In this document: positions 1 to 64,000 of the stretch, piece by piece
Layout of the letters: every line of letters begins with the position of its first letter
Numbering within the stretch: the stretch's first letter is position 1
DNA from: Escherichia phage VEc74
Sequence record: MT932213.1
Direction: 5' to 3' (one strand)
Length of the DNA: 64,000 nt
Notes under the pieces: model-generated
Databases searched by the model: none
The model's input: only the letters and a program-made list of their open reading frames with translations
What the model was told of the DNA's origin: nothing
Program-made: the position numbers and the translations under genes

Positions 1-2
1 AA

Positions 3-749
3 TTAGCACAAGACCTCCGCGCTGTTCACGGTATGGATGCTGATGCTGAACTGTCTGGTATTCTGGCTACAGAAATTATGCTGGAAATCAACCGTGAAGT
101 TGTTGATTGGATTAACTACTCCGCTCAGGTTGGTAAATCTGGTATGACCCTGACTCCGGGTTCTAAAGCTGGTGTATTTGACTTCCAGGACCCAATCGAT
201 ATTCGTGGTGCTCGCTGGGCAGGTGAATCCTTTAAAGCTCTGTTGTTCCAGATTGACAAAGAAGCAGTTGAAATTGCTCGTCAGACCGGTCGTGGTGAAG
301 GTAACTTCATTATCGCTTCCCGTAACGTAGTTAACGTTCTGGCTTCAGTTGATACCGGCATTTCTTATGCTGCACAGGGTCTGGCTACCGGATTTAACAC
401 TGATACTACCAAGTCAGTATTTGCTGGTGTTCTGGGTGGTAAATACCGCGTATATATCGACCAGTATGCTAAACAGGATTATTTCACTGTAGGTTATAAA
501 GGTCCGAACGAAATGGATGCTGGTATTTACTATGCTCCATATGTAGCTCTGACTCCGCTGCGTGGTTCCGATCCGAAGAACTTCCAACCGGTAATGGGAT
601 TCAAAACTCGTTACGGTATCGGTATCAACCCATTTGCAGAATCCGCTGCTCAGGCTCCGGCTTCTCGCATCCAGAGCGGTATGCCTTCTATTCTGAATAG
701 CCTTGGTAAAAACGCTTACTTCCGCCGTGTATATGTTAAAGGTATCTAA
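3..749 (+). CDS. 23: Major capsid protein gp23, C-terminal part (5' end lies upstream of window)
   Basis: Open frame runs from window edge; translation ...LAQDLRAVHGMDADAELSGILATEIMLEINREV...YFRRVYVKGI matches the T4 gp23 C-terminus as I recall it. Confidence 0.93.
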   Translation, partial: LAQDLRAVHGMDADAELSGILATEIMLEINREVVDWINYSAQVGKSGMTLTPGSKAGVFDFQDPIDIRGARWAGESFKALLFQIDKEAVEIARQTGRGEGNFIIASRNVVNVLASVDTGISYAAQGLATGFNTDTTKSVFAGVLGGKYRVYIDQYAKQDYFTVGYKGPNEMDAGIYYAPYVALTPLRGSDPKNFQPVMGFKTRYGIGINPFAESAAQAPASRIQSGMPSILNSLGKNAYFRRVYVKGI

Positions 750-764
750 TCTTTGACGATTTAA

Positions 765-780
765 GGGACCTTCGGGTCCC
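765..780 (+). terminator. GC hairpin (gggaccttcgggtccc, UUCG loop) followed by T-run, downstream of gene 23
   Basis: Perfect inverted repeat plus T-rich tail read directly. Confidence 0.7.
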
Positions 781-797
781 TTTAGTTGTTTTTATGG

Positions 798-805
798 TAT
801 AAATA
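798..805 (+). promoter_or_regulatory. T4-type late promoter TATAAATA upstream of gene 24
   Basis: Exact TATAAATA about 28 nt upstream of gene 24 ATG. Confidence 0.6.
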
Positions 806-832
806 AATCATATAAACCAAAAGGAAAGCGCA

Positions 833-2116
833 ATGGCTAAAATCAACGAACTTCTGCGCGAATCAACCACAACGAATAGCAACTCAATCGGTCGCCCAAA
901 TCTCGTTGCTTTGACTCGCGCTACCACTAAATTAATATATTCTGACATTGTAGCAACACAAAGAACTAATCAACCTGTTGCTGCTTTTTATGGTATCAAA
1001 TACCTTAACCCAGACAATGAATTTACATTTAAAACTGGTGCTACTTACGCTGGCGAAGCTGGATATGTAGACCGAGAACAAATCACAGAATTAACAGAAG
1101 AGTCTAAATTAACTCTCAATAAAGGCGATTTATTCAAATATAATAATATCGTTTATAAAGTATTAGAAGATACTCCATTTGCTGATATTGAAGAAAGCGA
1201 CTTAGAGTTAGCTCTTCAGATTGCAATTGTTCTTTTAAAGGTTCGTCTATTTTCTGATGCAGCATCAACAAGTAAATTTGAAAGCTCCGATAGCGAAATT
1301 GCGGATGCTAGATTCCAGATTAATAAATGGCAAACCGCAGTTAAATCTCGCAAACTTAAAACTGGTATCACAGTTGAATTAGCACAAGATTTAGAAGCAA
1401 ATGGATTCGATGCTCCTAATTTCTTGGAAGATTTGCTTGCAACTGAAATGGCAGATGAAATTAATAAAGATATTCTGCAGTCTTTGATTACAGTGTCAAA
1501 ACGCTATAAAGTTACAGGAATTACTGATAGTGGATTCATCGATTTGAGTTATGCATCTGCTCCTGAAGCTGGTCGTTCATTATACCGAATGGTATGTGAA
1601 ATGGTTTCGCATATCCAAAAAGAATCAACTTATACAGCAACGTTCTGTGTTGCTTCAGCTCGTGCTGCTGCGATTCTTGCTGCATCAGGTTGGTTAAAAC
1701 ATAAACCAGAAGATGATAAATATCTTTCACAAAATGCCTACGGGTTCTTAGCTAATGGTTTACCGCTTTATTGCGATACTAACAGCCCATTAGATTATGT
1801 AATCGTTGGCGTAGTAGAAAATATCGGTGAAAAAGAAATTGTTGGATCAATTTTCTATGCGCCATATACAGAAGGTCTCGACTTAGATGACCCTGAACAT
1901 GTAGGTGCATTTAAAGTTGTTGTTGACCCAGAAAGCTTACAACCGTCTATCGGTTTATTAGTTAGATATGCTTTATCAGCAAATCCTTATACCGTAGCAA
2001 AAGATGAAAAAGAAGCAAGAATAATTGACGGTGGAGACATGGATAAAATGGCGGGTCGTTCAGATTTGTCTGTTTTATTAGGTGTTAAATTACCAAAAAT
2101 TATTATCGATGAATAA
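833..2116 (+). CDS. 24: Capsid vertex protein gp24
   Basis: 427-aa ORF, same length as T4 gp24, immediately after gene 23; capsid-fold paralog of gp23. Confidence 0.93.
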   Translation: MAKINELLRESTTTNSNSIGRPNLVALTRATTKLIYSDIVATQRTNQPVAAFYGIKYLNPDNEFTFKTGATYAGEAGYVDREQITELTEESKLTLNKGDLFKYNNIVYKVLEDTPFADIEESDLELALQIAIVLLKVRLFSDAASTSKFESSDSEIADARFQINKWQTAVKSRKLKTGITVELAQDLEANGFDAPNFLEDLLATEMADEINKDILQSLITVSKRYKVTGITDSGFIDLSYASAPEAGRSLYRMVCEMVSHIQKESTYTATFCVASARAAAILAASGWLKHKPEDDKYLSQNAYGFLANGLPLYCDTNSPLDYVIVGVVENIGEKEIVGSIFYAPYTEGLDLDDPEHVGAFKVVVDPESLQPSIGLLVRYALSANPYTVAKDEKEARIIDGGDMDKMAGRSDLSVLLGVKLPKIIIDE

Positions 2117-2122
2117 AACAAA

Positions 2123-2138
2123 GGGACCGAAAGGTCCC
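2123..2138. terminator. Bidirectional GC hairpin (gggaccgaaaggtccc) between convergent genes 24 and rnlB
   Basis: Perfect stem with GAAA loop, T-run on plus strand. Confidence 0.7.
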
Positions 2139-2145
2139 TTTTTAT

Positions 2146-3150
2146 TTAGCTCACCAACTCAATCCAAGCTGGACGAAGTACATCTTGCACCATTTTAACT
2201 AATTCCTTTTTAATCAAAGAAGGATTATCTGCTTGAGTTAGAGTAATACCTTCACGAGAAGTTTCTTCCAAAATATCTTGAACAGTTAACCCCATCACCT
2301 TTCCAAAATCCTTTGGACCAATTTCGCCAATTTTAGAAATAACGTTATTTACGCGGTTCAGTGTAACGTAACAAGCTAAAATTCCAACCAATTTGTTATC
2401 AGCTTCTGATAGCTCAACTTTAGCTTTAATAGGCTTATCAGACTTTTTCTTTTCACTAAATTTGGAATTCTTGCATTTGATGGCTACACGATTTCCATTA
2501 TGAAGCCAAGAAGGATAACACGGTTTCAATACATATCCTTCGGCAGTAAATACTTCACCTTTTGCTTCGGCATTCCAAACGCATTTATTTGCATCAACTA
2601 ATCCAGCATGGTCTACTGTAAAATTATAATCTTGGACGACAGAATCTAAATCATTTGGCAATTTAATAAGCTCTTCAAATTTACCGCGACCTAAAAGTGG
2701 AGCCATTTTAAATTTAAATGTATTACAGAATGATTCCATCATATAATCGTCGACATAAGTCACATCACCACTTTCTGTAGTGACAATAATGTCAAATACA
2801 TAAAAATCTTTATCGCCATAATCAACATTCTTCTGAATGCCAGGTCCAGCGAATTCGCCAAAGACTTGATAAGATACAACCGCTGAGGTTTCCATAATAT
2901 CTTGTACTGCTTTAATGGAATCAGCGTAATTCTTTAAAATAATTTCATACCCAAAGAAATCTTCAGCGGGAAGAATCGGTCCAGTACGTTTAGCGCAAGT
3001 TACTTTATCACGCTCAATAATCAATGAGAAATTTGTACCGTGAATCTTTTCACGAGCTACCCACTCCCCACCAGTCAATCCCAAGCTATAAAGTTTTTCA
3101 ATAAATTTAGAGTTGTAATGATTTTCAAGACTGCTATACTTTTTAAACAT
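2146..3150 (-). CDS. rnlB: RNA ligase 2 (Rnl2, gp24.1)
   Basis: 334-aa ORF; N-terminus [43 protein letters not shown] with KxHG-type nucleotidyltransferase lysine motif matches T4 Rnl2. Confidence 0.9.
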
Positions 3151-3159
3151 AATTAATCC

Positions 3160-3438
3160 TCAAAACGTAATTTCTAACCAATCACCATCACGCTGATCAC
3201 TATTGACTTTAAAGCTAAATCCTTCTTTTCTCAGCCAATCACCAATTTCTTCAGTAATCAATTTATCACGAGCAATACAATAATAACTAAAATGTGTTTT
3301 ACCTTGTTCAGCTGCTTTATTAGCAAGTTCCGAAAAATCTTTAATAAAGCACTCTAGTTTAAACTGTTTACTTTTGAATGCTTTTTCGCGTAATTGATTA
3401 GCAAAAGATTCATTTTCATAAAGATCATACTGTTCCAT
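3160..3438 (-). CDS. Hypothetical protein (T4 24.2 position)
   Basis: 92-aa ORF, translationally coupled to neighbours; position between rnlB and hoc. Confidence 0.55.
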   Translation of the reverse strand: MEQYDLYENESFANQLREKAFKSKQFKLECFIKDFSELANKAAEQGKTHFSYYCIARDKLITEEIGDWLRKEGFSFKVNSDQRDGDWLEITF

Positions 3439-3640
3439 TTTTCACCTTTTTATTGATATGTCTTTTTCTATAGACAACTTTTTCTCGAGTTTCAAATTTA
3501 TTCTTAGCAGTCATAGCTCGAGCCCATAATACAGCCACTTCTTTTGCCTGTAAGTTTAATTCACGAGCAATTTCAATGAATGACTTTCCAGACTCATGAA
3601 GAGTAAACACCACAACCTCAGTTCTCATAATCAATCTCAT
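3425..3640 (-). CDS. Hypothetical small basic protein, possible HTH (T4 24.3 position)
   Basis: 71-aa ORF overlapping downstream ORF start; ARELNLQAKEVAVLWARA resembles a helix-turn-helix. Confidence 0.5.
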   Translation of the reverse strand: MRLIMRTEVVVFTLHESGKSFIEIARELNLQAKEVAVLWARAMTAKNKFETREKVVYRKRHINKKVKNGTV

Positions 3641-3709
3641 GTTATCGAGTTGGTGCCATTATATACATCATTTTCTGATTGTGTTTTGTGTGCTTTCAAA
3701 ACGAAGAAA

Positions 3710-3723
3710 GGGGCCGAAGCCCC
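3710..3723 (-). terminator. GC hairpin (ggggccgaagcccc) just downstream of hoc on minus strand
   Basis: Perfect stem; T-rich tract on minus strand after hairpin. Confidence 0.6.
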
Positions 3724-3729
3724 TTATGA

Positions 3730-5148
3730 TTATGGATAGGTATAGATGATACCAGTTTCTAAAGCAGTTTTATGAATGATGTATCCATTACGCGATTCTT
3801 GGACATCAACTTCTGGATAATCTTTCATCATCTTCTGAAGAGTGTAACGATGCAGGTAGTATTTACTATCTGGATCTTCAGTTTTCCAATCTTTACCTTC
3901 TTCAGTCATTTTTTGAATTTCATCCATAACCCACCAACCACACCAGATGTAAGCTGAGCTACGGTGTGGAAGAGGATGAACATAAGGTAATTCACCTTCT
4001 GGTTCTGGAGCAACTTTATCAGTTACCTGAACTTGACCTTCTGCCGTAATAGTTTTGCTATCATAATCAGCAGCAGTAACAGTTGCAGTAACTTCAATAG
4101 TTTGACTTCCAATAGATGAGGTATCAACGGTATATACATTAGTTGACCCTTCTACAGGAGAAGAATCTTTCTTCCATGAATATTCAATTTGCGCTTCTTC
4201 TGGAGCATCAGTGACATTAGCAGTAAATGTAGCCGAAGCATCTTGTTGAACGTTAATAGAAGGAGGAGTCAATGTAACCTGTGGATTCATTGTCTTCTTA
4301 TTAACCGTTAATGATACTTCATTAGAAGTAACTTCCTTTTCATTGTAATTTTCAGCAGTTACTTGAGCTACGCATTTAATTCTTTTTACTCCACTTGTAG
4401 TTGGAGTATAGTTAAATGTAGAGTTAGTTTCTCCACCAACTTGTGAATCATCTACATACCACTGATACGTAGCAGATGCTCCATCAGGTTGAGAAGCTAA
4501 GGCAGCAGTAAATTGAACTGGGGTTCCGATAACTCCCGCTGGAGGACTATCAGGAGTTACTGCCAAAGTAGTTGTCTGCTCCTTTTTATTAACAGTCAGT
4601 GATACTTCATTAGAAGTAACTTCTTTTGCATCATAATCTGTCGCGGTTACTTGAGCCACACACTTAATTGTTTTAACTCCGCTTGTGGTAGGAGTGTAAT
4701 TGAATGTAGCAGAAGTTGCTTCGCCCACAGGAGAACCGTCAACGTGCCATTGATACGTAGCAGATGCACCTGGTGGCTGCGAAGTTAAGGCAGCGGTAAA
4801 TTCAACAGCTGTTCCAATCACTCCAGCAGCAGGACTATCAGGAGTTACAGCTAAGGTGGTCGTTTGTGTCTTATTTTGAACTGTGATAGTTGTAGTAGCT
4901 TCTGCTGTTTCAGCATCAGTATCTGGGACTGGGTTTGTTGCAACTACTTTAATAGTCTTTTGACCGGCAGGTCCTTTTAGTACATAATTAAAAGTTGCTT
5001 CAGCTCCATCTTGTGGAACATCATCTACAGTCCAAGCATATGTAATAGGTCCATCTCCAGTTTGACCACTGGGTGTAGCAGTAAACTGCTGAGTCTGATC
5101 TATAACTCCAGTAGGTGTTTTAGGAGTTATATCAACTGTAAAAGCCAT
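3730..5148 (-). CDS. hoc: Highly antigenic outer capsid protein Hoc, with one extra Ig-like domain relative to T4 Hoc
   Basis: 472-aa ORF; N-terminal MAFTVDITPKTPTGVIDQTQQFTATPSGQTG and C-terminal capsid-binding region ...YIWCGWWVMDEIQKMTEEGKDWK... match T4 Hoc (376 aa in T4 as I recall). Confidence 0.88.
   Translation of the reverse strand: MAFTVDITPKTPTGVIDQTQQFTATPSGQTGDGPITYAWTVDDVPQDGAEATFNYVLKGPAGQKTIKVVATNPVPDTDAETAEATTTITVQNKTQTTTLAVTPDSPAAGVIGTAVEFTAALTSQPPGASATYQWHVDGSPVGEATSATFNYTPTTSGVKTIKCVAQVTATDYDAKEVTSNEVSLTVNKKEQTTTLAVTPDSPPAGVIGTPVQFTAALASQPDGASATYQWYVDDSQVGGETNSTFNYTPTTSGVKRIKCVAQVTAENYNEKEVTSNEVSLTVNKKTMNPQVTLTPPSINVQQDASATFTANVTDAPEEAQIEYSWKKDSSPVEGSTNVYTVDTSSIGSQTIEVTATVTAADYDSKTITAEGQVQVTDKVAPEPEGELPYVHPLPHRSSAYIWCGWWVMDEIQKMTEEGKDWKTEDPDSKYYLHRYTLQKMMKDYPEVDVQESRNGYIIHKTALETGIIYTYP
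4288..4863. repeat. In-frame tandem duplication (2 x 288 bp) inside hoc encoding two near-identical 96-aa Ig-like domains
   Basis: Protein repeats TTTLAVTPDSP[A/P]AGVIGT...EVTSNEVSLTVNKK occur twice consecutively; DNA copies are visibly near-identical. Confidence 0.85.
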
Positions 5149-5157
5149 AAGTTATCC

Positions 5158-5838
5158 TTATTTTAATGTTACGAAAGAAGAATTGCGTGTTTCACGAATT
5201 AAAACTGATCCGTCACGGTTAATGTAATAAATTAAGCTAAATAAAGTTTGGTGTGCTGACGCATGCTCAAAACTTGTTGGGTGAGATTTCCAATCCGGAG
5301 TTTCAGCGATCCATTGATAAATCCACCAAGGAACAGTGCAGAATCCTGGATTTTTTCCAATCAGCTGAAGATTCGGACTAAAGTTTTCCGGAAGAGTAAA
5401 TACAGACGGCTTTTCAGATTCAATAATCTCAGCTACAGCCTGTTCGAATTTTTCTTCAACAAAAGGAGTATCTTCAATCAAAACATCGGTATTTTCAGGA
5501 ATTTTATCCGTTTCTACTACTTCAATTTTAATGTCAGATTTAACTGGAGAATCAATCAGAAGTACTGCTTCTGGATTGACTTCTTCATCGTCATATTTTA
5601 ATCCCTCTGCGGCATCAGCAGCATCAATTAAGTCTTTAATAGATAACCCATCAGTCTCTGGCATAGGTTCACTAGCGAGCTTCTGGAGGGCTTCTTCAAT
5701 ATCAACAACGATATTATCAAAAGATTTATTCTTTTTGACCTTTATACCAAACTGTTCAGCATATTCAGCTAATTTAGCTTTAGCTTCTTTATTATCATCA
5801 AGAGCCTTCAGCTCTGCAATATAATCTTTATCTATCAT
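5158..5838 (-). CDS. inh: Inhibitor of prohead protease (Inh, hoc.1 position)
   Basis: 226-aa acidic ORF directly upstream of hoc, size and position as T4 inh. Confidence 0.7.
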   Translation of the reverse strand: MIDKDYIAELKALDDNKEAKAKLAEYAEQFGIKVKKNKSFDNIVVDIEEALQKLASEPMPETDGLSIKDLIDAADAAEGLKYDDEEVNPEAVLLIDSPVKSDIKIEVVETDKIPENTDVLIEDTPFVEEKFEQAVAEIIESEKPSVFTLPENFSPNLQLIGKNPGFCTVPWWIYQWIAETPDWKSHPTSFEHASAHQTLFSLIYYINRDGSVLIRETRNSSFVTLK

Positions 5839-5851
5839 AATATTTCCTCAG

Positions 5852-5859
5852 TATAAATA
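5852..5859 (+). promoter_or_regulatory. Possible late promoter TATAAATA upstream of segE
   Basis: Exact TATAAATA 29 nt upstream of segE ATG; function not certain. Confidence 0.35.
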
Positions 5860-5887
5860 TAGATATATTTATTACTCGGAAAATAGT

Positions 5888-6505
5888 ATGTACCACTTTG
5901 TATATGAAACAACAAATCTAATAAACGGTAAAAAGTATATAGGAAAACACTCTACTGATGACTTGAATGATGGTTACCTTGGTTCCGGTAAGGCAATTCA
6001 GCAGGCTATAAAGAAATATGGTGAAAACAATTTCTCTAGAACAATACTAAAAGAGTTTAAAACTTCCGAAGAAGCGTACATGTATGAAGAAGAAATTATA
6101 ACTCCTGAAATAATAAAAAGCAAAAATTATTATAATATGAAACCTGGTGGAATTGGTGGAATTGTTATGACTACAGAGGTTATAGCAAAGATGAAAGAAT
6201 CTTCCGCTAAGAGATTTGAAAACTCACCGGGCACGGTATTAGGTACAACTTGTTACACTAATGGAACTAAAAATATTTTTATTAAACCTGGAGAACTTGT
6301 TCCAGAAGGATTTGTAAAAGGAATGGTTCATCCTAATAGAAAGTCCAGAAAAGGATGTAAAGTCAAACCGACTACCACAGGAACTTTTTGGGTCAATAAC
6401 GGTGCAATAAATAAATTAATACAACCAGACGGTATTATTCCCGACGGATTTATTAAAGGTCGTCTCATGAAAAGAGATTCTAAAGGCAAATTTAGTAAGG
6501 CATAA
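5888..6505 (+). CDS. segE: GIY-YIG homing endonuclease SegE
   Basis: 205-aa ORF between inh and uvsW (T4 segE position); N-terminal GIY-YIG-type motif (HFVYETTNLINGKKYIGKH); basic C-terminal DNA-binding region. Confidence 0.75.
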   Translation: MYHFVYETTNLINGKKYIGKHSTDDLNDGYLGSGKAIQQAIKKYGENNFSRTILKEFKTSEEAYMYEEEIITPEIIKSKNYYNMKPGGIGGIVMTTEVIAKMKESSAKRFENSPGTVLGTTCYTNGTKNIFIKPGELVPEGFVKGMVHPNRKSRKGCKVKPTTTGTFWVNNGAINKLIQPDGIIPDGFIKGRLMKRDSKGKFSKA

Positions 6506-6507
6506 TT

Positions 6508-8016
6508 ATGGATATTAAAGTACATTTTCACGACTTCAGCCATGTACGCATCGATTGTGAAGAGAGCACGTTCCACGAATTAAGAGATTTCTTTTCGTTT
6601 GAGGCCGATGGATATAGGTTTAATCCTCGCTTCAGATATGGCAACTGGGATGGACGAATCCGTCTTTTAGATTATAATCGTCTTCTTCCATTCGGCTTAG
6701 TCGGGCAAATTAAAAAGTTCTGTGATAATTTTGGCTATAAAGCCTGGATTGACCCGCAAATTAACGAAAAAGAAGAATTATCAAGAAAAGATTTTGATGA
6801 ATGGCTTTCTAAATTAGAAATCTATTCAGGAAATAAAAGAATTGAACCGCACTGGTATCAAAAAGATGCAGTGTTCGAAGGATTAGTTAATCGTCGTAGA
6901 ATTCTTAATCTTCCAACATCTGCAGGTAAATCTTTAATTCAAGCTTTGCTTGCGCGATATTATTTGGAAAATTATGAAGGTAAAATTCTTATCATTGTTC
7001 CAACAACTGCTCTGACAACTCAGATGGCTGATGACTTCGTTGACTATCGTTTATTCAGTCATGCAATGATAAAGAAAATTGGCGGCGGAGCATCAAAAGA
7101 TGATAAATATAAAAATGATGCACCAGTCGTTGTTGGTACATGGCAAACTGTAGTTAAACAACCAAAAGAATGGTTCTCACAGTTTGGAATGATGATGAAT
7201 GATGAATGCCATCTTGCTACAGGAAAAAGTATTTCATCTATCATATCAGGTTTAAACAACTGCATGTTTAAATTTGGTCTATCAGGTTCATTACGTGATG
7301 GCAAAGCCAATATCATGCAGTATGTTGGAATGTTTGGTGAAATATTTAAACCAGTAACGACTTCTAAATTAATGGAAGATGGACAAGTAACTGAGCTAAA
7401 AATTAATAGTATTTTTCTTCGCTATCCCGATGAGTTCACTACTAAATTAAAGGGAAAAACTTACCAAGAAGAAATAAAAATTATTACTGGGCTTAGTAAA
7501 AGAAATAAATGGATCGCTAAATTAGCTATTAAGCTTGCGCAAAAAGATGAAAACACTTTTGTCATGTTTAAACATGTATCACATGGTAAAGCTATTTTCG
7601 ATTTAATTAAAAATGAATACGATAAAGTTTATTACGTATCAGGGGAAGTTGATACCGAAACCCGCAATATAATGAAAACCTTAGCTGAAAATGGTAAAGG
7701 AATAATTATAGTAGCTAGTTATGGTGTATTTTCTACTGGTATTTCAGTTAAAAATCTGCATCACGTTGTTTTAGCGCACGGTGTTAAATCAAAAATCATT
7801 GTATTACAAACAATCGGTCGTGTATTACGTAAGCATGGTTCTAAGACAATAGCAACCGTCTGGGACCTCATAGATGATTGTGGTGTTAAGCCAAAATCTG
7901 CTAATACGAAAAAGAAATATGTTCATTTGAATTATCTTTTAAAACACGGCATTGATCGTATTCAGCGCTACGCAGATGAAAAATTTAATTACGTAATGAA
8001 AACAGTTAATTTATAA
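6508..8016 (+). CDS. uvsW: UvsW RNA-DNA/DNA helicase (SF2)
   Basis: 502-aa ORF, T4 UvsW length; Walker A-type motif LPTSAGKS and DEAH-box-like MMMNDECH. Confidence 0.9.
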   Translation: MDIKVHFHDFSHVRIDCEESTFHELRDFFSFEADGYRFNPRFRYGNWDGRIRLLDYNRLLPFGLVGQIKKFCDNFGYKAWIDPQINEKEELSRKDFDEWLSKLEIYSGNKRIEPHWYQKDAVFEGLVNRRRILNLPTSAGKSLIQALLARYYLENYEGKILIIVPTTALTTQMADDFVDYRLFSHAMIKKIGGGASKDDKYKNDAPVVVGTWQTVVKQPKEWFSQFGMMMNDECHLATGKSISSIISGLNNCMFKFGLSGSLRDGKANIMQYVGMFGEIFKPVTTSKLMEDGQVTELKINSIFLRYPDEFTTKLKGKTYQEEIKIITGLSKRNKWIAKLAIKLAQKDENTFVMFKHVSHGKAIFDLIKNEYDKVYYVSGEVDTETRNIMKTLAENGKGIIIVASYGVFSTGISVKNLHHVVLAHGVKSKIIVLQTIGRVLRKHGSKTIATVWDLIDDCGVKPKSANTKKKYVHLNYLLKHGIDRIQRYADEKFNYVMKTVNL

Positions 8017-8028
8017 GGGCTTCGGCCC
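8017..8028 (+). terminator. Short GC hairpin (gggcttcggccc) after uvsW; weak or partial terminator
   Basis: Perfect 4-bp stem with UUCG loop, short T tract. Confidence 0.35.
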
Positions 8029-8029
8029 T

Positions 8030-8272
8030 TTGGAGAAAAAGATGTTACTAGAATTTAAACAATTTCTTTATGAAGCTTCTATTGATGAATTTATGGGTAA
8101 AATTGCCTCTTGTCAAACATTAGAAGGTTTAGAAGAACTTGAAGCTTATTATAAGAAAAGAGTCAAAGAAACTGAATTAAAAGATACTGATGACATCTCT
8201 GTGAGAGATGCTTTGGCAGGAAAAAGAGCTGAATTAGAAGATTCAGACGATGAAGTAGAAGAAAGCTTTTAA
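8030..8272 (+). CDS. uvsW.1: UvsW.1 small acidic protein
   Basis: 80-aa ORF immediately downstream of uvsW with RBS; position as T4 uvsW.1. Confidence 0.6.
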   Translation: MEKKMLLEFKQFLYEASIDEFMGKIASCQTLEGLEELEAYYKKRVKETELKDTDDISVRDALAGKRAELEDSDDEVEESF

Positions 8273-8327
8273 ATTAAAAAAGGCCCAACCAAAAAGGAAG
8301 GGCCAAAACTATAGACTAAAGGTCACA

Positions 8328-8495
8328 CTATAGCAAAAGTTGTGTTTCATTTAATTGTTCTTCCGAACTTTCTGAAACTGGTAGTTCTTTAATGTAATTA
8401 TAGCAAGGCCCAGGATGTACAGGACCTTTGTCTGTTTCAACAACCAATGCAGAATCGATTGGAGTTTTACAGACAACACAAATCTTATCTGACAT
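8328..8495 (-). CDS. Small Cys-containing protein (55 aa; T4 uvsY.-2 position), not in the supplied ORF track
   Basis: Hand translation of minus strand: MSDKICVVCKTPIDSALVVETDKGPVHPGPCYNYIKELPVSESSEEQLNETQLLL; RBS GAGGAG upstream; late-promoter motif upstream. Confidence 0.45.
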   Translation of the reverse strand: MSDKICVVCKTPIDSALVVETDKGPVHPGPCYNYIKELPVSESSEEQLNETQLLL

Positions 8496-8520
8496 GATTG
8501 TCTCCTCTGAATTATATATC

Positions 8521-8528
8521 TATTTATA
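8521..8528 (-). promoter_or_regulatory. Late promoter TATAAATA (minus strand) upstream of the 55-aa ORF
   Basis: Plus-strand tatttata is the reverse complement of TATAAATA. Confidence 0.45.
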
Positions 8529-8618
8529 ACCCCATCTTAAAACGCATTTCTTGTACACGCTTTAAACATGCTTCCATTTCTGCTAAAAGTCTAAATACTT
8601 CTTTATAATTTGTCATAT

Positions 8619-8846
8619 TTACCCCATATCTCTCATATGCATATCAATGCCCATATCTTTAGAATAAAAATATTCATCAAGATATCCGGCAAATTTTCCT
8701 TTAATATAAAGGACATCTTCACCACACGGGTGGTCGGCCAGGATACGAATATCCTGACGCTTGAGATTATACTTTTTCATTAAGAATTGAATTTCCGTTT
8801 CAAATTCTTCTTCATAATTAAAAGCATCATCAATGCTATATCTCAT
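8619..8846 (-). CDS. Hypothetical protein (T4 uvsY.-1 position)
   Basis: 75-aa ORF translationally coupled to uvsY stop. Confidence 0.55.
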   Translation of the reverse strand: MRYSIDDAFNYEEEFETEIQFLMKKYNLKRQDIRILADHPCGEDVLYIKGKFAGYLDEYFYSKDMGIDMHMRDMG

Positions 8847-9259
8847 TATTTTCCAGCCTCAAATGCTCGCATGTCTTGAATATGCTTAATAGCAAATCCA
8901 CGTGATTTAATAGCATCAAGAGCTCCGCTACAGAAATCTAATAAAATCCCCCAATACTGTAACGAGGTATCAACCTTTAAAACATCCTTATCAGCTGATA
9001 GAACTGTCTTCATTTCTGATTTCTCGTAACGATCCATACTAAATTCATCACCATCTCCTCGTCCCGAGTAGTAGTCTAATTTAGCTTTAAGAGCAACTTT
9101 TTTCTGTGCTTCAATTCTAAGCATTTCCTTTTTAATACTTGAATGCTTATTAAGCCATTTACTATATAACATCACATTATTAGCTGCTTCATATTGTAAT
9201 TTAGTCGAATCTATAAACACATCTTTCTTCAATTCTTCTTGAAGATCTTCTAATTTCAT
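8846..9259 (-). CDS. uvsY: Recombination mediator UvsY
   Basis: 137-aa ORF; MKLEDLQEELKKDVFIDSTKLQYEAANNVMLYSKWLNKH matches T4 UvsY. Confidence 0.9.
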   Translation of the reverse strand: MKLEDLQEELKKDVFIDSTKLQYEAANNVMLYSKWLNKHSSIKKEMLRIEAQKKVALKAKLDYYSGRGDGDEFSMDRYEKSEMKTVLSADKDVLKVDTSLQYWGILLDFCSGALDAIKSRGFAIKHIQDMRAFEAGK

Positions 9260-9300
9260 ACTGTTCTCTATTCAATTGTTATTGGATGGACTTAGATTCA

Positions 9301-9326
9301 TTATACCACGTTTATACGTGAAGCAT
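9301..9326 (-). promoter_or_regulatory. MotA-dependent middle promoter upstream of uvsY
   Basis: Minus strand reads aaTGCTTCA, 13 nt, TATAAT: MotA box at about -30 with a sigma70-like -10. Confidence 0.55.
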
Positions 9327-9724
9327 TATACTCTATTACTGGAAGCCAGTTGCAGTTTTATCTGCTCAATATCATCAGGGTTATCAATGACCGAAAAGCG
9401 TATTTCTACTATCAGAGTATAATCATCATAAACCGGTATTACATTAACTGCTAATTTATCAATACGTGGCTCATAGTTTCTTACTGCGCTTTCGATATTG
9501 CGCTCGACTGTGTCAGCAGTAAGAGGAGTCATATTTTCAAAAAGCTGGTCTGATAAATCACATCCAAATTCAGGGTCAAACGGTCTTGAACCTTTTCTTG
9601 TTGTAATAATTCCCAAAAGACTGTTTTTAATTGACCTTAATCCAAGCGATCTGGAAACGTCTTTGTTCCAATCCATTTTCATTTCCGGGTCAATATCAGA
9701 ATAAAGCTTATTAATATTTGCCAT
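9326..9724 (-). CDS. 25: Baseplate wedge protein gp25 (lysozyme-fold)
   Basis: 132-aa ORF, T4 gp25 length and sequence pattern. Confidence 0.88.
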   Translation of the reverse strand: MANINKLYSDIDPEMKMDWNKDVSRSLGLRSIKNSLLGIITTRKGSRPFDPEFGCDLSDQLFENMTPLTADTVERNIESAVRNYEPRIDKLAVNVIPVYDDYTLIVEIRFSVIDNPDDIEQIKLQLASSNRV

Positions 9725-10350
9725 TATAGTAACTCAAAGAACTCTTTGAGGCCTCTTATTACGTGAGCATGGGTTTTTCCACACTCTGGACACTTAATTG
9801 GAACAGCCAAATAAACGGTAGGCTTTAAAAGCATATCTTTTATAGCTACAATATCTGACTCTGTGATGATAGAATATAAATCTTCTAGTTCCTTTTCATT
9901 TAAGTCTTCAACTGGAATGCTTTCCCCGTTAGCATGAATCGTTTCTATGCATGATACTATCATGTGGGCTATATTTTTATCATCAAAAATTTTAGGGTAT
10001 CGGAATTTAATTTTAATGTCACCCAGTGTATACCAGAGGTCTTCTGGTGCATCTATTTGTGTATGTAATAGATTTATATGGGTTGGTATTTCAGTTCCAC
10101 AGGTGCACTTCCAGGAGTTTTCGTGATTAACTTCACCGAGAGAATGTGCCCATAAATGAATCAACAATAGTTCTGATTCTTGGCGGTTTAAATCTTTTGC
10201 ATTTGTGCAGTCTTTGATTAGCTTTTTAACAATTACTTCTACGGAACCATTATTTTTGGCAGTAATAAGTTCTAGATATTCTTTAAGCGTGAATGCGCGA
10301 CAATTGATTATTTTAGAACCAACTCTCACGTCAAATTTGTATTCATACAT
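9724..10350 (-). CDS. 26: Baseplate hub protein gp26
   Basis: 208-aa ORF, T4 gp26 length, coupled to gene 25. Confidence 0.8.
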
Positions 10351-10371
10351 ATTTAGCTCCTTTATTTATCA

Positions 10372-10383
10372 TATTTATAAATA
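10372..10383. promoter_or_regulatory. Overlapping divergent late promoters (tatttataaata) for genes 26/25 (minus) and 51 (plus)
   Basis: 12-bp element contains TATAAATA on both strands, placed in the 50-bp divergent intergenic region. Confidence 0.6.
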
Positions 10384-10400
10384 GAATAAAAGGAGCATCT

Positions 10401-11150
10401 ATGGCAAACATTATTCGTTGTAAATTACCAGATGGTGTTCATCGTTTTAAACCATTTACGGTAGAAGATTATCGAGATTTTTTGTTAGTTCGAAACGATA
10501 TAGAACATCGGTCACCACAAGAACAAAAAGAAATAATTACTGATTTAATTGATGATTATTTTGGAGACTATCCGAAGACTTGGCAACCATTTATATTTTT
10601 GCAGGTATTTGTAGGGTCGATAGGTAAAACTAAAGTACCGGTCACATTTGTATGTCCAAAATGTAAAAAAGAAAAGACAGTTCCATTTGAAATATACCAA
10701 AAAGAATTAAAGGAACCTGTTTTTGATGTAGCTAATGTTAAAATTAAATTAAAGTTTCCTTCTGAGTTTTATGAAAATAAAGCAAAGATGATTACTGAAA
10801 ATATTCATTCTGTTCAAGTAGATGAAATTTGGTATGATTGGAAGGAAATTAGTGAATCAAGCCAAATAGAACTTGTTGATGCCATCGAGATAGAAACATT
10901 AGAAAAAATTCTCGATGCAATGAATCCTATTAATTTAACTCTACATATGTCATGTTGTAATAAGTACATTAAAAAATACACTGATATAGTAGACGTGTTT
11001 AAGCTATTAGTTAACCCGGATGAGATATTTACTTTTTATCAAATTAATCACACACTCGTAAAAAGTAATTATAGCTTAAATTCAATAATGAAAATGATTC
11101 CTGCCGAGCGCGGATTCGTATTAAAACTGATTGAGAAGGATAAACAATAA
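10401..11150 (+). CDS. 51: Baseplate hub assembly protein gp51
   Basis: 249-aa ORF, T4 gp51 length and position. Confidence 0.8.
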
Positions 11151-12325
11151 TGAGTATGTTGCAACGCCCCGGATATCCAAATCTCAGCGTTAAATTATTT
11201 GATAGCTACGACGCTTGGAGTAATAATAGATTTGTTGAATTAGCTGCTACTATTACCACATTAACTATGCGGGATTCTCTTTATGGCCGAAATGAAGGAA
11301 TGCTGCAGTTTTATGATTCTAAAAACATCCATACAAAAATGGATGGAAATGAAATAATTCAGATTTCTGTAGCTAATGCAAATGATATTAATAATGTTAA
11401 AACACGAATTTATGGATGTAAGCATTTTTCCGTGTCAGTAGATTCAAAAGGTGATAACATCATTGCTATTGAATTAGGAACTATTCATTCTATAGAAAAT
11501 CTTAAATTCGGTAGACCATTTTTCCCTGATGCAGGTGAATCTATAAAGGAAATGCTTGGCGTCATTTATCAGGATCGCACATTATTAACTCCAGCAATAA
11601 ATGCTATAAATGCTTATGTTCCTGATATTCCATGGACTAGCACATTTGAAAACTATTTGTCATATGTAAGAGAAGTTGCTCTAGCTGTAGGAAGCGACAA
11701 ATTTGTATTTGTATGGCAAGACATCATGGGAGTTAACATGATGGACTATGATATGATGATAAATCAAGAACCATATCCAATGATTGTCGGTGAGCCATCT
11801 TTAATAGGTCAATTTGTCCAAGAATTAAAATATCCATTAGCATATGATTTCGTTTGGTTGACTAAATCGAATCCTCACAAACGTGACCCAATGAAAAATG
11901 CTACTATCTATGCTCATTCATTTTTAGATTCTTCACTGCCAATGATTACTACAGGAAAGGGTGAAAACTCTATTGTAGTGTCAAGGTCAGGTGCTTATTC
12001 TGAAATGACTTATAGGAATGGATATGAAGAAGCTATTCGTCTTCAAACTATGGCACAATATGACGGCTATGCTAAATGTTCTACTGTCGGTAATTTTAAC
12101 TTGACTCCTGGTGTTAAAATTATTTTTAATGATAGTAAAAACCAATTTAAAACAGAATTTTACGTTGATGAAGTTATCCATGAATTATCCAATAATAATT
12201 CAGTAACTCATCTATATATGTTCACTAATGCAACGAAACTGGAAACAATAGACCCAGTTAAGGTTAAAAATGAATTTAAATCTGATACTACCACTGAAGA
12301 AAGTAGTTCTTCCAATAAGCAATAA
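11150..12325 (+). CDS. 27: Baseplate hub protein gp27
   Basis: 391-aa ORF, T4 gp27 length; ATG overlaps gene 51 stop. Confidence 0.88.
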
Positions 12326-12803
12326 AGAAGTTTCTATTCCTAAAATGGGTCTTAAACATTATAACATTTTAAAAGATGTTAAAGGTCCTGATGAAAATTT
12401 AAAACTTCTTATTGATTCTATTTGTCCGAATTTATCACCGGCAGAAGTTGATTTCGTTTCTATTCATTTATTGGAATTTAATGGAAAGATTAAATCTCGT
12501 AAAGAAATAGATGGTTATACTTATGACATTAATGATGTTTATGTGTGCCAAAGATTAGAATTTCAATACCAAGGAAATACATTTTATTTTAGACCTCCTG
12601 GAAAATTTGAACAATTTTTAACGGTGAGCGATATGTTATCTAAATGCTTACTTAGGGTCAACGATGAAGTTAAAGAAATTAATTTTCTTGAGATGCCAGC
12701 ATTCGTTTTAAAATGGGCAAATGATATTTTTACAACTTTAGCAATTCCTGGCCCTAATGGTCCAATAACTGGAATTGGCAATATTATTGGATTATTTGAA
12801 TGA
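12270..12803 (+). CDS. 28: Baseplate hub distal subunit gp28
   Basis: 177-aa ORF overlapping the 3' end of gene 27, as in T4. Confidence 0.78.
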
Positions 12804-14572
12804 AAAAGCCACAAGAAATGCAAACGATGCGTAGAAAAGTTATTTCAGATAATAAACCAACACAGGAAGCGGCTAAATCCGCTTCTAACACTTTATCTGG
12901 ACTTAATGATATATCTACGAAATTGGATGATGCTCAAGCTGCTTCTGAATTAATAGCTCAAACTGTCGAAGAAAAATCGAATGAAATAGTTGGAGCAATT
13001 GGTAACGTAGAAAGCGCAGTGAGTGATACTACTGCTGGTTCTGAGTTAATTGCTGAAACTGTTGAAATTGGCAACAATATTAATAAAGAAATAGGTGAAT
13101 CGCTCGGAAGCAAATTAGATAAATTAACAAGTTTACTAGAGCAAAAAATTCAGACAGCTGGAATTCAACAGACAGGAACCAGTTTAGCCACTGTTGAAAG
13201 CGCTATTCCTGTTAAAGTCGTTGAGGATGATACTGCCGAATCTGTGGGTCCTTTATTACCAGCTCCTGAAGCAGTTAATAATGATCCTGACGCTGATTTT
13301 TTCCCTACCCCTCAACCAGTTGAACCCAAACAAGAATCGCCAGAAGAAAAACAGAAAAAAGAAGCATTTAACTTAAAATTATCTCAAGCTTTAGATAAAT
13401 TAACAAAGACTGTTGATTTTGGATTTAAGAAATCTATTTCAATTAGTGATAAAATATCAAGCATGTTATTTAAGTACACCATCAGTGCTGCTATTGAAGC
13501 CGCTAAAATGACTGCAATGATATTGGCTGTTGTTGTTGGAATAGATCTGCTGATGGTTCACTTTAAATATTGGTCAGATAAATTTTCAAAAGCCTGGGAT
13601 TTATTTAATACTGACTTTACTAAATTCTCTAGCGAAACCGGAACATGGGGTCCTTTATTACAGAGCATCTTTGATTCTATTGATAAAATTAAACAACTTT
13701 GGGAAGCGGGAGATTGGGGCGGATTGACAGTAGCTATTGTTGAAGGGCTTGGAAAGGTTCTTTATAATTTAGGAGAACTTATTCAATTAGGTATGGCTAA
13801 ATTATCTGCGGCAATTCTTCGAGTTATTCCTGGAATGAAAGATACCGCTGATGAAGTAGAAGGAAGAGCGCTGGAAAATTTCCAAAATACTACAAATGCT
13901 TCTCTTAGCAAAGAAGATCAAGAAAAAGTTGCAAATTATCAATATAAAAGAATGAATGGCGATCTTGGTCCAATAGCAAAAGGATTAGACAAAATTGCGA
14001 ACTGGAAAACTCGTGCTTCTAACTGGATTCGTGGTGTTGATAATAAAGAAGCACTAACGACTGATGAAGAGAGAGCAGAGGAAGAAGAAAAATTAAAGCA
14101 ACTTTCTCCGGAAGAAGCTAAAATTGCTTTAATGAAAGCTAATGAAGCTCGTGCTGCTATGAATCGTTTTGAACAATATGCCGATTCAGCTGATATGAGT
14201 AAAGACTCAACAGTTAAATCAGTTGAATCTGCCTATGAAGACCTTAAAAAACGGATGGATGACCCGGATTTAAATAATTCACCGGCAGTTAAAAAAGAAC
14301 TTGCTTCTAGATTTGCTAAAATTGATGCTACTTATCAAGAGCTCAAGAAAAATCAGCCTAATGCCAAACCTGAAACTTCTGCTAAATCACCAGAAGCGAA
14401 ACAGGTTCAGGTGATTGAAAAGAACAGAGCACAGCAAGCTCCTGTTCAACAAGCATCTCCTTCAATCAATAATACTAATAATGTTATTAAGAAAAATACT
14501 GTCGTTCATAATATGACACCTGTCACAAGCACAACTGCTCCTGGTGTATTTGGCGCGACTGGAGTTAATTAA
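12800..14572 (+). CDS. 29: Baseplate hub / tail length determinator gp29
   Basis: 590-aa ORF, T4 gp29 length; ATGA overlap with gene 28. Confidence 0.88.
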   Translation: MKKPQEMQTMRRKVISDNKPTQEAAKSASNTLSGLNDISTKLDDAQAASELIAQTVEEKSNEIVGAIGNVESAVSDTTAGSELIAETVEIGNNINKEIGESLGSKLDKLTSLLEQKIQTAGIQQTGTSLATVESAIPVKVVEDDTAESVGPLLPAPEAVNNDPDADFFPTPQPVEPKQESPEEKQKKEAFNLKLSQALDKLTKTVDFGFKKSISISDKISSMLFKYTISAAIEAAKMTAMILAVVVGIDLLMVHFKYWSDKFSKAWDLFNTDFTKFSSETGTWGPLLQSIFDSIDKIKQLWEAGDWGGLTVAIVEGLGKVLYNLGELIQLGMAKLSAAILRVIPGMKDTADEVEGRALENFQNTTNASLSKEDQEKVANYQYKRMNGDLGPIAKGLDKIANWKTRASNWIRGVDNKEALTTDEERAEEEEKLKQLSPEEAKIALMKANEARAAMNRFEQYADSADMSKDSTVKSVESAYEDLKKRMDDPDLNNSPAVKKELASRFAKIDATYQELKKNQPNAKPETSAKSPEAKQVQVIEKNRAQQAPVQQASPSINNTNNVIKKNTVVHNMTPVTSTTAPGVFGATGVN

Positions 14573-14580
14573 GGAATAAT

Positions 14581-15675
14581 ATGGCAATTGTTAAAGAAAT
14601 AACTGCTGATTTAATTAAAAAGTCTGGTGAGAAAATTTCAGCCGGACAGAGTACTAAATCGGAAGTAGGAACTAAAACATACACTGCCCAGTTTCCAACT
14701 GGGCGTGCTAGTGGTAATGACACTACAGGGGACTTCCAGGTAACAGATCTGTATAAGAATGGATTATTATTTACTGCATACAATATGTCATCTAGGGATT
14801 CTGGAAGTCTTAGATCGATGAGATCTAACTACTCTTCTTCATCTTCGAGTATTTTACGTACAGCAAGAAACACTATTAGTAGTACAGTATCAAAACTATC
14901 AAATGGATTAATATCAAATAATAATTCAGGAACAATAAGTAAAGCTCCTATCGCAAACATTCTTTTACCGAGATCTAAATCTGATGTTGATACATCATCA
15001 CATAGATTTAATGATGTTCAAGAAAGCCTTATCAGTAGAGGCGGAGGTACTGCTACTGGAGTGCTAAGTAATATTGCTTCAACCGCAGTATTTGGGGCGC
15101 TGGAAAGTATAACACAAGGTATAATGGCTGATAATAATGAACAGATTTATACGACAGCCAGAAGTATGTATGGTGGTGCTGAAAATAGAACTAAAGTGTT
15201 TACATGGGATTTGACTCCACGTTCAACAGAAGATTTAATGGCTATTATTAATATCTATCAATATTTTAATTATTTTTCTTATGGTGAAACGGGTAAATCT
15301 CAATATGCTGCTGAAATAAAGGGGTATTTAGATGATTGGTATCGTTCTACGTTAATTGAACCTTTATCTCCGGAAGACGCAGCTAAAAATAAAACACTAT
15401 TTGAGAAAATGACATCGAGTTTAACTAACGTTCTAGTAGTTTCAAACCCGACAATTTGGATGGTGAAAAACTTTGGTGCAACATCTAAGTTTGATGGAAA
15501 AACGGAAATATTTGGCCCATGTCAAATCCAGAGTATCAGATTTGATAAAACACCCAATGGTAACTTTAACGGATTAGCTATTGCTCCAAACCTCCCTAGT
15601 ACATTTACTCTCGAGATTACTATGAGAGAAATTATCACGTTAAACCGTGCTTCTTTATATGCGGGGACTTTTTAA
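14581..15675 (+). CDS. 48: Baseplate tail-tube junction protein gp48
   Basis: 364-aa ORF, T4 gp48 length and position. Confidence 0.85.
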   Translation: MAIVKEITADLIKKSGEKISAGQSTKSEVGTKTYTAQFPTGRASGNDTTGDFQVTDLYKNGLLFTAYNMSSRDSGSLRSMRSNYSSSSSSILRTARNTISSTVSKLSNGLISNNNSGTISKAPIANILLPRSKSDVDTSSHRFNDVQESLISRGGGTATGVLSNIASTAVFGALESITQGIMADNNEQIYTTARSMYGGAENRTKVFTWDLTPRSTEDLMAIINIYQYFNYFSYGETGKSQYAAEIKGYLDDWYRSTLIEPLSPEDAAKNKTLFEKMTSSLTNVLVVSNPTIWMVKNFGATSKFDGKTEIFGPCQIQSIRFDKTPNGNFNGLAIAPNLPSTFTLEITMREIITLNRASLYAGTF

Positions 15676-16640
15676 TGTATTCTTTAGAGGAATTTAATAA
15701 TCAAGCAATAAACGCAGATTTCCAACGTAATAATATGTTTAGCTGCGTTTTTGCAACAACTCCATCAACTAAAAGCTCTTCGTTGATAAGTTCAATTAGC
15801 AACTTTTCTTATAATAACTTGGGCCTAAATTCAGATTGGTTAGGATTAACTCAAGGCGATATTAATCAGGGAATTACCACGCTAATTACAGCTGGCACAC
15901 AAAAACTGATAAGAAAATCAGGGGTTAGTAAATATCTTATTGGTGCCATGAGTCAACGTACAGTTCAAAGTTTATTAGGCTCATTTACAGTTGGTACATA
16001 TTTAATTGACTTCTTTAACATGGCATATAACTCATCTGGATTGATGATATACTCTGTAAAAATGCCAGAGAATAGATTATCATATGAAACTGACTGGAAC
16101 TATAATTCTCCTAATATTCGTATAACTGGGAGAGAATTAGACCCTTTGGTTATTTCATTTAGAATGGACTCAGAAGCTTGTAACTATCGTGCAATGCAAG
16201 ACTGGGTTAACTCTGTTCAAGACCCAGTAACTGGATTACGTGCTTTGCCACAAGATGTCGAGGCAGATATTCAGGTTAATCTTCATTCTCGTAATGGATT
16301 GCCTCATACTGCGGTGATGTTCACCGGATGCATTCCAATATCAGTTAGCGCTCCTGAGTTATCATATGATGGAGATAACCAAATAACTACATTTGATGTT
16401 ACTTTTGCGTACAGAGTGATGCAGGCTGGAGCAGTTGATAGGCAAGCTGCGCTTGAATGGCTTGAATCTGCTGCTATAAATGGTATTCAAAGCGTTCTCG
16501 GAAATAGTGGAGGTGTTACTGGACTATCTAATTCGCTTTCACGACTCAGTAGATTAGGGGGAACTGCAGGAAGCATTTCAAACATTAATACTATGACAGG
16601 AATTGTCAATTCGCAAAGTAAAATATTAGGAGCAATATAA
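15675..16640 (+). CDS. 54: Baseplate tail-tube initiator gp54
   Basis: 321-aa ORF, TAATG overlap with gene 48; T4 gp54 position. Confidence 0.85.
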   Translation: MYSLEEFNNQAINADFQRNNMFSCVFATTPSTKSSSLISSISNFSYNNLGLNSDWLGLTQGDINQGITTLITAGTQKLIRKSGVSKYLIGAMSQRTVQSLLGSFTVGTYLIDFFNMAYNSSGLMIYSVKMPENRLSYETDWNYNSPNIRITGRELDPLVISFRMDSEACNYRAMQDWVNSVQDPVTGLRALPQDVEADIQVNLHSRNGLPHTAVMFTGCIPISVSAPELSYDGDNQITTFDVTFAYRVMQAGAVDRQAALEWLESAAINGIQSVLGNSGGVTGLSNSLSRLSRLGGTAGSISNINTMTGIVNSQSKILGAI

Positions 16641-16644
16641 CAAT

Positions 16645-16662
16645 GGGGACCGAAAGGTCCCC
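16645..16662. terminator. Bidirectional GC hairpin (ggggaccgaaaggtcccc) between convergent gene 54 and minus-strand ORF
   Basis: Perfect 7-bp stem, GAAA loop, T-run on plus strand. Confidence 0.7.
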
Positions 16663-16668
16663 ATATTT

Positions 16669-16959
16669 TTATTTACGGAATGAAATGAAAGCAGCAACTG
16701 AAGCAACTAAACTGTCTTCAATATAAACTTCAATTTTTACCGGAGCTTCTGACTCAAATTTACCTGTTACTACACCCTGGAAAATACTTTCAGTCTGTTC
16801 TGGCTTTGAAAAATTTTCAGAAGGAAAAATTCCGAACTTTTTATCTGTTCCAAAAATTTTAATAAATTCATCGTAAACTGCTTCATTAAAAGCGTTATCA
16901 GCAGGAATAACGCCTTCAACTACAAGTTCTTGACCTAAAAAGCGCAAAGAAGATTTCAT
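16669..16959 (-). CDS. Hypothetical protein (T4 alt.-3 position)
   Basis: 96-aa ORF with its own early promoter and RBS. Confidence 0.55.
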   Translation of the reverse strand: MKSSLRFLGQELVVEGVIPADNAFNEAVYDEFIKIFGTDKKFGIFPSENFSKPEQTESIFQGVVTGKFESEAPVKIEVYIEDSLVASVAAFISFRK

Positions 16960-16990
16960 TTTGTGTTCCTCATGTTATGTCAGTAAGACT

Positions 16991-17020
16991 ACTATAACAC
17001 AACATAAGGAACTTGTAAAC
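16991..17020 (-). promoter_or_regulatory. T4-type early promoter (-35 GTTTAC, 18-bp spacer, -10 TATAGT)
   Basis: Read on minus strand; part of a 50-bp promoter-leader module also present at 32517-32566. Confidence 0.6.
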
Positions 17021-19077
17021 TACATTTTGAACTTTTTAGACATTCCGTTGATGTTAACCAAAGAAGCTAAGATTTGAGAAACTTCGTTTTCCTCTTCTTT
17101 TGATTCTTCTACAAGGAATTGATTAAATCCAACCATTGGACGAACTTCACCAGTTTCCATTAGATGGTCGCCATCATATACTGATTCTTCTAATTGTTCA
17201 GAAGGAGGAACGATTGTACCTTCGATTAGATACTTGTTATAAGCCGTTTCTTTCATAAAGTACGTACTTACTTTATTAATCTTCAGTAAAATTCCACGAG
17301 GTAGAATAACTTCAGCTTCTGATGGAAATCCTGATAAATGACCTGGAACGATAACTTTGATTCGCTCAGCTCCTTTAATTACCATACCCACGCTAGTTTC
17401 AGCATCTTCATTGGCATATGTAGAATGACTACCCATATGCATCAAATGTTCTGCATCAACGGAACCTTCTCCTTCACCAGAAAATACTGCGCCGGAATCA
17501 TCTAGAGCCATATAGTTTTTACCATGCTCACCGAAGATATTTGGTTTAAGCGATGTCGATACGAAGTTCTTGAAATAGAACATTTTGTTTTCAATGTTAT
17601 GACGCAAAGTTTTAAAGGTAACTTCTTGTCCACGGTAAAGTGTAGTTCCTGGAGGAAGAACTGAACCTTTAGCGAATGCAGAATCCAACGTCTCGATGTG
17701 CTTAATAGCTCGTTCCATATATTCTTCACGGGTAGAATCTGGTTTACCCAAAAGGAACGAGTTCATTTCAACATATGAATCTGCACAATAATCTTCAATT
17801 ACATCAGACTCAGCCTGAGTCAGTCCTTTTGGAGTTACTTCAGTACTTGCATATTCATATGCCTGAGCAGCAGATTCATTAATCAATTTATAAATGCCAT
17901 TCATGACAAATTGAATAATAGCTGTCTTTTCATCTGGCGTAGCATTAGAACCTTTAACCAAATCATTGATAATTTTCTTAATAACATCAAAGCTATTAGA
18001 AATATTAATGTCAGCAAGATCGCTTAAAATTTTATCAGTTTTATAATCAAAGAATTCTTTATTCTTTAAATATTCTTGAGAACCTTGATATGTTATATCG
18101 CTTTGCAACTTGATAGATGGATCACGTAAACGTGCATGGGCTAATGCAATATGATTTCGGAAGTTTTCTAGTTCATAATCGCTAGATTTAAAACGAGAAG
18201 CACTTCTCATACCACCAATAGCTCCTTTGTTGAAGTTTGAACCAATCTGAATAACGCCAGAGTTCATTGGTCCTTCTGCTTTATATACCGGAACTTTAGA
18301 TTCAAACTCTTGATATTTCTTAGCAGCGAAGCTATCACCCTGAAGTGAAGCATCAACAGTAGAATATTGAGCTTGTGCTGCTAATCGACGACTAATTTTA
18401 GTTTTCTGAATAACAGCTTGATCCGTGCGCTTATCATTTTCTAAAGCAATAGAAGCAGCAACAGCGACAGCTTTAGGAACAGCATTACCTGTTTTAACGT
18501 CTACATAAACATCACCGACCTTTGATTCAACTTTTGTGAATAACTCAGTTGAAATAGGAGGTACACCTGGAATGTCTTCTAAATTGGCATTTTTACGGTA
18601 AACCATAATATATGCGTACTTTTTATCATAGTCCCAGATTTCCTTTAAAAGAACATATCGACCTGCTCCTTTAGTACGTACTAAACGGTCAGCAATAACT
18701 TGCATTTGACGAGCTGCGCCATTTGTTTTACTTTTTAGTACGCGGAATAAGCATGCGTCGATTTTATACTGCTTCATTGTTTGAAGAGCAGTATCAAAAA
18801 CCGCATTAATGACGCCAATTGGATTTCCACCCAAGTTTCTAAGCTTAACCAGCGATAATTTCTCGTTGACGCCTATCATTACGATATGCATCATTTTGTC
18901 GCCTGGCTTAACGTTTTTATTTGTATCACCGCCAGAGGTGTATGTACAAAATCTAAATCCAGGAAGCACACTTTCTTCGCCGGCTTGAATAGCAAAAATT
19001 TGTGGTATTTTATGCTTAGGATTTAAGTTAACAACCGGCGCCGAAGCGCCGTCAAATAATTCTGTAATAAGTTCCAT
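17020..19077 (-). CDS. Alt-like ADP-ribosyltransferase paralog (T4 alt.-2 position)
   Basis: 685-aa ORF; N-terminus MELITELFD... and blocks GxGRYVLLKEIWDYDKKYAYI, EDIPGVPxISTELFTKVESKVGDVY shared with Alt; C-terminal R / STS / EAEVILPRG ART motifs (YRGQ, FVSTSL, SEAEVILPRG). Confidence 0.8.
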   Translation of the reverse strand: MELITELFDGASAPVVNLNPKHKIPQIFAIQAGEESVLPGFRFCTYTSGGDTNKNVKPGDKMMHIVMIGVNEKLSLVKLRNLGGNPIGVINAVFDTALQTMKQYKIDACLFRVLKSKTNGAARQMQVIADRLVRTKGAGRYVLLKEIWDYDKKYAYIMVYRKNANLEDIPGVPPISTELFTKVESKVGDVYVDVKTGNAVPKAVAVAASIALENDKRTDQAVIQKTKISRRLAAQAQYSTVDASLQGDSFAAKKYQEFESKVPVYKAEGPMNSGVIQIGSNFNKGAIGGMRSASRFKSSDYELENFRNHIALAHARLRDPSIKLQSDITYQGSQEYLKNKEFFDYKTDKILSDLADINISNSFDVIKKIINDLVKGSNATPDEKTAIIQFVMNGIYKLINESAAQAYEYASTEVTPKGLTQAESDVIEDYCADSYVEMNSFLLGKPDSTREEYMERAIKHIETLDSAFAKGSVLPPGTTLYRGQEVTFKTLRHNIENKMFYFKNFVSTSLKPNIFGEHGKNYMALDDSGAVFSGEGEGSVDAEHLMHMGSHSTYANEDAETSVGMVIKGAERIKVIVPGHLSGFPSEAEVILPRGILLKINKVSTYFMKETAYNKYLIEGTIVPPSEQLEESVYDGDHLMETGEVRPMVGFNQFLVEESKEEENEVSQILASLVNINGMSKKFKM

Positions 19078-19080
19078 GAT

Positions 19081-21171
19081 TTATCCTTGAACGAACTTGT
19101 AAGGCATGTTTGTAATATCTATGCAAGACGCAATAATTCCAAGAGATGATTCTACTTTCTGTTTAACATTTGATGAAACAAATGATGCAAAGTCAACTCT
19201 ATCTTCTATATCACCTGTCATTGTAACCAATTCACCAGTTTCCATTAAATGGTCTCCGTCATAGATTACCGATTCAGTGAGTTCTTCTGTGGTCATAACT
19301 TCAGCTTGAATGAGTTTTGTATTATTAGACGTGGTTCCGTCATTATTAGAAGCATCAATTATTTTATTAACTTTGACCATCAATCCGCGCGGTAGAATAA
19401 CTTCAGCTTCTGTTGCTATTCCGAGACTTCCTGGATATACAACATTAACTTTATGAGCTCCATCAATTGCCCATCCTATTTGAACTTTAACGTATTCAGG
19501 ATTTTCTTTATACGCTCTTATTTCGTTTGGATTAATAGTTATTCCTTCTTCATTTTTATCAACTGTTAATTCATTACGAGCTTCTGGTTCTAAAAGACCA
19601 ATACCAGCATGTGTAATTCCAAAACGTCCAAAAATGATAGGAGTTAAAGAAGTAGATACAAAATTTCTGAAATAGAACACTTTATTTTTAACTAGTGCTT
19701 CGTATATAGGAGCAGTCATACTTTGAGCACGATAAACTGTAATGCCTTCCGGTATGCGGTCACCATTTTCAAAAGCTGAATCTAAATTATTTATAGCAGA
19801 TTCAATTTCTTTTTCACTCATTACATCATATCGTTCTGGATTGTAACGACCTAAAAGAAGATTATTAATGTCTGTATATCCTGAACCGCAATATTCTCTA
19901 ATGCCACGCTTTTGTGATGGAGTATATTTAGAACCATCACGGGCAATAGTAATATCAATCATTGGACCAGCACCAATTCCAGAAAAGCTATAAATCATTC
20001 GTTTGAGGAATTTAGTTTTTGCTGCATTCCAGGCATTTTTAGTTATTTCTCCCCAGACTTCATCTGGCTGCCCTTTACGAGTTTTATTATGTTTATCAAG
20101 CCAATTATCTTTATATTCTTCAAAGAGTTGATTAACAGCTGCTGCGTATTTCTCTAAACATTTTATTGAAGTAGTTGGTTCATTTTTAATCGCATTAAGA
20201 ATTACATCTTTAATTTTTTCAGAAACTTCATCAACCTCACTTTTTGAAAAGAATTTATATTCATAGTGAAGTTCATTTGCAGTTCCTTCAGCAATAATTT
20301 TTGCTGCCTTAGTTTTAGAAGCTAATGAATTAATTCCAAGCTTCATTTCTTCTGCTTCGGGAATTAAAGGAGCAGTAGCAGGTTTATTAAAATTAGCTGC
20401 GGTAGATTCATACTTCTGGAATAATTCACTTTCAAATCTAGAAGATTCTAATGATTGACTTTGCGCAATTGCTCTACGGGAAATTTTAACTTTAACGATT
20501 ACAGCTTGATCAGAACGTTTATCATTTTCTTGCGCAATAGATGCTGCAATTGCCTCATTTTTAGTTACTTGAGCTCCAGTATCTTTATTGATATAAACAT
20601 CACCGACCTTCGATTCAACTTTAGTAAAGAGTTCGGTACTAATTTCCGGAACTCCTGGAATGTCTTCTAGTGATACATTTTTGCGATGTATAAGAATATA
20701 TGCATACTTTTTATCATAATCCCAGAGTTCCTTAAGAAGGACGTATCTGCCACCTGAACGACTACGGATAAGTCTATCAGCAATAACTTGAATTTGTCGA
20801 GCTTGACCAGCAGTTTTAGACTTAAGAATACGGAGCATACAAGCATCAATTTTATATTGACGCATTGTTTGCATTGCAACAGTAAAAACTGAATTGATAT
20901 AATTAATTGGACTTGGACCAAGACCTTTCAATTTAGCAATTGAACCTTTAGCAGTTAATGTAAAAGGAACAATATGCATCATTTTATCGCCCATCTTTAA
21001 ATCACGATTAGTATCACCTCCAGATGTATAGGTACATAAACGAAAGCCTGGTTGTTCAATTGCATCATCAACGTGAACTGAAAAAATTTGCGGTATTTTC
21101 TTCTTTGGATTTAAGTTTGTAATCGGAAGAGTAGTATCTTCGTCAAATAATTCTGTAATGAGTTCCATCAT
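19081..21171 (-). CDS. alt: Alt ADP-ribosyltransferase (head-packaged, RNA polymerase-modifying)
   Basis: 696-aa ORF; MELITELFDEDTTLPITNL...KKKIPQIFSVHVDDAIEQPGFRLCTYTSGGDTNRDLKMGDKMMHIV matches T4 Alt; ART motifs YRAQ, FVSTSL, ATEAEVILPRG. Confidence 0.9.
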   Translation of the reverse strand: MMELITELFDEDTTLPITNLNPKKKIPQIFSVHVDDAIEQPGFRLCTYTSGGDTNRDLKMGDKMMHIVPFTLTAKGSIAKLKGLGPSPINYINSVFTVAMQTMRQYKIDACMLRILKSKTAGQARQIQVIADRLIRSRSGGRYVLLKELWDYDKKYAYILIHRKNVSLEDIPGVPEISTELFTKVESKVGDVYINKDTGAQVTKNEAIAASIAQENDKRSDQAVIVKVKISRRAIAQSQSLESSRFESELFQKYESTAANFNKPATAPLIPEAEEMKLGINSLASKTKAAKIIAEGTANELHYEYKFFSKSEVDEVSEKIKDVILNAIKNEPTTSIKCLEKYAAAVNQLFEEYKDNWLDKHNKTRKGQPDEVWGEITKNAWNAAKTKFLKRMIYSFSGIGAGPMIDITIARDGSKYTPSQKRGIREYCGSGYTDINNLLLGRYNPERYDVMSEKEIESAINNLDSAFENGDRIPEGITVYRAQSMTAPIYEALVKNKVFYFRNFVSTSLTPIIFGRFGITHAGIGLLEPEARNELTVDKNEEGITINPNEIRAYKENPEYVKVQIGWAIDGAHKVNVVYPGSLGIATEAEVILPRGLMVKVNKIIDASNNDGTTSNNTKLIQAEVMTTEELTESVIYDGDHLMETGELVTMTGDIEDRVDFASFVSSNVKQKVESSLGIIASCIDITNMPYKFVQG

Positions 21172-21191
21172 ATCCTCTCTAGTGTTTATTC

Positions 21192-21199
21192 TATTTATA
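21192..21199 (-). promoter_or_regulatory. Late promoter TATAAATA (minus strand) upstream of alt
   Basis: Reverse complement of plus-strand tatttata, about 20 nt upstream of alt ATG with RBS AGAGAGGA between. Confidence 0.6.
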
Positions 21200-21206
21200 A
21201 AATTAA

Positions 21207-21220
21207 AGGCCCGAAGGCCT
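21207..21220 (-). terminator. GC hairpin (aggcccgaaggcct) downstream of the gene 30 operon
   Basis: Perfect stem, T-rich on minus strand. Confidence 0.5.
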
Positions 21221-21409
21221 TTAATAATCTATAGGTAAGAGAGTACGATATATTTCAAACTTTGGACCTTTTTCATAAGCATCAAAAGTTTCTGTGAATT
21301 TATTATAAGCATATGCATCGATAAATTCAATCATGATTTGTGATACAGAAGTAGAAACATCTCCACCTTCTTTTTGAGCCACGACAATTGTTTCTAAGTA
21401 AGCTTTCAT
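21221..21409 (-). CDS. Hypothetical small protein
   Basis: 62-aa ORF, ATGA overlap with the ligase stop. Confidence 0.4.
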   Translation of the reverse strand: MKAYLETIVVAQKEGGDVSTSVSQIMIEFIDAYAYNKFTETFDAYEKGPKFEIYRTLLPIDY

Positions 21410-22869
21410 AAACCAGTTACCTCATGAAAATCACCAAATACATCTTCGAACGTATTAGCTTTAGTTTTATCTTCGCGTAAACGAATCGCAATTGGAAGAA
21501 ATAATTTAACGTAATCAGTGCGGCCATCAGATTTTAACCAACCGTTGCATTCGCACTCTAGAATTTTTCCAATATAATAATTTTGGTTTTCCATAATGCG
21601 AGTACGGTCAAGTTCATGCGATTTTACACCGGCTTTATCTTTTAAGCCTGAACCAGCATTTACTTTAATTTTTCCACACTCTGACTCAAGAATAAATCCA
21701 CCTGCTTTAGTAGGGTCTTTACGGTGAGGATAAATTCCTACAATTTTTAAATCAACATCAATTACTTCTTTAAATTTATAGAGATTTTTTGAACGAGCAT
21801 TTTCCCATAATCCATCGATATTTTTGAGAATAATACCTTCAAGACCTTGGTCAATATACTTTTTATAAATTACCTTAGCTTCATCTAGGTTATTTACTAC
21901 CTGGTTTTCAATTAAAATTACTTTATCATATCCCGATGTCATTTGTTCTAGTTTAGAAAAACGTACATCATATTTCAAACGAAATGCTGGAAGACCGTAT
22001 ATTTCTACTAATGGAACATAATCCCAGACCTGAAACTTCATGCATTGTGCTTCTTTTTCTGAAATAGTTCCCTTTAAAGATTTATTGGCGATTCCATTAG
22101 AAGCAGTACGTGATTCAGCTACTTCAGCGAATTCTTTAACTTTACTGTTTTCAGGATGAGCATCAAAAAGAAAATCTAGGCCTTCTGGCTCCTTTTTAAC
22201 TTGCTCATGGTATACCAATTCGCCATCAATTAACACACCTTCTGGATGAATCTGGCGGGCTTCAGCGGTCATTTTGATTAACTCTTCTTTAAGAAGATCT
22301 AATCCTAGATATTCATTACCAGCTCGTGATAAAAGACGAACATCATCTAATTCATCGCCTCGGACTTCAGCAAAACACCGAGCTCCATCAGCTTTTAACT
22401 GCGCAAAAGCTGGAAACTTGATATTCTTACTAATGCCTTTTTCATCATAAGAACTTGCCAGCATTTGAGGTTGTTCAGGAATTAAACCTGGCCAAACTTT
22501 GTTTGCAATAGATACTGAAGCACCGCATTCAAGGTCTCGCATCATCACTCGACGCAAAACTTCAACATCATCTTTTTTACCATCGGTGATATATCCAGTT
22601 AATTCCTCAATTGCTGCATTTCCAGTCAATTTCCGAGTAGCTAATGTAAATTCAATGAAGTCAAGCATATCGGTAAGAGTCAACATTCCAAAACTCTGGG
22701 TAGCAATACCCGGTTTAGGCCATTTCTTGATATAATACTGTAACCCACGAGAATAAGTCAGACGATATACTCGTTTAAGCAATTCATTATCTTTATTCTT
22801 TTCAAGAATTGCTTGCTTCTGCTTAGTTGAACCAATAGATGCTATTTCGTTCAGAATTTTAAGAATCAT
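21406..22869 (-). CDS. 30: ATP-dependent DNA ligase gp30
   Basis: 487-aa ORF, T4 ligase length; N-terminus MILKILNEIASIGSTKQKQAILEKN; adenylation motif KADGAR. Confidence 0.95.
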   Translation of the reverse strand: MILKILNEIASIGSTKQKQAILEKNKDNELLKRVYRLTYSRGLQYYIKKWPKPGIATQSFGMLTLTDMLDFIEFTLATRKLTGNAAIEELTGYITDGKKDDVEVLRRVMMRDLECGASVSIANKVWPGLIPEQPQMLASSYDEKGISKNIKFPAFAQLKADGARCFAEVRGDELDDVRLLSRAGNEYLGLDLLKEELIKMTAEARQIHPEGVLIDGELVYHEQVKKEPEGLDFLFDAHPENSKVKEFAEVAESRTASNGIANKSLKGTISEKEAQCMKFQVWDYVPLVEIYGLPAFRLKYDVRFSKLEQMTSGYDKVILIENQVVNNLDEAKVIYKKYIDQGLEGIILKNIDGLWENARSKNLYKFKEVIDVDLKIVGIYPHRKDPTKAGGFILESECGKIKVNAGSGLKDKAGVKSHELDRTRIMENQNYYIGKILECECNGWLKSDGRTDYVKLFLPIAIRLREDKTKANTFEDVFGDFHEVTGL

Positions 22870-23135
22870 TGTTCATCCTTTAGAGTTTGGTTTACAGCTC
22901 TATTATAAATCAATTCATCATTAAGCTCAGTCAAAGACCTGTGGTACGTGGTTCTAACTTTATTTCCTTGCATCCAGTGCTTGACGTAAATGAAACCTTG
23001 CTCTACACATTTTTTAAAAATTCGTTCGTCTTTTTGAGCTCGGAATTCTGGATTGCATCTAAAAAATTGATTTACGTGACCGTAATCACGTGTAGTATTA
23101 CCTTCATTTTCATAAATAGTATGAACGACAAACAT
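22866..23135 (-). CDS. Hypothetical protein (T4 30.1 position)
   Basis: 89-aa ORF, ATGA overlap. Confidence 0.5.
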   Translation of the reverse strand: MFVVHTIYENEGNTTRDYGHVNQFFRCNPEFRAQKDERIFKKCVEQGFIYVKHWMQGNKVRTTYHRSLTELNDELIYNRAVNQTLKDEQ

Positions 23136-23989
23136 TAGAATGCTCCTTGGAAAATATTATCACCACTACCACTAGTAAGTCTATTAAAATACCCTGCGTC
23201 GCCAGGCTTAATATAACTCCACGTATGGAATGGATGCATCTGATGTGAGTGTGTATAATATGGATGATATGGATTATAAGGATTAAATCCAGGAGTTCTC
23301 CAGGTAGTGTTCCAACGAAAAGAATCATTTTTAATCATCTTTTCAATTACATCTTTTATAGCTTTTTCACTATCAAAACTTTCTTTATTTTCCTTCGGTG
23401 AAAAAAGCTTATTCTCTACATCGTTCCATGTATAAACTCGCTGAGCGATTTTTGGAATACTGTCACGTTCCCCTCGAGCCATCCAATACACAGGAACACG
23501 TAATATTTCACTCGCATGATCGCAGTGGTGAGCGAGATCGTCAATATAACAAATTACGTTATATTTCTCTTTTGCCTTTTTGAACAACTCTTCTTTTGAA
23601 GAATCATGACCACACATCATTACTTCTGAGAAGGCACCAGGAAAAAGAGCATTCAAATTAAATTGGCGATTCAACAGAGCGTCAATAGAATCACCCAATG
23701 CTGTAACAGCTACAAAATTATAATCTTCTTTTAATTTGTTAATTACACACAGAGCATCTTTATATGGAGACAAGTAACGAATAAAATCTGATCGATTGTA
23801 TTTTTCAATTAACTTGACGCCAAGTTCTTCATCACAGTTAAAGAGTTTACCAGGAGAAATAAATTTCTCATCCTGGATCATTTTTAAAATATGTTCTAAC
23901 GGAAGATTATATTTCTGAGCAAAATAAGGAAGGCCTGATTGCCAGCTTAAACATACTCCATCAATATCAGTTAAAATAGTAGGCTTCAT
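23135..23989 (-). CDS. HAD-superfamily phosphatase / 5'-nucleotidase-like protein (T4 30.2 position)
   Basis: 284-aa ORF; N-terminal LTDIDGV resembles HAD motif I (DxDG). Confidence 0.55.
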   Translation of the reverse strand: MKPTILTDIDGVCLSWQSGLPYFAQKYNLPLEHILKMIQDEKFISPGKLFNCDEELGVKLIEKYNRSDFIRYLSPYKDALCVINKLKEDYNFVAVTALGDSIDALLNRQFNLNALFPGAFSEVMMCGHDSSKEELFKKAKEKYNVICYIDDLAHHCDHASEILRVPVYWMARGERDSIPKIAQRVYTWNDVENKLFSPKENKESFDSEKAIKDVIEKMIKNDSFRWNTTWRTPGFNPYNPYHPYYTHSHQMHPFHTWSYIKPGDAGYFNRLTSGSGDNIFQGAF

Positions 23990-24450
23990 AGAGAGTCTCT
24001 TAATAGGTTTAACACATCAATAAATTCAGCTTCGGTTAGTATTGTATCATCTTTTGTTAGACCACTAGCCATGCTGTGCTTCAAAACTTTTCCTTTCGAG
24101 GCTTGTAATGCATCACGAAAGCCCTTGTTTTGGATCGCTGCTTCAAAATATGCATTTGTGTATAATTCTTTCCACGCTGGGGAGTATCTTGAAAACGGAA
24201 CTCCAAGCCAGAAGAGGGTCCCACGGTCCTGAGCTCTAGCATAAGACCTTCCAGCTTGTTGGGCGGCAAGCCCGGATAACCCAAATATACGACGTTGTTG
24301 TTCAACATTTTTCACCTTACACCCTTGGAGGAATCCTTCGAGACCTCCAAATTGAATACCATCCATAACGAAAGGCCAATGGGCGAAATTACTTAATGCG
24401 CATGATGGCCATCTAAAATTGCTTCTAATCTCTAACTCAGACATTTTCAA
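23986..24450 (-). CDS. NADAR/YbiA-like (DUF1768-type) protein (T4 30.3 position)
   Basis: 154-aa ORF; ALSNFAHWPFVMDGIQFGGLEGFLQGCK resembles the YbiA signature FSNFAAWP..DG...EHYFQAQK. Confidence 0.5.
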   Translation of the reverse strand: MKMSELEIRSNFRWPSCALSNFAHWPFVMDGIQFGGLEGFLQGCKVKNVEQQRRIFGLSGLAAQQAGRSYARAQDRGTLFWLGVPFSRYSPAWKELYTNAYFEAAIQNKGFRDALQASKGKVLKHSMASGLTKDDTILTEAEFIDVLNLLRDSL

Positions 24451-24643
24451 TGCTTATAATTTCAACATCAGCCCAATGACCATAGCAAGGAAGACGAAAT
24501 TCAACTGGCCAGTCACTGCCTTTTTCTAATATAATAGACTTAACTTGTGGTTCTTCGTGTTCATCGGTATACGGATTTTTATCTGTTACTTTATATGTGA
24601 CCTTAATGTACTGAATTCCAAAAATCTTATTAATTATATTCAT
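24437..24643 (-). CDS. Hypothetical protein
   Basis: 68-aa ORF in coupled small-gene array. Confidence 0.45.
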   Translation of the reverse strand: MNIINKIFGIQYIKVTYKVTDKNPYTDEHEEPQVKSIILEKGSDWPVEFRLPCYGHWADVEIISIENV

Positions 24644-24837
24644 ACTAATTCCTTTAATCCGTAAATAGGAGATAATTCATCACCCATACGAAGGTCTTCA
24701 TTTCCATCTACCCAGGAAACAATATAAGCCTCTTTTATTTGAATACCACTCCATTTAAATGGAGGTAGAACCTTAGAAATTAATCCAGGTATACCAACTC
24801 CCTTTAATTCAACAGTTTGACCTAAAAAGAATTTCAT
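24640..24837 (-). CDS. Hypothetical protein
   Basis: 65-aa ORF, ATGA overlap. Confidence 0.45.
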   Translation of the reverse strand: MKFFLGQTVELKGVGIPGLISKVLPPFKWSGIQIKEAYIVSWVDGNEDLRMGDELSPIYGLKELV

Positions 24838-25124
24838 TAGAACCTCATCTGAAAACCGTGCGATTTAACATTACCGCCGCCAATATCAGAAATGTTAATT
24901 TCACGCGCAATTGAAGGGTCAATGTCAATTTCGCGATTGAGTTTAGTGATAGCTAAAGTATCACGCCCATTTACTGTACGGAATTCTAAAGGACAAACCA
25001 CATCAACGTAGTTTTTAATCGATTCGCTAGTAGGTTGCAAATGTGCAGGAAGGTCTTTAGGTGCCTTTGAGAAAACCACTTCACAGAAATTTTTGCGGGT
25101 ATCAAAATAAGTAGTCATAAACAT
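24837..25124 (-). CDS. Hypothetical protein
   Basis: 95-aa ORF with RBS GAGGAAAA. Confidence 0.5.
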   Translation of the reverse strand: MFMTTYFDTRKNFCEVVFSKAPKDLPAHLQPTSESIKNYVDVVCPLEFRTVNGRDTLAITKLNREIDIDPSIAREINISDIGGGNVKSHGFQMRF

Positions 25125-25165
25125 AATATTTTCCTCAGTAAGGGGCCGAAGCCCCTCATTTATTT

Positions 25166-25543
25166 TTAAATATCAAATTCGTTAAGAACTACATCAAAGA
25201 TTGCTTCAAGATGCTCAGGTTTAGCTCTGTTACTCAGAATATGACGAATCCAAGTTTTAACTAAGAGTTTACGATTAACACCATTCCAGCAAGGATGAGT
25301 CCCTAAATCACGTTGACGGAAATCATCATCCAGAGCGATTTTAAAGTTGGAACCTTCCATCGTGATTGAAACCGTGATACCGTTTTCAAATCGCATATAA
25401 ACGTAGTTAGGAATCATATACTGTTCAATTTCGCATACTGATCCGTTTTGATGTTTCCAGAGGCAAATAGTATCAATAGAACCTGCAATACCATTAGAAA
25501 CATATTTACGTTCAAAGTTGATGTAGTTCATTTTATTCTCCAA
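25166..25543 (-). CDS. Hypothetical protein
   Basis: 125-aa ORF with RBS and upstream early promoter. Confidence 0.5.
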   Translation of the reverse strand: MENKMNYINFERKYVSNGIAGSIDTICLWKHQNGSVCEIEQYMIPNYVYMRFENGITVSITMEGSNFKIALDDDFRQRDLGTHPCWNGVNRKLLVKTWIRHILSNRAKPEHLEAIFDVVLNEFDI

Positions 25544-25579
25544 GATGTTTAATTACGGTACAGGTATATAATATCATAT

Positions 25580-25608
25580 CCTGTACCAAAGTAAACAATT
25601 ATTTTACT
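25580..25608 (-). promoter_or_regulatory. Early promoter (-35 GTTTAC, 17-bp spacer, -10 TATTAT) embedded in a perfect 8-bp inverted repeat
   Basis: Inverted repeat ggtacagg...cctgtacc at 25569-25599 brackets the -10 region. Confidence 0.45.
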
Positions 25609-25931
25609 ACTTTCCAATGCTGCATGTCAAGTTTACCAACTTTTTTCATCTTCTCAATTAAGCGTTCGGCACGTTGGCGAGCTGTAACATAATACCATTC
25701 ACCTAATTCATTTTGTTCAATTTTTCCAACGATTACTGTATTCAATTCATAAATCCAACCAGTAAAGAAATTATGAACTTGAATTGTAAAGGTGAAATCT
25801 GTTCCCATACCTTCTGTTGTTTCTACTTCAATAATATCACCTTCAACCGCCATTAAGAACCACATAGTTTCATCATATTTACCATTGAAGCATTTAGTTT
25901 TAACTGTAGCGTTCAGATTAATCGTTTTCAT
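25599..25931 (-). CDS. Hypothetical protein
   Basis: 110-aa ORF with RBS AAGGAGAA. Confidence 0.5.
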   Translation of the reverse strand: MKTINLNATVKTKCFNGKYDETMWFLMAVEGDIIEVETTEGMGTDFTFTIQVHNFFTGWIYELNTVIVGKIEQNELGEWYYVTARQRAERLIEKMKKVGKLDMQHWKVVK

Positions 25932-25958
25932 TTTATTCTCCTTTGTTTGTGTAAGATA

Positions 25959-25988
25959 ATACTATCACAAAGGAACCGTACTGTAAAC
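25959..25988 (-). promoter_or_regulatory. Early promoter (-35 GTTTAC, 18-bp spacer, -10 TAGTAT)
   Basis: Read on minus strand, just downstream of a terminator hairpin and A/T-rich UP-like tract. Confidence 0.55.
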
Positions 25989-26018
25989 AACTTTGTGCAA
26001 TCTTTGGAAAATAAAAAA

Positions 26019-26036
26019 GGACTCCCGAAGGAGTCC
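26019..26036 (-). terminator. GC hairpin (ggactcccgaaggagtcc) plus T-run
   Basis: Perfect 7-bp stem followed by TTTTTTATTTT on minus strand. Confidence 0.7.
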
Positions 26037-26041
26037 TCAAC

Positions 26042-26260
26042 TTATGCTTTCTGCTTACCAAAACGAGAAGCATCATCTCGAAGAACCGCACGTGCTCGGC
26101 GCATGATCTTCTCAACAGTTTGATTGATACGAGAGTTCGACCCACGCTTGTAACCAGCGCGTTTAGAATCACCAACTTTCTTTTCAACTGCTTTCTTTGC
26201 TTTAGCTTGTTTTGCCATTATAAATTCTCTTTTAAATGAAAATGCAGGACTTATTGGCAT
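26042..26260 (-). CDS. Small highly basic protein (58-72 aa; start may be the internal Met at 26218)
   Basis: MAKQAKAKKAVEKKVGDSKRAGYKRGSNSRINQTVEKIMRRARAVLRDDASRFGKQKA; Lys/Arg-rich; terminator directly downstream. Confidence 0.45.
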   Translation of the reverse strand: MPISPAFSFKREFIMAKQAKAKKAVEKKVGDSKRAGYKRGSNSRINQTVEKIMRRARAVLRDDASRFGKQKA

Positions 26261-26439
26261 TGCCTGCGCAAGCCCTCAAGGGGGTACTTAGGTTTTGAAT
26301 ATTTACCGACAGGATAACCATAAACCTCGTCATCATACCACCAAGACTTACACAGATAACACTTTTCTGACGCATGATAGTAACATTCAAGAGGTACACC
26401 GTAAAACTGCCGGGGTCTTAAAACTATAATGATTCGCAA
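26251..26439 (-). CDS. Hypothetical Cys-rich small protein
   Basis: 62-aa ORF with CYYH...CYLC motif; weak evidence. Confidence 0.3.
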   Translation of the reverse strand: MRIIIVLRPRQFYGVPLECYYHASEKCYLCKSWWYDDEVYGYPVGKYSKPKYPLEGLRRQCQ

Positions 26440-26506
26440 ATCATTAATCAGACAGTTCGACGGCTCCTCGATTTAGCTCACACTAAGGCAGTGAATCTCC
26501 AATAAA

Positions 26507-26755
26507 TTACTTCAATGTTACCACAAAGTGACGAACTGCTTTTCGTGCAGCAGAAGCCAGAGGCTTAGCATACTTAAGTTCATCTTTTTCCTGAAGCTCA
26601 GCAGCTAATGCAGTTTGAGCAGGATTCAGATGTTTGAAATAACGCAGGATTTCAAGAGCTTCGGCTTCAACATCAATAGATGCGCCATAGTTTTCGTGAC
26701 CATTATTCCATGCGTTTCGTTGCAGTTCAAGAGCGTGTTGTAATTGTTTAATCAT
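26507..26755 (-). CDS. rIII: rIII lysis-inhibition accessory protein
   Basis: 82-aa ORF; MIKQLQHALELQRNAWNNGHENYGASIDVEAEALEILRYF matches T4 RIII. Confidence 0.85.
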   Translation of the reverse strand: MIKQLQHALELQRNAWNNGHENYGASIDVEAEALEILRYFKHLNPAQTALAAELQEKDELKYAKPLASAARKAVRHFVVTLK

Positions 26756-26902
26756 TTAAAAATTCTCGTTAGAGATTAAAACTCGGTAGTCACGTTCTTC
26801 TGAATTTCATCTTCTTTCGACAGATCTCTCAGTTGTAGACTACCACATAGAATTGTTCGGTTAACTTATTATTCCGACACCCAATTCATATTATTATTTA
26901 TA

Positions 26903-27238
26903 TCACTTATAAAGACACGGAATAGCTTTATAGTGACAAGTAACGAATTTTTGTTTAATTTCTTTTGGCTGCTTAAGACCCAGAGCTACAAAAGGATGCG
27001 GAACATTTCGAATTTGACCAACTGGAAGAGAAGTCAAATCACCAACTTCGCAGAAACCTTCAGGAACATCAGGACCGACAGAGTGAACTACACACAGTTC
27101 AGGAACTTCACCTTGAACACGTTTACCGATAATAAGTCCTGATTCTGTGACTTCTTCATCGCCAGCTTGTGCAGGTTCAGAAACTAAAATAACATATTCA
27201 CCGACAGCACGAATTGGTAGCTGTTGTACTTCAGACAT
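26903..27238 (-). CDS. 31: Co-chaperonin gp31 (GroES-like, capsid folding)
   Basis: 111-aa ORF; [40 protein letters not shown] matches T4 gp31. Confidence 0.9.
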
Positions 27239-27294
27239 CGTTTTTCCTTTTTGTTAACAGATGAATTAATAATAACAAATAATTCTTAAAGCAT

Positions 27295-27603
27295 TTATTT
27301 ACCAATAAATTGGAGCAAATGCTCAACTTTCATACCATTAACGGAAATCAATTTGTCAATAGAAAAACCTCGCCATGCACCAAGTTCAACATCAAATACT
27401 GGAATCATGTCAGTAGATTCTTTCCTAGTAGATTCAGTCAATTTACCAGTTTGCATGGTTGGCATAAAGTCTGCATCACGAGTACCTTTCATAGTACGAA
27501 TAGTACCATCAGACTTTTCAAAAACTACGTTTGAAACACCCATGGACAATTTAGTTTTCAAAATTTCACGAATTGCTACTTTCTGCTCAGTTGTCAGTTT
27601 CAT
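27295..27603 (-). CDS. Hypothetical protein (T4 31.1 position)
   Basis: 102-aa ORF. Confidence 0.5.
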   Translation of the reverse strand: MKLTTEQKVAIREILKTKLSMGVSNVVFEKSDGTIRTMKGTRDADFMPTMQTGKLTESTRKESTDMIPVFDVELGAWRGFSIDKLISVNGMKVEHLLQFIGK

Positions 27604-27840
27604 TTATTTACCTATCACAGTTTTAATATGAGTTGTTCCACGTTCTTTAAGGGTGGAAAGTAATTTTTGGCATTTTTCTAAATCAGATTTCCAACTATAT
27701 GGTCTATCAATACTAGTCCAATCAGTTTTATAATACTGTTTCCATTTAGAGAAAAAATATTTCTTATACTCTACAGCAAATGAGATGTTCTCGTTAGAAT
27801 AAGAACTAATTGCTGTGAGCTTTACCAAACGAAATTTCAT
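27604..27840 (-). CDS. Hypothetical protein (T4 31.2 position)
   Basis: 78-aa ORF coupled to cd. Confidence 0.5.
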   Translation of the reverse strand: MKFRLVKLTAISSYSNENISFAVEYKKYFFSKWKQYYKTDWTSIDRPYSWKSDLEKCQKLLSTLKERGTTHIKTVIGK

Positions 27841-28421
27841 TATTCACCACAGAATTCGTTGATATTTTCCCAGTTTAACTTATTCAAGTTTTTCTTAGGA
27901 ACATTAAACACTTCAATACCTGCATTTCGCAGAATATCATCCCAACCGGGTTTATTTTTATCGTATGTTTCACAATAAACCAGCTTTTTAATACCAGATT
28001 GAGCTATCGCTTTTGCGCAATCTGGACAGGGAGAAAGTGTTACATACATAGTAGCACCTTCAATAGAAGAACCATTTCGTGCAGCAAACAAAATTGCATT
28101 TAGTTCAGCATGAATTTCATTTTTAGATGACCATTCCGAGTGAGCACTACGATGTTCTTTCGCCAAAACAAAACGATCAGTTGAACCAAATGATACGCAT
28201 TCAGGCTTATGACCTTTAATGATAGTATGTTTAGGCTTATTCAACAACCAACCTTGCTCAGCAGCATAATCACAACAGTTCACTCCCCCTGCGGGTGAAC
28301 CATTATACCCAGTAGAAATAATACGTCCATTCTTTTCAATTACTGCTCCTACCTTCCAGGAGCAACATTTTGATTCCTGCGATACTAAATATGCAATTTG
28401 AAGTACTGTACTCGCTTTCAT
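27840..28421 (-). CDS. cd: dCMP deaminase
   Basis: 193-aa ORF; zinc-binding deaminase motifs HAELNAI and PCPDCAKAI. Confidence 0.9.
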   Translation of the reverse strand: MKASTVLQIAYLVSQESKCCSWKVGAVIEKNGRIISTGYNGSPAGGVNCCDYAAEQGWLLNKPKHTIIKGHKPECVSFGSTDRFVLAKEHRSAHSEWSSKNEIHAELNAILFAARNGSSIEGATMYVTLSPCPDCAKAIAQSGIKKLVYCETYDKNKPGWDDILRNAGIEVFNVPKKNLNKLNWENINEFCGE

Positions 28422-28756
28422 TTCATAATCACCAGATAAGCAGATTTAGTAGTTTCAACACGATAAATTTCGTGACGAAGTTTAGTTATACTTTTAATAA
28501 CAGAACTAATTATATTCTGCCCATCTTTAAAGCGGTTTTTCTTATCAATAAAAACTGCGCCAGTCATCTTTTTGTGAAGCTCAACTGGATACTTCGTCAC
28601 AATAATAGCATCATACACAGAAGGATGAATACTATTCACCAGAGTATCATTCATTAAAGTTATTCTAATGAACTGTGCTGTTTCAGAATCAAGCGCTCTA
28701 TGATCGCCAGTATCATTTTCAAGACAATTATCAATTATATCAGTTAAATTCATCAT
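28418..28756 (-). CDS. Hypothetical protein (cd.1 position)
   Basis: 112-aa ORF, ATGA overlap with cd. Confidence 0.5.
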   Translation of the reverse strand: MMNLTDIIDNCLENDTGDHRALDSETAQFIRITLMNDTLVNSIHPSVYDAIIVTKYPVELHKKMTGAVFIDKKNRFKDGQNIISSVIKSITKLRHEIYRVETTKSAYLVIMK

Positions 28757-28989
28757 AGTACGCCATACACCCTTTGTGCTTCAACTAATCCATCAAAATC
28801 CAGTTTAAGATGCGATATTTGATCGCCATCGCCTGGATTCACAATTACTAATACTGAACGAGGAGTTTCGGTAATAACACGAACCGATGTTTCAGGAAAT
28901 CGTTCAGAAACCTTATTTACTAATTCCTGTGCAAATAGTTTAACTTTTTCTTGGAATTCTTTAACAGTAATTGGTTTTTCACTTAGCAT
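28753..28989 (-). CDS. Hypothetical protein (cd.2 position)
   Basis: 78-aa ORF. Confidence 0.5.
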   Translation of the reverse strand: MLSEKPITVKEFQEKVKLFAQELVNKVSERFPETSVRVITETPRSVLVIVNPGDGDQISHLKLDFDGLVEAQRVYGVL

Positions 28990-29510
28990 GTTGATCCCAG
29001 CTCCTTACTTTCAACATTTTTAACTAATTTGACAGAAACTAATTCAGCATCTTGAGTAATCATTACCGGACCTTCTTCATACTCTTCAAGATATTCTAGA
29101 GCTTTCTTTTTAGCTTCTTCCTTCGTATCAGTTTGAGCATAGATATAAAACATACAACCAGTAATACCTACTACTTTCCACTTAATTTCTTTATCAGTTT
29201 TAATTTCAAATTTACTGGCAGAATCATCTTTTTGAACTTCTTCGAAAAAAGAATATTCTAACATATAAGCAATTGAAAATAACGGGCTAACTTTATAGGA
29301 TTCGCCCATTACATCAACAGCTTTATACCAACAGTCATCAATTTCGCGTTTAATGCTAATAACATTTTTCGCAGGATCTATTTTTACTTTAAATGAATTT
29401 TCTCCAATAAACTGAGCAATTCGTTTATTAGCCCCGCAAGTTTCATTAAAAATATCTTTATATCCAGCTTTAAAGCGATAAACCTTATCTTCTTCAAACC
29501 ATTCGCTCAT
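28983..29510 (-). CDS. Hypothetical protein (cd.3 position)
   Basis: 175-aa ORF with RBS and early promoter. Confidence 0.5.
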   Translation of the reverse strand: MSEWFEEDKVYRFKAGYKDIFNETCGANKRIAQFIGENSFKVKIDPAKNVISIKREIDDCWYKAVDVMGESYKVSPLFSIAYMLEYSFFEEVQKDDSASKFEIKTDKEIKWKVVGITGCMFYIYAQTDTKEEAKKKALEYLEEYEEGPVMITQDAELVSVKLVKNVESKELGSTC

Positions 29511-29540
29511 TTCAATTTCCTCATTTGTTTTGGTAGAGCT

Positions 29541-29570
29541 ATAATATCACAACTCTACCGTAAAGTAAAC
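29541..29570 (-). promoter_or_regulatory. Early promoter (-35 GTTTAC, 18-bp spacer, -10 TATTAT)
   Basis: Read on minus strand upstream of the 175-aa ORF. Confidence 0.5.
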
Positions 29571-29572
29571 CA

Positions 29573-29848
29573 TTAAATCGCTTTGAATTCCGCAGTTTGA
29601 GATTCAAAACGAATGTCGCCTTTGATAACTAGCTCAGCATCAAGACCGAATACAACAATGATATGCGCGGAACCTGGATACAACGTGATGGCAACAGAAT
29701 CCACCTGGTCTGGAAGCAAAGTGTTCAATACATGAGTCACTTGAGCGTGGATTCGAAGCTCAGCTGCGTTATCAAGTTTTTCAAACATATTATTAGCGAT
29801 AATTTGGCTAAACACTACTTCTACGATTTTAGAGTAAGTCGGAAACAT
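29573..29848 (-). CDS. Hypothetical protein (cd.4 position)
   Basis: 91-aa ORF. Confidence 0.45.
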   Translation of the reverse strand: MFPTYSKIVEVVFSQIIANNMFEKLDNAAELRIHAQVTHVLNTLLPDQVDSVAITLYPGSAHIIVVFGLDAELVIKGDIRFESQTAEFKAI

Positions 29849-29912
29849 ATTTACCTCACATAATTTTCTTCAAGCCAATTAATAATATCCCAAGTTTCAT
29901 GGTGCAAAGCCA

Positions 29913-31134
<1,222 letters not shown>

Positions 31135-31138
<4 letters not shown>

Positions 31139-31365
31139 TTATTTTTCTCAACCAATGATTGAATATAATCATGCAGGTCTTTAGATGCTTTGCCCCACTT
31201 ATTTTGGTATTCATTTTTAAGATTAGCACGTGATTGAGCTAATAAAACATCATTAGTTGGAGGTAAAGATTCCAACCGCTGAATTTGGCGTCCATAAATC
31301 ATTGCAGCCATCTCGGATTCATAAATCAATCCTTTGAGATGTTCAAATTGATGCCATGAAATCAT
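31135..31365 (-). CDS. Hypothetical protein (pseT.2 position)
   Basis: 76-aa ORF. Confidence 0.5.
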
Positions 31366-31661
31366 TTACATTTATCCTCTTTTAACTCTTGACGATAATA
31401 ACATATCATAGTTTTCTGGTCATGTACATATCGTTTTACATCATTAAGCCAAATACGAAATTCCTGAGAATCTTCAAATGGCATACCGACCCAAGCTTTA
31501 CCATCAATAACTTTAACTTGCCAAGATAATTTAGCTTCGTCATATGACTTTATTTGTACAGGCCAATTAGGATGAACTGTTTCTTTCTTTACTTCTAGAG
31601 GCTTTGTCGAACAACCAACTAGAAGACCAATAGATAATATTACTGCTGATAGTTTAATCAT
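31362..31661 (-). CDS. Predicted lipoprotein
   Basis: 99-aa ORF; N-terminal signal MIKLSAVILSIGLLVGC with lipobox-like LVGC. Confidence 0.55.
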   Translation of the reverse strand: MIKLSAVILSIGLLVGCSTKPLEVKKETVHPNWPVQIKSYDEAKLSWQVKVIDGKAWVGMPFEDSQEFRIWLNDVKRYVHDQKTMICYYRQELKEDKCK

Positions 31662-32011
31662 TTAGAAAGGTCCTGGATGTCTTCTGCGAACTTGTTGAAG
31701 GAGTTGTTGATTTGTTTTTCAACCAATCCTGGCTTATGAGCCACCACATCCGCCTTCTTTGCATCTTTGCGCAGTTTTTCATTTTCACGCTCAATAGCAG
31801 CAATTGCCTCACGATTTTTATTATTCATCGCATCAATATAATTATACTGAATTTGCAAATTATTTAACGCTAAGGCGTTTTCATTGGCCGTTTTTGTAAT
31901 TTCAGTAACTGATGTTTCTAATCTTTCTACCTTATTTTTTAAAATAATAGATGTTCCGCCAAATGCTATTACAAGTAATAGCAATCCAGCTGTAAAATTA
32001 CTTACATGCAT
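31658..32011 (-). CDS. Predicted membrane-anchored coiled-coil protein
   Basis: 117-aa ORF; N-terminal hydrophobic helix FTAGLLLLVIAFGGTSIIL then heptad-like charged region. Confidence 0.5.
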   Translation of the reverse strand: MHVSNFTAGLLLLVIAFGGTSIILKNKVERLETSVTEITKTANENALALNNLQIQYNYIDAMNNKNREAIAAIERENEKLRKDAKKADVVAHKPGLVEKQINNSFNKFAEDIQDLSK

Positions 32012-32508
32012 AAAGTTTTAATAACCTCTATAATATCGTCTTGGGAAAGACCGTTAATTAAAATATGATGCTCAGCTGGAGATTTAGAAATTTTAAAGCA
32101 TGCCTCAACATCTTCTGCCATATCCGATGCACTACGATTTGGATTACTAATTCCAAGACGATGCTTTCCAGTCAAAGGATTAACAATAATGTAGCATTTA
32201 CAGCTATTGATATGAACATTAGGTTGAGTCTGATTAATGAACACTTCACAATCATACTTAGCGAGTTGATTTTCTAAAAAGACTTTCATCTCTTCAACCG
32301 CATCAGGAAGCATATCACGGGCTTGCTCAAGACGACGATTTCGATATTCTTTAATGGTCGTTTTCCGCTTGACTTGCTTAGCTAAATCTTTCTTAAGATC
32401 GGTGATATATCCAACTCGACGATTTCCTTTAAATACAGAAATCCCATCTGTAGTATCACCGTATGCTTCAACGACCATTTCAGTAGTAATGAGCTGCAAA
32501 TCCATCAT
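32002..32508 (-). CDS. alc: Probable Alc (inhibitor of host transcription on cytosine-containing DNA)
   Basis: 168-aa ORF at the T4 alc position between pseT.x and rnlA; T4 Alc is 167 aa as I recall; sequence identity not verified. Confidence 0.55.
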   Translation of the reverse strand: MMDLQLITTEMVVEAYGDTTDGISVFKGNRRVGYITDLKKDLAKQVKRKTTIKEYRNRRLEQARDMLPDAVEEMKVFLENQLAKYDCEVFINQTQPNVHINSCKCYIIVNPLTGKHRLGISNPNRSASDMAEDVEACFKISKSPAEHHILINGLSQDDIIEVIKTLCM

Positions 32509-32536
32509 AAAGTCCTCATGTTATGTCAGTAAGACT

Positions 32537-32566
32537 ACTGTAACACAACACGAGGGACTTGTAAAC
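32537..32566 (-). promoter_or_regulatory. Early promoter (-35 GTTTAC, 18-bp spacer, -10 TACAGT), copy of the 16991-17020 module
   Basis: 45 of 50 bp identical to 16971-17020, including leader and RBS. Confidence 0.6.
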
Positions 32567-32569
32567 AGC

Positions 32570-34157
<1,588 letters not shown>

Positions 34158-34165
34158 AATAAAAT

Positions 34166-34179
34166 GGGCCTTGCGGCCC
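34166..34179 (-). terminator. GC hairpin (gggccttgcggccc) after nrdB
   Basis: Perfect 5-bp stem, T-rich on minus strand. Confidence 0.55.
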
Positions 34180-34184
34180 ACTCC

Positions 34185-35354
34185 TTAAAAGTATTTTTTA
34201 AAACTCATCATAACTTTATCATCAACATCATTATCAATCTGCGCTACAAGATAAGATGACAGTTCTACTTCTTGCGGTGCAGATTGAACATTATCAGAAT
34301 TAAGATATTCACGAATCCAAGGATATGGATGTTTAACCGGAGCATCGGTAATTGGGCATGGAAGACCACACTGTTTCATACGAGATACAGTTAAGTAATC
34401 AATAAAGCTCCACATGCTATTTGTATTTAATCCAGGAACATCGCCATCTTTAAATAAATGAACTGCCCAATCTTTTTCTTGGCGGTTAACTTCCATGAAA
34501 ATATCAACTGCTTCTTGTTCACACTCTTGAGCAATTTTAACCCATTCATCGCCATCAGTACCGGATTGAAGCTGACGAATAATATATTGGGTGCCTTTAA
34601 GGTGAAGCTGCTCATCACGTGCAATGAACTTCATAATCTTGGCATTACCTTCCATGATTTCCATGTTCTTATGGAAGTTAAAGGTACATGCAAAAGATAC
34701 ATAAAAACGAATAGCTTCTAAGGCATTAATAACGTGCAAACAGAGGTAAAGAGATTTCATTAAAGCACGTTTAGTACATGCAACAACTTTGCCTAACTCT
34801 TCTTTACGAAATCCTTCTGATAAAATTCCTTCATATTCTTCTTTAGCATTTTCCCAATAACGAGTTTTAACCAGAACATCATCATAATATCGTCCGATAG
34901 ATTCAGCGCGCTTCATAATTGCGTCATCTAATACAATCTCATCAAATACCTTCGATGGATCTGTATAAAGATTTCGCATAATATGAGTATATGAACGAGA
35001 GTGAATAGTTTCACTGAAAGTCCATGTAGCAACCCATGTATCTAATGAAGGGTCTGAAAGCAATGACATAAGTACAGCAGACGGCGCACGACCCTGAATG
35101 CTATCCAAAAGTGATTGATACTTCAGATTATTAGTAAAAATATTTTGCTGATACTGAGGAAGTTTATTAAATTGTGCAGCATCCATCATTAAGTTTACTT
35201 CTTCAGGCCGCCAGAAAAATGACAATTGCTTTTCGGTCAAATCTTCAAAAACTTTATGGCGTTGAATATCATAACGCGCAATACCAAGACCTGAACCAAA
35301 AAACATAGGTTCTTTTAAAACATCAACTGGATTTGTATTAAAAACTGTGCTCAT
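34185..35354 (-). CDS. nrdB: Ribonucleotide reductase small subunit, uninterrupted (no intron)
   Basis: 389-aa continuous ORF with di-iron R2 features; T4 NrdB is 388 aa. Confidence 0.9.
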   Translation of the reverse strand: MSTVFNTNPVDVLKEPMFFGSGLGIARYDIQRHKVFEDLTEKQLSFFWRPEEVNLMMDAAQFNKLPQYQQNIFTNNLKYQSLLDSIQGRAPSAVLMSLLSDPSLDTWVATWTFSETIHSRSYTHIMRNLYTDPSKVFDEIVLDDAIMKRAESIGRYYDDVLVKTRYWENAKEEYEGILSEGFRKEELGKVVACTKRALMKSLYLCLHVINALEAIRFYVSFACTFNFHKNMEIMEGNAKIMKFIARDEQLHLKGTQYIIRQLQSGTDGDEWVKIAQECEQEAVDIFMEVNRQEKDWAVHLFKDGDVPGLNTNSMWSFIDYLTVSRMKQCGLPCPITDAPVKHPYPWIREYLNSDNVQSAPQEVELSSYLVAQIDNDVDDKVMMSFKKYF

Positions 35355-35405
35355 AAATTTTCCACTTAGTTAATAGATAGTGACTCGTCCATGAGTCAAA
35401 TTATA

Positions 35406-37670
35406 TCATAATTTACAGGATGAACAATCTTCAGCTTTTGGAGTTTCTATTTCATAATCATCAGTACCAGAACCATCACGGGTATTATGATAATAGAAAT
35501 TTTTTCCGCCAAAATACCAGAAATACAAAAGGTCATCAATCATTATTGACATTGGAACCTTTCCCTTTGGAAAAATCTGCGGATCATAGTATGTATTTGC
35601 TGAAGCTGATTGACATACCCATTTCAGCATAATAGCTACCTGCGTAAGATAAGGTTTATTACCTTTCTTAGCTAATTTCCATGTATAATCATATAGGTCT
35701 ATGTTATGCTCAATATTGGGCACGACTTGATTAAAGGAGCCCTCTTTTGATTCTTTAACAGAGACTGGTCCACGTGGAGGCTCGATACCGTTTGTACTGT
35801 TAGAAACTTGGGAAGATGACTCACATGGCATAAGTGCTGATAATGTGCTATTACGGATGCCAAAGAGCTTAAGGTCTTCCCGCAGCGACGACCAGTCACA
35901 AACGTATTTTGGAGCTGCGATTTGGTCAATCTTTTTATTGTACCAGTCGATAGGTAATTCGCCTCGAGACCAACGAGTGTCTGAATAATATTCGCAAGGT
36001 CCTTTTTCTTTGGCGAGCTTAATGGATGCTTTAATGAGTCCATACTGTAATCTCTCAAATAGTTCATGTGTTAAATCGTTAGCATCTTCATAAGAAGCAA
36101 AGTTACTTGCCAGCCAAGCTGCATAGTTAGTAACACCTACACCGAGGTTACGACGCTTTTTAGCTTTTTCTGCTTCAGGAACTGGATATCCTTGGTAATC
36201 CAACAGATTATCAAGAGCACGAACTTGAACTTCTGCCAATTCATTAATTTTATCTTGGTCTTGCCAGTCAAAATTATCTAGTACGAATGCAGAGAGAGTA
36301 CACAATCCAATTTCAGCATCAGGACTATTTACATCATTTGTTGGAATAGCAATTTCACAACACAAGTTACTCTGACGAATAGGTGCCTTTTCACGAATAA
36401 ACGGAGTATAGTTATTCGTATTATCAATGAACTGTACATAAATCCTTGCTGTTCCTGAACGTTCAGTCATGAGCAATTCAAATAATTCACGGGCTTTAAT
36501 ACGCTTTTTACGAATATTAGGGTCTTTTTCTGCTGCTTCGTATAATTCACGGAAACGGTCTTGGTCTTTAAAATAAGAATAATAAAGCTCTCCACCCATT
36601 TCATGCGGACTGAACAAAGTAATGTAATCGTTCTTTCCAAAACGTTCCATCATTAGGTCATTCAGTTGAACACCATAATCCATATGACGGATACGGTTTT
36701 CTTCTACGCCTTTGTTATTTTTCAAAACGAGAAGATTTTCAACTTCCAAATGCCAAATAGGATAATAAGCAGTAGCAGCGCCGCCACGAATTCCACCCTG
36801 TGAACATGATTTAACTGCAGTCTGAAAATGTTTCCAAAAAGGAATAACACCAGTATGGCGTACTTCACCCATGCCAATCTTAGAACCTTCGGCACGAATC
36901 ATACCAACGTTAATACCAATTCCAGCGCGTTTAGAGATATATTCAACAATTGAAGCGGAAGCCTTATTGATAGACTTTAATGAATCACCTGCCTCAATAA
37001 CAACACATGAACTAAACTGTCGAGTCGGAGTACGGCAACCAGCCATAATAGGAGTTGGCAATGAAATCTGTCGAGTAGATACTGCTTCATAAAAACGGAT
37101 AACATGTTTTAATCTATCAACAGGTTCATCTTGATGTAATGCCATTCCAATAGTCATAAATGCAAACTGTGGAGTTTCATAAATTTGACCAGTGGTTTTA
37201 TCTTTAACTAGATATTTTTCTTTTAATTGCATCGCCCCGGAATAAGTAAATTCCATATCCCGCTCGTGCTTAATTTTTGATTCTAAAAATGTAATTTCTT
37301 CTGCTGAATATTTTGACAATAATTCAGGGTCATATTTACCTTCATTTACACAGTAAGAAATATGGTCAATAAATGAACGTGGTTCATACTGCCCATAAAC
37401 ATGCTTACGAAGAGCAAACATTAAACAGCGTGCAGCTACATATTGATAATCAGGCTCTTCAACCGAAATAGAATTCGCAGCGGCCTTAATGACAATAGTC
37501 TGAATATCATCAGTTGTCATTCCATCACGGAGATAAGATTTAATATTTTCATATAATTCATAAGGATCTACTGATGTTCCCTCAGCTGCCCAAGATAAAA
37601 CTTTAATAATTTTTTGTGGGTCAAAGCTCTGAGAAACACCACTACTTTTGATAACATTAATTAATTGCAT
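35406..37670 (-). CDS. nrdA: Ribonucleotide reductase large subunit
   Basis: 754-aa ORF, T4 NrdA length; class Ia active-site region NLCCEIA. Confidence 0.92.
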   Translation of the reverse strand: MQLINVIKSSGVSQSFDPQKIIKVLSWAAEGTSVDPYELYENIKSYLRDGMTTDDIQTIVIKAAANSISVEEPDYQYVAARCLMFALRKHVYGQYEPRSFIDHISYCVNEGKYDPELLSKYSAEEITFLESKIKHERDMEFTYSGAMQLKEKYLVKDKTTGQIYETPQFAFMTIGMALHQDEPVDRLKHVIRFYEAVSTRQISLPTPIMAGCRTPTRQFSSCVVIEAGDSLKSINKASASIVEYISKRAGIGINVGMIRAEGSKIGMGEVRHTGVIPFWKHFQTAVKSCSQGGIRGGAATAYYPIWHLEVENLLVLKNNKGVEENRIRHMDYGVQLNDLMMERFGKNDYITLFSPHEMGGELYYSYFKDQDRFRELYEAAEKDPNIRKKRIKARELFELLMTERSGTARIYVQFIDNTNNYTPFIREKAPIRQSNLCCEIAIPTNDVNSPDAEIGLCTLSAFVLDNFDWQDQDKINELAEVQVRALDNLLDYQGYPVPEAEKAKKRRNLGVGVTNYAAWLASNFASYEDANDLTHELFERLQYGLIKASIKLAKEKGPCEYYSDTRWSRGELPIDWYNKKIDQIAAPKYVCDWSSLREDLKLFGIRNSTLSALMPCESSSQVSNSTNGIEPPRGPVSVKESKEGSFNQVVPNIEHNIDLYDYTWKLAKKGNKPYLTQVAIMLKWVCQSASANTYYDPQIFPKGKVPMSIMIDDLLYFWYFGGKNFYYHNTRDGSGTDDYEIETPKAEDCSSCKL

Positions 37671-37987
37671 AAGTCCTCAACTTGAAAATCGTCTTTAAAC
37701 AATCGGTTAACTATATGAGCTATTATATCACCATGACACGGCTTTGGTTTACATGTGCATCCTAGCCTCATTCCACGTAAAGGCTCTAAATGCGCTTTAG
37801 TTATTTCTCCGGATTTAATTCGACGTATAAAATCTTTTTTAAATAATTCAATGGCAGCCTCCCGGCTGCCAGCATCTTTACCGACGTAATTTCCCCAAAA
37901 TGTACCGCGGTGAATATTAACATCAAAGTCGGATTTATATTTATTCACTACCCGGCATAGACGGCCCGCGCGGTGATAATTCAGCAT
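37661..37987 (-). CDS. Hypothetical protein (nrdA.1 position)
   Basis: 108-aa ORF overlapping nrdA start. Confidence 0.5.
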
Positions 37988-38216
37988 ATTGTTTTTCCGT
38001 CAAAACAGTAATATCGTAGTAACAGTCAGAAGAAGTTTTAACTGTGGAAATTTTATTATCAAAATACTCACGGGTCATTTTATGAGTATAATATTTTTTA
38101 CCATAAATGATAATAGGCTGATTTGGTCCTGGAACTTCTAACTCACTTGGGTTAGGAAGTGTAAAAAGAACGGCACCAGAAGTATCTTTAAATCGTAAAA
38201 TCATATATCCTCTCAA
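37941..38216 (-). CDS. Hypothetical protein (nrdA.2 position)
   Basis: 91-aa ORF. Confidence 0.45.
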
Positions 38217-38227
38217 TTAAATTAAAA

Positions 38228-39088
38228 TTATACCGCCATCTTTCCTTTAATTGGCGGGTGAGATACATAGTTGTTAAGAACGAAATCTTTAGGTCTAAGT
38301 TTAAGAACATATTTTAATTGTTCTTTAGTAGAAAGATATCGGAATTTATAAGGTAGACCACTTATTACCAGCTCACAAAGCTCTTTAGGTTCACGCCTCA
38401 AAATTTCTTTACACTGTTCTACGTGATTCATATAGATATGAGTATTACCACCAGAAAATATCAAATCTCCTGGAATAAGATTACACATCTTAGCTACAAT
38501 ATGAACTAACGTAGCATATGATGCAATATTAAATGGAAGACCGAGAAAAACATCTACCGAACGTTGATACCACTGCAAATCCAAATAGCCATTACGCACA
38601 TTAAACTGATAGAACATATGACAAGGCGGTAATGCCATATATTTAAGTTCAGCTGGATTCCATGCTGAAACAATTTGACGCCTATCATTTGGCAGTTTTT
38701 TAATACGATCAACAACTTCTATAATTTGGTCTACACCACCAAAATCACGCCACTGTTTTCCATAAATTGGACCAAGTTCACCGCTATGATACCCTAAATC
38801 TTTTGCCTGATTTTCGTAATTTTCATCCCAAACTGTTTTGCCTTGGATTAACGAATCGTGTTGAATTAATCGTAAATCATTGACATTTGTGCTTCCCGAT
38901 AAAAACCATATTAGCTCAGCGATGCAAGCTTTCCAAGCGAGTTTCTTAGTCGTTACTGCAGGAAAACCTTTAGTTAAATCCCAGCGTAATTTAGTACCGA
39001 ACAAAGCAATTGTTCCTGTGCCTGTTCGGTCATCGGTTTCATAGCCATTTTCAAAAATGTCTTTAATTAAATCTTGGTATTGTTTCAT
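38228..39088 (-). CDS. td: Thymidylate synthase, uninterrupted (no group I intron)
   Basis: 286-aa continuous ORF, T4 Td length; active-site region LPPCHMFYQF. Confidence 0.95.
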   Translation of the reverse strand: MKQYQDLIKDIFENGYETDDRTGTGTIALFGTKLRWDLTKGFPAVTTKKLAWKACIAELIWFLSGSTNVNDLRLIQHDSLIQGKTVWDENYENQAKDLGYHSGELGPIYGKQWRDFGGVDQIIEVVDRIKKLPNDRRQIVSAWNPAELKYMALPPCHMFYQFNVRNGYLDLQWYQRSVDVFLGLPFNIASYATLVHIVAKMCNLIPGDLIFSGGNTHIYMNHVEQCKEILRREPKELCELVISGLPYKFRYLSTKEQLKYVLKLRPKDFVLNNYVSHPPIKGKMAV

Positions 39089-39133
39089 TTAGTACCTTAT
39101 ATAAATTATAATACATTTTATGAAGCTAAATAA

Positions 39134-39493
39134 TCAATACGGTTTAGCATCAAATTTTCTTTCGATTTCAGGAGTGAAATATAATTCTTTACCGCGTTTA
39201 GAAAAGCGACCAATAATATGATAATTATTCTCATCAAACGTAATATTGCCAATATCCATGGCTTTCAACCAAATATCGATATTTCTATCCAGTTTTATAT
39301 CAAAATTCCAATACGGAGAACTATTACCGAAAATACTGCAAGCGGATTCAGTGAAACAACTACTATAAATCTTGTCTTTAGGAACTACTAATTGATAGAC
39401 GCCTTTAATAAACTGAGGACCCTGCCATTTAGGTTGTTTCGCGTCTTTTTCTAATAGAATAGGGTAATAATTAAAATTCATATTTTCCGCCAC
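39134..39493 (-). CDS. Hypothetical protein inserted between frd and td (ATG start at 39481 gives 115 aa; track start at 39493 is GTG)
   Basis: ORF MNFNYYPILLEKDAKQPKWQGPQFIKGVYQLVVPKDKIYSSCFTESACSIFG...; no recognisable motif. Confidence 0.5.
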   Translation of the reverse strand: MAENMNFNYYPILLEKDAKQPKWQGPQFIKGVYQLVVPKDKIYSSCFTESACSIFGNSSPYWNFDIKLDRNIDIWLKAMDIGNITFDENNYHIIGRFSKRGKELYFTPEIERKFDAKPY

Positions 39494-39501
39494 GTGTTAT
39501 T

Positions 39502-40328
<827 letters not shown>

Positions 40329-40338
40329 ATTATTTTCC

Positions 40339-40581
40339 TTAAACAGACTTTTTCACAATTTTCCAATCAGCTTTAAACTGCTCGACGTCAGAATGGTAAA
40401 TCCAGAATCCTGCGCTTTCTCCGTCTTCATAAAGAGGACATCCATCACATTCATCTTCCCACCCCATGTCACGTAAAAGATGTTCAGCTTTTTCAACAAG
40501 TTCAGAATCTTTACCGATGATATTAAAATACCATTTACCTCTAACTTCCGAATCTTTGATGCTATGGCGTTGTAATCTCAT
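40339..40581 (-). CDS. Hypothetical protein (frd.2 position)
   Basis: 80-aa ORF with early promoter upstream. Confidence 0.5.
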   Translation of the reverse strand: MRLQRHSIKDSEVRGKWYFNIIGKDSELVEKAEHLLRDMGWEDECDGCPLYEDGESAGFWIYHSDVEQFKADWKIVKKSV

Positions 40582-40607
40582 TTTATTCTCCTCAAGTTGA
40601 TAAGGCT

Positions 40608-40637
40608 ATAGTATCATTACAATAGCCTGTTGTAAAC
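40608..40637 (-). promoter_or_regulatory. Early promoter (-35 GTTTAC, 18-bp spacer, -10 TACTAT)
   Basis: Read on minus strand. Confidence 0.55.
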
Positions 40638-40639
40638 AT

Positions 40640-40867
40640 TTATTTTTGAATTAAGCCCATATAAAATTTAGCATCTTCAGGATACATGCCATCACAATAC
40701 TCATTGGTCATAAAACTGATAAGGTCTTCAAGAGGACCTTGGACTTCAATTTGAATACTAAAGAATTGGGTATCTTTAATGTAAGCCATACTCAAAGAAG
40801 GATAACGATTGCGGATAACTTCATAAGTGTATTCAAAATCAACAATATCAATATTAACCTTAGCCAT
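40640..40867 (-). CDS. Small acidic protein, paralog of the 41336-41566 ORF
   Basis: 75-aa ORF from [26 protein letters not shown]...; RBS GAGGAAAATAAA; track ORF is longer but its start lies upstream of the promoter. Confidence 0.55.
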
Positions 40868-40896
40868 TTTATTTTCCTCATGTAGTTGATAGGGTA

Positions 40897-40926
40897 ATAG
40901 TATCACACTATTACCATGATGTAAAC
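40897..40926 (-). promoter_or_regulatory. Early promoter (-35 GTTTAC, 18-bp spacer, -10 TACTAT)
   Basis: Read on minus strand. Confidence 0.55.
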
Positions 40927-41291
40927 TACTTTTTGAAAGTTTTTCGCAAAAGTTCAATGATTTCATCTACATTGTTTTCGTCTACAATGCAGTGAATTTT
41001 TGTTACGCCAGAAACTGTGTCTTCGGCTCCATCTTCTTCAGAAGTCGGTTCTTTATACTCGCGAAAACAATGAAATTCGTCTTCACAAACGTTAAAGTAA
41101 AAATGCTTTCCATTTGCGCATTCAATGTGTTTTATTACTCTAAATCCATCAACAAAGAAAGCTTCTTTAACTTCAAACCATCCACCATTTTCTTGAATAA
41201 TTTTAACTATTGATGAATTAGAACGTGGGCGATAATTAATAAATGTATCAATAAGTCTTGGAACAAGCTCATACTTTTTGCCAATATACAT
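40926..41291 (-). CDS. Hypothetical protein
   Basis: 121-aa ORF with RBS GAGGAAAAC. Confidence 0.5.
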
Positions 41292-41335
41292 TACGTTTTC
41301 CTCATTTTAACGGGGCTGTAATAGCCCCTTGATAA

Positions 41336-41566
41336 TTATTGTTCAATCAATCCCATGTAAAATTCTGCGTCTTCAGAATCCATACCATCACAATATTCAT
41401 TAGCCATAAAGCGGGTGAGGTCTTCAAGAGGACCTTCAATGACAATAGAAAAATTGCAATAATTGGGATCATCGTGAATACTTGTGATACTAAGTTCAGG
41501 ATAACGATTACGAATAATCTCTTCAATATATTCAAAATCAACGATGTCAATATCAACTTTAGCCAT
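41336..41566 (-). CDS. Small acidic protein, paralog of the 40640-40867 ORF
   Basis: 76-aa ORF from [26 protein letters not shown]...; RBS AGAGGAAAATAAT. Confidence 0.55.
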
Positions 41567-41609
41567 ATTATTTTCCTCTTTAATCATCAGCAGTATTGCC
41601 GATAGTTGT

Positions 41610-41639
41610 ATAGTACCACAGCATGCTTTGGTTGTAAAC
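41610..41639 (-). promoter_or_regulatory. Early promoter (-35 GTTTAC, 18-bp spacer, -10 TACTAT) within a repeated cassette
   Basis: 72-bp cassette 41601-41672 is near-identical to 58283-58354. Confidence 0.6.
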
Positions 41640-41670
41640 CGTTTTGTGAAAAAATTTTTGAAATAAAAAA

Positions 41671-41689
41671 GGGGACCTCTAGGGTCCCC
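41671..41689 (-). terminator. Rho-independent terminator after gene 32 (ggggacctctagggtcccc plus T-run)
   Basis: Perfect 8-bp stem followed by TTTTTTATTT on minus strand. Confidence 0.8.
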
Positions 41690-41711
41690 AATTAATTAGT
41701 AATATAATCTA

Positions 41712-42620
41712 TTAAAGGTCATTCAAAAGGTCATCCAGGTCCGTGTCATCAGCACTAGATGAACTGCCAGAGCTTGAGCTCATAAAATCATCTTCAGTTT
41801 TTGTTTTGAAGTCATCAACATTGAATGCATCCAAATCATCAGCAACTTTATCAGCTTTCTTAGCGGCAGTTGCTGCGGCACCACCCATAGCAGCAGTTCC
41901 CATAACTTGACTGAACTTAGTGCTCAGTTCTTCAAACGATTTGAATTTATCTTTAGAAGTCATTTCAGAAAGGTCAACCATTTGTTCGAACAGTTCTTTC
42001 TGGAAAGATTCATCATCAATGTTTGGAATCGCAGATTGATTCAGGAATTTAGATTCATCGTAGTTACTAAAACCAGAAACTTGTTTAACTTTCAGTACAA
42101 AGTTAGCACCTTCCCACGGACAAGTTACATCAACTGGAGTTTCACCCATTTCAACATCAACCGCAATCATTGCATTGATTTTATCCCAGATTTTCTTACC
42201 GAAACGGTATTTAAATACTTTACCTTCGTTTTCTGGAGCAGCTGGGTCTTTTACAACAAGAATATTAGCCCAGTAAGAAGTTTTACGTTTAACAAGACTG
42301 TACTCTTTATTGTCAGTGTTGTACAGATCATTTTTACTAATGTATTGACATACTGGGCAAGAATCGTAATCACCGTGGGTAGATGAACAATTTTCGATAT
42401 ACCATTTACCGTTTTTCTTGAAACCGTGATTTACAAGAATTGCGAATGGTGCTTGTTCATCATTTTTAGACGGAAGAAAACGAATTACTGCTTGACCGTT
42501 ACCCGCATTGTCGAGTTTCAGTTTCCACTCGCCTTTATCTTCAGAAGAAAAACCACCTTTATTTCCAGCCAGTTTAGCCATTTGTGCAGCGAGTTCAGCA
42601 GTAGATTTACGTTTAAACAT
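41712..42620 (-). CDS. 32: Single-stranded DNA-binding protein gp32
   Basis: 302-aa ORF; [50 protein letters not shown] and acidic Ser/Asp-rich C-terminus match T4 gp32. Confidence 0.95.
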
Positions 42621-42703
42621 TTTTATTTCCTTTTTAATTTAATTAACAGTTGGTGCTATGACGATGTATGACCTCATAGCTGGTCAGTGAGATAATTATA
42701 ATC
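42621..42703 (-). promoter_or_regulatory. Gene 32 translational operator: pseudoknot plus unstructured A/U-rich tract in the 5' leader
   Basis: Minus strand reads ...UGACCAGCUAUGAGGUCAUACAUCGUCAUAGCAC... then UUAAUUAAAUUAAAAAGGAAAUAAAAAUG, matching the T4 autoregulatory leader as I recall it. Confidence 0.65.
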
Positions 42704-42711
42704 TATTTATA
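42704..42711 (-). promoter_or_regulatory. Late promoter TATAAATA (minus strand) for gene 32
   Basis: Reverse complement of plus-strand tatttata, directly downstream of gene 59 stop. Confidence 0.6.
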
Positions 42712-42719
42712 ATAAGCAA

Positions 42720-43373
42720 TTAATACTTGCAAGATTTCACAGTTTCAATGAAAACATTTTTAGCTTTCTGTGAATCAATATTTAAAATTTTTCTATAAGC
42801 CTTTAACTTTATAGAATAATTATTCCAGACTAAATTATCAGTCTGTTCATCATGTTTATCAATTATATTTAAAAATGAATCAAGCAAGATAAACGTCTCA
42901 AACGAAATTATGTTCGATTGCAGAAGTTTAAAAATATAACTTGATTGAACTTTTGGATTATACTCAAAAATTTCTTTAAAAGCAGAAACTTCAACTTTTT
43001 TACTAAAATAATAAATGTTGCGAATATCTTCTTCAAACTTAAATTTAATTTGCTTTAAGCGTCCGATATATTCACGATAAAACACAAGTGCATCAGCGTC
43101 AGAGATGTCACCAATCCAAGCATCTTGGTTAGCAACAAGATTGCTTATAAAGATTAAAGCAAGTTCCTTTAATTTATATTTTTCTGATAACTTCTGGAAA
43201 AAATACTTATCCCTTCGCTTTTGATAAGCGGCATCAGACACCCGCATGCACCAATTATACTTAATTACATCATACTTTCCATTCATATGTTGTTTTATCA
43301 TTAAGTATAATTTATAAACTGATTTACCATCAATGTATCTTTCACCACCAGCAGGCATGCGGAGTTTAATCAT
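42720..43373 (-). CDS. 59: Helicase loader gp59
   Basis: 217-aa ORF, T4 gp59 length and position. Confidence 0.8.
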   Translation of the reverse strand: MIKLRMPAGGERYIDGKSVYKLYLMIKQHMNGKYDVIKYNWCMRVSDAAYQKRRDKYFFQKLSEKYKLKELALIFISNLVANQDAWIGDISDADALVFYREYIGRLKQIKFKFEEDIRNIYYFSKKVEVSAFKEIFEYNPKVQSSYIFKLLQSNIISFETFILLDSFLNIIDKHDEQTDNLVWNNYSIKLKAYRKILNIDSQKAKNVFIETVKSCKY

Positions 43374-43717
43374 AGTAGAAAATCTAATGTATTAGTTTTT
43401 TCACAACGAACAACAGAAGGACGTAAAAGATTTTCGTCAATAGCTTCTGACTGAATTTTTTCAATTATACCCGAAGGAATAAATTTAGCAAATTGAGTTT
43501 CAGGAATAGAATTTTCTTCTAAGAATGCTGTTGTAGCTTCAAGATAACTCATACCAAACTCTTCTACCATTTTTTCAATAATAAATCCATTTTCTTGACG
43601 ATCAAGAAGCTTTGCTATTTCATCCTTTTCTTTCTTAATTGAAAGTTCTTTTTCTGAAAGACCGGTCTCATCGACCGGACGAATATCATTTAGAGAAAAC
43701 TGTGTCATAAAGTTCAA
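43370..43717 (-). CDS. 33: Late transcription co-activator gp33
   Basis: 115-aa ORF (T4 gp33 112 aa; true start may be the Met 3 codons in), acidic; position between dsbA and 59. Confidence 0.72.
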   Translation of the reverse strand: MNFMTQFSLNDIRPVDETGLSEKELSIKKEKDEIAKLLDRQENGFIIEKMVEEFGMSYLEATTAFLEENSIPETQFAKFIPSGIIEKIQSEAIDENLLRPSVVRCEKTNTLDFLL

Positions 43718-43955
43718 CTACCTCTTCAGTTTCAGCTTCAAACACATCACGGTTATCTTTATGATACAAAGCTAATAGACGATTAAACATCTTACCATCA
43801 ACGCCAAGTTCATCTTTGGCACGAATTCGAATATCTTTAATCAGTTCATTATAACCGGAAATTTTCAGTTTATGATCAGATGCTTCTTTAATAAATTTAG
43901 CCAAGTCTTCGCCATGGATAGCTTCATCAAATTCAACCATTTCTTTTTTAGCCAT
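43686..43955 (-). CDS. dsbA: dsDNA-binding protein DsbA
   Basis: 89-aa ORF, T4 DsbA length and position. Confidence 0.7.
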   Translation of the reverse strand: MAKKEMVEFDEAIHGEDLAKFIKEASDHKLKISGYNELIKDIRIRAKDELGVDGKMFNRLLALYHKDNRDVFEAETEEVVELYDTVFSK

Positions 43956-43963
43956 TATTCACC

Positions 43964-44881
43964 TCAAAATTCATTAATGCTATTAGTTAATTTAGAAAGA
44001 CCCGCTTTTACAAAATATGAATAAATTTTGCCACGCGGTGGTAATTTATATGAATTATAGTAATTCACAATGTTTGAAGCAATATTATCAGGAATATAAT
44101 CAAAATCAATTAGAACTAAATTTTCTTTATAACGATTATATTCAGATTCTGTGAGAAGCACCTTAGCTTGCTCACGGTCATTAGCAATAGCTTCAACGAT
44201 TGAAGTTTTCATTGAAGGAGTTCGTTCACCTTCAACTCTGGTAAACCAAAAGTCAGATCGTACTTTAACTGAAGCAACGTTATCCTTTTTGTCGCCTTTA
44301 AGAATTTTAGTCATACAGTCAATTTCAGCAGAACCGCTTTTAATTTTAACCCATTTCTTATGCATCGGAGACCATTGCTTAACATTTGGATATTTGTGAA
44401 GCTGTGTAAAGTCACCATCAGATGAAATGATTAAAATTTTATGTCCTTCTAAAGAGAACTTTTTAACAAGAACAGCAATGTGGTCATCTGCTTCATACTT
44501 ATCAATATCCATAACAATGTATGGCATATAAGCTTTTAATTCATCTATAACTTTATGGCTGGATTCAAAATAACCTTCCCAGTCCCAAGTAGATTCTTCT
44601 CGCGCTTTTCCACGGTTTTTCTTATAGTAATAAGCGAAATCACGACGCCAGTATCCAGATTTCGCGTTATCAATACACAGTACAATTTTAGTGTATCCAA
44701 GCGTTTTTGCTTTTTTGACATTAAACTTAATTGAGTTCAATATCAAATGACGAACCATTGATAAATTAATTTTTTCTTTATCTGGGAAGTTTACAAGAGC
44801 AGTTGAAAGCGCAATTTGACTAAAGTCAATAAAGCAAATTCCTTCTTTGTAGTCTTCATCCAGCATCATTTCTAAATCCAT
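43964..44881 (-). CDS. rnh: RNase H (5'-3' flap exonuclease)
   Basis: 305-aa ORF from MDLEMMLDEDYKEGIC...; RBS GAGG 5 nt upstream of this ATG; track start is 5 codons upstream. Confidence 0.85.
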   Translation of the reverse strand: MDLEMMLDEDYKEGICFIDFSQIALSTALVNFPDKEKINLSMVRHLILNSIKFNVKKAKTLGYTKIVLCIDNAKSGYWRRDFAYYYKKNRGKAREESTWDWEGYFESSHKVIDELKAYMPYIVMDIDKYEADDHIAVLVKKFSLEGHKILIISSDGDFTQLHKYPNVKQWSPMHKKWVKIKSGSAEIDCMTKILKGDKKDNVASVKVRSDFWFTRVEGERTPSMKTSIVEAIANDREQAKVLLTESEYNRYKENLVLIDFDYIPDNIASNIVNYYNSYKLPPRGKIYSYFVKAGLSKLTNSINEF

Positions 44882-44910
44882 ATGAACCTCGTTCAATTAG
44901 TGAGATTTCT

Positions 44911-44940
44911 ATTATATACCATCCAAATCTTAAAGTAAAC
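44911..44940 (-). promoter_or_regulatory. Early promoter (-35 GTTTAC, 18-bp spacer, -10 TATAAT) for rnh
   Basis: Read on minus strand. Confidence 0.55.
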
Positions 44941-44943
44941 AAG

Positions 44944-44951
44944 TATAAATA
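44944..44951 (+). promoter_or_regulatory. Late promoter TATAAATA for gene 34
   Basis: Exact motif 35 nt upstream of gene 34 ATG. Confidence 0.65.
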
Positions 44952-44985
44952 CTTATTATTGAAAACACAATAGGAGCCCGGGAGA

Positions 44986-47900
44986 ATGGCCGAGATTAAA
45001 AGAAAGTTCAGAGCAGAAGATGGTCTGGACGCAGGTGGTGATAAAATAATCAACGTAGCTTTAGCTGATCGTGCCGTAGGAACTGACGGCGTTAACGTTG
45101 ATTACTTAATTCAAGAAAACACAGTTCAACAATATGATCCAACTCGTGGATATTTAAAAGATTTTGTAATCATTTATGATAACCGCTTTTGGGCTGCTAT
45201 AAATGATATTCCAAAACCAGCAGGAGCTTTTAATAGCGTACGATGGAGAGCGTTACGTACTGATGCAAACTGGACAACTGTTTCATCAGGACCTTATCAA
45301 TTAAAGTCAGGCGAATCAATTTCAGTTGATACTGCAGCCGGTAATGACATTACATTTACTTTACCATCTTCCCCAATTGATGGAGATACTATCGTTCTCC
45401 AAGATATTGGAGGAAAACCTGGAGTTAATCAAGTTTTAATTACAGCACCGGTACAAAGCATTGTAAATTTTAGAGGTCAGCAAGTACGTTCAGTACTAAT
45501 GACTCATCCAAAATCACAGATAGTTTTAATTTTTAGTAATCGTCTGTGGCAAATGTATGTCGCTGATTATAGTAGAGAAGCTGTAGTTGTAACGCCTGCG
45601 AGTCTCTATCAGGCGCAATCAAACGATTTTATCGTACGTAGATTTACTTCTGCTTCAGCAATTAATATTAAACTTCCAAGATTTGCCAATCATGGCGATA
45701 TTATTAATTTCGTTGATTTGGATAAATTAAATCCTCTTTATCACACAATTGTTACTACATATGATGAAACAACTTCAGTACAAGAAGTTGGAACTCATTC
45801 CATTGAAGGTCGTACATCGATTGACGGTTTCTTGATGTTTGATGATAATGAGAAATTGTGGAGATTGCTTGACGGGGATAGTAAAGCACGTTTACGCATT
45901 ATAACAACTAATTCTAATATTCGTCCAAATGAAGAAGTTATGGTATTTGGTGCGAATAACGGAACAGCTCAGACAATTGAACTTCAGCTTCCGACTGATA
46001 TTTCTGTTGGTGATACTGTCAAAATTTCCATGAATTACATGAGAAAAGGACAAACGGTTAAAATCAAAGCTGCAGGTGAAGATAAAATTGCTTCTTCAGT
46101 TCAATTACTGCAATTCCCAAAACGCTCAGAATATCCACCTGAAGCTGAATGGGTTACAGTTCAAGAATTAGTTTTTAATGGTGAAACTAATTATGTTCCA
46201 GTTTTGGAGCTTGCTTATATAGAAGATTCTGATGGAAAATACTGGGTTGTACAGCAAAACGTTCCAACCGTAGAAAGAGTAGATTCTTTAAATGATTCTA
46301 CTAGAGCAAGATTAGGCGTAATTGCTTTAGCGACACAAGCTCAAGCTAATGTCGATTTAGAAAATTCTCCACAAAAAGAATTAGCAATTACTCCAGAAAC
46401 ATTAGCTAACCGTACTGCTACAGAAACTCGTAGAGGTATCGCAAGAATAGCAACTACTGCTCAAGTTAACCAGGATACTACATTCTCTTTTGCTGATGAC
46501 CTTATCATTACTCCTAAAAAGCTGAATGAAAGAACGGCTACTGAAACTCGTAGAGGTGTTGCTGAAATTGCTACGCAGCAAGAAACTAATACAGGAACCG
46601 ATGATACTACAATCATTACTCCTAAAAAGCTTCAAGCTCGTCAAGGTTCTGAATCATTATCTGGTATTGTAACCTTTGTATCTACTGCAGGTGCTACTCC
46701 AGCTTCTAGCCGTGAATTAAATGGTACGAATGTTTATAATAAAAACACTAATAATTTAGTTGTTTCGCCTAAAGCTTTGGATCAGTATAAAGCTACTCCA
46801 ACGCAGCAAGGTGCAGTAATTTTAGCAGTTGAAAGTGAAGTAATTGCTGGACAAAGTCAGGAAGGATGGGCAAATGCGGTTGTAACGCCAGAAACGTTAC
46901 ATAAAAAGACATCAACTGATGGAAGAATTGGTTTAATTGAAATTGCTACGCAAAGTGAAGTTAATACAGGAACTGATTATACTCGTGCAGTCACTCCTAA
47001 AACTTTAAATGATCGTAGAGCAACTGAAAGTTTAAGTGGTATAGCTGAAATTGCTACACAAGTTGAATTCGACGCAGGCGTCGACGATACTCGTATCTCT
47101 ACACCATTAAAAATTAAAACTAGATTTAATAGTACTGATCGTACTTCTGTTGTTGCTCTATCTGGATTAGTTGAATCAGGAACTCTCTGGGACCATTATA
47201 CCCTTAATATTCTTGAAGCAAATGAGACACAGCGTGGTACACTTCGTGTAGCTACACAGGTCGAAGCTGCTGCAGGAACACTAGATAATGTTTTAATAAC
47301 TCCTAAAAAGCTTTTAGGTACTAAATCTACCGAATCGCAAGAAGGTGTTATTAAAGTTGCAACTCAGTCTGAAGCTGTGGCTGGAACGTCAGCAAATACT
47401 GCTATATCTCCAAAAAATTTAAAATGGATTGTGCAGAGTGAACCTACCTGGGCAGCTACTACTACGATAAGGGGATTTGTTAAAACTTCATCTGGTTCAA
47501 TTACGTTCGTTGGTAATGATACAGCTGGTTCTACCCAAGATTTAGAACTGTATGAGAAAAATAGCTATGCAGTATCACCATATGAATTAAACCGTGTATT
47601 AGCAAATTATTTGCCGTTAAAAGCAAAAGCTGTAGATAGTAATTTATTGGATGGTCTAGATTCATCTCAGTTCATTCGTAGGGATATTGCACAGACGGTT
47701 AATGGTTCACTAACCTTAACCCAACAAACGAATCTGAGTGCCCCTCTTGTATCATCTAGTACTGGTGAATTTGGTGGTTCATTGGCCGCTAATAGAACAT
47801 TTACCATCCGTAATACAGGAGCCCCGACTAGTATCGTTTTCGAAAAAGGTCCTGCATCCGGGGCAAATCCTGCACAGTCAATGAGTATTCGTGTATGGGG

Positions 47901-48855
47901 TAACCAATTTGGCGGCGGTAGTGATACAACACGTTCGACAGTGTTTGAAGTTGGCGATGACACATCTCATCACTTTTATTCTCAACGTAATAAAGACGGT
48001 AATATAGCGTTTAACATTAATGGTACTGTAATGCCAATAAATGTTAATGCTTCAGGAACATTGAATGCAAATGGTGTAGCAACATTTGGTAATTCAGTCA
48101 CTGCAACTGGTGAAATTATTTCTCGAAGCGCAAATGCTTTCCGTGCTATTAACGGAAATTATGGTTTCATTGTTCGCAATGATGGACCAGTAACGAATTT
48201 TATGCTTACTGCATCGGGTGATCAGACTGGCGGATTTAATGGATTGCGTCCTTTAGCTATCAATAATGCATCTGGTCAAGTAACGATTGGTGAAAGCTTA
48301 ATTATTGCCAAAGGTGCTACTATAAATTCAGGCGGTTTGACTGTTAACTCGAGAATTCGTTCTCAGGGTACTAAAACATCTGATTTATACACCCGCGCTC
48401 CAACATCTGACACAGTAGGATTCTGGTCAATTGATATTAACGATTCAGCCACTTATAATCAATTCCCTGGTTATTTTAAAATGGTTGAAAAAACTAATGA
48501 AGTGACTGGACTTCCATATTTAGAACGTGGCGAAGAAGTTAAATCTCCTGGTACATTGACTCAGTTTGGTAACACACTTGATTCGCTTTACCAAGATTGG
48601 ATTACTTATCCAACGACCCCAGAAGCGCGCACCACTCGCTGGACACGTACATGGCAGAAAACCAAAAACTCTTGGTCAAGTTTTGTTCAGGTATTTGACG
48701 GAGGTAACCCTCCTCAGCCATCTGATATCGGTGCTTTACCATCTGATAATGCTATAATGGGTAATCTTACTATTCGTGATTTCTTACGAATTGGTAATGT
48801 TCGCATTGTTCCTGACCCAGTGAATAAAACGGTTAAATTTGAATGGGTTGAATAA
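44986..48855 (+). CDS. 34: Long tail fibre proximal subunit gp34
   Basis: 1289-aa ORF, exactly the T4 gp34 length; internal ~33-aa tail-fibre repeats. Confidence 0.93.
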   Translation: MAEIKRKFRAEDGLDAGGDKIINVALADRAVGTDGVNVDYLIQENTVQQYDPTRGYLKDFVIIYDNRFWAAINDIPKPAGAFNSVRWRALRTDANWTTVSSGPYQLKSGESISVDTAAGNDITFTLPSSPIDGDTIVLQDIGGKPGVNQVLITAPVQSIVNFRGQQVRSVLMTHPKSQIVLIFSNRLWQMYVADYSREAVVVTPASLYQAQSNDFIVRRFTSASAINIKLPRFANHGDIINFVDLDKLNPLYHTIVTTYDETTSVQEVGTHSIEGRTSIDGFLMFDDNEKLWRLLDGDSKARLRIITTNSNIRPNEEVMVFGANNGTAQTIELQLPTDISVGDTVKISMNYMRKGQTVKIKAAGEDKIASSVQLLQFPKRSEYPPEAEWVTVQELVFNGETNYVPVLELAYIEDSDGKYWVVQQNVPTVERVDSLNDSTRARLGVIALATQAQANVDLENSPQKELAITPETLANRTATETRRGIARIATTAQVNQDTTFSFADDLIITPKKLNERTATETRRGVAEIATQQETNTGTDDTTIITPKKLQARQGSESLSGIVTFVSTAGATPASSRELNGTNVYNKNTNNLVVSPKALDQYKATPTQQGAVILAVESEVIAGQSQEGWANAVVTPETLHKKTSTDGRIGLIEIATQSEVNTGTDYTRAVTPKTLNDRRATESLSGIAEIATQVEFDAGVDDTRISTPLKIKTRFNSTDRTSVVALSGLVESGTLWDHYTLNILEANETQRGTLRVATQVEAAAGTLDNVLITPKKLLGTKSTESQEGVIKVATQSEAVAGTSANTAISPKNLKWIVQSEPTWAATTTIRGFVKTSSGSITFVGNDTAGSTQDLELYEKNSYAVSPYELNRVLANYLPLKAKAVDSNLLDGLDSSQFIRRDIAQTVNGSLTLTQQTNLSAPLVSSSTGEFGGSLAANRTFTIRNTGAPTSIVFEKGPASGANPAQSMSIRVWGNQFGGGSDTTRSTVFEVGDDTSHHFYSQRNKDGNIAFNINGTVMPINVNASGTLNANGVATFGNSVTATGEIISRSANAFRAINGNYGFIVRNDGPVTNFMLTASGDQTGGFNGLRPLAINNASGQVTIGESLIIAKGATINSGGLTVNSRIRSQGTKTSDLYTRAPTSDTVGFWSIDINDSATYNQFPGYFKMVEKTNEVTGLPYLERGEEVKSPGTLTQFGNTLDSLYQDWITYPTTPEARTTRWTRTWQKTKNSWSSFVQVFDGGNPPQPSDIGALPSDNAIMGNLTIRDFLRIGNVRIVPDPVNKTVKFEWVE

Positions 48856-48863
48856 GAGGTATT

Positions 48864-49982
48864 ATGGAAAAATTTATGGCAGAGTTTGGACAAGGATATG
48901 TCCAAACGCCATTTTTATCGGAAAGCAATTCAGTAAGATACAAAATAAGTATAGCGGGTTCTTGCCCGCTTTCTACTGCAGGACCACCATATGTTAAATT
49001 TCAGGATAATCCTGTAGGAAGTCAAACATTTAGCGCAGGCCTTCATTTAAGAGTTTTTGACCCTTCCACCGGAGCATTAGTTGATAGTAAGTCATATGCT
49101 TTTTCGACTTCAAATGATACTACATCTGCTGCCTTTGTTAGTTTCATGAATTCTATTTCAAGCAATAGACTTGTTGCTATATTAACTAGCGGAAAGGTTA
49201 ATTTTCCTCCTGAAGTAGTATCTTGGTTAAGAACAGCAGGAACGTCTGCTTTTCCATCTGACTCTGTATTGTCAAGATTTGATGTATCATATGCTGCTTT
49301 TTACACTTCTTCTAAAAGAGCTATCGCATTAGAGCATGTTAAACTGAGCAACAGAAAAAGCACGGATGATTATCAAACTATTTTAGATGTTGTATTTGAC
49401 AGTTTAGAAGACGTCGGAGCTACCGGGTTTCCAAGAAGAACATATGAAAGCGTTGAGCAGTTTATGTCAGCTGTTGGTGGAACTAATAACGAAATTGCAC
49501 GTCTACCAACTTCATCCGCGATAAGTAAACTTTCTGACTACAATTTAATTCCTGGCGATGTTCTTTATCTTAAAGCACAACTATATGCTGATGAAGATTT
49601 ACTCGCTCTTGGAACTACGAATATATCTATTAGATTTTATAATGAATCGGATGGATATATTTCTTCAACACACGCTGAGTTTACTGGTCAAGCTGGGTCA
49701 TGGGAATTAAAGGAAGACTATGTAGTTGTTCCTGAAAATGCAGTAGGATTTACGATATATGCACAAAGAACTGCACAAGCAGGTCAAGGTGGCATGAGGA
49801 ATTTAAGTTTTTCTGAAGTATCAAGAAATGGCGGAATTTCAAAACCTACAGAATTTGGCGTCAATGGTATTCGAGTTAATTATGTCTGTGAATCTGCTTC
49901 ACCTCCAGATATAATGGTACTTCCTACACAAGCATCGTCTAAAACTGGTAAAGTGTTTGGACAAGAATTTAGAGAAGTATAA
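48864..49982 (+). CDS. 35: Long tail fibre hinge protein gp35
   Basis: 372-aa ORF, T4 gp35 length. Confidence 0.88.
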   Translation: MEKFMAEFGQGYVQTPFLSESNSVRYKISIAGSCPLSTAGPPYVKFQDNPVGSQTFSAGLHLRVFDPSTGALVDSKSYAFSTSNDTTSAAFVSFMNSISSNRLVAILTSGKVNFPPEVVSWLRTAGTSAFPSDSVLSRFDVSYAAFYTSSKRAIALEHVKLSNRKSTDDYQTILDVVFDSLEDVGATGFPRRTYESVEQFMSAVGGTNNEIARLPTSSAISKLSDYNLIPGDVLYLKAQLYADEDLLALGTTNISIRFYNESDGYISSTHAEFTGQAGSWELKEDYVVVPENAVGFTIYAQRTAQAGQGGMRNLSFSEVSRNGGISKPTEFGVNGIRVNYVCESASPPDIMVLPTQASSKTGKVFGQEFREV

Positions 49983-49987
49983 ATTGA

Positions 49988-50005
49988 GGGAGCCTTCGGG
50001 TTCCC
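49988..50005 (+). terminator. GC hairpin (gggagccttcgggttccc) plus T-run after gene 35
   Basis: 7-bp stem with one G-U pair, UUCG loop, TTTTTCTTT tail. Confidence 0.65.
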
Positions 50006-50013
50006 TTTTTCTT

Positions 50014-50021
50014 TATAAATA
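50014..50021 (+). promoter_or_regulatory. Late promoter TATAAATA for genes 36-37-38
   Basis: Exact motif 24 nt upstream of gene 36 ATG. Confidence 0.65.
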
Positions 50022-50044
50022 CTATTAAAATAAAGGGGCATACA

Positions 50045-50710
50045 ATGGCTGATTTAAAAGTAGGTTCAACAACTGGAGGCTCTGTCATTTGGCATCAAGG
50101 AAATTTTCCATTGAATCCAGCCGGTGACGATGTACTCTATAAATCATTTAAAATATATTCAGAATATAATAAACCACAAGCTGATGATAACGATTTCGTT
50201 TCTAAAGCTAATGGTGGTACTTATGCATCAAAGGTAACATTTAACGCTGGCATTCAAGTCCCATATGCTCCAAACATCATGAGCCCATGCGGTATTTATG
50301 GGGGTAACGGTGATAATGCTACTTTTGATACAGCAAATATCGATATTGTTTCATGGTATGGCGTAGGATTTAAATCGTCATTTGGTACAACAGGCCGAAC
50401 TGTTGTAATTAATACACGCAATGGTGATATTAATACAAAAGGTACAGTGACTGCATCAAAACAAGTAAGAAGCGATGCGGCTGCTCCTATAGCAGCGAAT
50501 GACCTTACTAGAAAGGACTATGTTGATGGAGCAATAAATACTGTTACTGCAAATGCAAACTCTAGGGTGCTACGGTCTGGTGACACCATGACAGGTAATT
50601 TAACAGCGCCAAACTTTTTCTCGCAGAATCCTGCGTCTCAACCTTCACATGTTCCACGATTTGACCAAATCGTAATTAAGGATTCTGTTCAAGATTTCGG
50701 CTATTATTAA
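50045..50710 (+). CDS. 36: Long tail fibre distal connector gp36
   Basis: 221-aa ORF, T4 gp36 length. Confidence 0.88.
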   Translation: MADLKVGSTTGGSVIWHQGNFPLNPAGDDVLYKSFKIYSEYNKPQADDNDFVSKANGGTYASKVTFNAGIQVPYAPNIMSPCGIYGGNGDNATFDTANIDIVSWYGVGFKSSFGTTGRTVVINTRNGDINTKGTVTASKQVRSDAAAPIAANDLTRKDYVDGAINTVTANANSRVLRSGDTMTGNLTAPNFFSQNPASQPSHVPRFDQIVIKDSVQDFGYY

Positions 50711-50718
50711 GAGGACTT

Positions 50719-53700
50719 ATGGCTACTTTAAAACAAATACAATTTAAAAGAAGCAAAACTGCAGGAGCACGTCCTGCCGCTTCAGTATTAGCCGAAGGTG
50801 AATTGGCTATAAACTTAAAAGACCGTGTACTTTTTACTAAAGATGACCAAGGAAATATTATTGATCTGGGTTTTGCTAAAGGCGGTAGTATTGACGGGAA
50901 TGTTATTCATATAGGAAACTATAACCAAACTGGTGATTATACTTTAAATGGCGCATTAACTCAGACAGGTAATTTTAATTTAACTGGTATTGCTCGAGTA
51001 ACTCGCGATATTATTGCCGCTGGGCAGATTATGACTGAAGGCGGTGAACTTATTACAAAAAGTTCAGGTACAGCACATGTTCGTTTTTTCGATGGCAATA
51101 GTCGCGAACGTGGAATCATTTATGCCCCGGCTAATGATGGTTTAACTACACAAGTACTTAATATCAGGGTTCAAGACTATGCCGCTGGTAGCGAAAGCAC
51201 TTATGCATTTTCAGGCAGTGGCCTATTTACTTCACCTGAAGTATCAGCATGGAAATCTATTTCGTCTCCACAAATTCTGACCGATAAAGTTATTACAAAT
51301 GGGAAGAAGACAGGCGATTATGATATCTATTCATTATCAAATAACACTCCAATGGCAGAAGGCGAAACGGCTATTAACCACCTCCGTGTTATGCGAAATG
51401 CTGTAGGAGCAGGTATTTTCCACGAAGTTAATGTTAATGACGGAATAACCTGGTATTCCGGAGATGGCTTAGACACTTATCTTTGGTCGTTTAACTGGGC
51501 CGGTGGATTGAAAGCGGGTCGTTCTATTGCTGTTGGCCTTCCTCACGGTTCTAAAAATTATTCAGAAATGGGCACGGCTTCTATTGCTTTAGGAGATAAT
51601 GATACCGGATTTAAATGGCATCAGGATGGATATTATTTCAGCGTCAATAATGGAACGAAAACATTTTTATTTAGTCCTAGTGAAACAACTAGTCTAAGAA
51701 AATTTGTAGCTGGATATTCTACTAACGGAACCGATTTAACGACTCCTCCAACTGAAAACTATGCTCTTGCTACTGTCGTGACATATCACGATAATAACGC
51801 GTTTGGAGATGGTCAGACTCTTTTAGGATATTATCAAGGCGGTAATTATCATCACTATTTCCGCGGTAAAGGTACTACAAACATTAATACTCACGGCGGT
51901 TTGTTAGTTACTCCAGGTAATATTGATGTTATTGGCGGTTCTGTTAATATTGATGGTAGAAATAATGCTTCTACACTGATGTTTAGAGGTAACACGACCG
52001 GAGCTAGTTCAGTTGATAATATGACAATTTCTGTGTGGGGCAATACGTTTACTAATCCTAGTGTAGGTGATCGTAAAAACGTCATGGAAATTTCTGATGC
52101 AACTAGTTGGATGAGCTATATTCAAAGACTTACAACAGGTGAAGTAGAAATGAACGTTAACGGTTCATTTGAATCATCTGGTGTTACTGCTGGAAATAGA
52201 GGAGTTCACACAACGGGCGAAATTTCATCTGGGGCTGTGAATGCACTTCGTATTTGGAATGCAGATTATGGAGCCATTTTTAGACGTTCAGAAGGAAGTC
52301 TTCATATTATTCCAACTGCTTATGGTGAAGGCAAAAATGGTGATATCGGTCCACTTCGTCCGTTTAGTATGGCTTTAGATACCGGTAAAGTTACTATTCC
52401 AGATTTACAATCAAGTTACAATACGTTTGCTGCTAACGGTTATATTAAATTTGTTGGTCATGGAGCAGGTGCCGGCGGTTATGACATTCAATATGCTCAA
52501 GCAGCTCCCATTTTCCAGGAAATCGATGATGATGCCGTAAGTAAATATTACCCAATTGTTAAGCAAAAATACCTTCAAGGTAAAGCTGTTTGGTCTTTAG
52601 GTACTGAAATTAATTCGGGAACATTTGTTTTACACCATATCAAAGAAGATGGTTCACAAGGCCATACATCAAGATTTAACGCTGACGGTACAGTTAACTT
52701 CCCGGATAACGTTCAGGTCGGTGGTGGTGAAGCTACTATTGCTCGTAATGGTAATATTTTCTCGGATATTTGGAAATCGTTTACTTCTGCCGGTGATACT
52801 ACAAATATTCGCGATGCTATTGCGACTCGTGTTTCGAAAGAAGGCGACACGATGACCGGTAAGTTGACTTTATCTGCTGGAGATGATGCCCTTGTTTTAA
52901 CTGCAGGCGTGGGTGCTTCATCACACATCCGTAGTGATGTAGGTGGTATAGGTAACTGGTATATAGGCAAAGGCGGCGGCGACAATGGTCTAGGTTTTTA
53001 CAGTTACATTACACAAGGCGGTGTATACATAACAAATAACGGCGAAATAGCGCTTTCTCCTCAAGGTCAAGGAACATTTAATTTTAATAGAGACCGCCTT
53101 CATATAAACGGTACACAATGGACTGCGCACCAGGCCGGCGATTGGGGAAATCAATGGCGCCAGGAAGCTCCTGTATTTGTGGATTTTGGTAATGTTGGTA
53201 ATGATAGTTATTATCCTATTATTAAAGGAAAATCTGGTATTACTAATGAAGGTTATATATCTGGTGTAGATTTTGGTATGCGCCGTATCACTAATACATG
53301 GGCCCAAGCTATTATCCGTGTTGGTAACCAGGAAAACGGTCATGACCCACAAGCTGTCTACGAATTCCACCACAATGGAGTTATGTATGCTCCTAACATG
53401 GTTAAAACTGGAGCAAGATTATCAGCTGGCGGTGGTGACCCGGTATGGACTGGGCCATGTCTTGTTATTGGTGATAATGATACTGGATTAGTTCATGGTG
53501 GTGATGGACGAATTAACATGGTTGCAAATGGAGTGCATATTGCTTCATGGTCAGCTGCTTATCAGATCCATGAAGGTCTTTGGGATTCAACTGGTGCTTT
53601 ATGGACTGAAACAGGAAGAGCTATTATTTCTTATGGGCATTTAGTCCAACAAAGTGATGCCTATTCCACATATGTTCGAGATGTTTATGTCCGTTCTGAT

Positions 53701-54030
53701 ATTCGTGTTAAAAAAGACCTTGTTAAATTTGAAAATGCTTCTGAGAAACTTTCCAAAATTAATGGTTACACTTATATGCAGAAGCGAGGCCTAGATGAAG
53801 AAGGCAATCAGAAATGGGAACCTAACGCCGGTTTAATTGCTCAAGAAGTTCAAGCTATTTTACCAGAATTAGTTGAAGGCGACCCGGATGGTGAAGCTTT
53901 ACTTCGTTTGAACTATAACGGTGTAATTGGTTTAAATACAGCTGCAATCAATGAGCATACCGCAGAAATTGCAGAACTTAAGTCAGAGATTGAAGAACTT
54001 AAAGCATTAGTTAAATCATTGTTAAAATAA
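50719..54030 (+). CDS. 37: Long tail fibre distal subunit gp37 with C-terminal intramolecular-chaperone-like domain
   Basis: 1103-aa ORF; N-terminus [52 protein letters not shown] as T4 gp37; C-terminus ...SDIRVKKD...[38 protein letters not shown]. Confidence 0.9.
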
Positions 54031-54035
54031 TAAGA

Positions 54036-54049
54036 GGGGCTTCGGCCCC
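54036..54049 (+). other. GC hairpin (ggggcttcggcccc) between genes 37 and 38 without a strong T-run
   Basis: Perfect 5-bp stem; immediately followed by the gene 38 RBS GGAGG. Confidence 0.4.
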
Positions 54050-54061
54050 TTGGAGGTTTAT

Positions 54062-54835
54062 ATGGCAGTTGAAGGACCGTGGGTAGGATGGTCTGCAAGG
54101 GTACAGACTGGAGACCCTTGGATGGCAGGAGCAGCCGTAAGATTAAGAATGGGTGTTCCATTTTGGATGAGTAATATGATAGGTCGATCTGTTGAAGTAA
54201 TTCACACGCTTGGAGCAGACCATAACTTCAATGGTCAGTGGTTCCGAGATAGATGTTTTGAGGCAGGTAGTACACCTATAGTGTTTAATATCACTGGAGA
54301 TTTAGTATCATATTCTAAAGATGTTCCTTTATTCTTCATGTACGGAGATACACCGAATGAATATGTTCAACTGAATATACATGGTGTAACGATGTATGGC
54401 CGTGGCGGGAATGGCGGTAGCAATAGTCCTGGCTCAGCTGGGGGTCATTGTATTCAAAATGATATTGGCGGGAGACTAAGAATTAATAATGGCGGAGCTA
54501 TTGCTGGAGGCGGCGGAGGCGGTGGCGGCGGTAACAGGGGTAGACTAGTATTTGGTGGTGGCGGTGGTCGCCCATTCGGTAGTGGCGGGTCTTCCTCTCA
54601 TATGAGTGCTGGTGCAACCGCCGGCACTATTTACGCTCCGGGTGCAGGATCTGTCGGTGAGGGGTCTCTTAGTGCATATACAGGCGGGAATGGCGGTGAA
54701 GTTGGCTCCGCAGGAGGTAGATGTAATACTCACGGTACCGGTGCAGAATATGACGGCGGCGCTGGTGGTTATGCCGTCATAGGGTCTGCTCCAACGTGGA
54801 TAAATGTTGGAGCAATATATGGTCCAAGAGTATAA
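54062..54835 (+). CDS. 38: T2-type receptor-recognising adhesin gp38 with glycine-rich motifs
   Basis: 257-aa ORF from ATG 54062 (track start 54050 is TTG); [43 protein letters not shown] and C-terminal [15 protein letters not shown] typical of T2-family gp38. Confidence 0.85.
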
Positions 54836-54865
54836 TTTGAATAAATATCCTTAAAAGGAGGGTCT

Positions 54866-55522
54866 ATGGCAGCACCTAGAATATCATTTTCGCCCTCTGA
54901 TATTCTGTTGGGTGTTCTAGATCGCTTGTTCAAAGATAACGCTACCGGGAAAGTTCTTGCTTCCCGGGTAGCTGTCGTAATTCTTTTATTTATGATGGCG
55001 ATTGTTTGGTATAGGGGAGATAGTTTCTTTGAGTACTATAAGCAATCAAAGTATGAAACATACAGTGAAATTATTGAAAAGGAAAGAAATGCACGCTTTG
55101 AATCTGTCGCCCTGGAACAACTCCAGATAGTTCATATATCATCTGAGGCAGACTTTAGTGCGGTGTATTCTTTCCGCCCTAAAAACTTAAACTATTTTGT
55201 CGATATTATAGCATATGAAGGAAGATTACCTTCAACAATAACAGAAAAATCACTTGGAGGATATCCTGTTGATAAAACTATGGATGAATATACGGTTCAT
55301 TTAAATGGACGTCATTATTATTCCAACTCAAAATTTGCTTTTTTACCAACTAAAAAGCCTACTCCCGAAATAAACTACATGTATAGTTGTCCATATTTTA
55401 ATTTGGATAATATCTATGCTGGAACGATAACCATGTACTGGTATAGAAATGATCATATAAGTAATGACCGCCTTGAATCAATATGTGCTCAGGCGGCCAG
55501 AATATTAGGAAGGGCTAAATAA
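54866..55522 (+). CDS. t: Holin T
   Basis: 218-aa ORF; MAAPRISFSPSDILLGVLDRLFKDNATGKVLASRVAVVILLFMMAIVWYRG matches T4 holin. Confidence 0.95.
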   Translation: MAAPRISFSPSDILLGVLDRLFKDNATGKVLASRVAVVILLFMMAIVWYRGDSFFEYYKQSKYETYSEIIEKERNARFESVALEQLQIVHISSEADFSAVYSFRPKNLNYFVDIIAYEGRLPSTITEKSLGGYPVDKTMDEYTVHLNGRHYYSNSKFAFLPTKKPTPEINYMYSCPYFNLDNIYAGTITMYWYRNDHISNDRLESICAQAARILGRAK

Positions 55523-55795
55523 TTATTTGTTCGTATACATCTCTAGATATCGATATACACCCTCAAAACCCTCGTTGAATTCGTCGATGAGGGTTTTCTT
55601 ATCTTCTTGGGTTAATTCAGAAACAATTTTACGGAATGAATTCTGATTTAACTTTCTACCTTCATGCGTTACTCCAATCTCATTCAGAAATGCAATAAAA
55701 TTAACACGATTCTCAACAATATCTTCTCTGGAAAATTTAATCAAAATAGACGCAACAGTAATAATTTCACGAACTGTATCAATGTTTTTATTCAT
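55523..55795 (-). CDS. asiA: Anti-sigma70 factor AsiA
   Basis: 90-aa ORF; MNKNIDTVREIITVASILIKFSREDIVENRVNFIAFLNEIGVTHEGRKL matches T4 AsiA. Confidence 0.92.
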   Translation of the reverse strand: MNKNIDTVREIITVASILIKFSREDIVENRVNFIAFLNEIGVTHEGRKLNQNSFRKIVSELTQEDKKTLIDEFNEGFEGVYRYLEMYTNK

Positions 55796-55826
55796 TAACT
55801 ATACCACTCAATTAGTTGACTTTGTT

Positions 55827-55856
55827 ATAATATCATCAGACGCTTGATTTGTAAAC
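55827..55856 (-). promoter_or_regulatory. Early promoter (-35 GTTTAC, 18-bp spacer, -10 TATTAT) for asiA
   Basis: Read on minus strand. Confidence 0.55.
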
Positions 55857-55956
55857 TGGTCTGTGTTATTTTCTTCAAAAATTTTTTCTACGAATTCCTT
55901 GAACGACTCACGTTCCTGAGCTACATTATGCTCGATTACCTTTTCAAGATTATGAC

Positions 55957-56235
55957 TCATTCGAAATAATCTTCAATTTCGTAATCATGGACGTAAATCA
56001 TTATAGTTTTTAATACATCATCAATACTTTTTCCTGGAGCTGGAATTACGTAGAAATATCCTTCTTTTGAGAGGTCTTTATAAGTTCCAATTAAGAAATC
56101 ATTATTCTCAAGATGTAGTTCTTCAACTAATTCATTAACAATTGAATGGTATAAATTTGGTAGAAACTTATATAGCTTTTCTAGAATATCAATTTTGATT
56201 GTGTATTGAACCACGGACTGAGAATCAATAATCAT
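55957..56235 (-). CDS. arn: Probable Arn (anti-restriction protein inhibiting McrBC)
   Basis: 92-aa ORF at the T4 arn position with T4 Arn length; sequence recall moderate. Confidence 0.55.
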   Translation of the reverse strand: MIIDSQSVVQYTIKIDILEKLYKFLPNLYHSIVNELVEELHLENNDFLIGTYKDLSKEGYFYVIPAPGKSIDDVLKTIMIYVHDYEIEDYFE

Positions 56236-56318
56236 AGACCTTCCCCTTATGTTTCTGTTTGCGATTAGATTCTTTAAACGCTTTCTTCTTATCCTTATGA
56301 ACAGAAGCTTTATTAAAA

Positions 56319-56537
56319 TTATGTTTTGCGACTAAATTGTTCATAGTGCTGAATCACCTCTCTCAAACATTTGCATGTGAATGAAAACTTTTTAGCTACA
56401 CCACATTCAAATATATGTTCTCTTAAATCGCGTGTATCGGTATATCCCATCTCAACAATAAAATGCCGTATTAGATTTTTATCTTTATCATTGAGAGAAT
56501 TAAAATAATCAGATTTTGAATTAATTTCCCTGGCCAA
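56319..56537 (-). CDS. Hypothetical protein (arn.x position)
   Basis: 72-aa ORF. Confidence 0.45.
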   Translation of the reverse strand: MAREINSKSDYFNSLNDKDKNLIRHFIVEMGYTDTRDLREHIFECGVAKKFSFTCKCLREVIQHYEQFSRKT

Positions 56538-56817
56538 ATTGAATCACCTTCAGTTGACGTTTTAATTCTTTTATCATTTCTTCGTTCATCGCAATATAAA
56601 GATCACGTAAAGCGGGTTTTAGCATTCCATTTACTGGAGAACTAAATGGACATACATAATCTTTTCCTACGAGCTTTTTAGTGAATTCCATATCACAGAA
56701 CTGAAATGCCGGTTCATTAGCATAAATTCCCCAATTAGTTGACATCATTTTATTGGCATATTCCAACGCCTGGATTTGATTCTTAATTCCATCAATTTGA
56801 AACTTTTTAATATTCAT
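56521..56817 (-). CDS. Hypothetical protein (arn.x position)
   Basis: 98-aa ORF. Confidence 0.5.
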   Translation of the reverse strand: MNIKKFQIDGIKNQIQALEYANKMMSTNWGIYANEPAFQFCDMEFTKKLVGKDYVCPFSSPVNGMLKPALRDLYIAMNEEMIKELKRQLKVIQFGQGN

Positions 56818-57278
56818 TAGTAAAGGTCCTCAGAGTAAAGTTCTTTTTCATTACCACCACGTTCAATACGTACTTGTCCAGCGTAAGTTGCAATAATCAT
56901 TGCTTCTTCACGTGTCCAATAATTACTATATTGGTCAATAAACCCTTGGTCATCATCACAAACTTGTTGAGTAACTAATTGAGGTTTAACTACATCTAAA
57001 ACTTCTGCCATATCTTTAGAATAATGACGAGCACCAGGAATAACAAGAGTTCGTCCATCTTTTAATTTAAAACGATTAGCTGCGCAAACAATCCGTCGTT
57101 GATACTTTTGGTTTTCATCCCAGTATGCAGACTGCCAACAGATTTCAGGAACTTCTTTTAGAATATCTTCTTCTGTGCATTTATAACCATGCGCTTTAAA
57201 TTTTTCAGCAAGACTTTCTGGAGTTTCACGAGATAAAGGAACATTCAGCATTTTTAAACGATTGATAAATGGGTTCAT
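56817..57278 (-). CDS. Hypothetical protein (arn.x position)
   Basis: 153-aa ORF, ATGA overlap. Confidence 0.5.
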
Positions 57279-57604
57279 TTAAACCATCCTTTAATACGTT
57301 GCCACAAAGTTTTCTGTTGAGCTTTGTTAACACCAATTGAGCGAATAACTGGTTGAGATTCCTGGAATTCTTTATAATCAGCAAGGTAAATTTCGTAAGC
57401 TGAATCTGTAAAGGAACTTATAGCTGCCATGAAATTATTGCGAATACCTACTGGAGCATCTTTACTTTCACGAATAATCATGTATTTGCCAGTCTTAATC
57501 TTTACAATAGTTCCAAGATAAGCCCCATGGTACCAGATGTCCCATCCCTCTTGAGTAGGTTCTGCGCAACGACGAAGTTCATTAACAATTTCTAACTTGT
57601 TCAT
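57275..57604 (-). CDS. Hypothetical protein
   Basis: 109-aa ORF with RBS. Confidence 0.5.
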
Positions 57605-57614
57605 TATTTATTCC

Positions 57615-58250
57615 TCACAGTTCAGATGCTACAGCGATTACTACTTCAATGTTTTCTGCCGAGCGTTTAATGTCAAGATACACATTACCGTTTTTAGCGA
57701 TTTTACATGACATTCCGATGTCAGTAAATTTCTGAATATGATGTTCCATCATTTTGTATCCAAAAATTCGCATATTTCCATTGTTGTTAATTTCAAAATT
57801 ACGAATTCCGTGAGTGCGTTTTTCTAAAATAGCAAGATAGTTACTGCGATAAGTTTCAACCTTTTTAAGAACAAATCCATTTTCATCTAAAAGTTTTAAC
57901 ATGAGGTCTTTATCTTCTTCCATATCGGAAGTAATCTCGCGAGCTTTACGAGTTGCTCGTTTTTTCAGCAGTTCCGGAGCATTTTCCTGTGCATATAAAG
58001 TTGCTGCATTTGAAATAATATCCTGAGCTTCGCCAGTAATGATTAATCCATCACCAGATTTCTCCACCAGGCCTTTTTTAATCAATACCCCAATATTACT
58101 ATTAACTACTGCGTTACCTAAATCTGGATGCACCTCACGAACTTCTGCAGCTGTAATGAAATCTTTCTTAGCAATAGTAATTAAAATCGCAGCAGTTTTT
58201 TCATTCAGAACATCGTTAGAAGCTTTGATGATGTAAGTTACTTTAGACAT
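57615..58250 (-). CDS. motA: Middle transcription activator MotA
   Basis: 211-aa ORF; MSKVTYIIKASNDVLNEKTAAILITIAKKDFITAAEVREVHPDLGNAVVNSNIGVLIKKGLVEKSGDGLIITGEAQ matches T4 MotA. Confidence 0.92.
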   Translation of the reverse strand: MSKVTYIIKASNDVLNEKTAAILITIAKKDFITAAEVREVHPDLGNAVVNSNIGVLIKKGLVEKSGDGLIITGEAQDIISNAATLYAQENAPELLKKRATRKAREITSDMEEDKDLMLKLLDENGFVLKKVETYRSNYLAILEKRTHGIRNFEINNNGNMRIFGYKMMEHHIQKFTDIGMSCKIAKNGNVYLDIKRSAENIEVVIAVASEL

Positions 58251-58291
58251 TTTCTAATCTCCGTAATTCTGTATCAGTAGTTGATAGTTGT

Positions 58292-58321
58292 ATAGTACCA
58301 CAGTATGCTTTGGTTGTAAAC
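58292..58321 (-). promoter_or_regulatory. Early promoter (-35 GTTTAC, 18-bp spacer, -10 TACTAT) for motA, within repeated cassette
   Basis: 72-bp cassette 58283-58354 near-identical to 41601-41672. Confidence 0.6.
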
Positions 58322-58352
58322 CGTTTTGTGAAAAAATTTTTGAAATAAAAAA

Positions 58353-58372
58353 GGGAGAGCCTCGGCTCTCCC
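58353..58372 (-). terminator. GC hairpin (gggagagcctcggctctccc) plus T-run
   Basis: Perfect 8-bp stem followed by TTTTTTATTTC on minus strand. Confidence 0.75.
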
Positions 58373-58377
58373 TAAAA

Positions 58378-58527
58378 TTACTGCATGACTGTGATAACTG
58401 TCATGATAACACGTTGAATTCCGAACGCAAGAAGACCTCCTGCTACGGCTGGAACAACACCTAACCCCACCAGTAAAATGCTACCAGATACTAATGCAGC
58501 GCTTGTAATACCAATGAATGGACTCAT
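58378..58527 (-). CDS. Small hydrophobic peptide (49 aa; motA.1 position), not in ORF track
   Basis: Hand translation MSPFIGITSAALVSGSILLVGLGVVPAVAGGLLAFGIQRVIMTVITVMQ; ATGA overlap with gene 52 stop. Confidence 0.4.
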   Translation of the reverse strand: MSPFIGITSAALVSGSILLVGLGVVPAVAGGLLAFGIQRVIMTVITVMQ

Positions 58528-59852
58528 TTGATTTCCTCTAAATCTTTAGTGTATTCAGTAACTACATCAGTAGTTTTCCAATATTCGTTTTCTTCTTTTT
58601 TAGCTTTAGCTTCTTCAGCAAGTTTCTTTGCTTCATCGGAAGTCATATGAAAAATATTCATTCCAACTAGTTTATCAACATAAGAAGAATACATATCGAT
58701 TTTCGAAAGTTCTTCGGTCAGTTCTTTACGAGTTTTACCCTGTACAACAATTTCACCTGAAATTACTTTCTTAATGAAATGTGCCTTGGCAAAGGCTAAA
58801 CGAAAAGCTGACTCAGTTTCTTTAATTTTGTTATCAATTCGTTTTTGGACATAAGTTTTACGAACTTCAACGAAGTCTTTAATTAAATCAACTACGTTAT
58901 CGTAAACTTGCAGTTTTCCTTTCTCATTAATGACGGTAATATTCTGAGAACGACGTTCAATCAATCCGAAGTCTTTCATAATTTTTGCATGACGTTCTTC
59001 TTCATTATCGCTCAAAGAATATTCTTTGCGGAATTTAACTTTGAATCCAAAACCGTGCTCACCGCAAGCATCATCCCATGTAATGAAGCCTTTATCTTCA
59101 AGTGGGTCTAAAATTTTACTCACGTAAGTTTCACGATCATACTTATATGGAATCTCAGTGATATGCATTTGAGTTCGTGAAGTAAACTTATATGTTCCAC
59201 GAATTTCATACTGCCCATCAATTTCAACAACTTCACCACGAAATTCTGGGAATTCTACTTTCGGTTTAGTTACTTTCTTTCCTTGAAGAGCTTGCAATAC
59301 AGCTTTCTTGACAGAAGAAACACTATGAGGAAGAATGTAAGTTGCATAACCAGTTGCAATACCGGAAACACCATTAAGAAGAACGGTAGGAATAATAGGC
59401 AAATAGAAAGCAGGCGGAATGTGTTCTTTATCTTGATGTACCGGAGCATATTCAGTATCTTTATATACGTTATAGAAATTTTTACTTACACGAGCAAAAA
59501 TATAACGACTTGCCGCTGCCTTTTGGACAGTACGAGAACCGAAGTTTCCTTGGCCATCTAACAAAGGAAAGTTATTATTCCAAGTGTTAGCCATCAAAGC
59601 ACCTGCGTCTTGTGCAGAGTTTTCGCCATGGTGATATCCAAGGTCCGCTACACCACCTGCAATAGAAGCGAGTTTGTGAAACTTATCTTTATTTCCTCGT
59701 GCTAAATCAAGGGCTCGAGCAATAACAAATCGTTGAACTGGCTTAAATCCATCAATCATATTTGGAATGGCACGATTTTCAACCGTGTACATAGCATAAG
59801 CCAATGCTTCATTATCAATGATACTTTTTAAATCGCGATTATTCAGTTGCAT
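58524..59852 (-). CDS. 52: DNA topoisomerase II medium subunit gp52
   Basis: 442-aa ORF, T4 gp52 length; GyrA-like active-site Tyr region AASRYIFARV. Confidence 0.9.
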   Translation of the reverse strand: MQLNNRDLKSIIDNEALAYAMYTVENRAIPNMIDGFKPVQRFVIARALDLARGNKDKFHKLASIAGGVADLGYHHGENSAQDAGALMANTWNNNFPLLDGQGNFGSRTVQKAAASRYIFARVSKNFYNVYKDTEYAPVHQDKEHIPPAFYLPIIPTVLLNGVSGIATGYATYILPHSVSSVKKAVLQALQGKKVTKPKVEFPEFRGEVVEIDGQYEIRGTYKFTSRTQMHITEIPYKYDRETYVSKILDPLEDKGFITWDDACGEHGFGFKVKFRKEYSLSDNEEERHAKIMKDFGLIERRSQNITVINEKGKLQVYDNVVDLIKDFVEVRKTYVQKRIDNKIKETESAFRLAFAKAHFIKKVISGEIVVQGKTRKELTEELSKIDMYSSYVDKLVGMNIFHMTSDEAKKLAEEAKAKKEENEYWKTTDVVTEYTKDLEEIK

Positions 59853-59856
59853 AAAT

Positions 59857-59997
59857 TTACCATACTAGTGAATGTAGTGCCATAATAACATCAGAAATGA
59901 AAAGCACGACTTGAATTAATCCGAACATTACTCCATAATATAGTGCTACCAATAAAGTAGCAAGGGCTAATGAATAGCCCAAGATTTTCTTAATCAT
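59857..59997 (-). CDS. Small hydrophobic peptide (46 aa), not in ORF track
   Basis: Hand translation MIKKILGYSLALATLLVALYYGVMFGLIQVVLFISDVIMALHSLVW. Confidence 0.35.
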   Translation of the reverse strand: MIKKILGYSLALATLLVALYYGVMFGLIQVVLFISDVIMALHSLVW

Positions 59998-60148
59998 TAG
60001 TAGATAACAACACAAATGTTAAATATGCACACATACCCTGAGCTAAAGCTTGCGAAAACACACTGCTGGCATCAATACAGATAGTTAAAACACATGCTAC
60101 TATCCAACAAATAAATGAAATAACTCCTAATAATTTTGCAATATTCAT
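59990..60148 (-). CDS. Small hydrophobic peptide (52 aa; possibly ac-like), not in ORF track
   Basis: Hand translation MNIAKLLGVISFICWIVACVLTICIDASSVFSQALAQGMCAYLTFVLLSTND; RBS GAGGAA. Confidence 0.4.
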   Translation of the reverse strand: MNIAKLLGVISFICWIVACVLTICIDASSVFSQALAQGMCAYLTFVLLSTND

Positions 60149-60155
60149 ATTTTCC

Positions 60156-60236
60156 TCACTGGCGTCCGAAGACGCCTTTAGTTTTAAGATTATTACGATA
60201 GAACTGCATCACGTGTTCGTTGTGGAAATTACTCAT
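60156..60236 (-). CDS. stp: Stp peptide (26 aa; activator of the host PrrC anticodon nuclease)
   Basis: Hand translation [26 protein letters not shown] matches T4 Stp as I recall it; TAATG overlap with ndd stop. Confidence 0.6.
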
Positions 60237-60694
60237 TAATATGCCTGCAAAACGAATTTAAAGTTATCAGCCAACATACGGTTCATTTCTTCAAGTGTTT
60301 GATATTCAGAATGATGATTACGTGTAAACGCTAAAGCTAACTGTCCTTTTCCAAATCCCGTCGTCAGAGGTTTCATCTTAGAAGCAGGCAGATAAAACAC
60401 TGTGTATGGAACATTGTTATTTGCAATAGTACGCGCAAGTTGAGACCGGCGTTGACGAATATGACTTAAAACCGCACTGAATCCTTGCTTAGAACGCTGA
60501 TTACCTGCATAAAATCGTGCAGACACACATGGATTACTAAATGGACGACCATCTAATTTACTTACTAAAAAGTAAAATCCAGGTTTAGATAAAATATCTT
60601 TATGCGGAGTTCCTAAAAACCATTCACCACCCTTGATTGTACCAATAACAGTAGCGCCTGCGTTGTTCAGATCAGTAACAGTCATATATTTCAT
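60236..60694 (-). CDS. ndd: Nucleoid disruption protein Ndd
   Basis: 152-aa ORF from [33 protein letters not shown] (T4 Ndd start); RBS GAGGAA; track ORF is 16 codons longer. Confidence 0.85.
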
Positions 60695-60754
60695 TTTAAT
60701 TTCCTCTAAATTATTTTCTACTCCAAGGCCGCATGAATACACACGGCCATTAAA

Positions 60755-60970
60755 TTAATCGTCGCAGTCGACGCTCAATTCCCAGAATTCTTCTACGGTA
60801 TAAGTTTCAGTATCATTTTCAATACAGAAACGTTCATTACTGTTATTTGCTAAAGTAGCGTTAACTGTCGGTTTCTCACTAGTGCTCTTAAGAGGTGAAA
60901 TACGAATTAACTGATCACCGTTATCTAAACAGAAAATTTCACCAACTTTTACATCTTTAAAACTTTTCAT
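60755..60970 (-). CDS. Hypothetical protein (ndd.1 position)
   Basis: 71-aa ORF with RBS. Confidence 0.45.
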   Translation of the reverse strand: MKSFKDVKVGEIFCLDNGDQLIRISPLKSTSEKPTVNATLANNSNERFCIENDTETYTVEEFWELSVDCDD

Positions 60971-61085
60971 AATTCACCTCAGGGAGTATAAAATCCGAAT
61001 GCAGTTGTTGACCATCCCATCCAGTATGGGAAATTTGCACCAATGTAAAACATAAGAATATAAAACCAAATGCTTAGTAAATTCA

Positions 61086-61304
61086 TTATTTTACACCATT
61101 CCAAATTGTTTCAACCACAGATTTTAAGCCATTTTGATGAATGTCCATTCCGACAACTGCCATCAAATAGATTCCAACCACAACTGAACCCAAGGCGAAA
61201 ATCAGCATGAAAATGAATAAAGCCGGAAAAATATTATCGAAAAACCATTCAATAAATGTAAAAGCACTACGTTTACGCTTCATATTTTCCTCACATAAAT
61301 CCAA
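61086..61304 (-). CDS. Small membrane protein
   Basis: 72-aa ORF with hydrophobic segment FPALFIFMLIFALGSVVVGIYLMAVVGM. Confidence 0.45.
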   Translation of the reverse strand: MDLCEENMKRKRSAFTFIEWFFDNIFPALFIFMLIFALGSVVVGIYLMAVVGMDIHQNGLKSVVETIWNGVK

Positions 61305-61404
61305 AGTAAGCGTTTAATACATCAATCATTAAAACGATTGGGAATATACTCAAAACTACTAGTATTATAACTACATTCCATATAGCTTTAATAATCTTTT
61401 TCAT
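61291..61404 (-). CDS. Small hydrophobic peptide (37 aa)
   Basis: MKKIIKAIWNVVIILVVLSIFPIVLMIDVLNAYFGFM with RBS GGAGGA; the longer track ORF (to 61539) would start upstream of the promoter. Confidence 0.35.
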   Translation of the reverse strand: MKKIIKAIWNVVIILVVLSIFPIVLMIDVLNAYFGFM

Positions 61405-61432
61405 TTTATGTTCCTCCGTAGTTGATAGGGTA

Positions 61433-61462
61433 ATAATACCACAGAGGAACAGTCTTGTAAAC
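61433..61462 (-). promoter_or_regulatory. Early promoter (-35 GTTTAC, 18-bp spacer, -10 TATTAT)
   Basis: Read on minus strand; flanking sequence gtagttgatagggtaata resembles the 40885 copy. Confidence 0.5.
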
Positions 61463-61679
61463 AACTTTTTTAAAAATATTCGTAATAAATGTGAATACCA
61501 ATCACTACTGCCGAAACTTGCGCAACCCACCACGCACAAGCAATAAGTACAGAATTAAAAATTTTCATAATAACCTCATCACAAAAGTAAATGTTAAACA
61601 AATCAATGGAATACTAATTAACCAAACAAAACACCACCATAATGAACTCATAGTTCAATCTCAACGATTTTCATTTTAC

Positions 61680-61886
61680 TCAATAATCCGCTAAAAGATC
61701 AACGATTGCATCACGAAGACACTTATTCGCAATACGTTTAAGAGCAATTTCAGTTTCTGGAGCATTTTGAATAATCATCGAATTCAACTCAGCCTCAGCA
61801 AACTGAAGTTCTTTAACTAATTCAGCTTTATATTTTCCTTGCCCTTTCTTAGCTTTTGCTCGTTTTAATTCAGCTGTAGTAAACAT
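61680..61886 (-). CDS. Hypothetical protein (68 aa from internal Met; track ORF extends to 61985)
   Basis: MFTTAELKRAKAKKGQGKYKAELVKELQ...; RBS GGAGAA; promoter at 61921-61950 lies inside the longer track ORF. Confidence 0.45.
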   Translation of the reverse strand: MFTTAELKRAKAKKGQGKYKAELVKELQFAEAELNSMIIQNAPETEIALKRIANKCLRDAIVDLLADY

Positions 61887-61920
61887 TTTATTCTCCAAAT
61901 CCGTATCAGTTGATAGTTGT

Positions 61921-61950
61921 ATAGTACCACGGTCCTTGTGGTATGTAAAC
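61921..61950 (-). promoter_or_regulatory. Early promoter (-35 GTTTAC, 18-bp spacer, -10 TACTAT), third copy of the ttgatagttgtatagtaccac cassette
   Basis: Read on minus strand. Confidence 0.55.
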
Positions 61951-61966
61951 TGTTTTGTGAAATTTT

Positions 61967-62524
61967 TTAAATGGAAAGATACCATCCGTTGTAGTTGCTT
62001 TTTCTTACAACTTTACGAAGGTCTTCTCTGTCACCGATGAACTTCGGAGTGTACTGGATGACACCTGGATGAATTTCTTTAGTGTTGAATATAATTATAC
62101 AGTCCGCGACCTGGTGATTTAGAATGGGCCCTAGATTTATTCCAGAACCATATGGATACTCTCCGCTGCATCCTGTTGTTACCGAAATCCAACGTGAGTC
62201 AGTTTGATGTGTCTTAACTTCTACACGAAGCCCACAGTATTTTGGATGTGCCAAAACATCCCATGCATATGTGTACGGATCATCGACATCTTCTTGGCCT
62301 TTATTGACATATCCGCTTAGCCAATCTGCCACAAAAAACTCTGCGTACACAGCTATACGGCATCTTTCGATAACTTCTGCCTTATCCTGATTTGGATTTT
62401 GTTTTAAAGAGTATCTTGCAGTATCAGCAATTTTTACCTTCATTTCACCGGTTAAATCATTGTTCGATAGGGTAAATGTCGGAATCTGAAATAGTCTCTG
62501 TAACCCCGGATTCGTTTTCTGCAT
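61967..62524 (-). CDS. denB: Probable endonuclease IV DenB
   Basis: 185-aa ORF, T4 DenB length, at the T4 denB position between ndd.x and rIIB; sequence identity not verified. Confidence 0.65.
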   Translation of the reverse strand: MQKTNPGLQRLFQIPTFTLSNNDLTGEMKVKIADTARYSLKQNPNQDKAEVIERCRIAVYAEFFVADWLSGYVNKGQEDVDDPYTYAWDVLAHPKYCGLRVEVKTHQTDSRWISVTTGCSGEYPYGSGINLGPILNHQVADCIIIFNTKEIHPGVIQYTPKFIGDREDLRKVVRKSNYNGWYLSI

Positions 62525-62786
62525 TTAAACTTTCCTTTTTACCACTAAGATAAGCGTTATACACTTTAAGAGTACCATAGTAAATTCGATCATTTTCATC
62601 TAAAGAATTACGATCAAGTTCATCGAGATTCTTTTTGTCCATGACTATAACATCATTGCAGTAAAGAACTCCAAGTTTTTCATGCCCAAACTCGAATTTA
62701 TTGCAGTACACAATATTAGCATAATGATTACCATGTAGAGAAATTTCTTTTATGTCGGAATCACCGATATTCATACAATAAATCAT
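62457..62786 (-). CDS. Hypothetical protein (denB.1 position)
   Basis: 109-aa ORF overlapping denB 5' end by 68 nt. Confidence 0.4.
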   Translation of the reverse strand: MIYCMNIGDSDIKEISLHGNHYANIVYCNKFEFGHEKLGVLYCNDVIVMDKKNLDELDRNSLDENDRIYYGTLKVYNAYLSGKKESLNAENESGVTETISDSDIYPIEQ

Positions 62787-62805
62787 AATTTACCTTAAAA
62801 CAAAA

Positions 62806-62817
62806 GGGCCGAAGCCC
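62806..62817. terminator. GC hairpin (gggccgaagccc) with T-rich flanks on both strands
   Basis: Perfect 4-bp stem, GAAG loop. Confidence 0.5.
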
Positions 62818-62827
62818 TCTTTTACTT

Positions 62828-63022
62828 TTACTTGAATTGTGCAATTCTTTTCTCTAGACATTCAGCATAAGATTTCATTGAGATGAACTGTGAAAGTAGC
62901 AGTTCTTGCTCAACTACACTAACTGTTAGAAACTTTGCGCTTTCTAAAAATTTACTCAGTGCATTAATTTTAAGCATTAATTGATCGTATTCTTCTTTTA
63001 CTCGTGCTTGATAACCTAACAT
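62828..63022 (-). CDS. Hypothetical protein
   Basis: 64-aa ORF downstream of rIIB. Confidence 0.45.
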   Translation of the reverse strand: MLGYQARVKEEYDQLMLKINALSKFLESAKFLTVSVVEQELLLSQFISMKSYAECLEKRIAQFK

Positions 63023-63038
63023 AATTTTCCTTAGTTAA

Positions 63039-63050
63039 GGGCCGAAGCCC
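63039..63050 (-). other. GC hairpin (gggccgaagccc) immediately after rIIB stop
   Basis: Same stem-loop sequence as 62806-62817. Confidence 0.45.
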
Positions 63051-63989
63051 TTATTTAAATTGTTCAGTAACGTCTTCAACTACTTCGTATTGGCAGGTAC
63101 GCATTTTAGCATCGTTGTAATCAATCGGAATTGATACTACATCGCGAGGATGAACTTTAACTTTTACAACTCGGCTGGTTGAACTGCCAAAGTGACGAAT
63201 ATAAGATTTAGAACACACATGCAGACCACGAGAACAAGTTTGTGTATCATCGTCATTCACACGAGTACGTGGCATTTTAACTACTTTACCCGGACTGTTA
63301 TCAAAGGTGTTTGAGTGACAGTCAAAGTAATTGCTACGAACTACTTTCCAAGCATAGAAGTAACCATCTTCTGTAATTTCAATATCGTTTGCTACCAAGA
63401 AATCAAAGAGTCGAGATACCGCTTTTTGGCTTGGGTTTTCCAGCAGATTTTCCAAGAACGGAAAATAAAATTCAAAGTTTTCGCCTTTTTCCATCGAGTC
63501 AAGAATACGATCAACTAAACCAGATCGCAATTCAATATTTTGATAGAACAAGCTTCCACCTTCAATTCGAACATCGCCGGAAATATATTTTTCAACAGCG
63601 CGACGAACATTAATTTTTTGTGCAGCTTCTTCCAACTTATCTGCTACGAGCAGATTAAGAATTTCCTGGAAGTTTGAATGAGTATTAGGAGTTGCGTTAT
63701 AAGTTACACCGTCAACAGTAATTGAAATGAATTTTTTAGATGCATTCCAAATAATGTCAGATTTAGCAACTGGAGCAATAACTGCATCGCTATTAACTTT
63801 AACTGTAATATCACCGCTAATAGTAACTTTAGGGCGTTTAGCTTCTTCAGCATTTTTCAAAACACGACGGATTGTGTCAACCGATACACCTTGCCAATCA
63901 GCCAATTCCTGCTGAGTGTAATTACCACTTGAATATAGTTTAACAATTTCAGCTTGTTCGTTTTTGGTCAGGCATTTAATATTGTACAT
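63051..63989 (-). CDS. rIIB: Membrane-associated rIIB protein
   Basis: 312-aa ORF; MYNIKCLTKNEQAEIVKLYSSGNYTQQELADWQGVSVDTIRRVLKN matches T4 rIIB. Confidence 0.92.
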   Translation of the reverse strand: MYNIKCLTKNEQAEIVKLYSSGNYTQQELADWQGVSVDTIRRVLKNAEEAKRPKVTISGDITVKVNSDAVIAPVAKSDIIWNASKKFISITVDGVTYNATPNTHSNFQEILNLLVADKLEEAAQKINVRRAVEKYISGDVRIEGGSLFYQNIELRSGLVDRILDSMEKGENFEFYFPFLENLLENPSQKAVSRLFDFLVANDIEITEDGYFYAWKVVRSNYFDCHSNTFDNSPGKVVKMPRTRVNDDDTQTCSRGLHVCSKSYIRHFGSSTSRVVKVKVHPRDVVSIPIDYNDAKMRTCQYEVVEDVTEQFK

Positions 63990-64000
63990 AATTTTCCTTA

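Follow-up and report, generated by a model that had tools for sequence, protein, structure and literature searches.

Hoc of phage T4 is dispensable for infection and sits as one monomer at each gp23 hexamer centre, with 155 copies per T4 capsid. It forms fibres of 180 Å, in which three Ig-like domains stand on a capsid-binding domain, and its homologues form strings of up to ten Ig-like domains, ten being present in Serratia phage Muldoon (PMC10385173). The domain number varies widely among T4-like phages, and an extra Ig-like domain is found in the Hoc of Klebsiella phage PMBT63 (PMC13435897). For phage PNJ-9, a single study of a three-domain Hoc reported binding of fucosylated MUC2 by residues S183/L184/T185 of domain 2 (PMC11853027). 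Nothing relevant to Hoc domain number was found in PMC10580926. A variable number of Ig-like domains in Hoc is already published (PMC10385173, PMC11853027) and unsurprising to a T4 specialist.

The window, i.e. the whole stretch of 64,000 nucleotides from Escherichia phage VEc74 that was analysed (MT932213.1), includes a minus-strand ORF that had been named hoc in a first-pass annotation made from the sequence alone. The identification held, as the ORF matched the solved T4 Hoc (5vf3_Z, 376 aa) with E=1.9e-219. The predicted product is the highly immunogenic outer capsid protein, here consisting of a capsid-binding domain preceded by four Ig-like domains. The whole gene showed 94–98% nucleotide identity to the annotated hoc of many Tequatrovirus records, and over its first 12 kb the window showed about 97% identity to many genomes of Tequatrovirus, with no exact match among them. 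The phage is thus T4-like, of Tequatrovirus type. An inh-like ORF (5158-5838) lies upstream, and 24.3/24.2-like ORFs (3425-3640 and 3160-3438) and an RnlB-like RNA ligase ORF (2146-3150) lie downstream, all on the same strand as hoc. This is also the annotated gene order in T4, PaulHMueller, UGKSEcP1 and vB_Eco_Some.

A gene encoding a GIY-YIG homing endonuclease of 205 aa, 99% identical to T4 SegE, was present on the plus strand at 5888-6505, adjoining inh and situated about 750 nt upstream of hoc. In seven of the eight relatives compared over this flank the uvsW helicase gene stands directly beside inh, without a seg gene. SegE promotes local gene conversion in T4, and conversion driven by it could transfer neighbouring hoc alleles between phages.

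The gene was divided into the following features:

3730..5148, minus strand: hoc, 472 aa and stop (ORF; match to PDB T4 Hoc 5vf3_Z).
4870..5148, minus strand: Ig-like domain 1 (D1), aa 1-93 (HMM segmentation; AlphaFold2 beta domain with pLDDT 81–93).
4582..4869, minus strand: domain-2 unit 1, alpha type, aa 94-189, absent from T4 (nucleotide identities).
4294..4581, minus strand: domain-2 unit 2, beta type, aa 190-285, orthologue of T4 domain 2.
4015..4293, minus strand: Ig-like domain 3 by T4 numbering (D3), aa 286-378, the fourth Ig-like domain here (segmentation, AlphaFold2).
3730..4014, minus strand: C-terminal capsid-binding domain, aa 379-472, and stop (97% nucleotide identity to T4, dN 0.004).
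4600..4623, minus strand: alpha-unit tail stretch GAAGTTACTTCTAATGAAGTATCA of 24 nt, which recurs unchanged in the beta unit and encodes EVTSNEVS.
4312..4335, minus strand: second copy of the 24-nt GAAGTTACTTCTAATGAAGTATCA, located in the beta-unit tail.

HMMER aligned residues 1-113 of the window Hoc with residues 1-113 of T4 5vf3_Z and residues 191-472 with T4 residues 95-376, ungapped. These two collinear stretches leave a clean 96-aa insertion in the window Hoc (472 aa) in comparison to T4 Hoc (376 aa, 1131 nt). The alignment supports the earlier claim of one Ig-like domain more than in T4, and the possibility that T4 Hoc has the same domain count falls away, since its Ig-like domains number three. 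The description of the extra domain as a paralogue of T4 domain 2, in tandem and in frame, is supported as well. The capsid-binding domain showed homology to T4 Hoc residues of about 281-376, and nearly all columns of the C-terminal domain were invariant among 32 homologues.

The N-terminal string of Ig-like domains was found by Pfam, HMM segmentation, AlphaFold2 domains and fold matches. The Pfam matches in Hoc were PKD, Ig_3 and I-set, with Ig_3 / I-set located at 289-373. An HMM built from the two units divided Hoc proteins of 376, 472 and 568 aa into three, four and five Ig-like units, respectively. The AlphaFold2 model, constructed from a 32-sequence alignment, had a mean pLDDT of 83.5 and included four confident all-beta domains (about 1-93, 94-189, 190-285 and 286-378), bringing the modelled fibre to four Ig-like domains as expected from the earlier claim; the C-terminal domain was modelled at low confidence. 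The best PDB fold matches were four-Ig-domain fragments of Dscam1, Sidekick-2 and ICAM-5 D1-D4, with TM-scores of 0.16–0.32 that are low because the inter-domain angles differ. At the level of the model these matches confirm Ig-like domains arranged in strings, and they are mute on function.

The repeat search found two adjacent 288-nt copies, 4294-4581 and 4582-4869, with 76% nucleotide identity, and TRF gave for the repeat a period of 288, 1.9 copies, 78% matches and a score of 707. When Hoc was compared with itself, 78 of 96 residues were identical (81%) at offset 96, which is far above chance, all other offsets from 80 to 109 giving 8–28 identities. The first-pass annotation had thus been accurate in describing two consecutive 96-aa segments of about 80% identity. 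It had placed them at 4288-4863, which gives the right length of 576 nt with a shift of 6 nt in comparison to 4294-4869. The shift is tolerable because a tandem repeat may be read in any phase, and the domain boundaries favour 4294-4869.

The alpha and beta units of the window were identical at 220 of 288 nucleotide positions (76.4%) and differed at 68. Their third codon positions showed 53% identity, 47% being different, and the Nei-Gojobori method gave a dS of about 1.35, a dN of 0.115 and a dN/dS of about 0.085; evolution of both units under purifying selection is indicated. The longest identical runs between the units were 24, 18 and 17 nt. The first of these, GAAGTTACTTCTAATGAAGTATCA, which no other perfect match between the copies exceeds in length, was largely invariant in 17 units of all three types described below, with scattered single-base differences in four units. 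Between the window and eight other hoc genes, the dS values of D1, D3 and the C-terminal domain ranged from 0.03 to 0.38, and the same-position orthologues in other phages had nucleotide identities of 85–97% to the first copy and 87–99% to the second. Since the dS between the units greatly exceeds that between the orthologues, the paralogues must have arisen long before these phages diverged.

The units were typed at the DNA level from matrices of nucleotide identity and dS, including 17 units from nine hoc genes. The matrices divided the units into three groups, here named alpha, beta and gamma. The alpha group was formed by unit 1 of the window, PaulHMueller, UGKSEcP1, vB_Eco_Some, moskry, wV7 and Killian together with the only unit of teqdroes, and the beta group by unit 2 of the window, PaulHMueller, UGKSEcP1, vB_Eco_Some, moskry and wV7 together with the only unit of T4. 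The gamma group consisted of UGKSEcP1 unit 3 and Killian unit 2, which were 99% identical to each other. The alpha unit of the window was 97% identical to the single unit of teqdroes and 85–95% identical to the first unit in the remaining multi-unit hoc genes, and only 76% identical to its neighbouring unit and 80% to the unit of T4. The beta unit was 99% identical to unit 2 of vB_Eco_Some. The architectures were D1-beta-D3 in T4, D1-alpha-D3 in teqdroes, D1-alpha-beta-D3 in the window, D1-alpha-gamma-D3 in Killian and D1-alpha-beta-gamma-D3 in UGKSEcP1. Apart from lacking the beta unit, the Hoc of teqdroes equals that of the window, and the flanks are nearly identical.

A larger set of 121 proteins was classified by a short central motif, an assignment which is indicative only and by which about 10% of the units were hybrid or unclassified. 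Single units were of alpha type in 33 proteins, beta in 29 and gamma in nine. The two-unit forms were alpha-beta (22 proteins), alpha-gamma (3), beta-gamma (1) and alpha-alpha (1), alpha-beta thus being the commonest, and the three-unit forms were alpha-beta-gamma (4) and variants with a beta/alpha hybrid (4). The remaining proteins had one or two units, including hybrid or unclassified ones. Each of the seven ordered subsets of alpha, beta and gamma was present, and with this motif-based classification no inverted unit order was found among the 121 proteins. The fixed order could result from common descent of a few alleles rather than from constraint. When the units were painted by type-specific bases, mosaic patches appeared within units, the T4 beta unit being alpha-like at its head and carrying a patch of alpha close to the tail. 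Such patches indicate exchange between the unit types.

Also a more distant Hoc of 567 aa, 54% identical overall, was detected. Its first unit was alpha-like (88/96 identities), and it had two further, much more diverged domain-2-like units with 37–51 identities of 95–96. Multi-unit arrays therefore exist also in deeper branches.

The protein search (120 clusters) placed the close homologues in discrete length classes of 376, 472 and 568–570 aa, and some clusters of 472 aa included 58–167 member sequences. The frequency of the two-unit form was estimated from match spans in an evenly spaced subset of 682 GenBank phage records matching hoc. Two units (span 1419–1425 nt) were present in 20 of the 50 full-length matches, e.g. 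RB27, AR1, Sf21 and slur02, and one unit (about 1131 nt) in the other 30, e.g. T4, T6 and RB14; the rest of the matches were partial. Match spans were used since a count of junction-matching records, 275 with a 200-nt query and at least 80% coverage, proved inflated as a measure of two-unit genes: it joined head and tail matches of single-unit genes such as T2 and PEC04, in which two pieces span about 285 nt. Neither were three units present in PaulHMueller, as a two-piece match of 388 nt in PaulHMueller/SfPhi01 had suggested; hoc of PaulHMueller has 1419 nt, i.e. two units. A two-unit hoc was found also in moskry, a Mosigvirus, the record of which itself annotates a repeat_region over the units. 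With its frequency of 20/50 and its occurrence in Mosigvirus, the allele is common, and the databases have contained it for years.

The window Hoc is an ordinary member of this common alpha-beta class, in which proteins of 472–474 aa include D1, alpha, beta, D3 and the capsid-binding domain in that order. A hoc identical to that of the window was not found in the phage collection, the closest being that of vB_Eco_Some (98.0% identity). A separate origin of the other two-unit records is contradicted by the unit matrix.

Some single records deserve mention. D1 and D3 of moskry (MN850651; 1034-2452 in the fetched piece) were 96% identical to those of the window, with dS 0.06–0.11, and thereby nearer to the window than those of many Tequatrovirus hoc genes; this closeness suggests that hoc may have been exchanged between genera. 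In a phage T2 record (PV958097; 1357-2346 in the fetched piece) the hoc region consists of three short Hoc-like CDSs, and hoc there appears to be a pseudogene. In Yersinia phage PST (KF208315; 301-1720 in the fetched piece) the match covers 1420 nt in comparison to the query of 1419 nt and the annotated hoc CDS only the last 930 nt, which suggests an annotation truncated by a 1-nt indel or a sequencing error. The match in Shigella phage KNP5 (KX452698, a 193.6-kb record) is unusually long, spanning 2072 nt in two pieces, and may reflect an insertion within hoc or an assembly problem. Many Hoc proteins were also listed in bacterial assemblies of E. coli, Shigella sonnei and Salmonella, where they bear the name 'PKD domain-containing protein' or, in one case, 'endonuclease'; contigs of T4-like phages within these assemblies, plus a mis-annotation, are the probable cause.

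Taken as a whole, the observations are very probably explained by a domain-2 region of Hoc that is an ordered array of Ig-like units, one to three in number, which diverged anciently and are under purifying selection, and of which the window has alpha and beta. Different phages have different subsets of the units, T4 beta only and the window alpha-beta. Homologous recombination between phages in the same host cell would add or remove whole units and exchange patches. Pairing would probably take place at the conserved stretches of the units, 18 nt in the head (unit positions 21-38) and 24 nt in the tail (4600-4623 and 4312-4335). The change could have proceeded by loss from an ancestral three-unit array or by stepwise gain. 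No crossover points could be placed by painting with type-specific bases, as the mosaicism was too patchy.

One further reading keeps the old alpha-beta architecture and adds that the beta unit of the window lineage was gained or kept by recent recombination, the gene then being a recent mosaic of old parts. It is plausible, if somewhat short of convincing. The D1, alpha, D3 and C-terminal domain of teqdroes, which lacks beta, were 96–98% identical to those of the window (dS 0.06–0.10), vB_Eco_Some shares beta at 99% and alpha at only 95%, and the patches within units and the nearby SegE gene, 99% identical to that of T4 and about 750 nt away, point in the same direction. However, a recent loss of beta in the teqdroes lineage would account for these data just as well, and no breakpoint is placeable.

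The ordered array might also be seen as a set of three cassettes, shared by Tequatrovirus and Mosigvirus, in which polymorphism is kept by selection and the unit ends serve as built-in recombination sites. This extension is tentative and rather unlikely. If it were true, selection on capsid-surface reach, glycan or mucus specificity or antigenic variation would maintain the polymorphism, and co-infecting phages would change the Hoc domain number in whole-domain steps. A diversity-generating or programmed variation mechanism was dropped, as nothing in the hoc locus suggests one. No description of an ordered alpha/beta/gamma array was found in the literature searched, the coverage of which was incomplete, and the pattern is regarded as a modest side observation.

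The first-pass annotation had itself regarded the tandem duplication of domain 2 as probably recent and recombinationally unstable; such an event would be specific to one lineage and unstable to this day. The two units do stand side by side in the same frame, each measures exactly 288 nt, their homology is clear, and their number varies among related phages, yet a recent duplication is very improbable. Instead of near-identity at synonymous sites, the divergence between the copies amounts to 24% over all nucleotides and 47% over third codon positions (dS about 1.35), and the "long direct repeats" on which the instability was based share a perfect match of 24 nt at most. Neither is the pair private to the lineage: each copy is nearer to units at the same position in other phages (85–99%) than to its neighbour (76%), and the architecture occurs in about 40% of full-length matches among the sampled GenBank relatives and in another genus. 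Nor does instability fit an arrangement that is stably inherited in hundreds of records; as unit number is one, two or three between phages, recombination would act on the evolutionary time scale. The extra Ig-like domain is an old and widely shared variant, neither recent nor demonstrably unstable.

An assembly artefact, in which a single domain-2 unit was wrongly expanded or two alleles of a mixed stock were stitched together, is conceivable in principle because alpha and beta each occur alone elsewhere and a mixed lysate could produce a chimaera, but its probability is negligible: the units differ at 68/288 positions and reads would be placed uniquely, the reading frame is intact, the alpha/beta junction is contiguous in many independent records (200-nt query, most matches in a single piece, up to 100% identity in vB_Eco_Some), and one-piece matches of 1419 nt occur in dozens of records from different laboratories. 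The caveat of the first-pass annotation that the duplication might be such an artefact is thereby implausible, given diverged repeats in many independent genomes.

In the virion, the C-terminal domain would anchor one Hoc at the gp23 hexamer centre with the Ig string projecting outwards, as expected from T4 biology. The fibre of the window phage would then be longer than the 180 Å of T4 by about one Ig domain, roughly 40–45 Å. It would also display the domain-2 surface twice, including the NEVSLT motif, which is present in the window Hoc at aa 180-185 and 276-281. The S183/L184/T185 residues of PNJ-9 correspond to the SLT of NEVSLT in an alpha-type unit, the Hoc of that phage being D1-alpha-CTD.

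For annotation, this means that the 376-aa Hoc of T4 is not the norm of the genus, as about 40% of the sampled full-length matches have four Ig-like domains and a few have five. For phage display and phage therapy it is of note that longer Hoc scaffolds exist in nature, with two or three copies of a domain reported as mucin-binding in one relative. For the study of evolution, the hoc locus forms a clean small case of whole-domain presence and absence among anciently diverged paralogous Ig units.

In comparison to T4 Hoc (376 aa; PDB 5vf3, 8t1x, 8t9r), the window Hoc shares D1, D3 and the capsid-binding domain at 86–97% nucleotide identity, D1 being 88% identical with dS 0.28. The single unit of T4 was 90% identical to the beta unit of the window (dS 0.2). 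The difference lies in the alpha unit, which in the window (aa 94-189) follows D1 and precedes the T4-like domain 2, and which T4 lacks. The two-unit Hoc proteins of RB27, AR1, wV7, slur02, SHFML-11, PST and vB_Eco_Some (472–474 aa) share the order D1-alpha-beta-D3-CTD, and also the BASEL phages PaulHMueller and KarlGJung have a two-unit Hoc of the same architecture. These relatives were 90–98% identical to the window over the whole of hoc and differ only by point differences. The three-unit proteins of UGKSEcP1/UGKSEcP2 (568–570 aa) and the alpha-gamma protein of Killian follow the same unit order and carry a gamma unit, which the window lacks. The Hoc proteins of PNJ-9, PMBT63 and Muldoon share with the window the principle of a conserved capsid-binding domain and a variable Ig-like string. 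In them, however, other domains have been added or removed: the Hoc of PNJ-9 lacks the D3 present in the window (PMC11853027), and those of PMBT63 and Muldoon stand at a far greater sequence distance.

Follow-up and report, generated by a model that had tools for sequence, protein, structure and literature searches.

A duplicated T4-type early-promoter cassette ahead of alt.-3 and alc forms a predicted RNA hairpin between the promoter spacer and the Shine-Dalgarno sequence

Two early genes of Escherichia phage VEc74, alt.-3 and alc, are preceded by near-identical copies of a 54-nt cassette in which an early promoter lies inside an imperfect palindrome. The copies were found in a 64-kb stretch of record MT932213.1 (64,000 nucleotides, hereafter the window), which is part of a Tequatrovirus (T4/RB32-like) genome. 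The RNA of the repeat is predicted to fold into a hairpin of ~21 bp (about -26 to -30 kcal/mol), with its 5' arm in the promoter spacer, the -10 element at the apex, and a 3' arm made up of the leader and the Shine-Dalgarno sequence (SD) GAGGA. We propose that the cassette is an early promoter of the PeSL kind placed inside a hairpin and that it probably acts as a gate on translation that depends on the start site: transcripts from its own promoter would be translated, and read-through transcripts would have their SD blocked. The features discussed are listed in Table 1.

Table 1 Features of the two cassettes and their surroundings in the 64-kb window
Feature	Position	Strand	Basis
Copy A of the 54-nt cassette (alt.-3 copy), -35 to SD	16967..17020	-	Repeat family D13, sequence reading
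Copy A -35, TTTACA (GTTTAC at 17020-17015)	17014..17019	-	Promoter scan
Copy A -10, TATAGT, TGn extended, 17-nt spacer, in apical part of hairpin	16991..16996	-	Promoter scan, folding
Copy A predicted transcription start, A, 7 nt after -10	16984	-	Promoter geometry
Copy A predicted RNA hairpin, 21 bp, -25.7 kcal/mol, z = -4.8	16965..17012	-	RNA folding
Copy B of the 54-nt cassette (alc copy)	32513..32566	-	Repeat family D13, sequence reading
Copy B -35, TTTACA	32560..32565	-	Promoter scan
Copy B -10, TACAGT, TGn, 17-nt spacer	32537..32542	-	Promoter scan
Copy B predicted RNA hairpin, -29.8 kcal/mol, z = -3.4, SD GAGGA (32517-32513) paired	32510..32560	-	RNA folding
alt.-3 (96 aa, DUF5498 = T4 Alt.-3), early gene behind copy A	16669..16959	-	Pfam
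alc (inhibitor of host transcription, Pfam ALC, E 2.5e-92), early gene behind copy B	32002..32508	-	Pfam
alt.-2, full-length Alt-like ADP-ribosyltransferase paralogue, upstream of copy A	17020..19077	-	Pfam, ORF
rnlA (gene 63, RNA ligase 1 / tail-fibre attachment), upstream of copy B	32570..33730	-	Pfam, ORF
Bidirectional terminator hairpin closing the alt.-3 transcription unit, converging with gene 54	16643..16664	.	Terminator scan
TATAAATA late-promoter motif, 21 nt upstream of the alt start codon	21192..21199	-	Motif match only; 12 window matches, not above chance

The genes here are encoded on the minus strand. Over the 2.5 kb surrounding the repeat, the sequence is 97.6-98.5% identical to the best-matching T4-type records listed among the 503 with a match. 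The initial annotation had placed the gene behind copy B at the alc position, and Pfam identified it as ALC; the alc start annotated in T4 is the second ATG (32505). The same annotation had called both downstream genes early, in agreement with T4, where alc and alt.-3 are classed as early RNA and early protein (PMC9697503 supplement). In that supplement, T4 rnlA is early RNA and late protein, and alt.-2 and alt.-1 are middle. It should be noted that alt (19081-21171) and alt.-2 (17020-19077) in the window are tandem full-length paralogues, ~71-82% identical (repeat families D1, D4, D11, D12, and D17). The alt.-2 and alt.-1 of T4 itself are no more than short remnants.

The repeat search showed that the two copies match at 50 of 54 positions (93%). 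The identity runs unbroken through the -35, spacer, -10, leader, and SD, with the entire spacer and 24 nt of leader common to both copies, which on the minus strand read GTTTAC-A-(17 nt)-TA(T/C)AGT-AGTCTTACTGACATAACAT-GAGGA. Beyond the SD on the 3' side, the copies are wholly unlike (ACACAAAATG at alt.-3 vs CTTTATGATG at alc). A 34-nt core of the repeat has two matches with one mismatch or fewer in the 64-kb window, and none was found in 100 dinucleotide-preserving shuffles.

A shorter version of the repeat, 16971-17020 vs 32517-32566, had been described in the initial annotation as a duplicated promoter and leader module ahead of two unrelated genes. This description held, as the hexamers, the 17-nt spacer, and the TGn are all there, and the similarity is not limited to the promoter hexamers and the ribosome-binding site, since the whole spacer and leader match. 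Near-identity over those 50 nt was also borne out, but the figure of 45/50 has to be corrected to 46/50 (four mismatches). The 50 nt contain the -35, the -10, and the 5' leader as claimed; the ribosome-binding site, however, is almost wholly outside them, since the copy A SD GAGGA (16971-16967) is inside only the longer, 54-nt repeat. Nor does each copy span a start codon, as had been thought. The alt.-3 start codon is at 16959-16957 on the minus strand, beyond the interval, and the start codons of both alt.-3 and alc are outside the 54-nt repeat; the 'cat' at 16971-16973 is an ATG immediately 5' of the SD and not the alt.-3 start.

Both copies have the features of a T4-type early promoter, namely GTTTAC(A), a spacer of 17 +/- 1 nt, TGn, and a TAnnnT -10. 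By sigma-70 score, TTTACA-17-TATAGT of copy A reached 10/12 and TTTACA-17-TACAGT of copy B 9/12, with TG in both, and the alt.-3 copy is annotated as a "predicted T4 early promoter" in two GenBank records. The -35 of copy A is overlapped by the TAG stop codon of alt.-2 (17022-17020), and the TAA stop codon of rnlA (32572-32570) lies 3 nt upstream of GTTTAC in copy B. Where an A/T-rich UP element would lie, upstream of the -35, copy B has AAAAATTATAAAAAATTTA at ~-60 to -40 and copy A has A-rich coding sequence. The SD and ATG are located 47-61 nt past the start of GTTTAC in both copies. From the spacing of these elements, we infer that transcription from copy B starts near 32530. Judged by their sequences, the cassette promoters would be T4-type early (sigma-70) promoters that fire right after infection. 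They share GTTTAC, the 17-nt spacer, TGn, the -10, and early expression in T4 with the known T4 early promoters, which have an extended UP/-35/TGn/-10 consensus (Hinton 2010, PMC2988021). However, the mutual identity of the copies far exceeds this consensus.

In the copy A hairpin, the 5' arm occupies 17012-16996, the apical stem 16993-16990/16985-16982, and the 3' arm 16981-16965. The copy-specific flanks 3' of the SD both extend the helix (GUUCC/GGAAC at alt.-3 and AAGUCC/GGACUU at alc), and the copy B helix is lengthened by its alc-specific flank, where CUU pairs with AAG. The predicted pairing probability of the SD is ~1 in both hairpins, and its probability of being unpaired in read-through RNA is 0.001-0.02. 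RNA taken from after the -10 has folding energies of -2.5 and -4.6 kcal/mol, without significant structure, and in the own-promoter alt.-3 transcript the SD is still partly paired (P unpaired 0.18). Opening the stretch from the SD to AUG+3 was calculated to cost 4.5-4.6 kcal/mol in the predicted own-promoter RNA vs 13.4-14.2 kcal/mol in the read-through RNA, a thermodynamic estimate that is ~9 kcal/mol higher for the latter. A scan of the whole 64-kb window against Rfam gave 0 matches at the gathering score.

The shared leader had been taken to imply co-regulation, possibly with a common control at the RNA level, and a RegB GGAG site or a RegA operator had been named as examples. The palindrome had gone unnoticed; RNA-level control would lie in the repeat itself, whose hairpin pairs the promoter spacer with the SD. 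Joint post-transcriptional control through RegB or RegA would suit alc and alt.-3, both of which are early, as RegB and RegA act on early mRNAs (PMC3014915). However, the common 54 nt contain GAGGA and no GGAG, and the A/U-rich surroundings of the AUG, where RegA binds, are outside the repeat and unrelated between the copies, making such control extremely improbable. Separately, an ATG in the 3' arm (ACATGAGGA) opens a mini-ORF of 4-5 codons whose TGA overlaps the real start in both copies (16972-16957 and 32518-32503, minus strand). It was considered as a uORF and rejected: it is without an SD, and other genera have ACG there, covarying with the 5' arm. The mini-ORF is probably not a functional uORF.

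The terminator scan found no terminator between alt.-2 and copy A or between rnlA and copy B. With no terminator upstream and a TATAAATA motif ahead of alt, read-through into both cassettes is expected, and late read-through that reaches alt.-2 and copy A probably arises at this motif, which is a sequence match. A Rho-independent terminator at the cassettes themselves was also considered and rejected, as the scan called none at either of them and a U-tract is missing; neither hairpin is followed by a T-run, and the tails are A-rich.

The cassette follows directly on the stop codon of a late-type gene and leads into the SD of an early gene, and we propose that it acts there as a switch. Host sigma-70 RNA polymerase would start ~7 nt after the -10, between the two arms, and the resulting transcript would carry only the 3' arm and an open SD, allowing alc and alt.-3 to be translated at once after infection. 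Transcripts started upstream, at the alt late promoter or at the promoters serving rnlA and the genes before it, would cross the cassette with no terminator intervening. Such read-through RNA would have both arms, and the ~21-bp hairpin would bury the SD, leading to poor translation of the downstream gene. The synthesis of Alc and Alt.-3 would thus be confined to the brief period of early-promoter firing.

Four T4 genes, e, soc, 49, and I-TevI, are known to have hairpins that sequester the SD and enclose a promoter (reviewed in Uzan and Miller 2010, PMC3014915). In those genes, as in the cassette, the SD is taken up in a helix, and the 5' strand of this helix comes from sequence ahead of the proximal promoter. 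Their long transcripts are untranslatable, and their promoter-proximal transcripts lack the 5' strand and are translated; the folding model predicts likewise here. However, their internal promoter is a late one (TATAAATA) and early read-through is silenced, whereas the promoter here is of the early sigma-70 type and no TATAAATA was found inside either cassette. The predicted effect would be the reverse of the gene e type, with later or upstream-initiated RNA silenced. What would be new relative to the known T4 gate is the promoter class and hence the predicted temporal direction, which is reversed. No earlier description of the alc hairpin was found in the literature searched, the scope of which excluded older early-promoter papers.

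As an early-promoter cassette found at dispersed sites, the module also falls under the published definition of PeSLs, the promoter-early stem-loop cassettes of T4-like phages (Arbiol et al. 2010, PMC2839356; Comeau et al. 2014, PMC4122927). Like PeSLs, it is intergenic and runs from an upstream stop codon through an early promoter to an SD and ATG, its promoter is of the sigma-70 early type (TTTACW-N17-TAYWAT in the PST/T4 pair), a stem-loop lies over the -10 (-25.7 and -29.8 kcal/mol here), and it occurs in dispersed copies (two in the window and three in phage G28) with signs of cassette exchange between loci. It differs in that the PeSL stem-loop has been read as a terminator or attenuator, whereas the present hairpin lacks a U-tract and has the SD itself as its 3' arm, and in that exchange here replaced the cassette interior only and not the flanked gene. 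Translation is nowhere mentioned in the 2010 PeSL paper (PMC2839356).

The main rival to the proposed gate is a reading as ordinary PeSLs, in which the stem-loop serves upstream transcription as an attenuator, a pause site, a 3'-end stabiliser, or an RNase III site, the SD happens to lie in an arm without any translational role, and the duplication provides recombination homology only. A 21-bp helix is long enough to be a substrate of RNase III. Nearly all early-promoter-like sites in the window have an inverted repeat at the -10, and most of these stop short of the SD. Published early-promoter cassettes likewise carry stem-loops between the -35 and -10 or over the -10, and terminator activity has been shown for one RB49 stem-loop (PMC2839356; PMC4122927). 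However, a T-run is missing after the hairpin not only in both copies but also in the other-genus alc cassettes, which have A-rich tails. Furthermore, the anti-SD is fixed just past the -35 in ~12 independent arm variants, and only where the SD forms the 3' arm, a pattern that can hardly be incidental. We consider the ordinary PeSL reading unlikely.

Evidence on these arm variants came from alc loci across the Tevenvirinae, 40 of which were taken from IMG/VR via an Alc protein alignment and seven from GenBank phages. Together with both window copies, 32 rnlA-alc intergenic regions (GenBank and IMG/VR) made up a set of 34 unique cassettes. The rnlA-alc spacer of most Tevenvirinae genera has a common layout, with GTTTACA, directly after it an anti-SD (TCTCC, TCCTC, CCCC...) and the 5' arm, then the -10, and finally a 3' arm ending in the SD. 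An unbroken helix of 9-16 bp leads from the spacer just past GTTTACA to the SD in 27 of the 34 cassettes. There are ~12 different arm sequences among the cassettes, for example TCTCCATTTGGTTG / TAACCAAATGGAGA, TCCTCATCAG / CTGATGAGGA, CCTCTCGTTTTTG / CAAAAACGAGAGG, and CCCCGTTTTGTTG / TAACAAAATGGGG.

The arms vary together. In a register-free helix search, cognate arms paired over 10.65 bp on average, vs 6.19 bp for non-cognate arms and 5.9 bp for shuffled ones, and pairing from composition only (T/G-rich 5' arm, A/C-rich 3' arm) was seen in 4% of shuffles. A structure-blind MAFFT alignment of 10 other-genus sequences, a register-consistent subset, had 96.4% of its cells paired vs 31-56% when the partners were slid. 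Four pairs of this alignment changed on both sides, and its covariation was 0.308 vs 0.164, a level reached by 0 of 500 shuffles. A covariance model built only from these genera matched both window copies (37.3 bits, E 3e-6, and 26 bits, E 2e-3) as well as three more early-promoter cassettes in the window. The alignment of the covariance model was not used for pair counts, as it mis-registers the Tequatrovirus copies and takes in reverse-strand matches. When 23 cassettes were aligned with MAFFT without anchoring, RNAalifold predicted no structure, as the register of the helix shifts slightly between sequences.

The SD-sequestering helix is not universal at alc. A helix reaching the SD is absent in Mosigvirus and in sequence L090, pairing in Tegunavirus-like sequences and in L078 is confined to the surroundings of the -10, and the alc region of Gaprivervirus is arranged differently and includes a terminator and one more small alc-like ORF. 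The device is thus dispensable, as several lineages do without SD sequestration at alc. Scans of viral and metagenome sequences with the cassette pattern returned a few Tequatrovirus variants and otherwise chance matches in unrelated contigs (L029, L030, L032, L036, and L037). Taken more broadly, the alc hairpin and its early promoter could represent an old Tevenvirinae-wide switch that mirrors the one in gene e, limits translation of immediate-early proteins to promoter-proximal RNA, silences these proteins on the long middle and late RNAs that inevitably cross it, and is one form of a general design with promoters inside hairpins; we put this forward tentatively, as a possibility somewhat short of even.

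Covariation between arms would also be seen if the palindrome acted as DNA, either as an operator at which a dimeric protein of phage or host shuts off both promoters or as a cruciform or recombination signal, since palindromic half-sites covary too. The cross-genus helices are mostly pure Watson-Crick with no clear strand bias, and the mechanism of T4 early-promoter shut-off is reported as unknown (PMC2988021). However, arms of 9-16 contiguous bp around a 16-19 nt loop that holds the -10 are unlike operator half-sites, the arm sequences vary between promoters of one genome, and the 3' arm always coincides with the SD. In addition, pairing in the window copies depends on three G.U pairs, and in duplex DNA these would be mismatches. 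With these three pairs in each window helix, the sense strand forms 13-16 bp vs 6-8 bp for the antisense strand, so that only the sense strand makes a long helix in this phage. A role as a DNA element is very improbable on this evidence. Across genera, the strand asymmetry of G.U vs A.C was not significant (10 sequences favour the sense strand and nine the antisense strand), and selection on sense RNA over a DNA palindrome is therefore shown only for Tequatrovirus. The sequence-based case for selection at the RNA level draws on two points: the SD is consistently involved, and the Tequatrovirus helices contain G.U pairs.

In most genera (L047-L092), the rnlA-alc junction has a stop codon fused to the -35 (TAGTTTACA), with the anti-SD ~7 nt further on. 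A ribosome terminating at this conserved junction might melt the hairpin at its base, and this brings in translational coupling: the SD would stay closed on polycistronic RNA unless a ribosome from the upstream gene melts the helix base, and the output of alc and alt.-3 would be proportional to that of the upstream gene. An upstream stop that overlaps or abuts the -35, with the anti-SD 7-10 nt on, is conserved across genera (TAGTTTACA-TCCTC/TCTCC), and from its known footprint a terminating ribosome would cover the first few anti-SD bases. However, only 2-4 of the ~21 bp would open, T4 RnlA protein is late and Alc early (PMC9697503 supplement), the opposite of coupling, and the embedded promoter makes coupling unnecessary. 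We regard coupling as improbable and retain the start-site-dependent gate as the preferred reading.

Within Tequatrovirus, the two copies of a genome differ at 0-6 positions, with all 54 nt identical in some genomes. The 3' arm hardly varies, and the single change seen in it, G to A in T4, replaces a U.G pair by U-A. In the part of the 5' arm near the SD, pairing is kept at two variable sites (C-G/U.G and G.U/A-U). The alt.-3 variant of the window (T11, T15, A16) is more stable with its own 3' flank (-25.7 vs -23.0 kcal/mol), and some alt.-3 copies are mismatched in the upper stem (REP4, -15.2 kcal/mol).

The alt.-3 orthologues in Gaprivervirus, Dhakavirus, Mosigvirus, Marfavirus, and Karamvirus have TAG-TTTACA early promoters too, with a small spacer hairpin only (AAGGA-type loop) and a free SD. 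Since the SD-sequestering cassette is missing from alt.-3 in these other genera, it appears to be the original state at alc and a later arrival at alt.-3. In the Tequatrovirus alt.-3 copy, the flanks (AAAATGTAG... and ...ACACAAAATGAAATC) match those of other-genus alt.-3 and the interior matches alc, which suggests that the alc cassette probably replaced the ancestral alt.-3 promoter by recombination or conversion. A conversion tract would fit bounds at the conserved ends TTTACAA and ACATGAGGA. The earlier proposal that the repeat serves as a substrate for recombination is supported by the differing alt.-3 cassettes of other genera, by the copies that match at 54/54 positions in some genomes, and by phage G28, which has three cassette copies, all with the -10 variant TATAATAATC. 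A crossover between the direct copies would remove 15.5 kb including the DNA ligase gene (gene 30), so only conversion would be expected to survive.

Other rearrangements of cassettes were observed. Escherichia phage vB_EcoM-G28 (L040) has a 351-bp tandem duplication at 4137-4545 that contains the rnlA 3' end, the cassette, and the 5' part of alc. In Shigella phage Shf125875 (Mosigvirus, L005; 1183-1243) and also in L022, TATAGTAGTCCTACTGAAACATGAGGAACACAAAATG, the -10-to-ATG half of the alt.-3 copy, precedes the unrelated ndd.1, where the cassette has a different spacer with its own hairpin (GTAGGA/TCCTAC) and a free SD. A second cassette type has a spacer hairpin of 4-6 bp with an AAGGA-type loop, e.g., CACCAAGGATGGTG. 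This type serves alt.-3 in five genera (L094-L098) and alc in Mosigvirus (L006/L051), and alt.-3 and alc thus share cassette types in more than one lineage.

How T4 halts early-protein synthesis despite continued transcription through early genes has been only partly explained, and the strategies that shut off early promoters are reported as unknown (PMC2988021). A gate of the proposed kind would limit early proteins such as Alc to the first minutes without a trans-acting factor. If true, it would be a previously undescribed layer of temporal control, in a cassette that can be copied to other genes, as at alt.-3, where the swap would mean that the gate is transplantable as one 54-nt unit. It would also show that PeSL stem-loops, hitherto read as terminators or recombination sites, can act on translation. 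A potential use is as a compact part that ties translation to where transcription began.

Early-promoter cassettes with related architecture were found elsewhere in the window. Two further cassettes on the minus strand, 25935-25988 (upstream of the 30.8 homologue) and 61406-61462 (ndd.x region), pair their spacers with the SD through the arms TTCCTTTGTG/CAAAGGAG and GTTCCTCTGTGG/CTACGGAGGAAC, respectively, with an SD pairing probability of ~1. Both were also matched by the other-genus alc covariance model. Inverted repeats centred on the -10 accompany almost all T4-type early-promoter-like sites, e.g., at 25568-25595, 29541-29569, 40600-40636, and 40890-40925 (minus strand). Their 5' arm falls within the spacer and their 3' arm within the bases transcribed first, even without SD involvement, and the arms differ from promoter to promoter. 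The window also contains a 98-nt repeat (41601-41698 vs 58283-58380, 87% identical) with a G+C-rich terminator hairpin, an A/T-rich stretch, and an early promoter, which is the layout of a classical terminator-plus-promoter PeSL. It is probably the other duplicated promoter module to which the initial annotation alluded. A tandem repeat with a unit of 288 nt and 76% identity (family D2) is present at 4294-4869.

Follow-up and report, generated by a model that had tools for sequence, protein, structure and literature searches.

The Alt protein of bacteriophage T4 (NP_049811, 682 aa) is an NAD:arginine mono-ADP-ribosyltransferase that is packaged in the head and injected. It is cut at ITE-6 and at LTE-619/SVIYDGDH, the latter having been identified as a gp21 site by mass spectrometry (PMC5694885). 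Duplications of alt in T4-like phages were already noted in 2006, together with a terminator upstream of alt that is conserved in five of six T4-like genomes (Nolan et al. 2006, PMC1524935), and a 2026 paper (PMC13600099) describes two paralogs with about 43% identity that probably have different targets. Our search of the literature for a function of the second paralog or its detection in virions returned annotation-level mentions only and no report of activity; a paper on injected proteins (PMC12373910) does not discuss Alt. Here we describe the alt locus in a 64,000-nucleotide stretch of Escherichia phage VEc74 (MT932213.1; the window), in which a complete second paralog follows alt directly.

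Results

Organization of the alt locus

The window belongs to a Tequatrovirus phage of the T2/RB32 type, a relative of T4. Its genes run in the order ligase, alt.1, alt, second Alt paralog, alt.-3 and gene 54, an order of ORFs shared by T4, RB32, T2, SH7 and JS10, with the alt locus on the strand opposite to the baseplate genes. Both minus-strand ORFs reported in the preliminary description were found at the coordinates given there. The 696-aa ORF (19081-21171) begins MMELITELFD, and because the Alt proteins of T4, RB32 and T2 all begin MELITELFD, the true start of alt is probably the second ATG (Table 1). The neighbouring gene alt.-3 is not an ADP-ribosyltransferase.

Table 1. Positions of genes, domains and expression signals at the VEc74 alt locus
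Feature	Coordinates	Strand	Details
Hairpin AAAGGCC-TTCG-GGCCTTT	21205..21222	-	downstream of alt.1, directly upstream of alt promoter; read from sequence
Late promoter box TATAAATA	21192..21199	-	exact match; 24 nt upstream of alt start codon
alt (probable start)	19081..21168	-	695 aa (696 aa from the additional ATG at 21171)
Shine-Dalgarno AAGGA of second gene	19084..19088	-	inside last alt codons, 6 nt before ATG 19077
Second Alt paralog	17020..19077	-	685 aa; named 'alt.-2' in RB32
N-terminal alpha/beta domain, second paralog	18364..19077	-	residues 1-238; Pfam PF26846 Tevenvirinae_ADPRT; includes 6-residue propeptide MELITE
Catalytic ADP-ribosyltransferase domain, second paralog	17203..17832	-	residues 416-625
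Catalytic codons, second paralog	R482 17632-17634; S507 17557-17559; S509 17551-17553; E587 17317-17319; E589 17311-17313	-	
Predicted C-terminal propeptide, second paralog	17023..17184	-	residues 632-685, after LEE631/SVYDGDHLMETGE
Sigma-70/T4-early-like promoter TTTACA-17 nt-TATAGT, TG extension	16991..17019	-	consensus match only
alt.-3	16669..16959	-	96 aa; DUF5498, Pfam PF17602 E 1.4e-64; phrog_1739; T4 annotation
Bidirectional hairpin terminator	16643..16664	both	9-bp stem, 6 GC pairs; between converging gene 54 and alt.-3

At the junction of the two genes, AAGGA (19088-19084) is followed by the alt stop codon TAA (19083-19081), the nucleotides atc and the ATG of the second gene (19077). 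The 3-nt gap is identical in RB32, T2, Shfl2, P922, CT01, SHFML-11, SH7, JS10 and one metagenome contig, the last two of which carry the same tandem pair, and it is too short to hold a separate promoter for the second gene. The gap and the ribosome-binding site within the 3' end of alt are thus real, as first described, whereas the translational coupling stated along with them is a step that we infer.

The sequence TATAAATA is the T4 late promoter, and the copy ahead of alt presumably serves as its late promoter. The hairpin directly upstream is likely a terminator that shields alt from early and middle transcription arriving from upstream; a simple terminator scan made no call at this hairpin. 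A further TATAAATA box within alt (19788-19795) is unproven as an internal late promoter because 12 such boxes occur in the window, where chance alone predicts 9.2. The promoter-like sequence between the stop codon of the second paralog and alt.-3 is kept in T4 across a deletion junction described below, and the bidirectional hairpin beyond alt.-3 likely marks the 3' end of the alt, second-paralog and alt.-3 transcripts.

Both genes encode full-length Alt-family proteins

The two proteins share 41% identity over their full length (BLASTP, E 2e-158), distributed very unevenly: it is highest in residues 1-250 (54-76%), lowest in residues 251-450 (16-24%) and intermediate in the catalytic part (33-44%), so that the central third is as divergent as originally reported. 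Both match Pfam PF03496 (ADPrib_exo_Tox), alt with E 1.6e-36 and the second paralog with E 5.9e-20 (residues 416-620), and both cover phrog_802 from end to end (profile positions 2-674 of 674; E 8e-273 for residues 1-694 of alt and 6e-256 for residues 1-685 of the second paralog), which bears out their assignment as full-length Alt-family ADP-ribosyltransferases. PF26846 and PF03496 are also precomputed on all close homologs.

The R, S-T-S and E-x-E motifs stand in the right order for the R-S-E (cholera-toxin-like) class in both proteins. They lie at YRAQ 479, FVSTS 503 and EAEVILPRG 587 in alt, with catalytic residues R480, S505/S507 and E587/E589, and at YRGQ 481, FVSTS 505 and EAEVILPRG 587 in the second paralog, whose Arg-482, Ser-507, Ser-509, Glu-587 and Glu-589 are invariant in an alignment of 19 sequences with 42-95% identity. 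In R-S-E ADP-ribosyltransferases the E-x-E motif goes with arginine as the acceptor, and on this class rule an arginine acceptor is predicted for the second paralog. The residues that precede the motif differ, reading GFPSEAE in the second paralog, GIATEAE in VEc74 alt and APSNEME in T4 Alt, which has EME where both VEc74 proteins have EAE.

An AF2 model of the second paralog has a pLDDT of 74.7, with values mostly of 75-92 in residues 416-625. Compared with the PDB by Foldseek, this predicted structure matched Vis (E 1.9e-6), Certhrax, CDTa, C3bot, VIP2 and iota toxin with a probability of 1.0 and a target TM of ~0.6; the 685-aa protein is therefore predicted to have the NAD-binding ADP-ribosyltransferase fold (C3/Vis/iota-like) in whose absence the preliminary description would have fallen. 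A sequence search of solved structures with the second paralog gave no match at E 0.01 or better; solved structures were reached by the fold comparison only.

Domain order is the same in T4 Alt and in both VEc74 proteins. All three carry the MELITE propeptide and the N-terminal domain, then the R / S-T-S / E-x-E catalytic motifs and, towards the C terminus, the SV(I)YDGDHLMETGE junction. The shared plan comprises an N-terminal propeptide of six residues that ends in ITE, a conserved alpha/beta domain of ~235 aa, a helical and highly variable middle, the R-S-E ADP-ribosyltransferase domain with its E-x-E motif and a C-terminal tail after L-x-E. Of the head-targeting N terminus claimed for both proteins, the prohead-protease site MELITE/LFD (ITE6), which fits the gp21 pattern L/I-x-E, is present in each. 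Their C-terminal sites fall at the aligned position (LTE632/SVIYDGDH in alt and LEE631/SVYDGDH in the second paralog), and the AF2 model of the second paralog drops below a pLDDT of 50 from residue 629.

The second gene is widespread, under selection and decayed in T4

VEc74 alt occupies the T4 Alt locus, between alt.1 and the second paralog, and represents the T2/RB32 allele. Its identity is 98-99% with RB32 and T2 Alt and 72% overall with T4 Alt, the latter falling to 24-38% in residues 251-400. The second paralog and T4 Alt share 42% identity. Its direct orthologs are RB32 alt.-2 (YP_803136) and T2 KMC23_gp211 (YP_010073850), which have the same length, position and 3-nt gap and, at ~97.6-97.8% nucleotide identity with 6-7 non-synonymous differences, represent the same gene. 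At least 80% of the second gene is present at ≥94% nucleotide identity in 401 of 497 matching phage records (about 80%), and 772 sequences fall into the protein cluster formed at 90% identity. In T2 and RB32 the RefSeq name of the protein is 'Alt-like RNA polymerase ADP-ribosyltransferase', and it is annotated in many other phages too. That the second paralog is something special is therefore not supported: given its frequency, its RefSeq annotation and its presence in JS10, it is essentially a routine full-length ortholog. The tandem Alt pair is real but ordinary and already known, because the second gene is routine in close relatives and already annotated.

Where present, the second gene is under strong purifying selection. 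Seven orthologs all have uninterrupted 685-codon ORFs and give pairwise dN/dS values of 0.03-0.06 (dS up to 0.28); at most 105 synonymous differences were counted, against 20 non-synonymous ones. In none of four regions of the protein does pooled pN/pS reach 0.09, and it is 0.02 in the N-terminal domain of ~235 aa.

Whether the T4 equivalent is intact or decayed had been left for checking, and alignment with both proteins settles it: T4 carries only a decayed remnant, alt.-1 (61 aa, NP_049810) and alt.-2 (67 aa, NP_049809). In the alignment the two fragments pair with residues 1-117 of the second paralog and not with alt, and their PHROG families fit the second paralog better (2e-40 and 1e-37) than alt (1e-21 and 2e-19). 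In T4, the gene is split by a frameshift or stop, and ~1.7 kb has been deleted between two 9-bp CTAAAAAGT repeats, with the junction at this repeat; the deletion took out the middle region together with the catalytic domain and nearly all of the C terminus. Judged by these alignments, the 685-aa ORF is the intact ortholog of T4 alt.-1 plus alt.-2. The T4 GenBank note describes alt.-1/alt.-2 as a 'duplication of the first part of gene alt', a reading that we reject; the alignment, the PHROG scores and the deletion junction point to what is left of a full-length paralog. Phage sutha lost the second gene independently of T4, and at least one further record, Elenatom, has the gene in split form. 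At least two independent losses (T4-type phages and sutha) mean that the second gene can be dispensed with on some hosts at least. In lacking an intact copy T4 departs from the rule among its relatives, and the two-gene alt locus is ancestral in T-even phages.

Discussion

We consider it probable that VEc74 has a T2/RB32-type two-gene locus whose Alt proteins are both made late, trimmed by gp21, packaged in the head and injected, the second acting on partly different substrates. Both genes would be transcribed late on one message from the TATAAATA promoter upstream of alt, and translation of the second would begin 3 nt past the alt stop codon, directed by a Shine-Dalgarno sequence of its own. 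Both proteins would enter the prohead core, and the gp21 protease would cut both ends to leave products of about 70 and 69 kDa that are injected with the DNA. The divergent middle and ARTT-loop regions may lead the two enzymes to sets of host proteins that differ at least in part, and from sequence divergence different targets for the two enzymes are plausible.

Head incorporation is not proven by sequence, and it is conceivable, if rather unlikely, that the second paralog is active and expressed late but unpackaged, acting in the producing cell late or on some hosts only. The virion proteome of SH7, which has both genes, would agree with this, since the upstream Alt was detected in it (2 peptides) and the second paralog was not, although it was shallow, with only 13 structural proteins. 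Against it, the gp21 motifs and the N-terminal domain of a packaged Alt are conserved under the very low pN/pS given above, and a late cytoplasmic enzyme has no obvious need for an LEE/SVYDGDHLMETGE junction like the known Alt cleavage site. We give still less weight to the idea that the second paralog is a redundant back-up that modifies the targets of Alt (RNA polymerase alpha and others) and contributes dose and not specificity. The paralogs do have identical architecture, E-x-E motif class and expression unit, and repeated loss of the gene (T4, sutha) has come without loss of viability. Their low identity in the middle and catalytic regions and the different residues preceding E-x-E speak the other way, as does a split that occurred before Tequatrovirus and the JS10 lineage separated, with both copies under purifying selection; that two diverged copies have been kept for so long counts against simple redundancy. 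That the second ORF is a functionless, decaying duplicate and future pseudogene is a reading for which the T4 fragments and the occasional split or deleted records might be cited. We reject it as highly improbable on the low dN/dS and intact 685-codon ORFs of the seven orthologs, and the catalytic residues are invariant and the gene near full length in 401 records.

A bolder extension of the two injected enzymes, which we offer tentatively and rate below an even chance, is that the second paralog is a distinct injected effector with substrates that do not overlap those of Alt, overlooked in roughly four in five Tequatrovirus, and that the N-terminal domain and propeptides form a delivery chassis for exchangeable cassettes. 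At least three middle-plus-catalytic cassettes are seen (T4-type Alt, T2-type Alt and the second paralog), and the target of such an effector might be, for example, a host defence or translation component and not RNA polymerase alpha. If this is true, the field has overlooked an injected ADP-ribosyltransferase, almost all Alt biochemistry having been done in T4; because T4 deleted the gene, it cannot answer questions about the function of the second enzyme.

Beyond T4 Alt, the phage proteins have the catalytic fold and the R-S-E class in common with C3-like toxins, Vis and the binary toxins (iota, CDTa, VIP2 and C2-I; PF03496), to which they are only 14-20% identical. The phage Alts differ in adding a Tevenvirinae-specific N-terminal domain, a helical middle and propeptides removed by a protease, and in being delivered by ejection from the phage head, whereas the binary toxins rely on a toxin B component. 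ModA and ModB of T-even phages belong to the same Alt/VIP2 clade (PMC5512222). In contrast to the Alt proteins, T4 ModA and ModB are small, early and unpackaged, and have neither the N-terminal domain nor the propeptides.

Organization of the alt locus

ORF calling places four minus-strand genes between 16.6 and 21.5 kb of the window, in the order alt.1, alt, a second Alt-type gene (hereafter the second paralog) and a 96-aa ORF, alt.-3. DNA ligase lies upstream of the group, and baseplate genes 48 and 54, on the plus strand, run towards the locus from its downstream side. The 696-aa ORF of alt begins with MMELITELFD, and because the Alt proteins of T4, RB32 and T2 all open with MELITELFD, the true start is likely the ATG at 21168, which gives a protein of 695 aa. 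The junction between alt and the second paralog reads AAGGA-TAA-atc-ATG, so that the 3-nt gap and the Shine-Dalgarno sequence internal to alt, both claimed in the preliminary description, are correct. The alt.1 product matches a recent Pfam family, PF24647 (Phage_blade), with an E value of 7.5e-29.

Ahead of alt, a hairpin is directly followed by a TATAAATA box, the late-promoter box of T4, and alt and the second paralog would be co-transcribed late from this single box. Another TATAAATA box inside alt may serve as an internal late promoter or may have arisen by chance, given that the window holds 12 such boxes against 9.2 expected. A promoter-like site of the early/sigma-70 type precedes alt.-3 and appears to be a promoter of its own, so that expression of alt.-3 may be independent of the late alt pair. 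Mutations by which T4 escapes the CmdTAC defence system are C-terminal extensions of Alt.-3 (PMC11618068).

Features of the alt locus and of regions differing from T4 (window coordinates unless stated)
Feature	Position	Strand	Remark
alt.1	21221-21409	-	62 aa
GC-rich hairpin	21205-21222		upstream of alt
TATAAATA box	21192-21199		directly after the hairpin, upstream of alt
alt	19081-21171	-	696-aa ORF
TATAAATA box inside alt	19788-19795	-	711 nt upstream of second paralog start codon
Second paralog	17020-19077	-	685-aa ORF
CTAAAAAGT copies	~17031-17039, ~18730-18738
CTAAAAAGT in the T4 record (L001)	5105-5113
TTTACA-17-TATAGT, early/sigma-70-type match	16991-17019	-	second paralog stop codon to alt.-3 interval
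alt.-3	16669-16959	-	96-aa ORF, DUF5498
Bidirectional hairpin	16643-16664		closes the alt/second paralog/alt.-3 unit
Second paralog remnant in the sutha record (L008)	5001-5128		last 128 nt of gene
Sites of T4 elements missing here	760-821, 34687-34690, 35354-35410, 38539-38547, 42683-42719
Short insert-like stretches, no T4 counterpart (blastn)	28988-29508, 30818-31132, 39091-39494, 40103-40865		cd, pseT and frd regions
Distal tail-fibre region, no T4 counterpart (blastn)	50885-54841		gene 37/38

Two paralogous Alt-type enzymes

The two proteins are 41% identical over their full length (BLASTP, E 2e-158), both cover PHROG 802 ("Alt-like RNA polymerase ADP-ribosyltransferase") end to end, and both match the Pfam family ADPrib_exo_Tox (1.6e-36 for alt and 5.9e-20 for the second paralog). 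The R / S-T-S / E-x-E motifs are present in both ORFs where the preliminary description had placed them and are invariant across a 19-sequence alignment (42-95% identity). An AlphaFold model of the second paralog has a mean pLDDT of 74.7, mostly 75-92 in the catalytic region, and a Foldseek search of it against the PDB returned the ADP-ribosyltransferases (ARTs) Vis, Certhrax, CDTa, C3bot, VIP2 and iota toxin with a probability of 1.0. Thus, the lack of an ART fold, which the preliminary description had named as grounds for rejecting its reading, was not found. The observation of an alt pair is confirmed. Identity between the paralogs is 54-76% over residues 1-250, 16-24% over residues 251-450 and 33-44% in the catalytic part.

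Packaging, processing and targets

T4 Alt enters the head via the prohead core at ~40 copies and is cut by gp21 at ITE-6 and LTE-619 (PMC5694885); injected along with the DNA, it ADP-ribosylates host proteins that include RNA polymerase (PMC5512222). In the second paralog ITE6 is retained, LEE631|SVYDGDHLMETGE aligns with the C-terminal cleavage site of T4 Alt, and the model is disordered from residue 629 onward, the predicted mature masses being 69.2 kDa (second paralog) and 70.0 kDa (alt). The protein would be packaged, trimmed and injected like Alt. SH7 is the sole two-gene phage whose virion proteome could be compared; among just 13 structural proteins identified in total, the upstream Alt (119150-121210) was detected by 2 peptides and the second paralog (117089-119146) by none. 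The substrates of the second paralog probably differ from those of Alt, because the middle regions are nearly unrelated and the residues before E-x-E also differ (GFPSEAE in the second paralog, GIATEAE in the window alt and APSNEME in T4 Alt).

Distribution, age and selection

The preliminary description had proposed a second injected enzyme with a different target range, a reading that is supported in part, as the enzymology and packaging signals are consistent with it; the tandem pair itself, however, is a routine, annotated and ancestral condition of T-even phages that is already known. The 4.9-kb region is matched by 544 phage records (best, vB_Eco_BCPEco_001 at 98.6%), with T2, RB32, RB33 and T6 at ~97-98%. 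The second paralog gene alone has 497 matching records, 401 of which match at least 80% of the gene at 94% nucleotide identity or more, and its protein cluster at 90% identity contains 772 member sequences. RefSeq names it "Alt-like RNA polymerase ADP-ribosyltransferase" in T2 and RB32, and the RB32 ortholog is called alt.-2. A 2026 paper on phages 6phi13 and SHFML-11 describes "two paralogous Alt-like proteins" of 43.29% identity and proposes expanded targets (PMC13600099), so this interpretation is already in print. A literature search turned up no work on the second paralog by biochemistry or genetics; the one real opening is to characterise this enzyme experimentally in a non-T4 phage.

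Judged by sequence comparison, the pair is old. Five homologs from other T-even lineages (P0011-P0015, including JS10) are 45-50% identical to the second paralog versus 32-39% to alt. The JS10 locus runs ligase, alt.1, a 694-aa Alt, a 3-nt gap, a 707-aa second-paralog-like protein, a DUF5498 gene and gene 54, and a metagenome contig with a JS10-like gene order encodes two paralogs that share 63% and 74% identity with the two window proteins. Duplications of alt in RB49, 44RR and T4 were listed by Nolan et al. 2006 (PMC1524935).

Seven orthologs of the second paralog retain an uninterrupted 685-codon ORF, with pairwise dN/dS of 0.03-0.06 at dS of up to 0.28 and pooled pN/pS of 0.02 in the N-terminal domain, 0.09 in the middle region, 0.045 in the ART domain and 0.04 in the C-terminal tail. 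We infer that the second paralog is functional wherever it is present.

Losses of the second paralog and other differences from T4

The T4 counterpart at this position consists of two short ORFs only, alt.-1 (61 aa) and alt.-2 (67 aa), which align with the second paralog (residues 1-117) and not with alt; their PHROG families likewise score much higher on the second paralog. Comparison of T4 with the window shows that the T4 deletion, ~1.7 kb in size, is bounded by a 9-bp repeat, CTAAAAAGT, present in two copies, and a deletion between these copies explains the alt.-1/alt.-2 remnant. The T4 GenBank note instead terms these ORFs a duplication of the first part of alt. The T4-type state occurs in about one-fifth of the matching records. 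Escherichia phage sutha carries a different deletion that spared the 3' end alone (a 38-aa ORF), directly after alt. As the two deletions differ, the second paralog has been lost at least twice independently.

Elsewhere, the window is without segD, the nrdB intron and I-TevIII, mobE, the td intron and I-TevI, and segG, all present in T4; absence of these elements is typical for non-T4 T-even phages. Four short insert-like stretches lack a blastn match in T4, as does the distal tail-fibre region, which is not T4-like.

Allele classes of alt

Two allele classes of alt were distinguished, a T2/RB32 type of 695-697 aa (the window, T2, RB32, Shfl2, P922, CT01 and sutha) and a T4 type of 682-684 aa (T4 and SHFML-11). 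They are 72% identical overall, being nearly identical in residues 1-250 and past residue 600 and only 24-38% identical in residues 251-400. In SHFML-11, alt is of the T4 type and the second paralog is intact, so that allele type and presence of the second paralog are independent of each other. The locus resembles a conserved delivery chassis, formed by the N-terminal domain and two propeptides, that bears exchangeable effector cassettes. Set against T4 Alt itself, the window alt, a T2/RB32 allele, gives the same figures, 72% overall and 24-38% in residues 251-400.

Follow-up and report, generated by a model that had tools for sequence, protein, structure and literature searches.

The closest described relative of the genes considered here is frd.3 of phage T4, whose product (NP_049853, Pfam family PF05798) bears the label 'uncharacterized 8.8 kDa protein in frd-Gp32 intergenic region', and for which full-text literature searches found no functional study. 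T4 carries a single frd.3, in the order 32 / frd.3 / frd.2 / frd.1 / frd, and the neighbouring Frd.2 is predicted to adopt an LSm-like fold (PMC12152347). The second system to be compared is a process, namely PeSL shuffling (PMC2839356; PMC4122927). In this process an ORF is bracketed by two cassettes, each made of an early promoter and a stem-loop, and an insertion consists of one ORF plus one cassette placed among variable small ORFs, with the crossover lying between the -10 element and the Shine-Dalgarno (SD) site, as in the sequenced mini-circles. The promoters follow the T4-group early-promoter consensus TTTACW-N17-TAYWAT (PMC4122927), and in the original description the terminator stands upstream of the promoter. 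In the locus studied here, what looks like a diverging duplicate of frd.3 is probably a pair of genus-specific alleles, joined by horizontal transfer through a promoter cassette and stacked at this shared regulatory element.

The window under analysis is the whole stretch of 64,000 nucleotides from Escherichia phage VEc74 (MT932213.1), to which all coordinates refer, and the genes of interest lie on its minus strand. Read along that strand, gene 59 (42720-43373) and gene 32 (41712-42620) are followed by a first frd.3 copy, called here frd.3-B (41336-41566, 76 codons plus stop), then by frd.2 (40926-41291, 121 aa; Pfam PF03197 FRD2, 111.5 bits), by a second copy, frd.3-A (40640-40867, 75 codons plus stop), by frd.1 (40339-40581, 80 aa; DUF5417, Pfam PF17438, 114.2 bits), by an 81-aa ORF (40083-40328) and by frd (39502-40083), after which come a 119-aa ORF and then td. 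The original prediction had drawn attention to two ORFs at the coordinates of frd.3-A and frd.3-B, leaving their strand unstated, and had described them as separated by an unrelated 121-aa gene; both ORFs are present, in the same orientation and 470 bp apart, and the intervening gene is frd.2. RB27, PP01, AR1 and similar phages match a 22-kb stretch of the window at about 95% identity, no record being identical to it, and T2/RB-type phages share 95-100% identity with its gene 32, gene 59, frd.1 and frd, so to judge by these identities the window phage is a Tequatrovirus of the T4/T2/RB type. Since its frd.1 shows 97.5% amino acid identity to that of T2 and 71% to that of VR7, frd.1 belongs to the resident background.

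The two products are small acidic proteins, as had been predicted, with 75 aa and a pI of 4.27 for A, and 76 aa and a pI of 4.05 for B. Their homology, previously described as paralogy at roughly 60% identity, holds well: BLASTP aligns them from end to end with 48 identities in 76 positions (63%), 76% positives and one gap (E 2e-34), far beyond chance. Both belong to PF05798 (Phage_FRD3), whose curated gathering threshold is 28.1 bits, with 129.6 bits for B (E 6.3e-38) and 123.4 bits for A (E 5.3e-36), residues 1-76 of B and 1-75 of A covering model positions 1-75 of 75. With T4 Frd.3 they share length, predicted fold and conserved motifs, EDxxFY among them. A tblastn search of the 64-kb window gave no third copy.

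The early promoters and strong ribosome binding sites that had been assigned to both copies are also borne out, the promoters as consensus matches: TTTACA-N17-TACTAT, with TG before the -10 element, stands ahead of B (41610-41638, minus) and of A (40897-40925, minus), and a GAGG SD motif lies 8-10 nt before the ATG of each. A third promoter with the same TTTACA-N17-TACTAT form, at 40608-40636 (minus), precedes frd.1 and is likewise followed by a GAGG SD motif, so that frd.3-A is bracketed by two putative early promoters. Such sites are far from random in the window, where TTTACW-N17-TAYWAT occurs 10 times against 0.44 expected (a 23-fold enrichment), nine of the 10 sites being on the minus strand and three within this 1-kb stretch. 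The gene between the two copies, frd.2, lacks a promoter of its own and has a hairpin (GGGGCTATTACAGCCCC) and an SD site; it should thus be read from the frd.3-B promoter, and on this arrangement it is evidently co-transcribed with frd.3-B.

The two copies differ sharply in their nearest relatives. At least 129 phage records, among them RB51, RB68 and ime09, encode a Frd.3 with 100% identity to the B protein, and frd.3-B agrees with T4 frd.3 in its position and in its terminator-promoter leader; by these signs frd.3-B is the resident Tequatrovirus allele in the usual slot, directly after the gene 32 terminator. T4, however, has one copy, whereas the additional copy of the window is of the allele class of another genus and sits in the slot of that genus. 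The best phage match of A is Frd.3 of VR7 (Gaprivervirus) with 90.7% amino acid identity, followed by those of Dhakavirus (JS98, IME08 and others) with 85-88%, whereas Tequatrovirus alleles reach 61-69% and Mosigvirus alleles 50-53%. In the phage collection, with its roughly 730 FRD3-bearing records, no Tequatrovirus record holds a close match to A, and the two-copy haplotype is therefore known only from metagenome or other genome assemblies.

The positions of the two copies tell the same distinction. We mapped the window proteins onto 27 related loci and found the order 32 / frd.3 / frd.2 / [optional ORF254c-like gene] / frd.1 in Tequatrovirus, and 32 / frd.2 / ORF254c / frd.3 / frd.1 in Dhakavirus and Gaprivervirus. 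In the window both genus-specific slots are occupied, A being in the Dhakavirus/Gaprivervirus slot just upstream of frd.1. A tblastn survey detected FRD3 in 731 phage records, in two places in three of them and as a single copy in the remaining 728, and all 12 FRD3 loci in IMG/VR are single-copy as well. The original prediction had named single-copy, conserved core genes as the case that would speak against it: single copy is indeed the rule, but neither sequence nor position is uniform. One of the three two-place records, Tequatrovirus Jbel, has the usual copy adjoining gene 32 and a second copy of Mosigvirus type in the e-tRNA region, with early-promoter cassettes on its flanks and 50% identity to both A and B, while Mosigvirus moskry has its sole frd.3 in the e-tRNA region, beside tRNA genes. 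With three alternative slots across genera, FRD3 behaves as a mobile, promoter-flanked early-gene cassette. The family itself is narrow, for among 1.84 billion representative proteins an HMM search returned only eight matches, five of which are genuine FRD3 proteins (three full-length and two truncated); as far as these searches reach, it is confined to T-even-like phages of Enterobacterales. Three repeat proteins among the matches were rejected, P0019 and P0020 having no credible pairwise match, and P0023 after inspection of its sequence, in which only a repeated motif resembles the C-terminal helix of FRD3.

To locate the foreign segment, we compared the window with T2, T4, EH2 and VR7. The T2 locus has frd.2, one promoter cassette and then frd.1. 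Relative to it the window carries an inserted segment of about 288 bp (about 40595-40882, minus), comprising an SD site, frd.3-A and one promoter/stem-loop cassette of VR7 type, and the break in the frd.1 promoter cassette is a clean one, between its -10 element and its SD site. The left cassette, which drives frd.3-A (40883-40925, minus), consists of the promoter, a stem-loop and a presumed crossover zone, and it is chimeric. Its T2/T4-like part starts at the end of frd.2 and takes in the -35 element, the spacer, the -10 element and TACCCTATCAACTA, and agreement with the T2, T4 and EH2 cassette runs from the -35 element to CCTATCAACTA; with CATGAGGAAAATAAAATG begins a stretch identical to the frd.3 leader of VR7, which would place the crossover in CCTATCAACTA at 40883-40893. 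Past the stop codon of A, the right cassette, which drives frd.1 (40603-40636, minus; promoter 40608-40636, stem-loop 40603-40628), is again of VR7 type (TAAATGTTTACAACAGG...TACTATAGCCTTATCAACT) up to the frd.1 ATG, and the frd.1 coding sequence is of the resident type.

The same site holds different contents in related phages: the cassette upstream of frd.1 is empty in T2, is filled by a 22-codon ORF in T4, by an ORF254c-like gene in EH2 and by frd.3-A in the window, and the breakpoints of presence and absence fall between the -10 element and the SD site or the ATG. In EH2 and others the ORF254c-like gene lies just upstream of the frd.1 cassette. From this variety of contents, the frd.1-upstream cassette is evidently a hot spot for other insertions too. 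The 22-codon ORF of T4 encodes a hydrophobic product and is unannotated.

This pattern is the one described for PeSL shuffling. As in that process, the window has an ORF bracketed by two early-promoter/stem-loop cassettes that fit the consensus, the insertion amounts to one ORF and one cassette among variable small ORFs, and the crossover maps between the -10 element and the SD site as in sequenced mini-circles, the mini-circle being putative here. There are two differences. The first concerns the stem-loops, since the terminator stands upstream of the promoter in the original description, whereas the inner stem-loops of the window overlap the -10 element. The left stem-loop, of 10 bp at 40893-40915, lies over the -10 element (fold -14.4 kcal/mol, z -2.4), and taken together the stems of the two cassettes around A have 7-10 bp with z of -1.5 and -2.4, overlap the spacer and the -10 element, and have no T-run. 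The cassette upstream of frd.3-B (41610-41689, minus) is of the classic kind, with the gene 32 terminator hairpin (41671-41689) and a T-run upstream of the promoter, and over about 75 nt it is near-identical to the cassette upstream of motA (about 58270-58350). The second difference is that the cargo in the window is a homologue of a gene already there, thus creating direct repeats that are able to recombine and so to delete frd.2.

From these junctions we infer that the insertion was PeSL-mediated: recombination inside the repeated PeSL cassette upstream of frd.1 would have brought in a Gaprivervirus/Dhakavirus-type allele, either through integration of a PeSL mini-circle or through a double crossover in a mixed infection. 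Such an event would have added one gene and one cassette, as a result of which A, B and frd.1 would each keep a sigma-70 early promoter of their own, and the two frd.3 direct repeats could then recombine again. The donor appears to be unsampled, the nearest match being only about 90% identical (dS 0.41), and the direction and the date of the transfer are accordingly what we infer from the comparison. The case thus seems to be a known process, cassette shuffling, acting on a known family, a new instance and no new kind of system. It also completes, at a single site, a series of natural states of PeSL-type shuffling, with the empty site of T2, the alternative fillings of T4 and EH2, the homologue insertion of the window and a product of its resolution, which is described below.

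The arrangement is not peculiar to one assembly. An index of public assemblies lists the exact A protein in 37 blocks, and the two-copy order with the same junctions was found in all eight of the eight places listed, in independent assemblies from ENA, Logan and NCBI that include contigs of 166 and 168 kb. The backgrounds vary, with segG present or absent and the td intron present or absent, and across the surrounding 3.3 kb these contigs diverge by 3-6% in DNA, while A, by whose exact protein sequence they were retrieved, differs by 0.4-1.3% (1-4 of 225 nt). Their B alleles form four mosaics, made of three hairpin modules and two C-terminal modules. One further contig from Logan, L026, has the order 32 / hybrid frd.3 / frd.1 and has lost frd.2; its hybrid gene is of B type (the T2 allele) from the 5' end to nucleotide about 155 and of A type after a shared TTTATG. 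Such a structure is the product that should be expected of unequal recombination between the two frd.3 direct repeats. A and B have no exact match longer than 19 nt in common, which is too short for an assembly jump at k=31 and speaks against a k-mer artefact in this contig. The loss of frd.2 is compatible with the normal plating of T4 frd.2 amber mutants (PMC12152347); in CRISPRi-ART frd.2 was scored weakly "Fit" (PMC11879866). On the strength of these contigs, the two-copy arrangement evidently recurs in nature and can be resolved by recombination.

Recurrence and resolution also bear on whether the second copy does anything for the phage, and it is a real, if minority, possibility that it is a neutral and transient by-product of recombination in mixed infection, an intermediate of allele replacement without any added function. 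The two-copy state is rare among isolates, a product of its recombinational resolution exists in L026, and frd.3 of T4 is without measurable effect on fitness in the laboratory, its knock-down by CRISPRi-ART giving a score of -0.49 (p 0.86) and the class "Not Fit" on the laboratory host (PMC11879866 supplement). Yet the A ORF is intact and is furnished with promoter and SD site in at least nine contigs from varied samples and backgrounds, which suggests, weakly in view of the retrieval by exact protein sequence, that it persists and spreads.

The origin of the pair can be judged from Nei-Gojobori estimates of dS and dN/dS. Between A and B dS is 1.33, with dN/dS 0.17. Between the window and VR7, gene 32 and frd.1 both give a dS of 1.60 and frd and td are saturated, while frd.3-A gives only 0.41, with dN/dS 0.11. 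The A-B value is close to the between-genus value of 1.6, so the split of A from B is as old as the genera; the A-VR7 value is far below the 1.6 of the flanking genes, so A was transferred horizontally, long after the genus split. The latter comparison is what makes it improbable that an ancestor had two slots, of which Tequatroviruses usually lost the second and Dhakavirus and Gaprivervirus the first, the window having kept both by vertical descent. That the window slots are exactly the two genus-specific positions, and that the A-B divergence is old, would both agree with such an ancestry. However, vertical descent leaves unexplained why the synonymous difference between A and VR7 is at least 4-fold below those of frd.1, gene 32, frd and td, why A is near-invariant (1-4 of 225 nt) over backgrounds 3-6% apart, why the haplotype is rare, and why resident and VR7-type sequence are joined in the left cassette.

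Horizontal transfer is also to be preferred to the view implied by the words 'duplicated' and 'diverging' in the original prediction, namely that frd.3 was duplicated in situ in this phage lineage and the copies then diverged under diversifying selection, which we regard as very unlikely. It draws on the presence of two homologues 470 bp apart, in the same orientation and with similar promoters, and on the dN/dS of the hairpin, which reaches 1.9-3.5 in comparisons of some B alleles. Copies from a recent tandem duplication would be closest to each other, whereas A is nearer to VR7 (90.7% amino acid identity, dS 0.41) than to B (63%, dS 1.33, about the between-genus level); in addition, A lies in the slot used by Dhakavirus and Gaprivervirus, between chimeric cassettes with a leader and a downstream cassette of VR7 type, the whole-gene dN/dS is 0.17, and 728 of the 731 phage records are single-copy. 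As for divergence, overall dN/dS ranges from 0.05 to 0.36, which denotes purifying selection. The ratio is 0-0.25 outside the hairpin; for the hairpin itself the Dhakavirus/Gaprivervirus lineage gives 0.03-0.11 and the Tequatrovirus alleles give 0.3-3.5. The hairpin values above 1 were not accepted as diversifying selection, since with 1.5-2.5 synonymous differences behind them they do not reach significance, and recombination between alleles makes simple pairwise tests of the hairpin invalid. A polymorphism test on the A copies (4 synonymous to 1 non-synonymous, P 0.005) was likewise set aside as a sign of selection, the contigs having been picked by exact protein identity. Finally, that reads of a Tequatrovirus and of a Dhakavirus/Gaprivervirus phage were merged in assembly, as the foreign nature of the A segment might suggest, can practically be dismissed, for the architecture and junctions are identical in the eight independent assemblies, the junctions lie in short shared motifs and not in long repeats, and Tequatrovirus flanks are found on both sides.

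Regarding the protein itself, the AF2 models of B and A (pLDDT 92 and 94) have identical topology, and Frd.3 is predicted to be a compact, acidic single domain of 8.9 kDa with the order beta1 / alpha1 / beta2 / hairpin / beta3 / alpha2 / alpha3. Over 43 distinct sequences the N-terminal third (beta1-alpha1) has a column entropy of 0.45, against 1.33 at the tip of the beta2-beta3 hairpin and 0.64-0.75 in the C-terminal helices. The invariant residues include D7, D10, E12, Y13, E16, G44, F52, E56, Y57, C58, G60, E64, D65 and Y69, and no catalytic motif was recognized in Frd.3. Sequence and profile searches of the PDB with Frd.3 gave nothing below E 1, and a Foldseek search of the PDB with the AF2 model gave only generic alpha/beta sandwiches (best E 0.17). 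The nearest of them, ACT/ferredoxin-like domains, share with Frd.3 the beta-alpha-beta-beta-alpha order and a three-stranded sheet packed by helices, but Frd.3 lacks the fourth strand and has a C-terminal helix instead; homology was not accepted, at a query-normalised TM-score of at most 0.57, 3-21% identity and that same best E. In BFVD, Foldseek recovered other FRD3 proteins at TM-scores of 0.81-0.93 and otherwise uncharacterised proteins. PADLOC gave no match for Frd.3 and NCBIfam nothing significant, and a RelB-like match in Pfam (E 0.058) was set aside as below threshold.

Two functional labels found in the databases were also disregarded. The name 'ssDNA-binding protein' on some frd.3 records is probably an artefact of PHROG phrog_1764, a profile of 391 columns, of which the first 294 correspond to gp32 and the last 75 to Frd.3, and the 'putative peptidase inhibitor' of phage ESCO10 comes from a record in which td and frd are both named 'thioredoxin'.

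Phages such as T4 and T7 are known to make small acidic early proteins, Arn and Ocr respectively, that bind DNA-binding or defence proteins of the host. By analogy, Frd.3 may be likened to them in its small size, its low pI (4.0-4.3), its early expression and its dispensability on a laboratory host; in the searches above it resembled no characterised protein in sequence or fold. Inhibitors that track variable host targets, as the original prediction had it, are a candidate role, the points in its favour being that variability is concentrated in a single beta-hairpin and that the Tequatrovirus alleles are mosaics of hairpin and C-terminal modules. We propose, tentatively, that Frd.3 is an early, non-enzymatic, stoichiometric binder of a macromolecule of the host, or possibly of the phage, and that its hairpin tunes the specificity. 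We consider this proposal and the neutral-intermediate explanation given above comparably plausible. If Frd.3 is such a binder, a genome that encodes two different hairpins could cover a wider range. A more speculative version, to which we give a rather low probability, takes Frd.3 as a modular specificity protein, in which the acidic core would bind a conserved class of targets in Enterobacterales, the hairpin, exchanged among alleles through intragenic recombination, would pick the variant, and alleles of different genera would be stacked by recombination at promoter cassettes to broaden the coverage of hosts or defences. If this version were true, the window and Jbel would represent two independent stackings, the one of a resident allele with the Dhakavirus/Gaprivervirus type and the other of a resident allele with the Mosigvirus type. 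The frd.3 alleles with their modular hairpin are tractable candidates for tests of host range or anti-defence activity. The frd.3 mRNA is among the abundant NAD-capped transcripts of T4 (bioRxiv 10.1101/2024.04.04.588121).

The 84-aa ORF254c-like gene (2327-2578 in locus L001, 2182-2433 in L003, and present in further related loci) appears to be another cassette swapped between genera at the frd.3 locus. Its protein is 92-100% identical between Tequatrovirus and Dhakavirus/Gaprivervirus loci, against only 62-65% for the gene 32 proteins of those same loci, and between EH2 and the Gaprivervirus VR7 its dS is 0.91 vs 1.6 for the flanking genes. The frd.3 gene itself is found as a hybrid of the resident allele, frd.3-B, and the imported one, frd.3-A, in a natural Tequatrovirus contig (Logan SRR29999948 contig 7620, 3587-3835). 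This contig is also without frd.2; among the functionally uncharacterised genes of T4, frd.2 alone received the score 'Fit' in a CRISPRi-ART study (PMC11879866).

The promoter cassette that carries frd.3-A in the window is followed in T4 by an unannotated 22-codon ORF on the minus strand (NC_000866, 3506-3643 of the T4 locus, equal to T4 146005-146142), which is also present at this cassette in two IMG/VR loci (L014 and L015). The ORF has its own Shine-Dalgarno site, and its product, MFAPYIMAAVMLVCLYLLIKAC, is strongly hydrophobic. As for frd.3-B, the terminator, T-run and early promoter lying 5' of it (window 41600-41690, minus strand) are matched by a cassette 5' of motA (cassette 58270-58350, minus strand; motA 57615-58250), with one mismatch across about 75 nt and the terminator stems as the sole further difference. 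The two cassettes are direct repeats spaced 16.7 kb apart, an arrangement through which recombination could take place.

Some gene callers report an 83-aa form of frd.3-B that starts from an in-frame upstream ATG (window 41567-41587). Since this ATG falls within the Shine-Dalgarno region, and the resulting N-terminal extension is absent from frd.3-A and many other alleles, the start giving 76 aa is likely the true one.

Regarding the FRD3 family more widely, three records of the phage collection have two FRD3 places, and in the one that was located, Jbel (PP942088.1), the second copy lies at 66571-66798. The profile search also matched an unrelated 454-aa repeat protein of the representative library, in which the motif GM(N/Q/T)(A/S)EDA(R/K)YYAGL occurs four times; the likeness of this motif to the FRD3 C-terminal helix (E 7.8e-4) is probably a coincidence. 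Several GenBank and RefSeq records call frd.3 'single strand DNA binding protein', and the probable source of these labels is the PHROG profile phrog_1764, a fusion of 391 columns which matches gp32 at 1-294 and Frd.3 at 317-391.

The gene content of the window differs from that of T4 at 38228-39088, 39134-39493 and 42621-42719: unlike in T4, td (286 aa) is intron-less and lacks I-TevI, an additional ORF of 119 aa (phrog_1928) separates td from frd, one of 81 aa (phrog_3183) separates frd from frd.1, and segG is missing between genes 32 and 59.

Follow-up and report, generated by a model that had tools for sequence, protein, structure and literature searches.

The 64,000 nt of DNA examined here (the window, i.e., the whole stretch analyzed, from Escherichia phage VEc74, MT932213.1) can be assigned by its sequence to a Tequatrovirus (T4-like coliphage), with the early genes on the minus strand. 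Gene order and products agree with those of T4: the minus-strand open reading frames (ORFs) include frd, frd.1, frd.2, frd.3, 32 and 59 and, further on, motA, motA.1, 52, ndd, denB and rIIB, and the interval at 40.5-43 kb is 95-97% identical to hundreds of T-even genomes. A block of sequence recurs at three places among these genes, each time on the minus strand. Copy 1 (41601-41673) carries the frd.3 early promoter and lies between its upstream neighbor, gene 32 (ssDNA-binding protein; 41712-42620, minus strand, stop at 41712), and a 76-aa frd.3 homologue (41336-41566, minus strand, ATG at 41566). Copy 2 (58283-58355) carries the motA early promoter; upstream of it lies a 49-aa motA.1 homologue (58378-58527, minus strand), which is the last ORF after gene 52 (58524-59852), and downstream lies motA (211 aa; 57615-58250, minus strand). 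Copy 3 (61887-61973) is a promoter-only cassette with leader and Shine-Dalgarno sequence (SD); its UP region lies over the final codons of denB (61967-62524), and it is followed by a 68-aa ORF similar to RB32ORF266c (61680-61886, minus strand). A previous sequence-only reading of this DNA had the cassettes flanking two accessory clusters, frd-32 and motA-52; instead, the copies sit at single gene junctions (32/frd.3, motA.1/motA and denB/next ORF, for copies 1, 2 and 3, respectively), and no cluster is bracketed.

The same reading had reported a 72-bp block recurring with one mismatch at 58283-58354, together with a third, more diverged copy, and we could confirm both. A search with the 72-nt pattern matched 41601-41672 without mismatches and 58283-58354 with one (G/A at 41622/58304), while zero matches were obtained in 100 dinucleotide-preserving shuffles. 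The identity between copies 1 and 2 even extends one base further, to 41673/58355, and the other edge is sharp at 41601/58283. In local alignments, copies 1 and 2, including part of the adjacent hairpins, are identical at 78 of 81 positions. The third copy is real but weaker: it shares 55/66 positions with copy 1 and 77/97 with copy 2, the latter likeness running through the 5' leader to the SD. Self-comparison thus revealed identity reaching far past the promoter hexamers. Moreover, the window holds exactly three instances of the frame TTCACAAAACNGTTTACA-N17-TACTATACAACTATC, each on the minus strand, against an expectation of 0. An exact-frame scan of IMG/VR returned 3 contigs only, too few for a survey, for which an annotated phage collection was used in its place. 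At gathering thresholds, Rfam had no match anywhere in the window, so that no described RNA family accounts for the block.

Two further repeats were observed in the window. Two tandem minus-strand ORFs (17020-19077 and 19081-21171; 685 and 696 aa) share approximately 70-80% DNA identity in blocks, with a repeat spacing of 2088 nt; from position and size, we take them to be probable tandem alt-like ADP-ribosyltransferase paralogues. In addition, a tandem 288-nt repeat with 76% identity (4294-4869) lies within a coding region and may encode repeated protein domains, perhaps Hoc-like Ig repeats, if judged by map position.

Early promoter anatomy

Judged by their elements and spacing, the three copies are T4-type early promoters. 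The -35 hexamer GTTTAC and the -10 hexamer TACTAT are located at 41639-41634 and 41615-41610 in copy 1, which ends approximately 9 nt beyond the -10, at 58321-58316 and 58297-58292 in copy 2, and at 61950-61945 and 61926-61921 in copy 3. On the minus strand, copies 1 and 2 read in the order hairpin, UUUUUUAUUU, A/T-rich CAAAAATTTTTTCACAAAAC, -35 GTTTACA, a 17-nt spacer ending in TGG, -10 TACTAT and ACAACTATC. All three copies fit GTTTAC-N14-GTGG-TACTAT, in line with the T4 Pe pattern GTTTAC(N14)gtggTAttaT and its TGn before the -10; the spacing of 18 nt between GTTTAC and TACTAT is equivalent to TTTACA-N17-TACTAT with TG before the -10. The hexamers and the 18-nt gap claimed in the sequence-only reading are therefore correct in every copy, and the A/T-rich tract that it described upstream is likewise present in all three, as an UP element preceding the -35 (TTTTTTATTTCAAAAATTTTTTCACAAAAC in copies 1 and 2, ATTTAAAAAATTTCACAAAAC in copy 3). 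The start codons of frd.3, motA and the 68-aa ORF are found on the same strand, 43-54 nt downstream of the -10. In the T4 early consensus, GTTTAC occupies -36 to -31, the UP region is rich in A and the segment before -12 is GT-rich (PMC1524935), and T4 early promoters have been described as 'uber' UP/-35/TGn/-10 promoters with extra conserved regions (PMC2988021). Early transcription from the three copies by the unmodified host sigma-70 RNA polymerase is predicted from this anatomy, from orthology with T4 and from the annotation of others: an early promoter and a terminator are already annotated at the orthologues of all three sites in OL960581 (SA20RB) and LR215723 (fPS-90), and the T4 record Z48569 has -35/-10 signals marked at the motA copy. 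A reading of the plus-strand TGCTTTGG in the spacer as a Mot box of a middle promoter was rejected upon inspection, since no TAnnnT lies at the 11-13 nt that such a promoter requires.

The consensus TTTACW-N17-TAYWAT, proposed for the PeSLs (promoter-early stem-loops) of T4/PST, has 10 matches on the minus strand of the window, where 1.5 would be expected on both strands, and these cluster in the frd-32, arn-motA and ndd-denB regions. All 10 promoters have the -35, the TGn/-10 and parts of the +1 region in common, but only the frd.3/motA pair is near-identical, every other pair being 35-61% identical over 94 nt. Near-identical promoter pairs are nevertheless not unique to frd.3/motA, as a second promoter/leader pair, at 16967-17020 and 32513-32566, is 93% identical over 54 nt at a distance of 15.5 kb and reads GTTTACA...TATAGT/TACAGT...CATAACATGAGGA.

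At several early promoters of the window, the spacer and the first transcribed bases form the arms of a stem-loop that has the -10 box inside the hairpin (16967-17020, 32513-32566 and, on the minus strand, 25568-25595, 29541-29569, 40608-40636 and 40897-40925). The stem sequence changes from promoter to promoter while complementarity is kept, and in 4 of the 10 promoters z ranges from -4 to -6.8 against shuffles. This dyad was discarded as a new feature, since a PeSL subclass of this kind has already been described for RB49/phi1 (PMC2839356); in the PeSLs of T4/PST (PMC4122927), the stem-loops lie upstream of the promoter, whereas placement around the -10 is the RB49/phi1 type.

Terminator hairpins at copies 1 and 2

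Folding revealed a GC-rich hairpin at each of the two near-identical copies, on the minus strand. The one after gene 32 (41671-41689; GGGGACC-CTAGA-GGTCCCC) has a 7-bp stem with 6 GC pairs, followed by UUUUUUAUUU, and -14.3 kcal/mol. The one after motA.1, at the end of the 52-motA.1 unit (58353-58372; GGGAGAGCC-GA-GGCTCTCCC), has a 9-bp stem followed by a U-tract, with -20.1 kcal/mol and z -4.6. In both, the U-tract UUUUUUAUUU comes directly after the stem, and the hairpins lie 22 and 5 nt past the stops of 32 and motA.1, respectively. From stem and U-tract, both are assigned as intrinsic (rho-independent) terminators of the upstream genes; conservation of a terminator behind gene 32 has been described for T4-like genomes (PMC1524935). 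The terminator T-run is part of the shared block and doubles as part of the upstream A/T tract of the promoter. At copy 3, folding detected no GC-rich hairpin, but only a weak 6-bp dyad in the spacer. The sequence-only reading had each of the two blocks directly followed by a GC-rich hairpin of different sequence. Both copies do adjoin such hairpins, and these differ, but they are the hairpins of the genes before them, 32 and motA.1, and in the direction of transcription (minus strand) they precede the promoter instead of following it.

In both terminators, the stems stay the same from genome to genome, while the loops occur in two reverse-complementary forms: the gene 32 loop is CTAGA in VEc74 and TCTAG in RB14 and T2, and the motA.1 loop is GA in VEc74 and TC in EP01 and RB14. 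Such loop reversal looks like a hairpin flip or template-switch polymorphism.

Spacer alleles of the frd.3 promoter

The three sites were aligned from nine genomes, namely the window, T4, bov9_1, SA20RB, fPS-90, EP01, RB32, RB14 and T2. The motA promoter spacer is invariant in all nine and copy 3 is conserved among them. At the frd.3 promoter, conserved flanks (terminator, UP element and -35 before the spacer; -10 and frd.3-specific leader after it) enclose three unrelated spacer cores. Allele (a), ACCAAAGCATACTGTGG, is the core of the motA promoter and is carried by the window, with one G, and by bov9_1, EP01 and RB14, the frd.3 copy of the last three genomes being 100% identical to their motA copy. 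Allele (b), TCCCTGTTCTTCCGTGG-like, is found in SA20RB, fPS-90, RB32 and T2, and allele (c), AGCATAAAGCTTTATGG, in T4. By 39-mer BLAST, allele (b) corresponds to the promoter type upstream of imm.1 (after gene 43) and e.8, and RB32 has an frd.3 promoter almost identical to its own e.8 promoter. Allele (c) corresponds to the promoter at ~54.5 kb of T4, which is identical to the T4 frd.3 promoter over 54 nt and sits at its own locus in 467 records. Paralogues of alleles (b) and (c) are absent from the window; BLAST of public genomes places their donor loci outside it, at ~24, ~54 and ~67-70 kb of the T4 map. As the frd.3 spacer is variable and the motA spacer invariant, the near-identity of copies 1 and 2 is specific to a lineage.

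A census by reciprocal queries combining spacer and frd.3-specific leader assigned ~48 records to allele (a), ~336 to (b) and ~63-68 to (c), out of roughly 500-535; these figures are estimates from coverage and identity bands. The motA-like allele (a) hence marks a minority lineage, approximately 10% of sequenced Tequatrovirus genomes. Its recurrence in ~48 independent records led us to reject an assembly artefact or chimera. Moreover, MLF4, the best match to the frd-32 flanks of the window, has allele (b), so that the spacer change separates close relatives.

Selection for maximal promoter strength might in principle have produced the resemblance by convergence, with no transfer of sequence between loci, since T4 early promoters have an extended consensus beyond the hexamers (PMC2988021), and the -35, TGn/-10 and parts of the +1 region are indeed common to the 10 promoters of the window. 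The other early promoters under the same consensus, however, are just 35-61% identical to the frd.3/motA pair over 94 nt; furthermore, the orthologous frd.3 promoter occurs with three cores that differ at most positions, each of which is base-for-base identical to a different paralogue. Convergence over 13-17 nt three times is not credible, and we give this explanation next to no chance.

It might also be argued that the motA-like spacer is the ancestral state of frd.3, left by an old duplication of the whole cassette, and that the other two alleles are later replacements. The same flanks occur in all alleles, and the direction of change is not readable from nine genomes, both of which would suit such a history. 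Nevertheless, allele (a) ranks last or second last in frequency (~48 of ~500 records), its 100% identity to the motA copy in bov9_1, EP01 and RB14 argues for recent homogenization, and MLF4, the closest flank match, has allele (b). In addition, ectopic replacement would be needed anyway for alleles (b) and (c). We therefore consider an ancestral motA-like spacer unlikely.

For cores of 13-17 nt that are replaced as a whole within flanks conserved at 95-100%, each core matching a paralogue exactly, ectopic non-crossover recombination between cassettes is the best explanation. Crossing over between copies 1 and 2 would remove 16.7 kb of essential genes, 32, 33, 34-38 and motA among them, which would explain why conversion only is seen at these two copies. 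Overall, we find it highly probable that the cassettes are punctuation signals, joining a terminator to an early promoter, that have undergone spacer conversion and can serve as linkers. An intrinsic terminator would end the upstream early/middle transcript (gene 32; gene 52-motA.1), its U-tract would lead into the A/T-rich UP element and then into a very strong sigma-70 T4-type early promoter, and this promoter would restart transcription for the next gene (frd.3, motA or the ORF after denB). The comparative data suggest that a minority lineage acquired the motA spacer core of 13-17 nt in place of the one that its frd.3 promoter had carried. This would most likely have happened by ectopic non-crossover homologous recombination, through patch gene conversion or template switching, with priming by the flanks of 38 nt and 19 nt common to the cassette subfamily; short homologies are known to be used by the T4 recombination system (Singer et al. 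1982, as cited in PMC2839356). The same homology would also make the cassettes linkers for the insertion or replacement of small ORFs, as at copy 3 and in the frd.3' insertion described below. When and in which direction the spacers were exchanged is estimated from the nine aligned genomes and the BLAST counts, and, as the flanks are identical in all alleles, the ends of the conversion tracts cannot be mapped. The exchange may have been intragenomic or have occurred between co-infecting phages, as the sequences would be indistinguishable on that point.

A broader proposal, which we regard as evenly balanced between right and wrong, is that the early-promoter cassettes of T-even phages form a gene-conversion network, in which 13-17-nt cores would be copied over up to ~90 kb through 19-38 nt of homology, with frd.3 as recurrent recipient and the motA, e.8/imm.1 and ~54.5-kb promoters as donors. 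If so, the ectopic recombination postulated by the PeSL model would have left, in this network, a direct trace that can be counted; and if spacer identity also tunes promoter strength or Alt responsiveness, early gene dosage could be rewired with gene content unchanged.

Cassette mosaicism is not confined to the frd.3 site, as the imm.1 promoter of RB32 differs from that of RB14 in both spacer core and leader (AGACTGTTCTTCCATGG with a 'ACGGATTTGGAG' leader in RB32; TCCCTGTTCTTCCATGG with a 'ACTGATACAGAAAAC' leader in RB14).

Gene-content breakpoints and known cassette systems

The part of the window between 39 and 64 kb was compared with seven genomes and the junctions were inspected for gene-content breakpoints. 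There is none at copies 1 and 2 among the eight compared genomes. Three events are bounded by cassettes: fPS-90 has another ORF in place of the one behind copy 3, the replacement beginning 13 nt from the -10; ndd.6, which follows copy 3 in T4, departs from the ORF of the other phages right behind the shared SD and ATG, so that in both genomes the sequences part at the 3' edge of the cassette; and in the window itself there is an insertion between frd.2 and frd.1. This insertion holds an extra frd.3-like ORF (frd.3', 75 aa; 40640-40867, minus strand), which is absent at the corresponding position in 8/8 compared Tequatrovirus genomes and whose DNA is ~75% identical to frd.3 of RB14, bov9_1 and T4 and ~80% to the window's own frd.3. 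Sibling promoter/SD cassettes flank it on the minus strand, one upstream of frd.3' (40865-40933) and the other upstream of frd.1 (40582-40650). The 69-bp cassette, of which RB14, EP01, T2 and other genomes have one copy only, matches both of these intervals; the insertion thus consists of 'ORF plus one cassette', with a cassette copy on either side of the ORF. A contiguous frd.1-P-frd.3-P arrangement is present in Gaprivervirus TH57 at 83.5% identity, which makes TH57-like phages a possible source. Taken together, this suggests that frd.3' is an imported 'ORF plus promoter' module.

The position of frd.3' between two cassette copies resembles an integrated mini-circle, and circular PeSL-ORF molecules are known in RB49/phi1, where a recombinase acting on the stem-loop has been speculated (Arbiol et al. 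2010, PMC2839356). On these grounds, a small mobile element, either MITE-like or moved as PeSL mini-circles by a site-specific recombinase, could be thought to have inserted at the three loci. Against this, the promoter is present at each of the three positions in 9/9 genomes and only the frd.3 spacer core varies; the blocks have neither terminal inverted repeats nor a target-site duplication, and no recombinase is known or was found. In addition, the hairpins at copies 1 and 2 differ in sequence and are hence not part of a common element. The probability of a mobile element is, in our opinion, very small, and punctuation signals altered by ectopic conversion remain the preferred explanation.

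Six of about nine early-region indels or replacements (39-64 kb) have no recognizable early promoter adjoining them: insertions at 40326-40333, 57238 and 61669-61676, a replacement at 40084-40334, segG at 42683, and an indel at 62539-62744. The cassettes thus explain part of the plasticity only. The sequence-only reading had likened them to modules that mediate gene shuffling, with breakpoints expected to coincide with the copies; this holds at copy 3 and at the 40582-40650/40865-40933 pair, but not at copies 1 and 2, and shuffling through cassettes is one contributor to plasticity, as the PeSL authors themselves state, but not the rule.

This kind of cassette is already known: it is the early promoter/terminator punctuation of T4, and a possible part for it in recombination, as a linker, has been published, including for T4/PST; this follows from the sites annotated in public records and from the PeSL concept of 2014. 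In RB49/phi1, PeSLs consist of an early promoter, an AT-rich tract and a stem-loop and end at the SD/ATG of the next gene (Arbiol et al. 2010, PMC2839356); their promoter and terminator activity was verified with reporters, and mini-circles are formed (PMC2839356). The concept was extended to T4/PST as TTTACW-N17-TAYWAT with an AT-rich upstream tract, a stem-loop just upstream and SD plus ATG on the 3' side (Comeau, Arbiol and Krisch 2014, PMC4122927), in a work that also covers the nt-1/KVP40 pair. The likeness to PeSLs drawn by the sequence-only reading is well supported, the copies being T4-type early promoters joined to upstream terminators, as are the PeSLs of T4/PST. In their own sequence, copies 1 and 2 have the features of PeSLs, and copy 3, lacking the stem-loop, is a promoter-only 'half' PeSL in the terms of PMC4122927. 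What is added here are the three mutually exclusive spacer alleles of frd.3, each with an exact paralogous source, as a clean and countable sign of ectopic exchange; PMC2839356 and PMC4122927, the two works considered on this point, hold no description of such evidence. About 500 public genomes could serve to quantify the frequency of exchange and the promoter partners of a mechanism so far backed mainly by indel boundaries.

In T4, the frd.3, motA and ndd.6 early promoters occupy the same sites relative to 32, motA.1/motA and denB, and have the -35 GTTTAC, GTGG/TGn, -10 TACTAT, the UP tract and the +1 region ACAACTATC in common with those of VEc74. The motA copy is base-identical to that of T4 except for one UP-tract base, and copy 3 is identical through the SD, downstream of which T4 has ndd.6 and VEc74 the RB32ORF266c-like ORF. 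The T4 frd.3 promoter, in contrast, has a different spacer core, AGCATAAAGCTTTATGG, and its near-identical partner is the ~54.5-kb promoter, so that the frd.3/motA pair of T4 is not near-identical. A second comparison is offered by T-even phages, whose internal-protein (IP) genes are reported to be flanked by conserved promoter-containing repeats of ~70 bp (Repoila et al. 1994, as cited in PMC2839356 and PMC4122927). According to these citing works, they too are short regulatory repeats beside small accessory genes, proposed to mediate recombinational shuffling in their locus, but they belong to other loci and have another cassette sequence, and their role likewise derives from comparative data. 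Finally, the PeSLs of RB49/phi1 are known with mini-circles and reporter activity, whereas the VEc74 copies are known as sequences. Both are compact terminator/promoter motifs found in many copies amid small early ORFs, some of them at the boundaries of indels or replacements; unlike PeSL shuffling sites, copies 1 and 2 adjoin conserved genes (32, 52 and motA), and it is a short patch within the promoter that varies instead.
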